From assembly GCA_037447605.1 (NCBI GenBank), contig CM074806.1, positions 4,216,001 through 4,280,000 on the forward strand: a stretch of DNA of 64,000 nt, written 5' to 3'. Positions 1 through 64,000 of the stretch are shown in pieces. The translations under genes and the position numbers were made by a program. The DNA comes from Zygnema circumcarinatum SAG 698-1b (taxonomy: Eukaryota > Plantae > Zygnematophyceae). The notes beneath the pieces were generated by a model that ran no database searches, was not told where the DNA came from, and saw nothing but the letters and a program-made list of their open reading frames with translations. Numbering within the stretch: the stretch's first letter is position 1; each line of letters opens with the position of its first letter.

Positions 1-1341
1 CAAAACTTCTCGCCAACACATTGTTCTCTTATCGTGGAATGGGCCTTTCTATGGGCACGATGATTGCAGGATGGGATGAAACAGTGAGTTACCGGACCTT
101 TGTTCCAGTGGCCTTGGTAGGGGATGTAGTGCTTGCAGGGTGCGAAACTCTTTATTCCTGCAGTTTATCCTCGTGTACGTACTGAACAAATGTTTCATCT
201 TCTCAGGGAGATTTTTTTCTCAGGAGTTCTTACATTCTAGACTCTTTTGTATGGAATACACTTTCTTTGGGTAGCAAAGCAAAATTTGTGTGAGTCTGTT
301 CAGTTTCGCATTCAGGGATTGCATGAGACGAAGCAGGGACAGTGATTAAGTTCACGATGTGGTGCCCTGCAGGGGCCAGGGCTGTACTATGTAGACAGTG
401 CCGGATCAAGGATAAAGGGCCAACGATTTTCTGTCGGCTCGGGCTCTATGTATGCCTATGGAGTCTTGGATTCAGGGTAAGCTGCCACCCTACAGAAGCC
501 TATGAGCATTAAATGTTCTTCCGAAGGCAGGTTACGGATGACTATATGCAAAAAGAACGAAGGTAAGAATTGACACTTCGGACTTGAAAACTCTCAGAAT
601 GTAACGAGCTGAACACAGGAAATCTGATGAAACTGACTGCTTTTGTTTCTCGGTGGATTTGAGGGTAATCAAACTGCAAGTTTGTGATGTCTCCCTCCTG
701 CAGCTTCAAGTATGACATGACAGAAGCAGAAGCAGTGGAGCTTGCCAGGAGGGCGATTTACCATGCCACCTTCCGCGATGCAGCAAGCGGAGGGACTGTC
801 AGCGGTAAGGACACTCCATGAATTTTTGTTTTCTCTTAATAGTCCATCGGTGATTTTTTTCCTGTCCCTTAACCATTGGACTCTAAAAACCCTAAAAGGA
901 TTTCTCTCTTCTGTTCGCGCTCGAAGGAACTCGCGTGAGTCTTAGGTACTCAAAATTTCTTACATAACTGCAGAGGTACCATTGGCTTTAGGTCCTCCTT
1001 TCTGTGAATGTTATACCGGTTTGTATCTATTACTCTTCTTGGCTGAGTCTGTTTCGGTTGACCTGCAGTCTTTCTTGTCATTTGCTCAATAGAATGCATA
1101 TTCGCGTCACTACCCCTTCCCCCCTCTCTCCCTCTCCCCCCCTCTCAACTCATGGGTTCCAACTTGCATATTGTCCTGCGTGCAGCACGGGGTATTAACG
1201 GCTTGGGGTGTGGAGTGTGCAGTGTATCACATAGGGCCGGAGGGGTGGAAGAAGGTGTCGGGAGATGATGTTGGAGTGCTGCACTACCATTATTACCCTG
1301 TTAAGGCAGAAAAGGAAGGCGAGGCGCTTCCCCAGCAATAG
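1..1341 (+). CDS. PBE1: 20S proteasome subunit beta type-5, 5'-truncated; exons <1-83, 373-476, 704-804, 1223-1341
   Basis: Spliced translation [96 protein letters not shown] is a typical beta5 C-terminal half; GT-AG introns, TAG at 1339-1341. Confidence 0.96.
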
Positions 1342-3043
1342 AGGAGCACGGGCGCTCGTTCTCTTCCAATGTCTCACTGTCCTTCTGTCTGCCGCTCTCG
1401 TCGTGCACTGCGTATTGTATGGGAGGGGTATCACAGGACGTGAGTCACTGCTGCAAGATGTACTCTGTGTATAAAGCCTGCTTGAATACCACACTGTTAA
1501 AGTGGCGTTTCTGTCAAGCTTGTTGCTGCTATCGTGGCGTGTGGAAAGGTCATGCATGGTCCGTATGTCCTTCCATGGACCATGGTTCAACATGCCTCCG
1601 CATTTCGGACAAATGTGACCGGGGCTTGCACGGGCCAAAATAACCAACATTTTTGCTACTGACAAATAGTATTACAAAACCTTAACCAACTTCTACTGTG
1701 ATTTGAGGAGTTGGTACTTTGTAAGTGGTTAGTCCATGGCTAATAGACTCCTCTTTAGTCAGAAGTAATTACGATGTCGAGTTTCTGCCAACACTACCGG
1801 CTCATACAAATCACCATAACCACATTGTTTAGTCTTTTGTTCGGGCCCAAGCTCCCAGGTAAGGCCCAGCACTTTCTCCCTATGTACCTTAGATGGCCTT
1901 GGCCCTGCCATTTCGATTTGGCATGACCCATGAGCATGAGGATGCATCATGCATGCCCATGATGGTGAGGGAGATGGAGAGAAAGGAGACGTAAGAGAAT
2001 CCTGCGGTGCTCAAACTCTTCCTTCCCATATGGCAAAATGTGAACCCAATGTGAACCAGTCATAAAAACCCAAAGAATTAATGGTTTTGAGCGAAAGCCA
2101 TTCGTTCAGAAAGGCAGAAGCAGAGCCCCCCAGAGGAGCAGAGAGAGGAACGAACTCTGTCACCTCCGTCACCTCCGTTTTGTACGGCACCGAAACTGTA
2201 CGTCACAATACCGTACTGTACCATGCGGCGAGCCACCATGTCGTACGGACATGCTATTCTGTACGGATGTATGATCTTCGGGAAGCTCCTGCTGGAACCA
2301 TGGCTTCCTCGCGCCATGGCTGCAAGGGGGCGGGCGGGAACTCTCCAGATTCCAGAGACGGCTGCGGATATCTTTTGAGGAGGAGGTCAGCTGCTGCTTG
2401 TGGCTGTGATGCGCTCAGAGGAAAGCGCAAATAGCGCTATATTTTTTGTAGCATAGCTCTTAGAATTACCGCTGGCTATCTTAGTTGCGGGGTGTCTGTG
2501 AAGGCTGGAGCCTCGTCCTAAACTGCGGGATTGGCTGCCTTGGTCTCTGCCTCTGCGTGTGGTTTAGGTTAGCTCTGCTCACACAAGGCATCCCAATTTG
2601 TTTTTGTACCGGATCGTAAACTAAGCAAGCTTTGGAAAATCAACGAGCAACGAATTCTGTTCTGCTCTGCTCCTCCCACTCGTTTTTGCACCTTTCTGAT
2701 CCAATCTTCAAACGAGCCGTACTACAGCTGTTCGAGCATAATCAACAATTCGATGAGGCGGACAGCTGGCATAAGCTGCTTTCTTTCTGCTTCACCATGT
2801 CTCTTAATTCTTTCTCTCCAGTGCCCTAAAATTCTCATTTTTTTGGGTCTACATTGTGCAGGTAAAGGCATGTAACCTTCTATTGGACTCCAAGGTCTCC
2901 GAAGGGCGCGCTTAGCAGTTGTCTTTTCCTTTGATTCATTCTTTGCGCCCTCTGTCCCCCTTACCTCTTTCTTTTCACTTTGACTCCGAGCGCCGTACTT
3001 TCACATCAACATCCTTTTTTCCAATTAAAGTTGAAATTTCCCC

Positions 3044-6000
3044 ATGGCGAAACCTAGTAATAACGCTTCTCATTCTCATGCGGAGATGCTGAAAGTGCAA
3101 GGAAATCATCTGTTCCTGAAAGAGAAGCTGGGAGCAGCCATTGACGCCTATACAGAGGTATGTTTTCAGCAACCCCTCTCTGACTCTCTCCCTCACAGTT
3201 TTTGTCTTTGGTTATATCCACATGCTGCTCTTATTCACTCTTGTTTTGACATTTGCCCTTCGTTTCTTCTTCCTCCATTAGAGTTGCTATACCCCGTGCA
3301 GCAACGGTCCCATTTAACCCTTTCATTGTCTGCTGTTTTTGAAAACGCATTAAAAATCTCTGCGATGTGTGATGTGTTTGTTTTGCTGAATTGCATGTTT
3401 TTCGGCGTGCTGTCACGATGCAGGCAATTGCACTGTGCCCCAATGTTGCCGTTTATTGGACGAATCGCGCTCTCTGTTACAAGAAGAGGAAGTGAGCTCT
3501 CTAAGTGCCTGCTCTCAGAATTCGCCATCTTGAGGCCCTTTTTCTCAGTTCGTGTATGTCTGGTTCATGGCCTTGCTTCCTGATGCTTCATGGAATTGAA
3601 GGATGGAGGAAAAAGGAAGGACAAGAGACGGTGAAGGAGTGTTAAAGACGGAGAGGCCGGAGAAGGGTGAAGTAGGGAGTAGGAAAAAGGGAGTGGGGAG
3701 GAGAGGAAGCGAGAGAGAGGAGGGTGGTCGAGGAGATTCTGGGACCCTGTTCGTCTTGCGCTAGTCAAAGTAAGTGATTATGGCTCTCAAGAATGAAAGT
3801 AAGGGCGAGCCATTGACGGAAATTGGGGTCTGCATTGGGATACAGCGAATGGACGCGAGTGGAGGGCGATTGCAAGAAGGCTTTGGAGCTCGATCGTGAA
3901 TCTGTTAAGGTGACGGTTGAAATAGTTCAATTTGTATGTGGGGTTAGAAGGACTCCTTAGAGACTGTTTATTCTTTATTCGATTGTTTTGTACAGAATGT
4001 ATTGCACTTACTCTGATTCCCTGACTTTTGCATCTGCAGGGACACTACATGTTGGGCTTGGCGCAGCTGCACCAAAAGTACTATGCAGATGCGATACGGG
4101 CACTGGAAAAGGTAGGACTAATCCTCTACATACGCTTCAAGTCTTGGGTTGTAGTCTTCTATCAGCCTCCTATCAAGGATTTATTTTCTTTCTCTAACCG
4201 GCCTTGCGCTTATTCGGACGCGCACATAAACCTGGGCTTCACACATCTTCATAGATATGAAGGTTTCTGGGAAATGCACAAACTCTAGCATGCCACGTTT
4301 ATTATGATGATTCCGAATGAAGGACATATTTTTTTGGGTTGATTTTCCTTCATACGTTATGCTTCAGGCTCTTGATTTGGCTCGTACCCAGAAGGGTGGT
4401 CCTGATATGGTGGAGGAAATCTGGCAAGAACTTGCAAAGGCTAGATACAATCAGTGGCAGGTGGAATCTGCAACAAGGAGAGACCGGCATAATCGCTTAA
4501 GGTTAGACATTGGAGCCGATTCTGCTTACACAGCAAAAGGACATATGCCTTCACACAATTGAAAAACCATAGTACAGAAGCTTCATGTTAGGCCAGTTGT
4601 GTCGCATTATGAAGATAGAATGGCACCGAAAATGTCTAACGAAGTGAACTGAACTTTTTAGGTAAGGTTATGCCTTAAACATGTGTGAGCCATGGGGCTG
4701 ATTTTCATGCTTGCTGTCGATTTTCAGGGAACATTTACAAGCCTTGATGAAAGCTAATTATGAGGAGCAGAGAGAGAGGATTAAGAAGGGGAGCGAGCCG
4801 GAGAGCACTACTACAACTTCCGAAAAGGAAGGAGGTGAACTGACTTCGGAAACGGAGTCAACTTCACAGTCTGCAGAACCACGTGGTGGGCGGAGCAATC
4901 CCGAGCTCAATCAGGATGATGCGGAGGGAGTGGATAGGCCGCATAACATGGACATAGATGAGGGGTTGCCTGTGGAGAATGTCAAGGTGGGGGATCGGCA
5001 GGAAGGCGGAGCATCGGTTTCTTATGGTGGGTATCAATACACTACAGGGTAGTACTCTAGTATATGGGAACATAGAAGATCACAGTAAAGGGTACACTCT
5101 GTATGTAATACAATACTATACTATATTAGACTATACAATATACTATTCATACTATACACTACTAACAGCAATGCATTTAGCAATGCATTTAGCAATGTAT
5201 TTTATACGGCATTTTCCTGTGATATACTGCATAGTATCCATGGAGTACACTGCCTTATATAGGAATTCCGCTGTGAAACATGCTGCCCTTTATGCGATAA
5301 GGCGAAGTTGTTGACAGCGTGATAAATTCGCAGATTTGCTACAATGTATGTATTTGCGAAATTGCCATCCCTCAAGCAATCGTTAATGCTGAAATCTGCT
5401 GCAGAGGAGAAAGAAAGGGAGAGTTGGCGAAGTGCTGAACTTGCGCGGTTGGCGGAGGAGTATGAAGAACGTGTGAACACTCTCGAGAATGTGTTTGACA
5501 AAGCGGGAGAGCGGGACCGAGTGGGAGAGGTGAGAGCTGTAAAAGCAAAAAAAAAAAAAAAATGAGTAGAATTTTTTAAACGATGTTATTAATTTTAACT
5601 GTGCAGGAGAGCATTTTTAGCTGCTTTTCCATTTTAAAATGTTCAAAAATCTTAGCCTTTCCCTGGTATGATTTTTTCTTTTGGAACGGCTTTTTTGAGT
5701 TTATTATGCTGAGGTAGATCAAGCGCAACGTTATCGACAAAAATGGGTCAAGCTTTTTGAATGTGATGCTGCCTGTATCTGTGTGGGAGATATCCTTTGC
5801 ATATGTTTTGTTTTTGTGATTTAATTTATCCCTTTTCGGGCTGTTCTTTGGGCGTCTCAGATTCCCGACCATCTGTGCTGCAACATTACTATGGATATTT
5901 TTCGGGACCCTGTTGTCACTCCCTGTGGAATATCTTACGAGCGATCTCAACTAATGCAGCACTTGAAGAGGGTGAGCATTTTGAAGCCTGCCATTTCTCC

Positions 6001-6501
6001 CGTACAGTTTAGGATTTTAGGGTTCCTATCCAATGAACTGCACAGAGTACTACATCTTGTGTTCATTCCTCAAATTGTACGAACCCCACACCTTCTCAAC
6101 TCTAATCATCTTCAACTTCGTTAAGCACTCTAATCATCTTCAACTTCATCTTCTGAAAAGTATGCACTCTAATCATCTTCAACTTCATCTTCTGAAAAGT
6201 ATGCACTCTAATCATCTTCAACTTCATCTTCTGAAAAGTATGCACTCTAATCATCTTCAACTTCATCTTCTGAAAAGTATGCACTCTAATCATCTTCAAC
6301 TTGATCTTCTGAAAAGTATGCGCATTGACCCGCGAGCCCCCCTCCCCCTCCCCCTCCCCCTGCCCCTTGCAGGGGCGCAAGTTCGACCCGGTGAGTCGCG
6401 TGCCCCTCGAGGCGGAGCAGGCGCACCCCAACCTCGCGCTCAGGGAGGCCGTGCAGGCCTACCTCGACGAGCACGGCTGGGCCTACAACACGGGCAGGTA
6501 G
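3044..6501 (+). CDS. CHIP: E3 ubiquitin ligase CHIP (TPR + U-box), ~371 aa; exons 3044-3157, 3424-3491, 3846-3909, 4040-4111, 4368-4501, 4728-5026, 5405-5529, 5861-5971, 6373-6501
   Basis: TPR motifs (LKVQGNHLF..AAIDAYTEAIALCPNVAVYWTNRALCY) and U-box (IPDHLCCNITMDIFRDPVVTPCGISYER..KFDPVSRVPL..PNLALREAV). Exon lengths sum to 1116 nt, in frame. The exon 6/7 junction is the least certain. Confidence 0.95.
6100..6320 (+). repeat. 39-bp tandem repeat, ~5.5 copies, in CHIP intron 8
   Basis: Unit CACTCTAATCATCTTCAACTTCATCTTCTGAAAAGTATG is repeated almost perfectly. Confidence 0.92.
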
Positions 6502-6718
6502 GGGAGGGAGGGAGGGAGGGAGGGAGGGAGGGAGGGAGGGAGGGAGGGAGGGAGGGAGGGAGGGAGGGAGGGAGGGAGGGAGGGAGGGAGGGGAGGGAAG
6601 GGAGGGAGGGGAGGGAAGGGAGGGAGGGGAGGGGAGGGAGGGAGGGAGGGAGGGAGGGAGGGAGGGAGGGAGGGAGGAGGAGGGAGGGAGGGAGGGGAGG
6701 GGAGGGAGGGAGGGGAGG
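6502..6718 (+). repeat. (GGGA)n tract directly after the CHIP stop codon
   Basis: Direct reading of the sequence. Confidence 0.95.
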
Positions 6719-8522
6719 CTAATCTGCTCGCTGTGAAATCAAGGAAGGGAGGAATTTGAAATCATAGTTGATAGGTGTATGCTTTAGAAGATCCCCTTGT
6801 ATAATTTTTTTTCTTTATATAAAGGATGAATCTCTCTTCCTCTGGAGGTAAAATTTGAATGAAATCAGTGGAACTCGTTCTGCTTTTGTTGCGTGGTATG
6901 GTGTTGTGATTGTTCCTTGTTCATGTTTTTGTTGTTGATGCCACGTTTGTGTGGACTGTTGTGCTTCATGTTGTTGTTGTTGTTGTTATGCCAAGTTGTT
7001 GTTGGCATGACGGGCACGCCAAGGCTAAGGCCCGTCCCCATGTCCGCTCAGTTCCGTGCCGCCCCGTTGGCCGCTACTGTAACTATACGTGACATGTAGC
7101 ACAATGAAAATTGAATTCGACTTTTTTATCGGACGAGAAAGATGATTTCCCAATAACGCGTTCACATGTTCAAAGTCGCCGGCAGCTTTTGTCACGTCAC
7201 GCGTGCAATCATCATGGGAGCAGTTCAAAAGTGACAAAAACGGACAATACTTTTCGAGCTTCAATTTTGATTTTTTTTTTCCGACCACTCATTAGCCGAC
7301 ACGTCTGCTGTGTTGCTGACATGTCGAGCTCTGATTCGCGAGGTTTTTGCTATCTGTAAAAATAAAAATAAAGTTTGGACGTTGCGACCGCGGGCGAGCG
7401 TGCGACAAATCCGTTTGTGGTCAAGATCGGATCTTGCGGATCTCAGAGTACGGTCGGGCTTGCGGGCGGGCGGCACAGCATTGAATACTGCGTACCTCAG
7501 GCAGGACAGGTGTCAGAGGCTCCACGGGCAGCCGGCCTAAAACTTTCTGCGCCTCCATTTTTTTTTTTTTCTGTGACCGCTTCTTCGGATCCGTTAGAAA
7601 GTACGGGAGGGCGTGTCGGATGAAAAAGAGAATAGAACGGAAGTTTTTCCAGTATTACTGAATATGATTTTTTTATATGCGGAGCACTCCTTTGCAATGA
7701 AGAGCCGTCACGGAATCCCGTCGTGAGATCGATTGCCACGTGGCAGTAAATCATTGGTGTATTTCCAGGTGCGATTTTTTTCTTAAAACAAATCAAACTG
7801 GCTCAGCTTGACTGACTACCACGTGGCGCCACGTGGAATTCCGAAGGTCCAATCGCCCAATCGGGGTTTCCGAACCATTTCGTACATGTACGGTGCCGTA
7901 TGACGACCGTACGAAACGTTTCTCCTTTCTCGATTTCTGGCGCCGCTTCTCCGCACCCTCAGAAACTCGCATTCAGAAATTCGCATTCAGCTACTGCGCA
8001 AAGCCCAAAGTCTAAAACTGAAAAAGGTGGTTTCGTACGGTACGGAGCTGTGCGAACTTTGGGTACGGAAACGGATAGAAGGAGGTGGCGCCTAGTTTTT
8101 TTCTGCCCGTTTGTATCGGGCAGTTTCCGCCCGTTGACCGTTCCTTTCGCTGGGAGGAGCGGCGGACAAGGGCTCGAACTGGCAGGGAACCGCCGTAATA
8201 GCGGCTGTTCAGTTCCCGATCAACGCGAAGCTTGTAATTTTCGGAGCATGGAACCGCCCCCATCTGATGCATCCGTGCTCCATTGTTGGAGAGCGCGAGA
8301 GGGGGAGCGGAGAGAGCCAGAGAGGTGAGGGAGGGAGAGGGAGAGGGAGAGAGGAGAGAAAGAGGGGGCGGTCACATTTCAGGGTTGTCAGAAGCAGAAG
8401 TGAGAGGTAAAGTCGGTCTTGGAATGAGAGGGATTCTGAGATTCTGCAGCATTTGAAGAAATTTTTGGAGCTTAATCTGAAGCTTTGCAGGCGTATTGGA
8501 GCGGTCTTTTGACAAGAAGTTG

Positions 8523-10922
8523 ATGGGGATGGGTAAGGGAAGCGAAAGAGGAGGGAGCTCCTTTTTGAGAAAAGTGCTGATCAGCTATTTCTATGTGGCG
8601 GTATGGATCACATTGAGCTTTTCGGTGATCGTTTACAACAAGTACATCCTGGACAAGAAGATGTACAACTGGCCGTACCCGATAAGGTGCGGGCAGCTAC
8701 GTTTTTTGCTTTTATCCAAATTTCAAATGATATGTAAACACGTGCATATAGCCCAATAGTATATTTCTCGGCTATCTGTATGTCACACAAGGAGCTGCAT
8801 GCAGATGTTAACCTCACGTTGCTCCCGTTCTTATGTTAACTACCAGATGCCACACATTTCCTTTCTTCTCTTCTCTTCTATTTTACTTTCGTCGCCTCCG
8901 TTTCTCGGCATCCTATTTCATATTTCATATTTCATATAATCAAACATGTTCTGAAATAGTTCGTGGCCTGCGGCATGAGCATCTACTCTCTCCCCCTCTC
9001 TTTCGTCTCCCTCCCCCCCTCTCTCTCTCTCCCTCGTTCTGTCACTCCCTCTTCTTCGCCTCATCCTCTCTCACGGCCAACTGCAATTTTTTTAGTGCTT
9101 TTCTCCAGTTTTTTTTCATTCTAGAAGATGTTTCTATGCTCCTATCGGCATATCAGACTCGCCTCCCAGTGCTCTATCTGTCAGCTGAGTATATGCATTC
9201 TGTATGGTTCGTTCAATTTGATTTCATCCGCTGTCTTTCAATAGGACGAGCCTCCGCATTAGATGAAAGTCTCTGCCAATCCTGCCCGTTTATCGTCTGC
9301 CTTCTGGAGGGGGAGGGTTTAGCCTTTGCCAGAACTCAGCACGAGATTGCTGACCATGGCGGTTCTTGAGTGGAACCTTTATTTCTTTGGCGCAAGTATT
9401 GCTGTGAAGAGCCGCACTTTTTTATGTAACAAGGAGCAATGCGTCATGCGTATGAGCTGTCTGAAGATGTACCTTTCATGCATTAGCAGGAGGGCCATGG
9501 GTAGTATCTAATTGCAGGTGATTAAGGTTATTGGCATTGAAAACATTCCAGGAAAGTACAGAGAGCTTGTGCTGTGCCCTTTTAGTGAGAACACATGCAT
9601 ATGGGATTGTTAACTTAACAATATAATAACGTGGTGTTCTAGAAGTTGACCTAACTTTTCCAAAGCTCTCGAAGAATTTCCCCACTTAAAACATTATGCA
9701 CATGTACACTTTAGGGCGTCGTTAAATGCCTATATTTTTTTACTAGATGTAGCCCACTCTAGCTGAGACTTAAAGTATTTGGCATCCAGAAGAATCAACC
9801 TCTGTTCAAAGTCACAAGAAGGCTTCACCCTGAAGGCTTACTCCTGTATTGGACCTGCTTGGACTGACTAACTACAATGTCCTTACTCCACTCCCCTGCG
9901 AACTTTTCGACTCTTTTTTCCTCATGCATGGCGTGGACTGGCATCTAATAAAGAATCGTTAAACCATCGAGAACTTTTCTGCTAGTCCATCAACATGCAT
10001 CTGATTATGTGCTTTGTTTGTGTTCTTTTGTCTTGCTGATGTACTCAGTCTCACAATGATCCACATGATTTTCTGCTCCTCCCTCGCCTTCTTCCTCGTT
10101 CGAGTTTTGAGAGTGGTGGACCCTGTCATAATGTCGAGAGACGTCTACTTGTCATCCGTGGTTCCAATTGGAGCGCTTTACTCTCTCAGCCTTTGGTTTT
10201 CTAATTCTGCCTATATCTACCTCTCCGTATCCTTCATCCAGGTGAGCTATACAAAGGGATTCCTATGGGTAGGAGAAGATTACTAGTATGACTTGTGCTA
10301 AGCTTGTGAGTACTATATAAGTCTCAATAGAAGTAGCTCTGACGAATGCACTCTTTACAGTCCCAATTAGCATGGACGTAAAAGAGCTCGGTTTAAGCGA
10401 TGAGACAGAGTTTCCTGTGTAGGCGAGGGGGCACTAGATAGTGGTTTCTCTGCTTGTCCATGGCGGGATTCCCTTTTTGAACTCATAGTACTCGTATTGA
10501 GGGACACTCCCCCTTCATCCAAGACTAGAACATAGCTGAGATGGGAGAGACCGAGAGAGTCTCCCTTTGTTTATTTCACTGCTGTTCACTGAACCAGCCT
10601 CCCTGCACGCGTTTGAACCCGCAGATGCTGAAGGCCCTGATGCCAGTAGCCGTGTATTCAATTGGCGTTTTAGTGAAGAAGGAGGTCTTCAAAGGATCGA
10701 CGATGACAAACATGATCTGCATCACAGTGGGAGTTGGCATCGCTGCATACGGAGAGGCCAAATTCAACTCCACAGGCATTCTGCTGCAGCTTGGCGCGGT
10801 GGCCTTTGAAGCCACGCGATTGGTCCTCATTCAGGTCATCCTTCTCTCCCTTCCTCCAACCGCACGCCCCATGCTCTATCGACCCCCCCCTCTCCCTCTC
10901 TCTCTCTCTTTCTCTCTTTTCT

Positions 10923-10987
<65 letters not shown>

Positions 10988-11744
10988 TCTTTCTCTCTCT
11001 TTCTCTCTCTCCCCATTCCGGAGCACAACATCGAAAGAAACTCGCAGCCAGAAAGAGACAAAATCTCCATTTCTTCACGAAGTTATTCGTTGCCGTTCAG
11101 TTACCAGTTCCGTAACGTCTGCATGTGTCCTGCGTGCCTGCCCTCATGCATGACATGACATGGTGCGCAGATCCTCCTCACCTCCCGAGGCATAAGTCTG
11201 AACCCCATCACGAGCCTCTACTACGTGGCCCCCTGCTGCCTCGTCTTCCTCTCGGTCCCATGGCTGCTCGTCGAGCTCCCTCGCCTGCGCGCGGCGGAGG
11301 CCCTCAAGTTCAGTTGGCTCATCTTCTCCACCAACTCCGCCTGCGCTTTTGCGCTCAACCTCGCAGTCTTCCTCCTCATCGGGAAAACGTCGGCTCTCAC
11401 AATGAATGTGGCTGGTAAGCAATTGGCGGTGCTTTGAAAAATAAGGTTTTTGTGGAGTGGCATTTCGGGGCAGGTTTTGCCGGAAAGCCTTCATTCATTT
11501 CCCTTTTGTTCTATGTCTCTCTTCTTTCTCCCCTTCCCCCTTGTGCAGGCGTTGTGAAGGACTGGCTGCTTATTGCCTTCTCGTGGTCCATCATTAAGGA
11601 CAGCGTGACGGAAGTGAACCTTCTCGGCTATGCTCTCGCCTTCCTCGGAGTGTGCTGGTACAACAATGCCAAGCTGCAGGTACCCACACTTTCTCTTCTT
11701 GATTTCTAAAAAACGAGAGAAAGAGAGAGAAAGCGAGAGAGAAA

Positions 11745-11780
<36 letters not shown>

Positions 11781-11992
11781 GGGAGAGCATGCTTCATAGT
11801 TTGCGCATTGTAAAGTGTCAAGAAAACGAAGGAAAACATCTCAAGTTTTTTGGGGAGTGGCTGCAGGACATGAAGGCGAAGGACGCCGCCAAGAAGGCCG
11901 CGCAGCAGGTCGACGAGGAGAGGGGCCTGCTCGAGCCCAAGAGCCAGCTCAGCTCGCCCTCTGGGCAGCTCAAAGCCGGGCAGGGGAAATAA
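8523..11992 (+). CDS. Triose-phosphate-translocator (TPT/NST) family transporter, ~355 aa; exons 8523-8686, 10049-10241, 10625-10834, 11171-11414, 11549-11679, 11867-11992
   Basis: Motifs [94 protein letters not shown]; exons sum to 1068 nt, in frame. Alternative start at 8529. Confidence 0.95.
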
Positions 11993-14063
11993 ATAAAGTG
12001 CAAGGAAGGAGGGGGGAGGTGTGTGTGCTGGCGTTGATCATTCTTTTTTCGAATTTTCGGATTAATTCGTTCAACGGGAAGCATAGAAAGTGGAGGGGGT
12101 GGGAGGGGGTGGGGCGAAGCAGACATGTTAAAAAAAAGAGAGTGAGGAAGGGAGAAGGTGGCTCCGCAAGGGAGGGGCAAGGGGGGGCGTTCGCTGGGAG
12201 TGCTTGTAGCAAATTTTGTGGCATTTTGCGAGTTTAGACCATATGCAGTTTTGGGGTTTTTGGGTTTAGGGTTTGGGGGTTCAGGGTCGAGGGCTCAGGG
12301 AATCAGAGAATTGTGGCCGGACGAGGAGGGGACGGGTCGCCACCTTGAACCGAGTCCTCGAGGGCGCGCAGTTGCAGGAGCTCGAGGACGTAGGAGCAAT
12401 AATAAGACTTGGCGGGCTGGGAATTGAAATTTGAAAGCTGTGGGTATTTTTAGAATTGGCGCTGACATTGTAAGAGCGTGCCGTGCTGCTGCAAAGGGTT
12501 GTGGGAGGCGTCCTATTATTAGTCGTGCCTTGCACTCTTCGACTCATGGCTAGTGACTTCTATCGGTCTTCAGTGACTGGCTAAAGCACATTTTTGCCCC
12601 ATGGGAACTTCCACCCTAGCTTACTTGTTCAAGAACACGGCAAAGTATGAGAGCATGCATGCATGCTCCATAGTATTGCCGACCGTTTCCATGATCTCAG
12701 TGTCGTTACGGTTCCACTCACGCTACCATATAGGCAGTTGTGAGCATTGAGCGGCCGTACCGATGAGAGCCAATCACCGCCCGCCTGTCCGTACGTATCC
12801 GTCATCCATCTGACGCCACGTGTCAAGCAATAAAATCGTACGGCGGATCAGAAATGGTCCCTCGAAAGGGACACTGCAACCGTACGGCAGAATCGTTAAT
12901 CGTCCAATCACATGCCGCCGGCTGGCGCCTGTCTGCTGACGGCTTCGATTGGTACAGAACGCCAGCTGTTCACCCGGGTGCCGCTCTTGTCGTATCGGGA
13001 AGGCGGCCGCGCACTGTTAAGGCCGACAGGCCGTCCTTGTTCGACCTGCCGTCATGCCGTCAGTAAATCCACGTGGCGACATATAAATGGTTGAATATGA
13101 ATTTTGAATTTTTTCACCGGGCTACGGCAAAGCGCCAGCAGGGGGCCCGGGCAGAGGCGGGCGGTGGCCGGAACGTCCTTTGTGTTTTTGTTCTTTTTGA
13201 AAAAAAAAAAAACGACGCCACGTCTGCGAGCTCCAGCAAGAACCCAATCAGAACTGGCCACGTGGAACTTTTGAAGCGTCAGACGTGGCCCACCGCGGTC
13301 ACCGTCCTTGCGGCGGCCGGTGGGGGCCCGCGACCTCGACCGGCGGTCACCGCGGGTCGGTGGCTGCGCGCCAGCATGGCAACAGTCTCCTAGCCTGACA
13401 GCGGTACATATCCCTGGAAAACACGTGGCAGTTCTCAAGTGGTATTGTGGTCTTAATGAGGAACTCTGTGCGGCTAAACACGCCCCTTGCCGACGTGTCT
13501 GCCACGTTGGTGCCACGTAGTAGGTGATGGAGCCCTGCCGCCTGGCGCACATGGCGCCACCAATGAAGCCAGCTGACAAATCATTGTTTTGTACAGTGCC
13601 GTACATGCAAAACGATTCGCCGGCTGAAATGTCGGCCTCGCATGTGGTGCCGTTTCCTCTGACCAGTGTGTTTCCGCCACGTCAGCGAACATTATAACGA
13701 AAAAAGGAAAAGAAATGCTCATTCATTCTGGCGATATTTCGCCGCATTTTCGACCTTGCAGTCGTACAGTCATGCCGTACAAGTTCGGTACTTTCAGGTC
13801 TCACTGGTACGGCCACCCATGGCAACCGTACAGGCTTCCTCCGCCTTCGGGTTCGCCTCCCTCGCCGCCCTCGCACTTGCGGCGAGGGAGGAGGCGCAAG
13901 GGCAGCCATGGCGGCGGGGCTTTGGGGCAATGCAGGGCTCGGGGAGTGGAGGCAGGCAGGGTTCAGAGGAGGCGCGGAAGCTGGAGAATTTTAAGGTGCA
14001 GGGAAGGCGCGCTGCGGACCTCCTGCATGCTTCTCGAGGGAGGTCGTCCGCACGAGGGCAGCC

Positions 14064-16651
14064 ATGGCGGCCGTCTTTCTGCACGTGTATGACGTCACCA
14101 ACTGTTCCTCTGCGCAGGCGAATGACGCCATTGTGCATTTCAACAACGTCACAAGGGACACCATAGGCGTGGGCGGCATCTTCCATGGCGGCGTGGAGGT
14201 GCTGCCTCTCGCTTTTGGAGGGGGAAGAGGGGTTGGGGGTGGGGTTAGCGGTAGGGTTAGGATTAGGGGTAGGACGAGGTTTTGGGTTAAGAAGGCTGAT
14301 GTCTTTTTCCAAAATTTAGGGTTTGTCAAGTCGCTTATTGATAGCTGCTGGAATGTGCCGCGTCATCAATCACTTAGGATCAGAGAAATGGCATCGCCCC
14401 ATACTCACTAAGAAGCAGGCTCGGTCTTTCTTGAGGCAGAAGAGAAGTGCGTGTAAAGCAATGGAAAGGTTCAGCAAAGAACGCATTCAGGGAAGACATC
14501 AAGAAGAAGAATTCTGTAACTTCTTCGTTCCAAAAAGGAAGAAAGAATCATTCATGTAAACTCTCCTCATCCCATGAACGATGTTGCATGGCAATTCAGA
14601 TTTACGGCGCGGAATGGTCCTACGGCTGCTGCGACCGAGGCTCGGGAGTCTTCAGCGTCTTGCCGAAGTCAAATGGCGCGTACAGGTATCGAGAGAGCGT
14701 GTTGCTGGGGACGACCCACTTTGAAGAAAAGGAAGTGATGAACATTTTGGCGCAGCTGAGCATGAAGTGGGACGGCCTCTCGTACGACCTCCTCGCGCAC
14801 AACTGCAATCACTTCTGCGACGAGCTCTGCCAGTGGCTCGGAGTCGGCCGCATTCCGCGTGAGTGCTGCTTGCAAGGGGTGTATAAAGAAACTGCGAATG
14901 TTCAATACTGGAAAGGTTTAACATCACTTGGAAACGCATGGTGTGTCAAATGTTCATATCATTGAAAGGTCTTGGATCCGGTGCCTGAATTCGAAGAACG
15001 CTGCCCTTTGCATGTGCAGCATGGGTGAACCGATTTGCGGAAGTGGGAGATGCAGCGGTCGATGCGGCCGGCTTTACGCTCGAGCAGGTACGCAATGCCT
15101 TGACATTAAGCGAATTTGAGCAGATTTTAAACAAACATGATGCCTTTTCTCCCATTTAGCCTTCCAAATGCAACACTTTTATAATGTCTTTTCGCGTATT
15201 GCGTGTTGCAGCTGCGGCTCTTTCGCGAGAGGCTTGCGATGATTATAATGAAGCTGCTCGTTTTCCCGATCGGCTCAGAGAGGGCCTCGGGGCTGAAGCT
15301 GGAACGCCCTCCAAGTAGAGAGTCGCTCGGAGAGGTTCGCCTCTCTCAGAGATTGTCCGCAGGGGGAGGGGACGGGCCGGCCATTGTGACTATGGAGGTT
15401 GACAGTTCATTTCCTGCAATTACGTTCTATTGGAATGGGGAAGGTCCAGTGTATCAGGAAGGGGAGAGGGGGGAGGAGTACGAAGATGACGAGGAGGAGG
15501 AGGAGGAGGAGGAGGAGGAGGAGGAGGAGGAGGAGGAGGAGGAGGAGGAAAAGGAGGAGGAAGAGGAAGAGGAGGAGGAGGAAGAGGAGGAGGAGGAGGA
15601 GGAAGAGGAGGAGATGATGGAAGAGGAGACGATAGAGGGATGGAGTTGGGGAGAGAAGCTAGAAAGGAGAGTGGAAGTTGAGGAGAAGGATGAGGAGAGG
15701 GAAGGGAAAGAAAGGGAGGGGAATTCGAGGGAGGTGGGAAAGGTGATGATTGGAGAGGAACTGGGGAAAGACAAAGAAGGAGAGGAGAGTGAATGGGAAA
15801 TGTTGAAAGTAAGATGGGGGGAAGGTAAATTTGGGAGGACAGCGCAAGAGAAGAAAGAAGAGAGATTGGAGGAAGTAGAGGAGTGTGGAGCAGAGGAGGC
15901 GAACGAAGAGGAAGAGGAAGAGGAAGAGGAAGAGGACGAGGAAGAGGGAGAGGTTGAGGGAGAGGACGAAGAGGAGGACGGAGAGGACGAGGACGAGGAA
16001 GAGGAAGAGGAAGAAGGAGAGGAAGAGGAAGGGGAAGAGGAAGAAGATGAAGAAGAAGAAGAAGAAGAAGAAGAGGAAGAGGACGAGGAAGAGGAAGAGG
16101 AAGAGGAAGAGGAAGAGGAAGAGGAAGAGGAAGAGGAAGCGGAAGCGGAAGCGGAAGCGGAAGCGAGAGAGGTAGAGGTAGGAGAAGTGGGTGAGGACAG
16201 CTCGAGGGCATCTAAAAGGAGGAGCTCCAAAGAGATCAGCCTGAATGACATAGACTCCACAAGAGAGGGAGACCTTACCTTGCCCTCCCCCACACTATCA
16301 GAAGCGGCGGCAAAAGTAAATATTGAAACTTTACAGGCCCTCAATATGAGCCCGCGCTGTTTTCGGACGCCCGAGATCCCTATTGAAGACTCCCTCGTGG
16401 ATGCAGTTTTCCGCTCTATTGTCAGGATGGAGGCAGCAGCATTAGCAGTGAAGGAGGCGAGAGATACACTTGGGAGTGAGGGAGAGGGGGGGAGAGGGAG
16501 GGAGGGGAAGGAGGAGGACGCTGTTCTCAACACCTTGCTGTCAGAAAAATCAAAAAGTCAGATTATTAACCTGATTGATTTGAACCCGGAGGCCATAAAT
16601 AATGGAATTGTGATGTGTACCATCATGCCGCCCAACTTAGCAGCCCACTAG
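14064..16651 (+). CDS. PPPDE/DeSI-family deSUMOylating or deubiquitinating peptidase with a long Glu-rich C-terminal tail, ~633 aa; exons 14064-14198, 14600-14858, 15020-15087, 15212-16651
   Basis: LHVYDV, catalytic His motif GIFHGGVE(I)YG.EWSYG, catalytic Cys motif YDLLAHNCNHFCDE, and PWVNRFA; exons sum to 1902 nt, in frame. Confidence 0.9.
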
Positions 16652-17999
16652 GGCAGCCCCATGCCAGGGGAGAGAGAGGAGAGAGAAAAAGAGAGCAGAA
16701 AGGGAGAAGAGATAGGAGAGAGGGAGGGAGAACGCATGTTACGTGATGGCATTCATCTGGTCTACCTACAATATGGCCTCATAATGAGCTTATGTAGGTT
16801 TCTTCTCCACATAGCGAGGAGGAGAGTGTATGGGAGGGGAGAGAGCGGAGTGAAGTGGGGAAGGGGGAGGGAGAGGGCGTAGGAGTGGGAGAGAACGTGA
16901 AAATAAGTGAGCGAGAGCGAGTGTGCGAGGTGGAAGGTACTATGCTCAAAGCAAAAGGCCTTACTTTACATTGTACATACATTTTTTTTTCTCGATGTAG
17001 CGAAAGGAGACAGGGCTTGCAAAGTAGATATTTTCAGTTTTATACACTGTTGTATGTTAGAGCTAAGAGCCCTTTCATAATAGGAAAACCATACTTTGGT
17101 TGTGTGCATAAACCAACAAATGGGAGGGGGTTTGGATCTTCATTGACCTACTGCGTGCCAGAAATGGCGCCATTCCATTGATGAGAAGCACACACTTTCT
17201 GAACAAACTCAGCTCTTCTCTTACAAAAGATGTGGATATACCTCCGAACTGAGCACAAGGACCCGTGGAAAATGAAAAATCTCAGTTGCTATGCGTGGTC
17301 AGTTCAATCTAGAAGAAATTTGCACCGATCTCAATCTAAGTTCTATGACAAAAGACACGAAAAGTATTTATACAAAGAAGGTAAAGTAAATGTATACGGT
17401 CCGCAAATTGGTAGGAACCTGTCGAAAAACATTGAGTCCGGAAAATCAGTACATCCCACCGCTCCTCGGAGCCTCGCTCCTCCAATCGAGTGCGATAATT
17501 AGGAAATATATAAAAATAATAAAAAATCATGAAATAAATGACTACGAACTAAGAAGGTGGATCATGCGATTAGTCGAATCGGAGTAGCTGAGGACGCTTT
17601 GTGGCCGGAGGAGGACTGTGTGTGCTTTCATCGCACACTGAGAAGAGGATATCTGCGAGGAGGGGAGCAGAAGGAGATCAGAGGGAGGTCATGCAAACCA
17701 GGGTCCATCCACATGTCGATTTTCGTTCCAAAATGGAACATGAGAGTCGAAAAATCATAACAGGAAGTAATTACGTGAAGACCCGTTAGTCAGTATCACA
17801 GGGGACGTACACACATGGAGGGGGCCCATAATGCCGCACGCTCAAACAAGGTCGTCCCTCAACATACTCCCCCAAGTTCTGCTCTGCTCCCCCTCCCTTG
17901 CCTTCTAGGGCCTCCCCCTAGATAGACTTCAAATGTAGTGATTGCTCACCTCATGGTTTCTTTTGGAGCCCATCGAGCGATAAAAGGTAGCAAGCGTTC

Positions 18000-20900
18000 T
18001 CAGCGACGCTTTATCCATGGATGCGCTGCACCCACAAATGGAAACAACCCGTATAAGTAAGCCAGGGCCCGCCGCAAGCAGTTGTTCCAGAGAGAGAGAG
18101 AGAGAGAGAGGGGGAGAGAGAGCGAGCGAGAGAGAGAGAGCGAGAGAGAGAGAGAGAGCCGGGCACATACCGAGCACCTGGTCCGCCGTGGCTCGCTGCT
18201 TGGGGTCGTACGCGAGCATGGCCTTGACGAGGTCCTTCGCCCCCGCGGACACGCGCGTCCACGGGCCGCCCTCGAGGTCGAAGCGCCCGCGCACGATCGC
18301 CGCCTTTATGCCCGCCGCGGAGGGCGCCCAGAAGGGCGGGACGCCGCTCAGGAGGATGTACAGGACCACGCCCGCGCTCCATATGTCGGCCTCCGCGCCG
18401 TAGCTGCGCGCTATCACCTGTGGGAGGAAGGGGAGGGAGGGGAGGGAGGGGAGGAGGGGGATGGTTGAAGCGGAGGAGGGGAGGAGGGGAGAAGGGGAGA
18501 AGGGGAGGGGGGACGGGGGGGGGAAGGTGATGGGTGGGAGATGAGTGGATGGTCTACAGTTACTGTCGCTCTTTCCCTCTTGGTCCCGTACCGATACCTC
18601 ACTCTGACTTTGGCCCTCCCTCCCTCCATTTTTCTCCAACATCCCCCTCCCCCTCCTTTCCATCCCTTCTCTCTTTCCCCGCACAACGAGCCATGCAGCA
18701 CCCCCCACCTCCGGCGCGAGATAGAATGGCGTCCCCACTTCGTCTGTGCACTTCTTCCCTGTCGCCCCTCCCCACACCCCACATTGTCAAACCAACAAAA
18801 CCCTCCCCTCCCTCCATGGTACAACCCCCCCTCCCCCCCATCCCACCTCCCACCCCCACTTCCCACACCCCCTCTGCCCANNNNNNNNNNGATGACGCTG
18901 ACTGCCACCCCGAAGTCGATGACCTTGACGTCCGTGTCGCTGCCCGGCCTCGCGAGGAGGATGTTCTCGGGCTTCACGTCGCGGTGCATGAACCCGAGCG
19001 CGTGGCACCGCCGCAGGACGCGCGCCACGCGCCGTACCACCTCCGCGGCCGCGCGCTCGCCGTACCGCTTCCGCCGCCGGATGCGGGCGAACAGCTCGCC
19101 GCCAGCGCACAGCTCCATCACCACGTGGATGCTCTGGAGAGCGACACGTGGCAGTCGGGGGGTGGGTGGGGTGGGGGAGAGAGTGGGAGGCTCGTTTGGA
19201 GGGGGAGTGGGGTGGGGAGAGGGAGGTGGTTCGAAAGGGAGGGAGGGGGAGGGAGGGAGGGAGAAGGAGGCGGACCTTGGAGTCCTCGAAGACAGCCTGC
19301 AGCTGCACTACGTTGGGATGTGAGCGCAGCGCCTCGAGACTCGCCACCTCACGCCGAACGTCCTCCACGTCTTGCCAACTCTGCCAGTCGCCAGCTGTCA
19401 TGTGAGGGAGGGAGGAGAGAACACAAGAGAGAGACAGACAAGTGAACGAGAACGAGAGGGAGACACACGAAGAGAAAGAAAGAGATCGAAAGAGATGAAG
19501 AGAGAGAGAGAAATGAGAGAACTAAAACCTGCAGAATGGTCTTGCTGATGGTCTTGCATGCAAACTCTTTCTCAGTCGTCCACTCTCGGCAGCGCCTAAT
19601 CACTCCCACCCGCCCTCTCCCGAGCACCTCTCCCGACACGTGGAATCTCTCTCCCACGTCCTCAAATGCGCGGCTCAGCACGTTGAGGCTCGGGACCCTC
19701 CTCTCCAACCGCGCCTCCTCCACCCCCCCCCTCGCCTCCGCCTCCGACTGACTCCTCCTAAGAACAAACTCCTCCGGCACTCCCGTGCCATTCCTCTCCC
19801 TCATCCTCTCCTTCTCCTTCCTTTTCGTCTTCAATTTTTCCTCATCCCTCTCCTCCGCCTTCTCATTCTCCCTTTCTCGCGCTCTCAAATAGGTAGCCGC
19901 CTTTTTCCCCTCGAACTCCTCCTCCTCCTTCTCCCATTCCTTGAGAGTAAGCTTCTTGTCAGCTTCAAGCTCCTGCTTAATCGAAGAATCTCCGTGGGTT
20001 GAATCAGGAAGCTGAGCTACTCTCAGAGTAAGAAATCTTCTCCGAGGAGCTTTTTTTTCACTTGTAGTCATCAATCTATCGCTTCCTCGACTACGAGTTC
20101 TCATAAGCCTTTGAAGCCCTTCGAGGCCCCTAGAGCCATCTTGAAGCTTATCTCCCTCTCTCTCTTTCCTCCTCTCTTCTGGAGTGAGAGAGGCTTTTTG
20201 AGGGGTCACTTTTGAAATTTCGTCGTAGTTTTCGCTCGCAACTGTCCATATTTTGGAGATTTTCTTCGGAAATTTCGGAGTCCCCCCAATGAGCTCTATG
20301 CTTCTCACTCTCTCCGTAGCTCCCGACTGAGACAGAACTGGAGTGCATGGAGCGGGAGTGGAGGGCTCGGACGAATCCGGATAGAGGTCGATCATTACAT
20401 CGTCTCCCGCGCCTGAGCTTCCATTACATTGTGAAATTTCATTCGGAAGATTTTGCACATTTGTCGATGTAAACACAATCGAAGGGTTTAAGCTTTCATT
20501 ATCCGAATGAGTCGCATCGGCGGAAGACGAAATCGAATGCGAGAGCGGAAAATCCAAAGACGAAACAGGGCTGCAGTAAGGAGCGATTTGGGCTTCGTCG
20601 CTTCCGAGGGCCAAAAATGTATTTTTTATCTCGGCAGGTTCTGAGCCGGCCTTTGCTGGGAAACTCGGCCATATCTGCTCTGGAAGCTGCCGGAAAACCA
20701 TGGTTGGGACCTCTTTTGAAATAAATTTCTCGCCCGATAAATCGCTCGGAATTCCATCCTTCCCTACAGAACTTCCGTGTCCACACTCTCTCTCTCTACT
20801 CTCCTTCCCTCGCTTGAATTCTCCGATTACACTCATTAATGAATCTCCGCCCTTTTCGTCCGTGACTGCTCCATTCGTGTCTCCTCTCTCTCCCATTGCT

Positions 20901-23232
20901 CTCGCGCCTTTCCTCTCTCTGCCCTCTCTCTCTCTCCCCTCTCTCTCTCTCCTGCTCTCAGCTCCTCTCCCCTCTGCGCTCTCCATCTGCCCCATAAGGG
21001 ACCGCGTTCGGTTCAAAAGGCGCGGTCGAGGAGCCCAGAAGCTTCCTACTCGTTCGGGAGTATGAGGGGTTGTGAAAAAGCTCTCAGTATTGACAATCTC
21101 TCTCCCTAAGGCACTACCACTCGCCTCCTCCGTGTCTCCCACTTTTTCTCTCTCTCCCCCGTCGTCCCTCTCGTCCTCCCTTGCCCCCACTCTCTCCACC
21201 TCCCTCTCGTTCACTTTCGCCTCCTCCCACTCCTCCACCCTCTCTTCCTCCCTCTCCTTCACCCTCTTCTCCACCCTCGTCTCCACTCTCTCCTGCACCA
21301 ACCCTTCCTCCCCCTTCTCCTCCTCCCTATCTTCCTCTCCTCTCTGCTCCTTCCTCGAAATTTCCGCATGATACTCATCGAGAGCCTTTAAGAAGTCATT
21401 CCCTTTCCCGCACACACTCTTCTTTTGCCTCTCCTCCTTTCCCTTTGTCAAATCTTCAAATGAACCTCCTCTCTCTCCCTGTGCGCTCCTCCCCTCCATC
21501 CCTCCATCAAAGAATTCAAGCTCTCGCCTAACTCCAAAATGCTCCACACCAGTTCCCACACTCAGCGCTCTAAAGAGCCCCTTCTCCCCGAAACCCACTC
21601 CCACATTCAACTCTCTTTCCTCTCCAACTCGCTCTCCTCCTACAGCCCTCCCACCCTCCCCTAAGCCCTCCTTAAAGCTATCAACAGCAAGCTCTATGCT
21701 CACAGCTCTTCTCAAGATCCCCTCGCCTCTCCCTCCATACTCTAAAACGGGCCTTCTCGGCCGGCTCTCTCCTCTCCTTCCAAGCTTCGGAAACTGCGGC
21801 AGAGGATGCCCGTCTCTCTCTCTCTCACCGTGTGAAAGCTCCGCACTCCCTCCCTCCCTCCCACACCCTTTCAAGTCAGACCAATACGTAGTTCCGGAAC
21901 GGCAACCGCTCTCTCCTTCCCCCATACGACATATTTCTCTCTCCTTGATCTCCGAGGTCGGCCGCTTCCCTTCACTACGCTCTCCCTCCTTCCATCTCCC
22001 TCCTCTTCCTCCTCCTCCACCTCCTCCTCCTCCTCCTCTCCTCCTCCTCCTCCTCCTCCTCCTCCTCCTCCTCCTCCTCCTCCTCCTCCTCCTCCTCCTC
22101 CTCCTCCTCCTCCTCGCATTAAATCGTGCCCGAGACCTCCGAGACTAAGGGATCTCAGAAGAGCAGCACTCGCTCTCTCCTCCTGACTGAATGGCCTACC
22201 TTTCTCCCGCTCCCTCTCCCTCTCCCTCCCCCCTCTCCCCCTTTCCCCCGTATTTCCCTCCCTCTCTCCCAAACTCCTGGTTCTAAGCAACGCGGCCGCC
22301 GCCCTCTCCTCTTTACGCAGAAGTTTCTGAAAATCTGCGAAACCCATGGCTTCCTTCGACGCTTCTCCATCCCCTCCCTCTCCTCTCCCTCCCTTCAGAC
22401 TCCTCTGAAACCCAGAACCTTTCCCATTCTCCGTCTGAACGCCAACACTCACCCTCTTAGTCCCCCCCATTTCCCCGACAGGTTTTAAGCTCAAATGGGG
22501 TCCAATTTCTTCTTGTTGGGATTCTGTCGGACCCTGAAGAAACCTTCGAAGTTGGGGTTGTCTCCCACTACGGGAGGCCCGTCTCCCTCCCTCTCTCCCT
22601 CCCTCTCTCCCTCCCTCTCTCCTTCCTTCATTTCCTATCTCACACAGAGAAATCCCTCCCCCCCCTTCCAGCTCTTCCCTGGAAGCATTCATTTCGCCCT
22701 CAGAATCAACGTAGGAGCTCTCTCCCTCTCCCCTTCTCTCCCCCTCTCTCCCTCCCACTCCCACTCTCACTCCCTTCTCCTTTATCGGAGTGGGAGGGAG
22801 AGCCTCTCCTATCACTCTGTATCTTCGGGGGGTCCTTCTGAAGGCCCGGATGCAGTCCACCCTCCCTCTCTCGCTATGCCCGCTCCGCCCTCCGCCCCAT
22901 AAAGGGACTACCTCCGTCCCTCCCTCTCTCACACTCTGCGACTCTGTCCCAACTCTCTCACTATCATCATTTCCCTCTCTCCCACTCCGCCGACTGCCAT
23001 CCTTCCGAACGCTTCCGCCGTGCTCCCTGTGCAGCCGCATGGCGGAGGAGGAGGAGGAGCAGGAGGCGGAGGAGGAGCTTCTCTCATCCATAGCTGCCGC
23101 CTTTTCTCTTTCCATCACCCTCTCCCTCTCCCACTCCTCGCTCTTTTTCTCGCTCTCTCTTCTTGAAGGTTCGGCGCCATTCCGCCATGGATCAGCGCGA
23201 TGCCGAGGACTTCCGCGGTGAACGGCAGCCAT
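18000..23232 (-). CDS. CDPK-like (CAMK group) Ser/Thr kinase without EF-hands and with a very long low-complexity N-terminus; exons 23232-19529 (apparent 1-nt frameshift near 22038), 19380-19276, 19133-gap(18890), 18758-18709, 18417-18171, 18025-18000
   Basis: [78 protein letters not shown], then AHPWIKRR* with no calmodulin-like domain. An N gap at 18881-18890 hides the end of exon 3. The start could instead be the ATG at 21925 if the frameshift is real. Confidence 0.85.
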
Positions 23233-23914
23233 GGCGGAGAGCGGAGGAGGGAGGAGGGCAATCCTACGTCTTCTAGATGGAGATATATTGAGGGAGAGGA
23301 AGAGAGAGAAAGAGAGGGGGAGAGAGGGAGGGGGGGAGAGAGTGGGAGGGAGAGAGAGAGGGAGGGAGAGAGAGAGGGGGAGGGGGGTCGGAGTCCCGCC
23401 CAGGGCGCGAGCAATGAGTGGCGGGGGACAGGGGCGGCGGCCGCCGGGCGGCATGCTCCCGCCAAAAGCGGTCTGTTTCGGCTGCCCGCGGGGCCGGGCA
23501 GCGCCGTTGGAACGAAATTGGGCGGCACTTTTTTCGGGCAGCCGCGGAGATTCCGGGCAGGAGGGAGGCATCGGACGGTGGGGACGGCTCGATGGCTCCC
23601 CAAGAATCCCGGAGAGGCGTCGATCTTGTCGGTAGATGAAGATTCACGTCGCGACAACACGACAGCCTGGAACAGTTGTCGGGGGCCAGATGTGACTGCC
23701 ACGTGGCACCCGATAGGCGGCCCGAGCCGGCAGGTGGCGGGCGCGATTTTATTGGATTCGATATGCGACAAAGATTCGATGGTACGAGGTGGCCTGCTTG
23801 ACCGATCTTGACTTCTGGCATAATCTTGAAGAACTTGTAGAGATTTTTTTTTTTTCCCTCTCGAAAGCAATATTGTTATGGAAATTATTGAGGCCTTTTT
23901 GGCCCTTTTTTTAG

Positions 23915-25421
23915 TACTACCGTAAAACCGAACAGGATGAGAAATTGAGAAACGAGTTTACTTAAGGGTAGTGATATTTCCACCCCTTTTTTGGATCCAA
24001 ACACCCCTTCCCGGCCGGGCAGATTTCCAAAGGGATTAAAAACGGAAAATGCTTTTTTAACACCTTTTTGGAATCGATACCCACCTTCTTCCGTCGGCTG
24101 ATTTTATTTTTGCTAACCAAGGAAAATGATACCCCGTCACTGCATTTTGAATACCGCATCCCGCCTCCCTGAATTTTTTTTTTGAGGGAAAGAAATATCT
24201 GCCTGCCCGAATCCGCTCGAAGCGGACGTGCGTGACAATCGCATCTGTCGATTCCCTCGCAGATCGCACCACGGCAGGTCACCGTTCGATCTGCAGCCGG
24301 GCTCGATCTTAGCGAATGGAAAGCGCCCACGAGTCCCGTCAAAGCCGGATCGCACGTACGAGTGCGCGCGTCCCTCGGCCCGAGATCTCGTCATTGTTAG
24401 TTCCCAGCCAATAAAAATCTGCCACGTGTTTCATGATTGACGTGGAAGATTTTGATTGGTTTAAGGTCTCAATGTACGAAATTCTGGGTTCCTCAAGTTG
24501 CGACCGTACGAAATTTGTACGGACATACTTTTGAGACGACTTTGGCGGGATACGTGGGCACGTGCCATTCGCTGTGACCGAGCCCGGCTGCAGATCAAAT
24601 GGTGATCTGCCGTTTTGGGATCTGCGAGGGAATCGACGGCTGCGATGACCGCACGCGTGGAAAAAAATTCAGGTAGGCGGGATATTCAAAATGGGGTGAC
24701 GGGTTATCATTTTCCTTGTTTCGCAAAAAAAAAATCTGCCGATGGAGGGTGGGTATCGATTCCAAAAAGGTGTGAAAAAAGCATTTTCCGTTTTTAATCC
24801 TTTTTGAAATCTGCCCGGCCGGGAAGGGGTGTTTGGATCCAAAAAAGGGGTGGAAATATCACTACCCTTACTTAATTTCTCAATTCTGAATCTTATTGAA
24901 TAGGGTTGCACTTTGAACACTTTTTTCGAGGTCGAAACTTTATTTACGAAAGCGAAAAGTTTGAAGGAAAAACCTCAAAGACTCAATTGGTTTGATCGCA
25001 AGTGTGGATTCCACTTTTTGCCACGTTGGTTCCGTGCGATTCGAGGGATGTGGTTAACCCGGGCTAACCCAGTTTTTCGTACAGATTTTCCCGCGAGGCG
25101 ATCAACAATTTCTGTACGAACATCCGGGTCCACGCGCTTTGCAATCCGCTAAAATCTCATTGTTGATCGGTGGACCAAAGGAAAACTCAAATTGAACACG
25201 AAAGTTAATTAATTGTTCAAATGTTCAAACTGGTTCCTCCATAAAAATTGTATTGAGAAAAATTTATGACTTCATTTCTCATTTCTCAATTCTCAAAATG
25301 AATCGTGTTCACAAATAAGAGTTTTTTTTTTTGAGAAACTGCGTTTGAAAGTGTTTTTTTTTTTTAGATGCCAAAACCATTAATTTTTTTTTTCTCAACC
25401 TGTTCGGGTTTACGGGTAGTG
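23915..25421. mobile_element. Degenerate non-autonomous TIR element with CACTA-like ends, interrupted by the MITE at 23966-24867
   Basis: Left end TACTACCGTAAAACCGAACAGGATGAGAAA matches the reverse complement of the right end CACTACCCGTAAACCCGAACAGGTTGAGAAA over ~30 bp. The flanking 3-mers TAG/TCG match at only 2 of 3 positions. Confidence 0.5.
23966..24867. mobile_element. Foldback MITE (Mutator-like, long TIR), copy 1, 902 bp
   Basis: ~210-bp TIRs starting GGGTAGTGATATTTCCACCCCTTTT, an inner ~70-bp inverted repeat, and a perfect 8-bp TSD TTACTTAA (23958-23965 and 24868-24875). No coding capacity. Confidence 0.92.
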
Positions 25422-27354
25422 TCGAATTTTACCTTTTTGATTTCTGAAAAAATGCTACCAAAAAAATGGTTTACCATTATTCGTAGGTGGCGAATACGTC
25501 AGCAAGAGGGCTGCAGGCAATCGGAGCCGTCAATTGCAAGTGGATAACGCATGCAGATTTCGCATCGCCATACCGTCGGCGTATCGGCTACGACCGACAT
25601 ATTGGCCCTCTGCTGCGCCGCTTTTCTTCTGCCGGCGAGCGGAATTCCCCTACCGTACACAATCAATTTTACCGGCGTCGGCAGGTTTTCTGTCGGTCGG
25701 ATTTCGATACGCCAGCGATTTGGCGATGTTGTTTTCTTGTGATCGCAAACGACAAGCGGCCGCCCAGTACCAGACAGCCCCAGCCGCAGGGAAATTTCGC
25801 CGCCCGGCAGCAAAACAAGCGTTGGTTCAAGCGCCATTTTGGATGACGTCATCAAAAGGGGTTTTCCGGCTCCGTATGGTTCGGTCAGTGCGTCATTCTC
25901 CCTGTAAGTCCTGTACGCCTTTTTGTCACAAAGTAGGGTTTGTCACAAAGTTGCAAGCTTTCAGACTGTTTTGTCTGGCGATGACGCAAGAAATTGTGCA
26001 AGTTTCAAACCGGCACCGTCGGAGTCGTCCTATTTTCGAAGTTTCCAAAATGGAAAATGCCACTAATAGGATCGGATGAAATCCGACGGTGGTCCGCTGT
26101 CCTATTCCTTCTGCCTTGACAGATACCGACAAATATGCCGAACATGCACAGTCACTGTATGACGTCATCACTCAAACCCGACAAACAGTCCCAGGTACGG
26201 TAACCGCCGCATTTTTCGAAACCGCCGTTGACTTCCGCCGCCCGCAATCTTTAATTCCGGCAGCGGGCAGACCGGGGACTGGCGCTTTGTCGTTTCTGTA
26301 ATCATTGAGGCGGTACCTTCAGCAAGTGGCACCAGTCTGCTTTCGTACGGTCACTGTGTGGGCTTTGCCGTACAATAACTTGTCGGTTATGTGGTCTGGC
26401 CCTCCCTACACGACAAATGGTTTTATCCGGAACTCCGTACCGTACGCAGGCCAGTTCCCGCCTGCCACGTGCGCTGATGTGCAAATCTTTTTTTTGGCTG
26501 CGGCGACGGTCGTGCGGGAAAAAACGGTCGATTTCTCAAACTGGGACTCAATCTGAACTGGATCTGGAACAGGAACTGAACTGGAACTAAACAAGACTAG
26601 AACTGAACTGCAGCAGGAACTGTAATTGAAACTATGCTGAAACTGGCACTGCAGCTGGAACTGGAACTGCATTGGAAGTGAACCTGGAACAGCCCGCCAT
26701 GGCGCAGCATATCGTGATGAGGACGACGACAAAACCCATCCCCCATTGCATCCCTTGAAGGAAAAGGCGAAGCCTAAAGCCCCGCAACCCTACAGAGAGA
26801 GGAGAGAGCCAAAGATGAGGAGGAATGTTCCGCTGCAGCCATCCCCTTCAGCTATTGGCAGCTGATTGACAGTAAAACTGACAGACAATCACGTAAAACT
26901 GGCTGACATTTTTACTGCGAGCACATGAATCCTGAGAAAGCCACGAGAGAGAGAGAGAGAGGGGGGGAAAGGGAGACGAGCAGAGATCCCTCCATGCAGC
27001 CGCAAGCCATCCTATGCCTATGGCCATGCCATGACATGCCCATGCCATGCCATGCCATGCCTTGCCTGCAACACCTCGTCACTTCAAAAAAGTTTCCACA
27101 ATGTCACAAAGGAGACCTCCGCCACGCGCTGCCCGCGAGCGTCGCCGAACTCTAAATGCCAAAACGAGCCCTCAGCCTTCGCTCCCTCCAGTACAGAACT
27201 TCACTCCGCCTCCCAACTAGCCGCCACTCTCCCCTCCTCCCCCCCCTCCCCAATTCACTCCCTCTAAAACAGAATGTCCAACTCCTCCCCCTGCCTACCC
27301 CTTTCTCCCTCTCCCTCTCCCTCTCCCTCTCCCTCTCCCTCTCCCTCTCCCTCC

Positions 27355-32470
<5,116 letters not shown>

Positions 32471-32761
32471 GCTCTCGCTCTCCCGCTCGAGAGGGAGAGG
32501 GAGAAAGAGGGAGAGAGCGGGAGAGAGGGAGAGAGGAAGAGGGAAGGGGCGAGAGAAAGGGAGAGAGGAAGAGAGGGAGGGGGGGAGAGGGAGAAAGGGA
32601 GAGAGGAAGAGAGGGAGGGGGGGAGAGAGAGAAAGGGAGAGCAGGAGCGAGGGAGAGAGGGAGGGGGGGAGAGGGAGAGAGGGAGAGGGGAAGAGAGGGA
32701 GAGGGGGAGGGAGAAGGGAGGGAGAAGGGAGGGAGAGGCCGGAGAAAGAGAAGGCGCGGAA

Positions 32762-32797
32762 TTAGGGTTAGGGTTAGGGTTAGGGTTAGAGTTAGAG
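32762..32797 (+). repeat. Interstitial telomere-type repeat (TTAGGG)4(TTAGAG)2 upstream of SF3B4 (telo-box like)
   Basis: Direct reading; lies ~290 bp upstream of the SF3B4 ATG. Confidence 0.85.
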
Positions 32798-32985
32798 CTG
32801 GAGTCAAGCGCACAGGTCGCAGGGTCGAATCTCACTCTTTGCACTTCGCCGTGAAAAAAAAAAAAAAATTGCCTTCAACTTCATTCAAGCATTACTGACG
32901 TGGCTGAATCTTGATGACGTCACTTAACAAGTACGGACGGTTGAAATCGAGCAGTTTGAAGCGAGCTGATAAGGAAAAAAAATAA

Positions 32986-33923
32986 GGGTAGTGATATTTC
33001 CACCCCTTTTTTGGATCCAAACACCCCTTCCCGGCCGGGCAGATTTCAAAATGGATTAAAAACGGAAAATGCTTTTTTCACACCTTTTGGAATCGATACC
33101 ACCCTCCATCGGCAGATTTTATTTCTGCGAAACAAGGAAAATGATAACCCGTCACATTTGAATATCCCGCCTACCTGAATTTTTATTCACGCGTGCGGTC
33201 AATCGCAGCCGTCGATTCCCTCGCAGATCGCAACACAGCAGATCATTTGATTCGGCAGCCGGGCTCGGTCACAGCGCATGGCACGTGTCCACGTATCCCG
33301 CCAAAGTCCACTCAAATGTTTGTCGGTACACATTTCGTACGGTCGCAACTTGAGGAACCCAAGTTTTCGTACATTGAGATCTTAGACCAATCAAAAAGTT
33401 CCACGTCAAAAATGTAACACGTGGCAGATGATGATTGGCTGGGAGCTAACAATGACGAGATCTCGGGCCGAGGGACAAGCGCACTCGCACGTGCGATTTG
33501 GCTTTGACGGGACTCGTGGGCGCTTTCCATTCGCTAAGATCGAGCCGGCTGCAGATCGAACGGTGATCTGCAGTGGTGTGATCTGCGAGGGAATCGACAG
33601 CTGCGATTGACACACACGTGTGAAGGACGGACACCCGCGAACGATCTCGTGGCGGACGGATCTTCCGCTCTGAGCGAATTCGGGCAAGCAGACATTTCTT
33701 TCCCTCAAAAAAAAATTCAGGGAGGTGGGATACAGTATTCAAAATGCGGTGACGGGGTATCATTTTCCTTGGTTAGCAAAAATAAAATCAGCCGACGGAA
33801 GAAGGTGGGTATCGATTCCAAAAAGGTGTGTAAGAAGCATTTTCTGTTTTTAATCCCTTTTGAAATCTGCCCGGCCGGGAAGGGGTGTTTGGATCCAAAA
33901 AAGGGGTGGAAATAACACTACCC
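32986..33923. mobile_element. Foldback MITE, copy 2 (938 bp, opposite orientation to copy 1)
   Basis: Same TIRs (GGGTAGTGATATTTCC...GGAAATAACACTACCC) and homologous interior; 8-bp TSD AAAAATAA at 32978-32985 and 33924-33931. Confidence 0.92.
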
Positions 33924-34424
33924 AAAAATAAAACTTGCTTCGGAGTTGGAAACTTTCCGCCTCGGTTTGCAACTTGGGAGCTTCAACCAGTTGAACCAGG
34001 TTGAACCATAGAAACAATTATTAAACCGTACGCCACCCCATAAAATAAAACTGGAATAAAATTGTACATAAATCGCAGAAGCTGACCATCGCCATCCGAT
34101 CGCCTATGGCAGAAAATTCAGCCGTCCGATTCAGTTTTTTCCGATTTATTATTTAATTTATCATCCATCCCAAAACTCAACTTTTCGAGATTTTTGTCAA
34201 CCATAGATACCTCCCGTTTGAGCGGAACCGGTAGACCGTCAACGGAACGGCCCCCGCGCACATGGAGCGCCCTGAACGCTGACAGGACCCCTCCGGCGCC
34301 TTTCCCCGCCGGGCGGTTCCACGTCTCCCCCGCGCGAGGGAGAATTGAGGGTTGAAGGGTTTAAGGGTTTTAGGGTTCTTCCGGGTGCAAGGATTCAGTG
34401 CCCGAGCATTTGACGGTGGACGGC

Positions 34425-37206
34425 ATGGCCGCGGCCCATGCGGCGGCATGGCCATGGCCGTGGGCCCATGCGGATGCGTATGCATGCCATGCCGCGCATG
34501 TGCCCCGGGCCATGCATGTGTGCGCGCTGATGGGTGGGGATAGCCATGGCCATGCCATGGCCATGCATGGCCGGGGCATGACCATGGGGAGGGAGCTGCG
34601 GAGGAGGGCGGAGGAGGGCGCGCGGGGGAGAGGGAAGGGGAGGGGGCGGAGGGGGCTGCTCCTTGTGCGCGCATTGGATGCCGCCATGCCCTTCGACTAT
34701 GAGGCTATTCAGGTATGGGAATTAGGGTTTGCAGGGGTGGGGCGTGTGGAAAGGGTATGACGTGACGTGACGTGACATGATGTTGTTTAGTTTAATCTTG
34801 CTCATTCTAATGTTGTTTAGGGTGAATGTACCTCACGTTGTTGGTGTTGGGGGGAAGAGGGTCGGAGGTCCATGCTTGGGACTTTACAATGTAGCCTTGG
34901 CTTTGAAAGAATCCAGCATCCTTACATCTTTACTCTCAACATGAAAATATATCCTTAGAAATGACCAGTTGTTCAAAGAGTCACAATAGTCTGCTTTCTT
35001 TTTCATTGCGATGCCTTCTTTAATTTGGGACGCTTTTCAAAGCATATTTTCTTGCCCCCAATTTTTTCCTTCTCCCTCCCTCGTCCCCTCTACCCTTCCC
35101 ACTCACTCCGCCTCTCCCTCGCTCCCCACTCCCGCCAATCGACCCTTTAAGTGACCCTTTTCGTGGTATTTCTGGGGGTATAGAAACGTCAGCTTGAGAC
35201 CCTGAACCGCTTAAAGATCGGCATTGTCGGCTTCGGAAATTTTGGGCAGTTCATCGCTCAAAGAATTATTCGACAGAACCACTCAGTCATCGCTCTCTCG
35301 CGAGGTGACTACCGCAAGGTGGCGACGGAAATGGGGGTTACTTTCTTCAGGTGAGAATTCAAACTCTTCTACGTCGCGATTTGTTTAGGAAACACCTTCT
35401 TAATCCTGGCATTTTCACTGTGAGGAAAGGGACAAAGTTCTGATGGAAGCATCATTTCGCATGGGCCGGGGTGGTGGGGCTCTTTTTCTTTTTTTTTCTT
35501 TTTATTGGGTTGGGTGGGGGGGGGGAATGGTGGGAGGGAGGGAGGCTGCTGGCAGAGATGCAGACGATTTTTGTGAAGAACATCCCGAAGTTGTGATTGT
35601 CGCCACATCTATTCTCTCCACTGCAAAAGTTCTGAAATCCCTCCCTCTGCAACGCTTGAAGCGGAGCACCCTCTTCGTCGATGTGCTGTCCGTGAAAGAG
35701 TTCCCAAAAAATCTCTTCCTGCAGGTGCATATGCGCTGCACTTAATGTAGCCAATGAAGCCTATTTTCGTAAGTTCTAAGGGTTATCTGAAACTGAAATG
35801 TAGAACCTGCGACCATTAACTTTACCGGAATCGATTGTGGGAGGGGCGGTTTGTTGAAGCAGGAACTGCCCTTCAACTTCGATGTGCTGTGCACCCATCC
35901 CATGTTCGGTCCTGAGAGTGGTAAAGGCTCCTGGCAAGGCCTTCCCTTTGTTTACGACAAAGTTCGGATCAGTGACGTGACGCAAAGCCAACAGAGATGC
36001 AGTCGATTTCTACAAATATTCGAGAAAGAGGTGAGCAATGAATGCCATTTTGGGGACCAATTTTTTCTATGTAGGTTTCTATGAGTACAGAAGTAAGGTG
36101 GAGGATGCGTATTTTTAGGGTTTGAGTGGTGCTGGAGGTGCATGCAGGGTTGCCGCATGGTGGAAATGTCCTGTGAGGAGCATGATAAGCATGCAGCAGG
36201 CAGCCAATTTGTGACGCATACAGTGGGCAGGTGAGAATTACTCTTGGTTCAAAGGAATCCAATGTTCCATGTTCTGTTTATTGTGTTGCTGTTGATATCA
36301 CCTTCACTGTTCTGTGTTGTCCGATGTTCGTTTTGTTGCTGTTTTTGTTTTTTTAACGCTATGTCATGTTCCATGTAGCTGTGTTGTTTTACGTGAACGC
36401 CTCAATATGTTAGTTTACAGTTGGCAGTTTCAGTTACTGATTATGTGCGGCTGTTCCATGGCTTGGCAGAGTTCTTGGAAACTTGCAGTTGGAATCAACT
36501 CCCATCAACACGAAAGGATACGAAACTCTCCTGCAGCTTGTGAGGGGCGTCAACCATAATCTTGCTTCTGATTTGACATCTAGAGCAGGGCTGAGAAGCA
36601 AATGGTTCAAAACCCAACCGATTCTTTTTCTTACAAACAAATATATTTCTTTTCTTTCGTTTTGGAGCCCCACATCGTCTCCCCTTTGCCTCTAATTCGC
36701 TCTCTCCCTCTCTCTCTTTGGGCAGGTGGAGAACACTACGGGAGATAGCTTTGACCTCTACTACGGACTCTTCATGTATAACGTGAACGCTACTGAACAG
36801 GTTCCTGCTCTGACCTTACCGCCCGTTCTCGGTTTCTAGTCGACATTTTTTTGAACGGATTTTGCGAAACTGAAGACATGGACATGGGGCTCTTGTGGGG
36901 TGTGGGGGGGTGCAGCTGAACAACTTGGAGCGAGCCTTTGATGAAGTGAAGAAGCAGCTCTTCGGGCAGCTGCATGATGTGTTAAGGGCGCAGCTTTTTG
37001 ACACGGAGGGGCGACACGTGTCGAAGCCGGAGGCTCCGGCGGGGCTTCTAGCGCCTCCCACTGAGAATGGGAGCGTTTGGGGAGGAGAGAGGGGAGGGAG
37101 AGAGAGGGAGGGAGGAGCGACGGAGGTGGTGAGCCATGGGAGTGGCGAAAGAAGCCCACATGCGGAGAAGCAGGGCCGTTGGAACAATGAAGTGGGTGGA
37201 AATTAG
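34425..37206 (+). CDS. TyrA: Arogenate dehydrogenase (plant TyrA, single domain), ~436 aa; exons 34425-34712, 35184-35350, 35556-35724, 35863-36030, 36148-36230, 36470-36539, 36726-36800, 36916-37206
   Basis: RALDAAMPFDYE, Rossmann motif KIGIVGFGNFGQF, FVDVLSVKEFPK, LCTHPMFGPESGK, MSCEEHDKHAAGSQFVTH, STPINTKGYETLL, GDSFDLYYGLFMYN; 1311 nt in frame. The exact start ATG is uncertain. Confidence 0.95.
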
Positions 37207-37304
37207 GGCACGGTGTTGGCTCGGGCATTCATTCTGATGATGAATAATGATGATGGAAGGGTTCATATAAGATGGCGCGTGTGAGGATTCTTGTCCCTCC
37301 CTTC

Positions 37305-37930
37305 CTTTCGTCACCTCCCTCTTTCTCCCTTTCGTCACCTCCCACTTTCTCCCTTTCGTCACCTCCCTCTTTCTCCCTTTCGTCACCTCCCTCTTTCTCC
37401 CTTTCGTCACCTCCCTCTTTCTCCCTTTCGTCACCTCCCTCTCCCTCCCTTTCGTCACCTCCCTCTTTCTCCCTTTCTCTGCCCCACTCACCTCCCTCTC
37501 CCTCACCTCCCTCTTTCTCCCTTTCTCTCACCTCCCTCTCCCTCCCTTTCGTCACCTCCCTCTCCCTCCCTTTCGTCACCTCCCTCTCCCTCCCTTTCGT
37601 CACCTCCCTCTCCCTCCCTTTCGTCACCTCCCTTTCGTCACCTCCCTCACCTCCCTTTTCACCTCCTCTCCCTCCCTTTCGTCACCTCCCTCCCTCCCTT
37701 TCGTCACCTCCCTCTCTCCCTCCGTTTCGTCACCTCCCCTCTCCCTCCCTTTCGTCTCCCTCTCCCTTTCGTCACCTCCCTCTCCCTCCCTTTCGTCACC
37801 TCCCTCTCCCTCCCTTTCGTCACCTCCCTCTCCCTCCCTTTCGTCACCTCCCTCTCCCTCCCTTTCGTCACCTCCCTCTCCCTCCCTTTCGTCACCTCCC
37901 TCTCCCTTCCTGTCCTCACCTCCCTCTCCC
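37305..37930 (+). repeat. ~24-bp minisatellite (TTTCGTCACCTCCCTCT[CCCTCCC/TTCTCCC]) downstream of TyrA
   Basis: More than 20 degenerate copies of TTTCGTCACCTCCC, separated by pyrimidine runs. Confidence 0.9.
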
Positions 37931-38272
37931 GCTACTTCTCCACAACAATATCTGAGAGACTGATATTGCCTCTCAGACAGTGTAACGTAAACTCTCGAAC
38001 AGTGAAGAGTAGATTGAACATTAAATATACCCAAAAGCCAAACCAAGTACCCAAAAAATCCCAATTTTCAACTCTCGCCCTTGCCAGGCATACCCCAGCC
38101 CCGCATCGGCAGGGAAGCCTCGAGGTTTGATCGGCGGCACATGCCCACGTTAGCAGTTGCGTTTCAAGCTAAACTGCGTCCGAACGCGCAGCAATTTCCG
38201 CACATGTGACCGCCGGCAACTCCGCAAGTCCGTTCCAACGGGCCGATGCCTGGACGCGATTTTGGCGCCAAA

Positions 38273-38419
38273 GTACGAAAATGTGTACGGGACGTCTATG
38301 TACGGACACAGTCGCTTGACATGACGATCCGTACGAAACAATGTTGTGACAGTAGCGTTGGTATGGTGTGTATGTTAGTCATTGTACGAATTGTGTACGA
38401 AACTGTACGGTAATGTACG
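38273..38419. promoter_or_regulatory. Cluster of 8 GTACG motifs upstream of the fusion gene
   Basis: GTACG at 38273, 38285, 38300, 38331, 38384, 38395, 38405 and 38415. GTAC is the SBP/SPL-domain binding core. A regulatory function is inferred. Confidence 0.45.
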
Positions 38420-39284
38420 AATGTCCCCCTCACCCCCAATTGCTCTCACTCTCGGCGCCATGGCTGCGGGAAGGAAGGAGAGAGTGCGGCTTTGCGTTGA
38501 AAGGGAAAGGTAAGGTAAGCCTCTCGCACGGCTCTCAGGGAGGCAGGGAGAGGGGGAGAGAGGGAGGTAGGGAGACAGAGAAGGATGGAAGGAGAGGGAG
38601 GGGGGAGGCGAGGGGGGGGAAGGGAGGAGAGGAGAGAGGGAGAGGTGAATTAGGGTGGGAGAGAGAGTGAGCTGCTGAGTGTGGGGTTTGAGAGAGAGAT
38701 ATATATATATGGAAAGGATTCGGGGGAGAAGTGTGAAGCGGTGAAGGATCGGAATGTGGAGAGGGGAGAGGAGGGAGATAGAGAGGGGCGATAAGTAACG
38801 GAGAGAGCGGGAGGAAAGAGAGAGAGATATATAGAACAGGCATGTCTCTCTTACGAAACGTTAATTCGTGCTCATAAAACCGACCCATTTCTTATTTTAA
38901 AGTTGAATAGCTACATCCTCAGCAGCCATTCACTTTATTTTTACGCGGAGACCAGACGTTCAAGAGAGAGAGGGAGAGAAAGAGAGTGAGCGAGAGAGAG
39001 AGGGGGAGGAGTGGGAGGAATGTTACATCAAGCATTGACTGTCGCAACTGCATTGCAGGCTTGGAGATTCACACAAGAAGAGGCCACCGGGTCATATGAA
39101 ATCATGAATCGAGAAATTTCCTTGGCAGGGTCAAATGTGCGGACTTGAAACATACATAAGCCTCGGAAATACCCTTCAAAGAAAGACTTCCGAATAAATT
39201 GGATGGTGGAAATCCTGCTTCAAGGGGAGGAAACGGAGGGTTTACCCTCAGACTCAGCTTCATGAGATTCGCCAAATTTTTCAA

Positions 39285-44687
<5,403 letters not shown>

Positions 44688-46473
44688 CCGCATGCATGGC
44701 ATGGCATGGCATGGTGCACAATGCGGCTAGGAGGGGAGCGGAGATCTCGTAGATGTGAATGCGACGCATGAAATTTTGTTCAAGTTTTTGCTGGCGTTGT
44801 TTGGTCTCCACTAGAAGGGAAGTGGAACTGATATGTAGATATTCCTTTGAAACGCAGAGTTGGGTTGTGCCGGATTACGATGGGCATGGGCATGGGCATG
44901 GGCATGTTGTCGGGGGAGCATGGATGTGGTGTGAGAACGAGTTGGGACTGACTGTAGTCACTCGCTGCTACGCTGGTCATTGTCAAAAGTGACTAACCAA
45001 GCCATGACTAACTTACGCCACCGACGAGTGACTGCCAGCTCATCGACAGTCTGGCACGCTGGCGTCAGGCCACACGACAGTTAAAGGTGTGCGCGTAGCC
45101 GAGGAGTCCTACTGCTGAGCTGGTATCCATGCTGTACGGTAGGGCTCCAGCTGTACGGCGCGCACATGGCCACCGGGCGGCTGCTGTTCGCGCTCGGCCC
45201 TTTTCGATGGCGACAAGCCGTTGTGTGCACTTGCCAACTATAAACGTGGCCCAATCCCCACAAAGTAATACACGTGTGAAAGCTGGCTGGCGTTTTTCCG
45301 ATGACATGTTCCCTTGTGCGGATCTTTCCGGCTGCTGCTCATTGGCCCCTCAGATTTACCAACACCTTTCTGGATATGCCTTTTGTCGTCACGTGGGCCC
45401 GTCACTGCGCGGCCGAAAGGATCGGGCGAATCTCCGTCATCGTCCGCTGTGGACCGGATCTTTGACTGACGGTCGAGTGTACAAAATCGAATCTGCAGCA
45501 ACTGTCAGCCAATGACTGCTTGCCAGCAACAAAGCTGTTGTATCAAATCCCCATCAAAGATACGAAAGATACGCAAGCGGTCGATCCTGACCGTATATTT
45601 TCGTCGTTTCGCGCCTGCTTGCGCCAATGCGCGCGCCTCTGTCCCCCCTTGCGCCGCCTCCGCGGCCGTTTCTTTCTCCAGGTCGCACCCACCGACACAA
45701 GATTCAGTCTGGATACGCTCCCCTTGTCCGTACGCACGGTAAAGTCCCAGTCCGGGGAGACCTATAAACTACACGCCAAAATGCCAACTGTAATCAATTT
45801 GTCTTATTAAAAACAGTTGTCTTTTGTACAAATTTTGAACTGGCCATTGCCGGATTCGTACGCTATGCGACAAAATTTCTGCACCCATTCGACTCGGCGC
45901 GAGAAAATTTAATTTGTCGTTTCTTTCGTACTTACACTCCTGGTTTTCGGCGGGGCCTCCTGCTAGGCAGATCATACGGCACCTGTACGAACATCTATAA
46001 GCACATGAGAACTGCATTACAAGTCTGTACGAACCAATAATAGAACGCGACGCCAACAGCTAAGACGGAAGTTTCAGTATGCAGCCGACAGATCGTCTCA
46101 GTCCAAAACGACATATCTTTAGATCTGGCAATCTCTCTATTTTGTCCTTCTCCTTCGTTGTTTGTACCGTAAGCCTTCCTACCGGATCCTCTCAGATCCT
46201 GTTCGTACATCCAGTCAGCCCTCGCCAGCTGCCTTCCGGCGCCTTCGTCAGAATCCAGCGCGCCGGCCGCATCCAGCGAGCTGCCACCTGGTGCCGCCGC
46301 GCTGAGCTGGCACGTACGAACGGGCGCCCGCCGACATCCAGACGCGCGCCAGCTCCCTCGCCGGCCCGGGGTCCCCATGGCCTTCCCTCCCTCCCTCCCT
46401 CTCTCTCCCGCCCTCCCTCTCACTCTCCCTCTCCTCTCCCTCCCTCACCCCCCCTCCCTGTCTCCTCCCTTGC

Positions 46474-47850
46474 ATGGCGGGCGCGTTCCCGGAGCTGTGC
46501 GCGAGTCCAAAGGGGAGGGCGTGGCTCACCAAAATTCCGATCCCTGTCCTCGCCGAAATGTTTTCCTCCCCGAACGGCGCGATGTGGCTGGTCGAAATTT
46601 TGCAGGAGGTGGGCCAAGCCCGGGAGACGCAGCCGCCGCCTGCCCCGAAAACTTTCCCGGCTTGCCCGCCCGTTCAAACTAATTCCGTTCCTGCCCCACT
46701 CTGCAGCTCCTTCCTCTTCAGCGACGCCGCCGGCGGCAGCGGGAGCTTGAACCCCGCTAGAAGGGGCGTCAAAACGGAGGGCTTTGAAAGTGCGGGACCC
46801 ATCGAGCGCATGGAAATGTCGGAAATTTTCGACTCTTTCGGGAGGGTTCAGAGCCGTACAGACATGCTGAAGGGGCTGAGGGAGCTCCTGCAGAGGGCGA
46901 AGGAGCTCTGCGAGCCGCCGCCTTTCAAGCCGTCTGCGCGGGAAGGGGGGGCGGCGGGCGGCAGGAGGCGGGCCTTTGGGGATTCCATGTCGAGGGGCAG
47001 TCTAACGGAACGGTCTCGCAACACGGAACAGGGGAGCCCCACAAAGGGATCTGGAAGCGGAAGCTTCCACGAAGGGGGGGAGCGCCTCGCTGCCCAGAAG
47101 CTGGCTATTGAGGGCAGGAGTTTGGGAGCTTTGGGGGCGGGTTCAGAGCTGAAGAGGAGGCGGCAGGAGGGTGAAGAGAAGAGGGTGGGGGATGATGTTC
47201 TTAACAAAAAGGTTCGCATGTTGGAGGGGAATCAGGCGGCGGGCGGGAGTCCCTCCTATGTGGGCCGGAAGAGTCATAGTTTAAGGGAGGCGATCTGTTG
47301 GGGAGTGAATGGGAATGCGATGAGTGTGGTGAAGTCGGAGGAGGAGTCAGGAGGTAGCAATTGTGAGACCGAAAACTCGGAAGATGAGGAAAGTGTGATT
47401 AACATCAGCAGCATTGATCGTACTAATAATAATAATAATACGAATAGCTACATTGCTAATAATGCTTCTAATACGAATACGAATGCGGCGATCGAATTAG
47501 GAGATAGTCTGTTCAAGAGATCGGCGGCCGGGAAGCAGACAGCGGACCCCAAGTGGGCTTTGGAGAGAGGCAGCTCCTTCACCTCGCAGTGGAAATACGG
47601 CGACGAGTCCGGCGGCTCCATGCGCGACAATCCTCCTCCTCCCAAGGAGGCCGGAACAAGAGGGGAATATTTCCGAGTGAATTCGGGAATCGCTGTGTCT
47701 GACGTCACGGTGCTGGAGGGGCTCCGGCGCGGAGAGGAGGGAGGGAAGAGGGAGGCGGAGGGGAAGGGGAAGGCGAGGGAGAGGGAGGAGGAGCCCGCCG
47801 GGAGGGGCCGGCAGGCAATGCCGCCCATCGATCTTGAACTTTGTTTATAG
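46474..47850 (+). CDS. Single-exon hypothetical protein, 458 aa, ending in an EAR-type motif (IDLELCL*)
   Basis: Long ATG-initiated ORF of mixed composition that is not repeat-derived, with C-terminal LxLxL/DLELxL. No other domain recognised. Confidence 0.7.
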   Translation: MAGAFPELCASPKGRAWLTKIPIPVLAEMFSSPNGAMWLVEILQEVGQARETQPPPAPKTFPACPPVQTNSVPAPLCSSFLFSDAAGGSGSLNPARRGVKTEGFESAGPIERMEMSEIFDSFGRVQSRTDMLKGLRELLQRAKELCEPPPFKPSAREGGAAGGRRRAFGDSMSRGSLTERSRNTEQGSPTKGSGSGSFHEGGERLAAQKLAIEGRSLGALGAGSELKRRRQEGEEKRVGDDVLNKKVRMLEGNQAAGGSPSYVGRKSHSLREAICWGVNGNAMSVVKSEEESGGSNCETENSEDEESVINISSIDRTNNNNNTNSYIANNASNTNTNAAIELGDSLFKRSAAGKQTADPKWALERGSSFTSQWKYGDESGGSMRDNPPPPKEAGTRGEYFRVNSGIAVSDVTVLEGLRRGEEGGKREAEGKGKAREREEEPAGRGRQAMPPIDLELCL

Positions 47851-48924
47851 AGGATCTGGATCGCTTTCTCTCCCCCCACTCCCTCCCTCTCTTTTTCTCC
47901 CTCTCACTCTTTCTCCCTCTCTCTCCCTCGCTCCCGCTCCCCCCCCCCTCTCCCTCGCTCCCGCTCCCCCCCCCCTCTCCCTCCCTCCCTCTCTCTCCCC
48001 CTCTCTCTCTCGCCCCCTCCATTTCTCTCTCTCTCTCACTCGCACTTGAGGTGGCTCCACCGACTTAGGCGTCGGCTGTATACTTAGTTTTGGTTTTTAT
48101 TTTTCAGTTCGTAGTTCAGCTCATAAAGCAAGCGCCGCCGTCTCATAGCGGCGGAGATAAAGCCAAAAAGGGCTCGCGTGCATTTAGTTCAACTCTTCGT
48201 CTCAATTTCGGACCTTCTCTTTTGAACATAAAATAAATGATAAAGGCTCTGTATTTTCAACTATCTGCTTCGGTTGCTGTCCCTTCATAATATAAACATG
48301 ACTTTTTGTCTCGTGTGTTTGCTGAAAGTTGTCGTTGAATTATGTTTTCTGAAAAGGTTTTGTTCCCAGATTTCAGATTATATTACACTTTTAAATCCAA
48401 ATAGTACAAAGGTTTGGCAATTATTGGTTGGTGACCCAGCCAACCATTGGCAATGGTTGCAGCCATTGCATCAAATGGTTTCCAACCATTGCCAGTGGCC
48501 TATGGCCACTCAAAACACTCAAAAACGAAGCAGAAGGGACGGGAGAAAAAGGAAAAGAATAAAAAAGAGTACAAAAGGGAGAGCTTTTGAAACAAGTCAA
48601 GTTTTATTCTCACTCCGCTTCAAACTCTGGAATGACAGTAAATTAATGCGAAAAAAAAAGCACAAGATTCTATCGCCAGATGCGCACCAATATACAAAAC
48701 CAACCCTAGAGAAACCCTAAAAATGCCAAAAAGAAACCTAAGTAGAAGAATCAGGTCCAACCCTAAAACGGGCCCCTGTTGAGAAACGACCCATAATATG
48801 CACAAACGGAGATTGAAGTGAAGATTTCCCCGTACTGAAGAAGCCCCATATTTTCAAGGCTTCGAAAAAATACGAACATCGAGACGCAGTACCCAATTAC
48901 TTTCTACAAAAAATACCAAATACT

Positions 48925-49306
48925 TTAAGCTTTCGCTTGGGGAATCGCCTTTTTTGCATAGTTTGAAAACCGTTCGAGATCGTTTTGAATAATGCCCTCC
49001 ACAATGGGAGATAGCGCCTGAAAACAGATGAAGAAAAACAAGTGAAAATTAGAAAAGGAGAGGGACAGGGCGTTGGGAATTCACGTATGCTAGAAGTAGA
49101 GGAGAAGGAAAGTTGTTCAATGGCAAAAAATGTAGACGAAAGTAAAGAAATAAAGAAAGGTAGCATAAGTCTTTAAAGGGAGGCCCTACCGATGCAAAGG
49201 GCGCAAGAACGCTGGGAACTTCGTACGATATCGTCAGCTGCAAGGAAGGACAGGGAGAGTGAGACACTCTCAAACAGGCTTACATGGCAGTGTCACAATG
49301 GGGGGG

Positions 49307-49348
<42 letters not shown>

Positions 49349-49622
49349 GCAAAGAGGGGGAGCGAGAGGGAGAGGGAAAGCCTAGAGCACAGGAGCACAG
49401 GCTATGTAAGACATGACAGAGAAGGGGATAGAAAGGGGAGGGGGTGAGAGAGAGAGAGAGAAGAGAGGGAGAGAGAGCAAAGAGGGGGAGCGAGAGGGAG
49501 AGGGAAAGCCTAGAGCACAGGAGCACAGGCTTTGCAAGACATGAGAGAGAAGGGGATAGAGAGGGGAGAGAGGGAGAAGGTGCAGGGGAAAAGAGAGAGA
49601 AAGAGCGAGAGTGAGAGAGAGA

Positions 49623-49654
<32 letters not shown>

Positions 49655-51449
49655 ACGGGGCGCTCACCTCGATGCCGCAGCTATATGCATTCCGGGGATA
49701 AAAGCGCACTGCTCCGCTGTGTTCCCCCCGGCAGAGTGCCAACCCTAATCAGCTCTTCCCTTCAGCGGCTTACGGGGCAGAGGGCAGCATGAGGTGCCGC
49801 GACTTTTTTATTACCTATTTTAGAAATTAATGACACTTGTAGTCCGAAAATCAAGAAGTAGCTCACCGGTTGGGCAAGCCGTCCACAGCGCGCCAATGGA
49901 TTTTCTGGTGGAAGACGGGCTGCACATGTCATCATCGACAAGTCAACAAAGCCGACAAAGTCAACCGACTCGCACTGGTCAAAAAAGTCAACTCCCTCTC
50001 GCATGGTCAACCAAGCTCACTTCCAAGTCAACAACGTCAAACGCTTCCACACAAAGTTAATGGAAGCAGCAGCAGCAGGCCTTTACAGGCTCAGTTTTCA
50101 GAAGAACTAATGCAAAGAGGCTTTACTTGCAGGCTTTTTGCCGTCCAAGAGAATTGGTAGGTCTCTCCAAACGCATTCCATTCAAGGGTCCATCTGGAGA
50201 GCTCCGGCTGCTCCTTTAGAATCTGCAGAAAGGAAGAGGGGGGCTCTCCATTCACTTAAAAATATGACAAGTAAAAAACTTGCTGTCGAGTGCTCTTCTG
50301 ATCTCGGCACCTCCAGCATTTATTCTCCCTCTCCTCCCCTCGCCCTCTCTCAATCTTCCTACCTCCTCTGAGCGTCCTTTCCTTCCATCCTCTCTTGTCC
50401 CTCTCTCTACTCCCTTCCTCTCCTGTCTCTCCCTACCAATCCTCTCTTGCCTCCTCTTCTCCTACCTCTCTTTGCCTCCTCTCCCTCCCCCTCCCTCCTC
50501 TCCTTCATCTTCCACCCCTTCCCTTGTGCGCCCCCGCACCGCCCCACTTTTCTGTGACGAGTTTGCAGCACTTTCTTCTGAATGGAGAAGATTTTCTTCG
50601 CTTTCTCTTGCAAAAAAAGAAAAGAAAGAAAAGAAAGGAATACCTTCACAGAGGAAATCCAGGGCATCCAATTGGTGATCAATTCTCGGTCCTCCCACAG
50701 CTTCCACGCTTCGGGTAGGGGCACATCCACCTCCACCTGCGCCCTGCATTACACACACAGCCCTAATTCAGAGCCGTTGATTCACTACTGGTGTATGTGA
50801 CAGCAGCAATGAAAACGTTTCTGTCGACAATGCCCACTGTATCAAAGCTTGAAGCATTTTACGATTCTGTAATTTTTCAAGCACAAAAAACTGGCAGCAA
50901 GAGCAGCAAATTTGGGGTGTAAGGTAGAATCGACGTAGTCTGCGCACTCCTCATTAGAAAGGGAGAACACGGATAAATAAGGGAACAGAATTGCGGTTGA
51001 AAAAAAGAGGTGAGCGAGCGAAGCACCAGCCACTCTTTCCTTCAATTGGTGAAAAAGACTCTAAACAGCGTTAAAACAGAAATTCATCATAATGCGCTTC
51101 AGCTGGTGGGAATTGAAACCAAATGTAGAAATTCCTCCTTTTCATGCATCCAAAGCATGCTCAAAAAGCCATTGCCATGGGTCACGCATGGCCGCGCCCA
51201 CCTGTTATCCAGCCACACGGCGCTGCAGGGCGTCCTCAGCCCCCGCACGCGCCCGCCGGATTTCACAGCTTTTAGGGATTTGGTGATGCGCAGAGAAATG
51301 GAGGAGGTCGGCACATTTAGGGCTAAGGAACCCTGAATCCCAGACACCAGGGGGAGGGACGGAGCCGTTCTATGCTCCAACGGAACGGAAGCCATGGAAA
51401 GGGAGAACGGAGCCGGAAGGCGCGCGCATGCAGACAGCGACAGCGCCAT
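48925..51449 (-). CDS. SRPBCC/polyketide cyclase-dehydrase family protein with a probable plastid transit peptide, ~228 aa; exons 51449-51202, 50743-50644, 50222-50127, 49919-49867, 49716-49668, 49237-49190, 49017-48925
   Basis: VEVDVPLPEAWKLWEDRELITNWMPWISSVK, ELSRWTL, QKIHWRAVDGLPNRGAVRFYP, LTISYEVP, DLERF; Ser-rich N-terminus; 687 nt in frame. Confidence 0.92.
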
Positions 51450-52343
51450 GGCTGCCAGGACGTTCCTCGGGCAACCTTAAATCTTTCTTGCTTCTGGAGG
51501 CCTCCCTCTCCCTCTCTCCCTCCCTCTCTCCCTCCCTCCCTTTCTCCCGTCCCCTCCCTCGCCCTTTACCTCGCCTTACTCCTCTTTCCCTCCCTCTCTC
51601 CCGCCCTCTCCCTCCCTCTCACTCCTCTCCCTCTCCCTCTCCCTCTTCCTCTCCCTCTCTCCCTCTCCCTCTCTCCCCTCTCCCCTCTCCCCTCTCCCCT
51701 CTCCCTCTCCCCCTCTCCCTCTTGCTCCCGTGCGCCTGTCCGTCTCCCGCGACTCTTCAAAGGCCATACAAAATTTGGAAACAAAATTTACAAATTCGGG
51801 CCTCTCTAGTTTTTGTTTCCATTTTTAGGGCCGGGGACGGCGGCCGGCGAGTGCTCCGGAGGAGGACACGTGGCGCCACCTGCGCTGTCGTGGGGCGAGT
51901 AGCGTGTCCAGCTGTGATTGGCGTTCGACCGTACACACGCGCGGGACCGTGCAAACGGGATTGACCAATAAAATGTCACCACGTGGCATACCAGCTTTTG
52001 ATTCGAAGACAGCATTGTTTTTTTCGTCCCGGTCTGAAGGGCTAGCTGGCAGGTAAACGTTTCTTCAGCCAATGAGGGCTTGCTCTGATTGGGCGACAGC
52101 GAAGCTTACATCTGCCCGGAAAAGATTCTTATCGGGCTTGACGTGACGTGGCACTATTTGTGCCCACGTGGATATGGTATTACTTGCATGGAGTCGGGCC
52201 AATAAAATAGCGCCACATGGCCAATGTTCATGCCACGTGTACAGGGAAGGGCCCGATTGGCAGGTGGAGCGGTTCGCGGAGCGGGAGGGGTTTGGGAGGG
52301 TTTAGGGCCGCCTGTGGTAGGGAGGGAGGGAGGAGGGGAGCTC

Positions 52344-52898
52344 ATGGGGGGAACAGGGAAGGAGGAGGGCAAGGGGAAGGATAAGGAGAAGGAGATGGAG
52401 AAGGTGAAGGAGAAAGAGCGGGAGAAGGAGGAGAAGAAGGAGAGGGAGAGGGAGAGGGAGAAGGAGAAAGAGGAGGAGAAGAAGAAAGGGAAGGAGAAGG
52501 TGAAAGAGGAGGGAGGGAAGGAAAAAGAGAAGGAGAAGAAGGAGACTATGGAGAAGGAGAAAGAGGAGGAGAAGAAGAAAGGGAAGGAGAAGGTGAAAGA
52601 GGAGGGAGGGAAGGAAAAAGAGAAGGAGAAGAAGGAGAAGGTTAAGGAGAAGGATAAAGAGAAAGAGGAGGAGAAGAAGAAAGGGAAGGAGAAGGTGAAA
52701 GAGGAGGGAGGGAAGGAAAAAGAGAAGGAGAAGAAGGAGAAGGTTAAGGAGAAGGATAAAGAGAAAGAGGAGGAGAGGGACGGGGGAGGGAAGGAGAAGG
52801 ACAAGGACAAGGACAAGGACAAGGACAAGAAGGAGAAGGAGAAAAAGGAAGGAGGCGGGAAGGAGAAGAAGGACAAGGAGAAGGAGAAGACGAAATAG
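52344..52898 (+). other. Lys/Glu-rich ORF (184 aa) built from ~96-108-bp internal repeats; either a coding gene or a purine-rich repeat
   Basis: ATG 52344 to TAG 52898 with strong codon-like periodicity (GAG/AAG/AAA/GAC) and three copies of EKEKEEEKKKGKEKVKEEGGKEKEKEKKE. Purine-rich DNA is stop-poor by default. Confidence 0.35.
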
Positions 52899-54148
52899 AC
52901 GGCGAGAAGCGTGAGGAGTTGGAGAGAATCGTCCCGCGGCGGAGTGAAGTGAGAGCAGGTTCCCACCTTGTACATAGTAAATTTTGATTTGTGACGTGAC
53001 AATTGGTCCTTGCATTGACGTGTTGAGTGTGGGGGGTCTTTAGGAATGCGTTCATTTATTTTGTTTGCGTCGGATCGTCAATGGGTGTCGGCTCAGCCGT
53101 GAACTGTAACGGTAAACAGAACTGTACATTTGCTTATTTCAACGTTGTTTGTTTGAATTTTCGACCCACTTGTCCTCGCATTTTGGAGACAAGCTATGAT
53201 TTCATTTGTGGAGTCCTTGAACGGGGCGCGTCAGTCTTGCTCAAATAGGAACAGGGGGGGGGTGTGGCATTGATCTCACGATGTCATGGTCAAAAAGGAA
53301 GTGGAAGAATGCTGTAATCAAGTGTCACACTTTGGTGAACCTGGACGGGATCTGGGGAATATTCATTGTCTCGTCACACGGAAACTCGCTGTTCCACGTG
53401 GACGGTTTTGTAAGACTGACACCCCCCCACAAGAGACTCATTTCTATTGGAAATCCCCCAACTTTGGCTGCCAGACCAGCCACCCAGTCGTTGCATTTAC
53501 TCAGTCTTTTAATTTATCCACAGCACATTCATCCACATGGAACTCCAAAATTCCTGAATTACTTCGTAGCAAATTAGCACATAACCAGCCTTACACGCAG
53601 TGCACTGTTCATAACTCCGTCTCCCACAACGGCTGCATTTTTAAACTTCAACTCTCCCATCGAGGCGAGAAGGAATAAGTGCGAGGCAACTGCCAACCCA
53701 CCGCTTGCCAACCCTAATACTCACAGTTAGGCTTTCACCTCAGCAATGACGATCATACTCCTCCTCCCGCTTTCCTGCCCTATCTCCTGCCCTCTCTCCT
53801 CCCGTCTCCTGCCCCTCTCCTCCCCACTTTCCTCGCCTCTCTCCTGCCCACTCTCCTCCCCTCCCGTCGCCCCCGTCGGTTGCCCGCTTCACATGATTGG
53901 TGCTGAACAAAACCCGCCGCATGCGAACCTCACCGTGTCTCTTAAACGGCTTCTCTTGGCACCCAAAAGGAAAGGTAAGCTTCCTTTTCTCCCTCCCTCC
54001 CTCCCTCCCTTCCCCCCTTCCTCCCTTTCCCCCTCCCTCCCTCCCTCCCTCCCTTTCCCCCTCCCTCCCTCCCTCCCTCCCTNNNNNNNNNNCCTCCCTC
54101 CCTCCCTCCCTCCCTCCCCCCTTCACAGCAGATGAGGCCTGCCTCTTA

Positions 54149-57100
54149 TTAGTCGGAGTTGTGACCATCCTTTCGACTATTTTGCCGAATCTCATCGAAC
54201 TGCGCAACTACCTCCGGCGCCGGCTGTGCCCTCATCCCCAGTCTTACTCGGATGGCTTCGGGCGAAGGGAGGCGGAGGTTGGCGAGTCGCCGGAAGGTGG
54301 GGGTCTCCTGAATGGAGGGCCCCTCCTTGGCCGCCGCAATGATGGCGTCAGGGGTCGCCATGAGCCCCTCCACCGTTGAGGAAGCGAAGTCGAATGTTCC
54401 GGCCATAGGCTGCAGGAAGGGCAAGTAGAAAAAATGTACATGCATATGTATATGTTACAAAGATGAGAACATTCGTTGTAGGCATGAAGATAGGAAAGAA
54501 TAGCAGTGTGTGGAGCAGAGGAGGGAGGAGATAGGGTTGAGATGAATCCTTACTTTGCAGACGGCGCTGAGGGCCACACAATCCGCAAGGGAAGCGAAAA
54601 AACAGAGCGTCCCAGAACCGGCCCCCAAGTACAAAAACGAAACGAGACCTGTGAGAGAGTCTCAACATTTTCCAGAAAAAAGTCTTTTTCTATTCAAGAG
54701 CTCGCATGTAATCTAGGCACCTCCTCAGAAATCCTAAAGAAGACCTTATCGTACTGTTTCCAAAACCCTAAAATGGACCTATAGTGCTGCTTTCGAAACC
54801 CTAAAAAGGAATGAAATGCGGATTGGACGGCTGAAGACTCACCCTGTGAGTCCCTTGGCAACTCCGCGCACAACTGCAAAGCCATGAACGGACGGACTTT
54901 CTCGAGAAGTCACGGCAGATGCTCTCATCGGCTCTGTCTGAACCCCCTCACCTCACCCAGCACACATCACAGAGGAATTGCCAGACATGCATTATGCATT
55001 ACATGTTTCCGTGTTCACATCGCATCTTCTCCATCCCATGTTTCTACAACAAGAACCAATACACATGTATATTTCAGATTCTCTGAATCTTGGCTTCCGA
55101 TTTGTTTTGATTTGTTTTGTTTGATTTTTTTGTTTTTGATTTGTTTTTTTTTTGCTTCTTGATCGTCCTCTACTTCGAAAGCTATTGAGAAAGCACATTG
55201 CACCTTGGAATCTCAAGCTGTGAAGGAGTAAAAAAGGGGCTCACCACCAACCCCGTCACACCGTCATAGACTCCGTTGCTCAGTCGCTTGAAGCCGATCA
55301 TAATGCCCTCCCCAATGTGGTTCGGTTTAGACCGCAACTCATCATCTGGGGTCAAATATTTTGGTCTATGAACTGGTAATTCTTGAGCAACGTTTACACC
55401 GAAAATTGTATCTGGGGTGAACCGAAAGCCGTCTCCGAGCTGTTTTGAAAAAACCGCGACACCTTCAACTGGGTACTGAATTGCTCTGAGAATTGCCAGA
55501 ACGAGCATTGAAGAAAAAATGTCAAATAGCATAAAGTACAAAACGGCGCTGTAAATTACCTGTCTGATTTCCTCCACTGAACTTGAAAGGGGTCCTGGAA
55601 GGATCAGTACATCATATTGGAAAGTGCAGGGATTTAAAATGAGAGATTTTTCAACATACCCAGCAAGACCGGTCCCAATGCCTTTGACAAGGCCTTGAAC
55701 CCCGTCCTTAGAAACTCCTTCAATTGGGTCACTCTGTCACAGGAAGCTTCTCAAACTCAGTTTACATAACAACGAAATGAAAGACTTCAAACTACATGAT
55801 TACTGAACTTGGACTGAGTCCATGGGAGGTAGAGGAGATTATGATCCTTCCTAAATTTTGCCTCCAAATCCTCAACATCGAGTTTTACTGTTGGTGCGGC
55901 TATTAACAGAACTCTAGGAACTGCGAAAGCCTCTCCATGCAGGCTTAAACATTCTGACAACCTTCAAACAAAAAGTTGGTGCAAAGCTTGCATAGGATTG
56001 CCCTCCTCTCCACCTTTCTACTTTTCCTAACTAAACGGTAGTAAGAAAAGCTCACCACAAGATGGTTGAGTCCATGCATGAACTTTGAAGCAAAGCCGCT
56101 GATGCCCCCCACCACTCCCTCCCCAACATGGCGCGGAGTTCTTGGTCCTGCAAACACAAAAAAGTACAGTTAGATACATCGCAGTGAAGGAGCAGCCAAA
56201 AGCAGTTATCAGCGACATAAACAACTTGAAAGGCAGCTATTGCTTTTGGTATAGATGCTCGTCATCTGAGACCAATCCCGGACATTCATATCACCCCTAA
56301 TATTGTACAGAGCCCTACAGGAATTGGAGGGAGCACGACTTGTTCCAGTGTTCGAACCCTGCAAGGCTGACGACAGTTTAAGAACAAATATTCCTACGTA
56401 TGAATTGCTTGCTATACATTGCTGTATGGCACTGCTTGAAACAAGATGCTGTCTTGCAGTCGGCAACTACATAATGTATGGCACAGCAAAGCAGCATACT
56501 GGTTCAAACATGGCATTGAAATGATTTTATCTTCTCCAACTAATCAACGAGAAGAAAGCTCTCTGATTTCAATAAATTCCAACAAAGGATGGATGCATAC
56601 CTGTTAGTCTCTCAATTTCGTCGAGGAGTGAGAGACGGTGACCCAAGCTGGGTATGAGCTCTGCTAAACTTCCCCGGTCCATTTTTACAAGCACCGCTCC
56701 ATTGACGTGGTTCTCTACGAATACGTTTCTGTATTGCTCGAATCCTTTCTCAGCAAGCCAATCACCGACATCCTGCACACGTACACACAAAATGACTCAG
56801 AATTCAAACACAAGTTAAAACTTGGGACCCAGCTAGGTGTCCAAAGAATTAAAGGAGCGAAGGTGCCGCAATTCATGAAAGGGCATTTTGAAGTTGGCGA
56901 AGCCCGAGAGCTCATTACAAATGAGATATATGAAAGGATTGAAGCTGGACAATATAAGTGGCACTTCTGACGGCCTAATGAGAAAAGAAACGGAAAGGTC
57001 CCCAAAAAATATCGTGTTCTGCGTTTTTTGATCGACAGTTGGAGAATCAACCGACCTAGTTCCAAGATACCATTCTTTACTTTCTACTGCGGCTGCAGAC

Positions 57101-57628
57101 GACCAATACAGCCATAAGTACTACGGCACTGACTGCGACAAAATGGGCTTCTACATCACTTTACAATCTCTTGTCCCAAGGTTCGTGAATACGAGATATT
57201 CAGGGATCGAAAAGGAAACGACAAAGCACGGAATCTGATAAACAATGAGGTGGGGAAAGGAGTACGCAGTGAGGCCAACAGACTGGCCAACATTGACCAA
57301 CTTGCAGTTTCCTTAACAGTACGACTATGAAACAAACCCAAATGGCTGAGACAACCACCTTCACAGCAAGGTGATGGTGGTGGTGGGGGTGGTTACACAT
57401 ACAGTCACAATTCGAGTCTCATATTTGAAAGGTTTTCCCAGAAACTGCCCTAATCTGCCAAATTAATTTGGTTAAACGACCCATAAATCTACATATGTTC
57501 CTCTACTTTATCTCCTTGCGGTTTCTTACCTCACATGTCCATGCTTTTGTGTCGTTCGGCCTCAGCCTGAACTCTCCATCGCCATCCGTTTCCAGAGCAG
57601 CTTCCGCTGTGCTTCCAGCGACGGCCAT
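54149..57628 (-). CDS. SAM-domain protein with two tandem VPS13/ATG2 C-terminal (ATG_C-like) repeats, 348 aa; exons 57628-57530, 56772-56601, 56147-56056, 55733-55660, 55485-55245, 54937-54843, 54566-54554, 54409-54149
   Basis: SAM: WTCEDVGDWLAEKGFEQYRNVFVENHVNGAVLVKM..LGHRLSLLDEI. Repeats: PRHVGEG..LVSDPIEG..GLVKGIGTGLAGAIQYPVEG and PNHIGEG..GVTGLVTEP..RGVAKGLTGAVCKPMAGTFDFASSTVEG. Exons sum to 1047 nt, in frame. The 3' end is less certain. Confidence 0.82.
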
Positions 57629-57829
57629 CCTAATCTCGCAAACTGAGCCTGCCTCTCGCTCTCTCTATCCCCCTCTCTCCCTCAATTTTATTGACAAGAA
57701 TGTCGTGTTTATGCTTGCCCTGCTTTGTGCCTGCAAGCAGGCAGGCGAGATGGCTTAAGGGCTCAGGAATATACGAAACAAAAGTAGAAATCTACCTTCG
57801 ATGATGGAGATAGAGTGTGTGTGTATGTG

Positions 57830-58278
<449 letters not shown>

Positions 58279-59900
58279 CAGAGGCTGACCGGTCTAACCG
58301 TAACGTGATTTCTTTTTATCAATGCCGCTATTTCTACTCATATTAAGCGTACCAGCAAGCATTCAACCATTGCATAGATTCATAACATGCATAACTCATC
58401 TTCTAAATGCCTTCTTACCCAAAAAAGCGCAGCTTCCGCTCCTTGTCTTCTGACCTAACCTGTCTTAAACAAAACAAGCTGCGAATATATGAATAATAGG
58501 TTTCAGAACCAAAAAAGATGGCCCTCATCCTCCTCCTGTTGCTTTCAGAAAGGAAAGGCTCCGGGAGCAGATGAGGGAGGCCAAGGGCATGCAAGAAACG
58601 TCTGTTACCTAGCACGCGTCTGCACCAAAAAAGGTACATAATTCGTACGAAATCTGAACAAAAGGTACATAAAACAATACGGTCATTGTCAAGTAACAAG
58701 AAAAGTGCTACAGAATTTGGTAGCGTACGGCGGCGCCGCAGTCAAACTGTACGGACGGGCGCTGGTTCGAAGATCGTTCGCACGCAATGATTGCGTGTGG
58801 GGACGCCCAAAAAATGCCCAAATCCGACGTGGCAGGTGCGCAAAGTTAATGGATTTTTCATTTGACGTCGTCGCTAGCTTCGTTTAGCGGTCAGTCTGAC
58901 GGAACGCTCGTTTCTATGCTGTGTTTTGATAGTTTTGGTATACCTACTGCAGAGGTCCGACCATTGGACCAACCATTGGATCAACCACTGGCATGGTTGC
59001 GAGCCATTGGTTTCAATGGTTTGGCAGCCATTGCCAATGGTTGCACCTCGCTCCTCGGAACCATTGATGGCGGACAAGCCGGTCACTGACAAATTGTTTG
59101 CAGTGAGGTAGAGTGAGGTATCAACCATTGCCAATGATGGAACCATTTGTTGGCGACCTATCCACTGCCAATCGCTGGAACTATCCCATGCAATGATTTT
59201 TTACAAGTGGTACGGTAATAGATTTCAACCCTTGGCGTTGGATCCAACCGTTGAGCCACTACCCATGGTTCGAACGGCTCGATTCAACATTGGCCAGCCA
59301 GTGATTGGCAACCAATGATTGGCAAAAAAGGTTTCCGGCCCAATGATCTGCCTTTGCAGTACAGTAACTCGAGCTCAGACCGTGGCAACCATTCGCCTAC
59401 AATCCTTTTGTCAGTGTTCGCTGGCCAATGGTTGCAGACCGTTGCCAACGGTTGGCCAGCTATGGTACTGTTTGCAGGCAGGGTTTGTATGGCAGGCAAG
59501 GGTTTTTTTTTTTTTTAAGAGCAAAAAAACCTGTTGTCTTCGGATACATCCACACCACACATTGACCAAACAAAAACTAAGGGGACATGGACCCGCAAAA
59601 AAACATCATAATAGGGTACAGTATGAAACGGGGCACGTCTCAATCCCATACTCTGGCCATCGTTAAACTAAAAATAATGTCCCATGACAAGGGCAAAATT
59701 TACAAAAAAATAACTTCTCACCGTCACAGGTCCACACTGCCGCTGAAAGTCGGCCATTATTCTAAATGCCTTCCGTAGTAACCAACCAACAGGCTTTGAG
59801 AAATTGACTAAACCCAGAAAAGGGCACAGCTTTGTAGCCCTCTCCACGCGCAAAACGAAGATTAAAAAACATATTTCACATATGGACCTACTCTCACTAT

Positions 59901-61297
59901 TTAAGACGTTTTAGCGTCCACTTTTTCTGCTTCTAAACATTCTTTCGCCCTTTGAACTTTCGATTGAATGTAAAACGACCCCTGCTTCTCGTTGCTCTCA
60001 TATAACCGATGATACCTCTGTTGATAATCAGGGAATAAAACAAAAGGCACACCCTAGAGAAATTAAAAAAGGTAGAAGAATACAAGCGAAGTGTAACACA
60101 GGAACAAATCTAAATGACTGCAACTACTCAGTAAGTATATATCTGCATGGAACAGTAAGTTGAGTACCCCCTGGATCGCTTGAAATAACAAGAAATGAAG
60201 CAAAACTTGGAGCAACTCACAACCTACAGGAATTGTTTCCCAGTAGCAGCATGAAATACCTATGAATACGCGCACTCTACAAAAATGCATAGACATGTAG
60301 AAACTCTCACTGTTTCAGGGCTTCCCAATTTCGAACCTTTTACAATGTTTTGCATTTTTTATGAACTTTTTTTATTCTCCATTACAGCTGTACCTGAAGC
60401 ACGTCTTCCCATGTAGTTTTGTCGGACACGCCGAGAATCATCCGCGCCTCCTGCACTGTCATCACTTTCGACGCTTTCCTCAAGTTGCCACCGACAGCCT
60501 CCTGGGCCACTCCAGTTTTGCCAGCATCTGCGCAATAAAGTGGGATAGACGTAAAAATCCTTTGAATTGTGGAATTTAAAAGTAACATATGATAAAATTT
60601 GCAAGAAGAGTAGCAAAAACGACTGAAGGAAGTTCACAGGTGAGGCAGGAAGAGGCGGCGGGGTGGTGGGGAGAAAGAGAAAGGGGGAGAGAGTGGGGAG
60701 AGAGAGAGAGAGAGGGAGAGAGAGGGGAGAGAGAGTGAGAGAGGGAGAGAGAGGGGAGAGAGAGAGGGAGGCTGAGAGGCAAGAGGAGGGCCCACAAGGA
60801 GAACGCAAGATAGGGATGATAGAACTCATAAAATGTTTTAAAAAAACTGAAACTAGAGGTCGTATGCCCTTCCAACGAACTTCGGGGTTTAAGAGTTTTT
60901 TTCTTTCGAGAAGTTTAGGACGCCGAAGGTCTTTGTGAGAGGAAGAGTTTTGAAGGTCTGAGGGTTTTCTGAGTTAGGCACTCACTGACGATGGCTTGTC
61001 GGTACGCCTGTGAAACTGCTCGAAACAAAATTCCGCCCCCCAAAACGATCAAATTGGCGATGATTTTTGAGGCCTGTAACATGCGGGAATCAGTCAAATC
61101 AGTCAACGACACATGTTGTAAGTAGCAAAAATAGTGGTCAAGGAGAGAGCGAAAAGTTAGGAGAGAGGGTGAGGGGAAGGGCGAGGACGATGCAGAAAGA
61201 GACCCTAACCCTGAACCCTAAACCCTAACCCTGAACCCTAAACCCTGCAATGAAAAGAGTAAAGAGGGGGAGGTGGAGGGGTGCAGCCGCTTACCAT
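59901..61297 (-). CDS. PAM16: Mitochondrial import motor subunit PAM16/TIM16, 113 aa; exons 61297-61295 (ATG only), 61073-60986, 60527-60394, 60017-59901
   Basis: MASKIIANLIVLGGGILFRAVSQAYRQA, MTVQEARMILGV, LYESNEKQGSFYIQSKVQRAKECLE; 342 nt in frame. Confidence 0.94.
61202..61247 (+). promoter_or_regulatory. Telo-box repeats (AAACCCTAA-like; a 20-bp unit twice) in PAM16 intron 1
   Basis: ACCCTAACCCTGAACCCTAAACCCTAACCCTGAACCCTAAACCCTG. Confidence 0.6.
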
Positions 61298-62181
61298 AGA
61301 TAGCCTCCTGCTGTACTCTGGAAAGTAGAGAATCCAAGTTCGATCCTTAGCTCTAACACCCCAATTCAGAACGCTTGCCTCTTTATCACTCAGGTTTAAC
61401 AAAAAAAAAAAAAGCTGCTAAAAGCAGCTTTTTTTTTAAGCAGCTTTTTTTTTTTTAAAAGCTTTTTAAAAAAGCTGTATCCTGAACCCCAACCTCTAAA
61501 ACCCTAAAACCTGAACCCCAAAACCTACAAACCCTTATCCCCGCAATCCGCGAACCCCGCCAAGTTCTGAACCCTGCTCCCGGACAGCCTCCCAAGCTCT
61601 GGCCTCTCCCGGTCTGAGCCCCGGACCTTGCGGCTGTGCTCTGAACCATGAAGGGTTGCGCCCTAAACCCTGCCTCCCCCCCCCCTTAAACCTCCCCTCC
61701 CCTCTGCTCTGCTCTGGGCCCTGAACCCTAATTTTGTGAGAGCTGGAGCCTGTCTCGCAGTGGCGCCAGAAGTGGTCCACGATTTGACGCGTGGCTTGGG
61801 CATCCGTACATTGCAACATGGATCGCGCACTGTACCAACCATACAACATGGATCGTACTCAACCAATTTACCGTACATTCAAACATGGAAAAAACCCTGG
61901 GTAAATCGTATCCGACGTGGCAATTTTTGATTGATTGTTGTATTCAACGGAATTTCGCGAGCTGGTACTTGACATGCACACGGAAATGGACATGGAGACG
62001 GAGAACGGCCCTGCAAGTATGTACGGTATTCAGAGACAAGGGCAGGGCAGGGCCTTGGAAACCCTAATTTTTTCTCGGTCCGTTGCAGGTTGGAGGGGTC
62101 AGAAGCAGAGCCGGAGGAGAGCATATTCCATTTTTTGGGTGGTTTTTCCTCTGCACCGAGGGGGCGGGAGAGAGAGGCGTC

Positions 62182-64000
62182 ATGCATCATCCGGTCAGAG
62201 GCGGAGTTCGAGGAGGGAAAGACCGTAAGTCATGCGTTTTTTGTACGGAAGAGAGAGAGAGTAGGGAGATGAGTCGGGGAGAGAGTGAGTGGTAGGGAGG
62301 GGAAATGGTATGGAAGGATGACTGAGAGCGGGGAGAGAGAGGCGGGGAGAGAGTGTTTATGTGGGGAGGGAGAAGGAGAGGGAGAAAGTAAGGAAGCTCG
62401 TGTCACCTTAGTCAGTAGCTTCTATTGCTAGGGCACAGTTATTCGTTTCTCGCCTGTTTAATTCTCTTAAAAAATATGCCGCTTCTTCCTTCTAACATCC
62501 CTTGCAGCTAAATTCAAGAAAGTAATTCAACTTCGTGTTGAATGATGGAACTTCACAGAATTTAAATGGGATGATGTTAAAGCCGACAAGTATCGGGAGA
62601 ACTACCTCGGCCACAGTCTCATGGCTCCAGTTGGCAGGTGGCAAAAAGGTGAGCCTTCTTTCTTAACATCCTGGAGCTGTTAGACTTATAAGGAAGAAGG
62701 GAGTAAGGACAGCAGCCTTAACAGTCCCTTGACTCCTGTTCCTTTTCCTTTGTTTGTGCAGGCAAGGACTTGCATTGGTACGCGAGAGACGCAAAAGACT
62801 CCGCTGCGGATGCGGATGCCATGAGAGACGAGCTTAAGCGAGTTAAGGAGGAAGAAGAAAGTTTAATGGCAGAAGCTTTAGGATTGGCTCCCAAGAAAGA
62901 TCGAGGGCCCAAACTTGGCGGGGCGAATTTAGATAAGCATGAATCGGAGCAGCTGTTCAAACGAGGGAAGACGACTGAGCAGGTGAAGCCGGAGTACGCG
63001 GAGGGGGAGAGAATTCAAGGCCTGGGATTTGCTCCGTAAGTGCTACTTGGAAGACCCTTCAACCTTGAAATTGTAGTCGTGCTTGACCCCATAAATCCAT
63101 TGAAATTTATTGAAATTATTGAAGACTGCTGTTTGTGACATTCACTCAATCATGTGTTTCCTTAAGAAGATCGACAGTCAGACAGTTAGCAGGAAATTCA
63201 CTGGAATTCATTCGTGATGGCAATTGATCATGAATCAGGGTAACAGAAAAAATCTGCTCACATGTCTGGAAACAGTACTGTCCAAAAGTAATTTGTTTCA
63301 TTTATTTTAACGGAGAAGTTCTTATGCCCTTCTTAATATGGAAGTTGGCACTGCTGCTTGTGTCTCTGCAGCGCTCCATTTCATGTAGCGAATAAAGGAG
63401 CAAGCAAGGCTCTGGAAGGGAGTCGCAAGGCTGATAAGGAAGCACAAGGTCTTGACGAAGGAAGAGCAGCGACACATACGAAAGGAAAAGAAGCCGCTAA
63501 ACAGGAAATAAATTCACTTAAGTCGAAGCAAGAAGGGGAAGAGGATAGGGAGGAGGGAGCAGGTGGAGGAGAGGAGGGAGAGAAGGCAAGAAGGCCGCGA
63601 AAAAGCCACCAACAGAAAAAGCAGGAAAAGCTAGAGCGAATGGAAAGGTTGAAGGGCAAAGTGAAGGTGGGAAAAAGAGATTTGAAAAGGCAGAGGAGGG
63701 AAGAGAGGACAGCGAGGAAGAGGGCGAGGAGAGCGGAAAGGAGAGCCTTGGAGGAAGCGAATCAGAGTAGTGAGACGAGCTCAAGTGAAGACGAGAAGTC
63801 TGACAAACTTAAGGAGAGAGATGAGAAAGAGGCAACTGTTAGGATGGGTGAGGCTGGAGAGAGGGAACTCGGCACAAGCAGCGAGAGGGAGGGGACGGAG
63901 AGTATGAGGGACAGGGATCGGGAGAGTGATAGAGTGAGTAGAAGGAAGAGAGACATTGGTACTGAGGATTGTAGAGAGAAGGACCGAGGGACGGAAAGGC
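62182..64000 (+). CDS. MMTAG2: MMTAG2-like protein, 3'-truncated; exons 62182-62224, 62559-62648, 62762-63035, 63372->64000
   Basis: [69 protein letters not shown], and a charged C-terminus that stays open to the window end. Confidence 0.92.

Follow-up and report, generated by a model that had tools for sequence, protein, structure and literature searches.

An intact small gene in Zygnema circumcarinatum predicted to join a SAM domain to VPS13-type ATG2_C helices

Sequence and profile comparisons indicate that an intact small gene on the minus strand of the window, a stretch of 64,000 nucleotides of Zygnema circumcarinatum SAG 698-1b, joins a SAM domain to helices of the ATG2_C type known from VPS13. 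On balance, the product is probably a complete soluble protein of 348 aa, consisting of a leader, the SAM domain, one ATG_C-type region and a tail of ~55 aa, that would oligomerise and sense lipid droplets or packing defects of membranes. The literature was searched for SAM in combination with ATG_C and for the public gene identifiers; neither yielded anything relevant, and the architecture is undescribed in what these searches covered.

Gene structure and completeness

The gene model was derived from the genomic sequence and compared with transcript-derived orthologues, with the orthologues P0020 and P0001 used as full-length stand-ins in searches and for the fold. Re-derivation of the gene from the raw sequence, checked by script, gave eight exons running on the minus strand from 57628 to 54149 and encoding exactly the 348 aa that the first-pass annotation had proposed. 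Every intron is bounded by GT-AG, the phases are consistent, and the coding sequence of 1047 nt corresponds to 348 codons plus TAA. The exons are as follows.

Exon 1, 57530..57628, minus strand: ATG at 57628, 33 codons ending in WTCE, phase 0 at its end
Exon 2, 56601..56772, minus strand: SAM domain, 172 nt, phase 1 at its end
Exon 3, 56056..56147, minus strand: start of repeat 1 with helix 1, from PRHVGEG to HLV
Exon 4, 55660..55733, minus strand: turn of repeat 1, then the beginning of helix 2, from SDPIEG to GTGLAG, phase 2 at its end
Exon 5, 55245..55485, minus strand: end of repeat 1, variable linker, and start of repeat 2 (PNHIGEG to GLV)
Exon 6, 54843..54937, minus strand: turn of repeat 2, then the beginning of helix 4, from TEPMRA to KGLTG, phase 2 at its end
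Exon 7, 54554..54566, minus strand: micro-exon of 13 nt encoding (G)AVCK
Exon 8, 54149..54409, minus strand: end of repeat 2 (PMAGTFDFASSTVEGL), conserved tail of ~55 aa, TAA at 54151-54149

The N-termini of both P0001 and P0020 align collinearly with exon 1, whose intron position is also found in Klebsormidium. Identity to orthologues was 72-75% for exon 2 and 84-94% (to P0020 and P0001) for exon 3, and the C-terminus encoded by exon 8 agrees with P0001 and P0020 up to the last residues. The micro-exon is the sole open, phase-compatible AG..GT segment in its intron that yields A-[VLF]-C-K, the orthologues having AVCK, ALCK or AFCK at this place; in Klebsormidium the same residues run on from the preceding exon without interruption.

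The gene had been described from the window as a complete small protein without an RBG/chorein channel, and this description held. An in-frame stop lies 13 codons 5' of the ATG, and PAM16-like exons are present on the same strand 2.7 kb upstream of the SAM gene, although their identity is weakly confirmed (Pfam Pam16 E 0.064 in one exon-containing ORF, 60915-61112). The Chorein_N, VPS13 and RBG models of Pfam gave no match on the exons or on 14 full-length relatives. In tblastn searches, P0020, P0001, P0021 and P0019 were collinear with the gene from Met to stop. An orthologue transcript (L001) carries a leader of 442 nt with in-frame stops followed by an unbroken ORF of 368 aa, and in Klebsormidium, too, the orthologue (GAQ81404.1) is encoded by a small gene of its own, flanked by genes unrelated to it.

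That the model is instead a fragment, a pseudogene or a mis-joined construct, left over from a VPS13 C-terminus or made by fusing separate SAM and helix genes, draws on two observations: the window's own protein had no entry in the protein collections searched, and among public orthologue models several are cut short or have no SAM domain (P0002, P0003, P0005, P0013). A word-index search with exon 5 also gave no candidate, as expected from the length window of that search. Against this reading stand the open frame and canonical splice sites, as well as the upstream stop and the PAM16-like exons. The truncated public models end exactly at intron positions present in the window gene, with P0003, P0005 and P0013 breaking at the micro-exon junction, and their truncation is therefore attributed to annotation errors and not to biology. 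A VPS13 fragment or pseudogene is rejected in view of the stops in the orthologue leader together with the conserved start and stop, since the transcript-derived P0001 and P0020 begin and end as the gene does, and a chimeric model of two genes is rejected in view of P0001, P0020 and P0021, each of which holds the SAM domain and both repeats within one ORF. This reading is thus largely refuted, and we regard it as highly improbable.

The helical repeats and their relation to VPS13 and ATG2

Downstream of the SAM domain lie two Gly-rich repeats of ~80 aa, each opening with the motif P-x-H-[VI]-G-E-G, and their alignment with each other, first noticed in the translation, was borne out by profile comparison. 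At the family level, the repeat 1 profile matched the repeat 2 profile with 99.6% probability and E 2.5e-24 over 81 columns (hhalign), and the exon-by-exon alignment agreed (E 1e-4 between exon 3 and the last part of exon 5, E 0.031 between exons 4 and 6, and E 0.048 between the first part of exon 5 and exon 8). Exon 5, with which the full HMMER search was made, and exon 8 each matched family profile A1 at 99.7% (E 7e-27 and 5e-26, respectively; hhalign). The predicted structure is that of orthologue P0020, standing in for the Zygnema protein; this AF2 model is all helical, with helices at residues 108-141, 143-184, 209-242 and 247-296 and pLDDT of 70-82. Amphipathicity was moderate, the highest 18-residue moment per tested segment being 0.29-0.50 (0.43 for exon 4) at a net charge near zero (-3 to +1), and it rose clearly above shuffled sequences for helices 1 and 3 only, the others exceeding them modestly. 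The family-invariant residues are nearly all glycines, with a few His, Thr and Pro, and the tail of ~55 aa is conserved in streptophyte orthologues.

The relation of the repeats to the amphipathic-helix region at the VPS13 C-terminus (the ATG2_C motif), which the first-pass annotation had recognised from their pattern, was recovered with single sequences as well as with profiles. Residues 100-283 of P0001 matched VPS13A with E 1.3e-6 and VPS13C 3430-3586 with 4.9e-6; P0009 matched VPS13C 3429-3584 with E 1e-14 and VPS13A with 2e-14; and family profile A1 reached 3.1e-18 with VPS13A and 2.6e-17 with VPS13C 3428-3584. For comparison, the ATG2_C motif of VPS13A is placed at 2866-3029 and the cap helix of VPS13C at 3394-3418. 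The match of profile A1 to ATG2A 1755-1837 was weak (E 0.033), and no single stretch passed by itself.

The earlier proposal of two tandem VPS13/ATG2 C-terminal modules did not survive this comparison, since both repeats together are collinear with one ATG_C region (VPS13C 3428-3584). The ATG_C region of VPS13 has itself been described as two repeats of an antiparallel helical pair of ~75 aa (Levine 2022, PMC7613979). The possibility that a complete ATG_C domain was duplicated independently within the algal protein was considered and rejected, because VPS13A and VPS13C already contain two repeats, with which the two algal ones are collinear. By sequence, the two repeats jointly correspond to one canonical ATG_C region homologous to the VPS13 ATG2_C motif. 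The HMM check that had been suggested for this assignment came out negative: Pfam ATG_C (PF09333) and VPS13_C gave no match on the exons at E <= 10 or on the 14 full-length relatives at E <= 1. In ATG2A, the Pfam ATG_C model spans 1830-1938, and the amphipathic CLR at 1723-1829 is 'not registered in Pfam' (10.1101/180315). Other searches were likewise uninformative for the helices. Look-alikes of exons 5 and 8 in the ESM Atlas were unnamed clusters with low recognition; phmmer with single exons against PDB sequences had no match for exon 5 and, for exon 8, one to a TAL-effector repeat that was judged spurious; and a Foldseek search of the PDB with the orthologue model retrieved matches to the SAM domain and nothing else, which for the helices is explained by the ATG2_C helices being unresolved in all VPS13 structures.

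The algal protein and the ATG2_C motif of VPS13A and VPS13C thus share collinear, significant sequence homology across both repeats, the motif G-x-G-K-G-L-x-G-x-x-x-K-P-x-x-G and, as judged from the P0020 model, a predicted arrangement of four long amphipathic helices in two helical-pair repeats. They differ in setting: in VPS13 the region is joined to a lipid-transfer groove of 3000-4000 aa and lies after the cap helix and before the PH domain, whereas in the algal protein the helices are fused to a SAM domain within 348 aa, without groove, VAB or PH domain, and P-x-H-[VI]-G-E-G stands at the start of both repeats. The human ATG2A CLR resembles the algal repeats in lying outside Pfam coverage, and the weak profile match covers its amphipathic helices H2 and H3; however, the similarity is marginal, and ATG2A is a bridge protein without SAM. 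That an ATG_C helical region can occur in proteins other than bridge-like lipid transfer proteins has a precedent in fungi, where it is joined to a large enzyme (PMC7613979), whereas the algal protein is small and non-enzymatic, and the two are likened here by description and not by sequence.

The SAM domain and a proposed role at membranes

The N-terminal SAM domain, already recognised in the initial reading, was identified in exon 2 by Pfam SAM_1 (E 5.3e-10, 40 bits against a cut-off of 23) and SAM_2 (E 1.8e-8, 34.8 bits against a cut-off of 20.5). In the orthologue this domain was modelled by AF2 with pLDDT of ~90, and Foldseek aligned it with TM 0.8-0.9 to the SAM crystal structures of Shank2, SAMD1, DGK-delta and PHC3. 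The self-associating SAM scaffolds DGK-delta, Shank2/3, SAMD1 and PHC3/polyhomeotic were its best matches by sequence and fold, though none of them carries ATG_C helices as the algal protein does. That the nearest matches are mostly self-associating SAM domains (DGK-delta, Shank2/3, PHC3, SARM1) is suggestive, by analogy only, of self-association in the algal protein. SAM domains are functionally diverse, and not all polymerise. It is accordingly conceivable, if rather improbable, that this SAM domain does not self-associate and binds RNA or a heterologous SAM partner, in which case the protein would bring a partner to membranes without forming polymers; the heterotypic pairs CNK-HYP and Scm-Sfmbt among the structural matches would fit such a role. 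The predominance of self-associating domains among the nearest matches by sequence and fold argues against it, as does the finding that none of the top matches was an RNA-binding SAM of the Vts1/Smaug type.

In the model that we favour, the ATG_C-type region would comprise two homologous helical pairs, with four long, Gly-rich amphipathic helices in all. These would settle on, and penetrate, lipid monolayers or bilayers that have packing defects, for instance at lipid droplets and at stressed or curved membranes. Self-association via the SAM domain would turn weak helix binding into avid, clustered binding, and the outcome might be a peripheral coat, a clustering factor or a tether. Bridge-type lipid carriage would be impossible for the algal protein, since it has no repeating beta-groove. 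The membrane or droplet binding is proposed by analogy with the homologous region of VPS13A, VPS13C and ATG2A, the only proteins with this region for which such binding is known, and the SAM oligomerisation is likewise putative. When isolated, the ATG2_C region of VPS13C attaches to lipid droplets, to damaged lysosomes and to GUVs that have packing defects (PMC12081312, PMC13430412), and the ATG2A CLR forms amphipathic helices that bind liposomes, and is found at lipid droplets (10.1101/180315).

The helices might, on the other hand, be mainly protein-binding and not lipid-sensing, docking on partners of VPS13/ATG2 (scramblases or the end of the bridge) and thereby regulating or competing with the bridges. 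The glycine-dominated invariant residues suit tight helix-helix packing as well as membrane insertion, and the conservation of the tail among streptophyte orthologues would also agree with such a role. In ATG2A, mutants of the amphipathic face of the CLR retain tethering in vitro, and the same paper cites lowered autophagy for a similar set of mutants, its authors proposing another role for the region (10.1101/180315). However, all direct experiments on the isolated homologous region show lipid or droplet binding, and no partner is known; we therefore consider protein docking unlikely as the main function and retain the oligomerising membrane or droplet sensor as the preferred reading.

Distribution and significance

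Orthologues were found in Klebsormidium, Chara, Mesotaenium and Closterium, and a second clade with SAM plus two repeats was found in environmental metagenomes; no match turned up in land plants in the searches made. Free-standing forms of the helical pair of ~80 aa, with 2, 4 and 5 copies in tandem, as well as fusions to SAM or B-box domains, are seen in several eukaryotic lineages. A bolder proposal, which we put forward as speculative and fairly unlikely, is that this pair is an autonomous, evolutionarily mobile membrane-sensing module and more than an appendage of bridge proteins, and that SAM-ATG_C polymers on droplets or damaged membranes form either a kind of coat for droplets or membranes that has so far gone unrecognised, or a partner that acts in trans at the acceptor membrane, cooperating with VPS13/ATG2 or gating it.

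The ATG2_C helices are under active study as the part by which VPS13 and ATG2 sense and dock on acceptor membranes, among them droplets, damaged lysosomes and the phagophore. All cryo-EM maps show them without order, and they aggregate once excised from the giant proteins. The joining of a SAM domain to VPS13-end helices in an intact small gene offers a natural stand-alone version for study, and a free-standing, conserved protein of ~350 aa that is predicted to be soluble would be a tractable handle on the region's own role. The gene also points to reuse of an ATG2_C-type region outside bridge proteins in the green lineage, and its product, present from Klebsormidium to the Zygnematophyceae, is of interest in algae as a candidate protein of lipid droplets or of membrane stress. 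For genome annotation, the conserved junction of the 13-nt micro-exon is a point at which several public gene models fail.

Structure and completeness of the gene

The minus strand of 54000-57800 was read as a gene of eight coding exons, which are listed here.

Exons of the gene in order of transcription (A1, the family alignment and profile; all exons from the minus-strand reading of 54000-57800)
57628-57530, minus strand: exon E1
56772-56601, minus strand: exon E2, SAM domain (Pfam SAM_1, 5.3e-10)
56147-56056, minus strand: exon E3
55733-55660, minus strand: exon E4
55485-55245, minus strand: exon E5, A1 profile membership 99.7%
54937-54843, minus strand: exon E6
54566-54554, minus strand: exon E7, 13-nt micro-exon, (G)AVCK
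54409-54149, minus strand: exon E8, A1 profile membership 99.7%

A script check found all introns to be GT-AG with consistent phases and the coding sequence to be 1047 nt, i.e., 348 codons plus TAA, and the 348-aa length given in the first-pass annotation was thus reproduced from the raw-sequence exons. An in-frame stop is located 13 codons upstream of the ATG. Within the intron around E7, eight AG...GT segments were both phase-compatible and open, and E7 was the sole one whose peptide fits A-[VLF]-C-K, present there in all orthologues.

The gene was searched exon by exon, and the full-length protein was represented by the transcript-derived orthologues P0020 and P0001. In tblastn on the window, P0020 (353 aa), P0001 (368 aa), P0021 (414 aa) and the Klebsormidium protein P0019 (355 aa) were collinear with the gene over every large exon; the alignments of P0001 and P0020 began in the initiator Met region, reached the C-terminus and were 59-94% identical in the conserved exons. 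P0001 is encoded by L001 (Logan contig, 2317 nt, run SRR8128904), in which the 368-aa ORF is unbroken and preceded by 442 nt containing several in-frame stops; this is the layout of a mature mRNA of a small protein. The Klebsormidium nitens orthologue is a small gene with introns and unrelated neighbours. About 2.7 kb upstream of our gene, on the same (minus) strand, are PAM16-like exons at 60382-60588 and 60915-61112. The upstream PAM16 neighbour named earlier is weakly supported: one ORF of the pair has a typical J-like motif, and the other has a weak Pfam Pam16 match (E 0.064). Because of the tblastn collinearity, the mRNA structure of L001, the Klebsormidium gene and the PAM16-like exons upstream, the gene is complete; the same evidence, including the stops in the L001 leader, led us to reject its reading as the tail of a VPS13 gene.

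A 10-N assembly gap is located at 54081-54090 within a GGGA/GGAGGG-rich low-complexity tract (flanks 54000-54140) starting about 60 nt past the stop codon; this gap leaves the assembled 3′ UTR incomplete and the coding sequence untouched. (GA)n/(CT)n microsatellites are present on both sides of the gene, at 57792-58322 (about 530 nt, just upstream of its start) and downstream at 52154-53015.

Relationship of the repeats to VPS13 and ATG2

The two Gly-rich repeats do align with each other, as first noticed: exon-wise BLASTP of repeat 1 against repeat 2 gave 1e-4, 0.031 and 0.048, and a comparison of the two repeat profiles, both cut from A1 (13 sequences), gave 81 columns with 99.6% probability and E 2.5e-24. 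The invariant columns of A1 are nearly all glycines. In phmmer searches against all PDB chain sequences, the two-repeat relative P0009 matched VPS13C 3429-3584 (1e-14) and VPS13A (1.9e-14), and the close orthologue P0001 matched VPS13A (1.3e-6) and VPS13C 3430-3586 (4.9e-6), both of its repeats being collinear with the VPS13A/VPS13C target. The proposed kinship with the VPS13 C-terminal helices was borne out by the A1 profile, which matched VPS13A at 3.1e-18 and VPS13C 3428-3584 at 2.6e-17; its match to ATG2A 1755-1837 was weak (0.033) and falls on helices H2 and H3 of the C-terminal localisation region (CLR). Since the C-terminal cap helix of VPS13C is at 3394-3418 (PMC13430412), the matched stretch is the region after the cap, namely the ATG2_C amphipathic helices, which are not visible in cryo-EM maps of VPS13 (PMC12081312, PMC13430412, 10.64898/2026.01.07.698282). 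In VPS13A the ATG2_C motif is at residues 2866-3029 (10.64898/2026.01.07.698282); in the 1625-residue chain 9yg5_B, positions 1313-1479 would be about VPS13A 2862-3028, provided that this chain makes up the C-terminal portion of the protein (3174 aa). The ATG_C region of VPS13 has been described as two repeats of an antiparallel helical pair, each of roughly 75 aa (Levine, PMC7613979).

AlphaFold2 modelled P0020 with four long helices (108-141, 143-184, 209-242 and 247-296; pLDDT 70-82). The VPS13 collinearity, the ATG_C descriptions and this four-helix model together indicate that each of the two repeats makes up one half of a single canonical ATG_C region, and that they are not two tandem VPS13/ATG2 C-terminal modules as was initially thought, given that both P0001 repeats are collinear with the VPS13 target. 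Outside the SAM domain, Pfam gave no match on the exons or in 14 full-length relatives, so the suggested search with ATG_C/VPS13_C models, failure of which had been taken to speak against the relationship, returned nothing. The homology still stands because its basis is the direct comparison with VPS13. Pfam misses the repeats because its ATG_C model spans 1830-1938 in ATG2A and leaves out the conserved amphipathic CLR at 1723-1829, which is 'not registered in Pfam' (10.1101/180315).

SAM domain and predicted membrane binding

The N-terminal SAM domain was confirmed by the SAM_1 match of E2, and AlphaFold2, with A1 as alignment, modelled it confidently in P0020 (pLDDT about 90). Foldseek matches of the model were confined to the SAM part, and the nearest sequence and fold matches of the domain are the SAMs of DGK-delta, Shank, SAMD1, PHC3 and SARM1.

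The best 18-residue hydrophobic moment per tested segment was 0.29-0.50, with a net charge of -3 to +1; helices 1 and 3 were clearly above shuffled controls (0.4-0.6% of shuffles reach them) and the other helices modestly above. Gly, Ser, Thr and Ala are abundant on the polar faces, a pattern like that of packing-defect sensors. Isolated VPS13C ATG2_C binds lipid droplets, moves to damaged lysosomes and, among GUVs, binds only those in which diacylglycerol has induced packing defects (PMC12081312, PMC13430412). Liposome binding is also supported by the VPS13A motif (10.64898/2026.01.07.698282), and the CLR of ATG2A attaches to liposomes in the form of amphipathic helices and localises to droplets (10.1101/180315). 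By analogy, the four helices most likely allow the small SAM protein to bind to droplet monolayers or to bilayers rich in packing defects, and self-association of the SAM domain could provide avidity or clustering of membrane binding. It cannot act as a bridge for lipid transfer, and is possibly a partner or competitor of VPS13/ATG2.

The ATG_C helical region, its lipid binding and its presence outside bridge proteins in fungal enzymes are already known, the last because certain sterol glucosyltransferases of fungi contain a homologue of the region (Levine, PMC7613979). Our literature searches found no paper on the SAM-ATG_C architecture or on the public gene identifiers. The small SAM protein, its function being predicted, is a natural, soluble, stand-alone form of a region whose study within the giant proteins is difficult.

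Relatives, intron positions and public gene models

A full HMMER search with E5 across 1.84 billion representatives returned only 11 proteins, and word searches gave more. The best protein matches were from Klebsormidium, Chara, Mesotaenium and Closterium: the K. nitens orthologue GAQ81404.1, whose annotation says no more than SAM domain-containing protein or hypothetical protein, and further streptophyte-algal members from Chara braunii (GBG85558.1), Mesotaenium endlicherianum, several Closterium strains and transcriptome contigs. No land-plant protein was found in the E5 search or in the word searches; absence from land plants is not proven by this, because the word searches scored the best 8000 candidates only. 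A second SAM plus two-repeat clade (P0025-27, P0041-44, P0046), about 420 aa and from metagenomic, intron-poor contigs, has a Gly/Met-rich N-terminus followed by the SAM domain and two ATG_C-type repeats; one locus is at 2568-3860 of the marine metagenome scaffold L002 (ENA ERZ23498367). This clade may stem from a picoeukaryote or a giant virus. Its genes adjoin a PARG-like gene on environmental contigs.

Among the other relatives, P0009 and P0010 have two repeats without SAM, P0024 (309 aa) has a weak N-terminal B-box fusion (zf-B_box E 6e-4, under cut-off), and P0008 (517 aa) and P0006 (689 aa) have four and five repeats, respectively. Relatives with two, four and five copies lack any other domain, and by their sequences the helical-pair module appears to behave as a mobile, amplifiable unit.

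Introns after WTCE, after the SAM domain (phase 1), and after ...HLV, ...GLV and ...CK are common to our gene and Klebsormidium. These include the repeat-equivalent phase-0 introns 56055/55734 and 55244/54938, after [HG]LV. The repeat-equivalent phase-2 introns 55659/55486 and 54842/54567, which split the Gly codon that follows GL[AT]G, were found in our alga only, the Klebsormidium locus (L003) being without both; the difference is due either to two introns gained in parallel at homologous positions or to two being lost. The 13-nt micro-exon seems to defeat gene predictors and to be an annotation trap, because the public models P0003 (M. endlicherianum, ME000017S02123), P0013 (Closterium NIES-67) and P0005 (NIES-68) end or derail at G[LF]AG, the junction just ahead of it (54554-54566, minus strand). 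The Chara protein P0002 (GBG85558.1) has both repeats and an unrelated 45-aa N-terminus where the SAM domain is expected; its first exons are probably mis-modelled.
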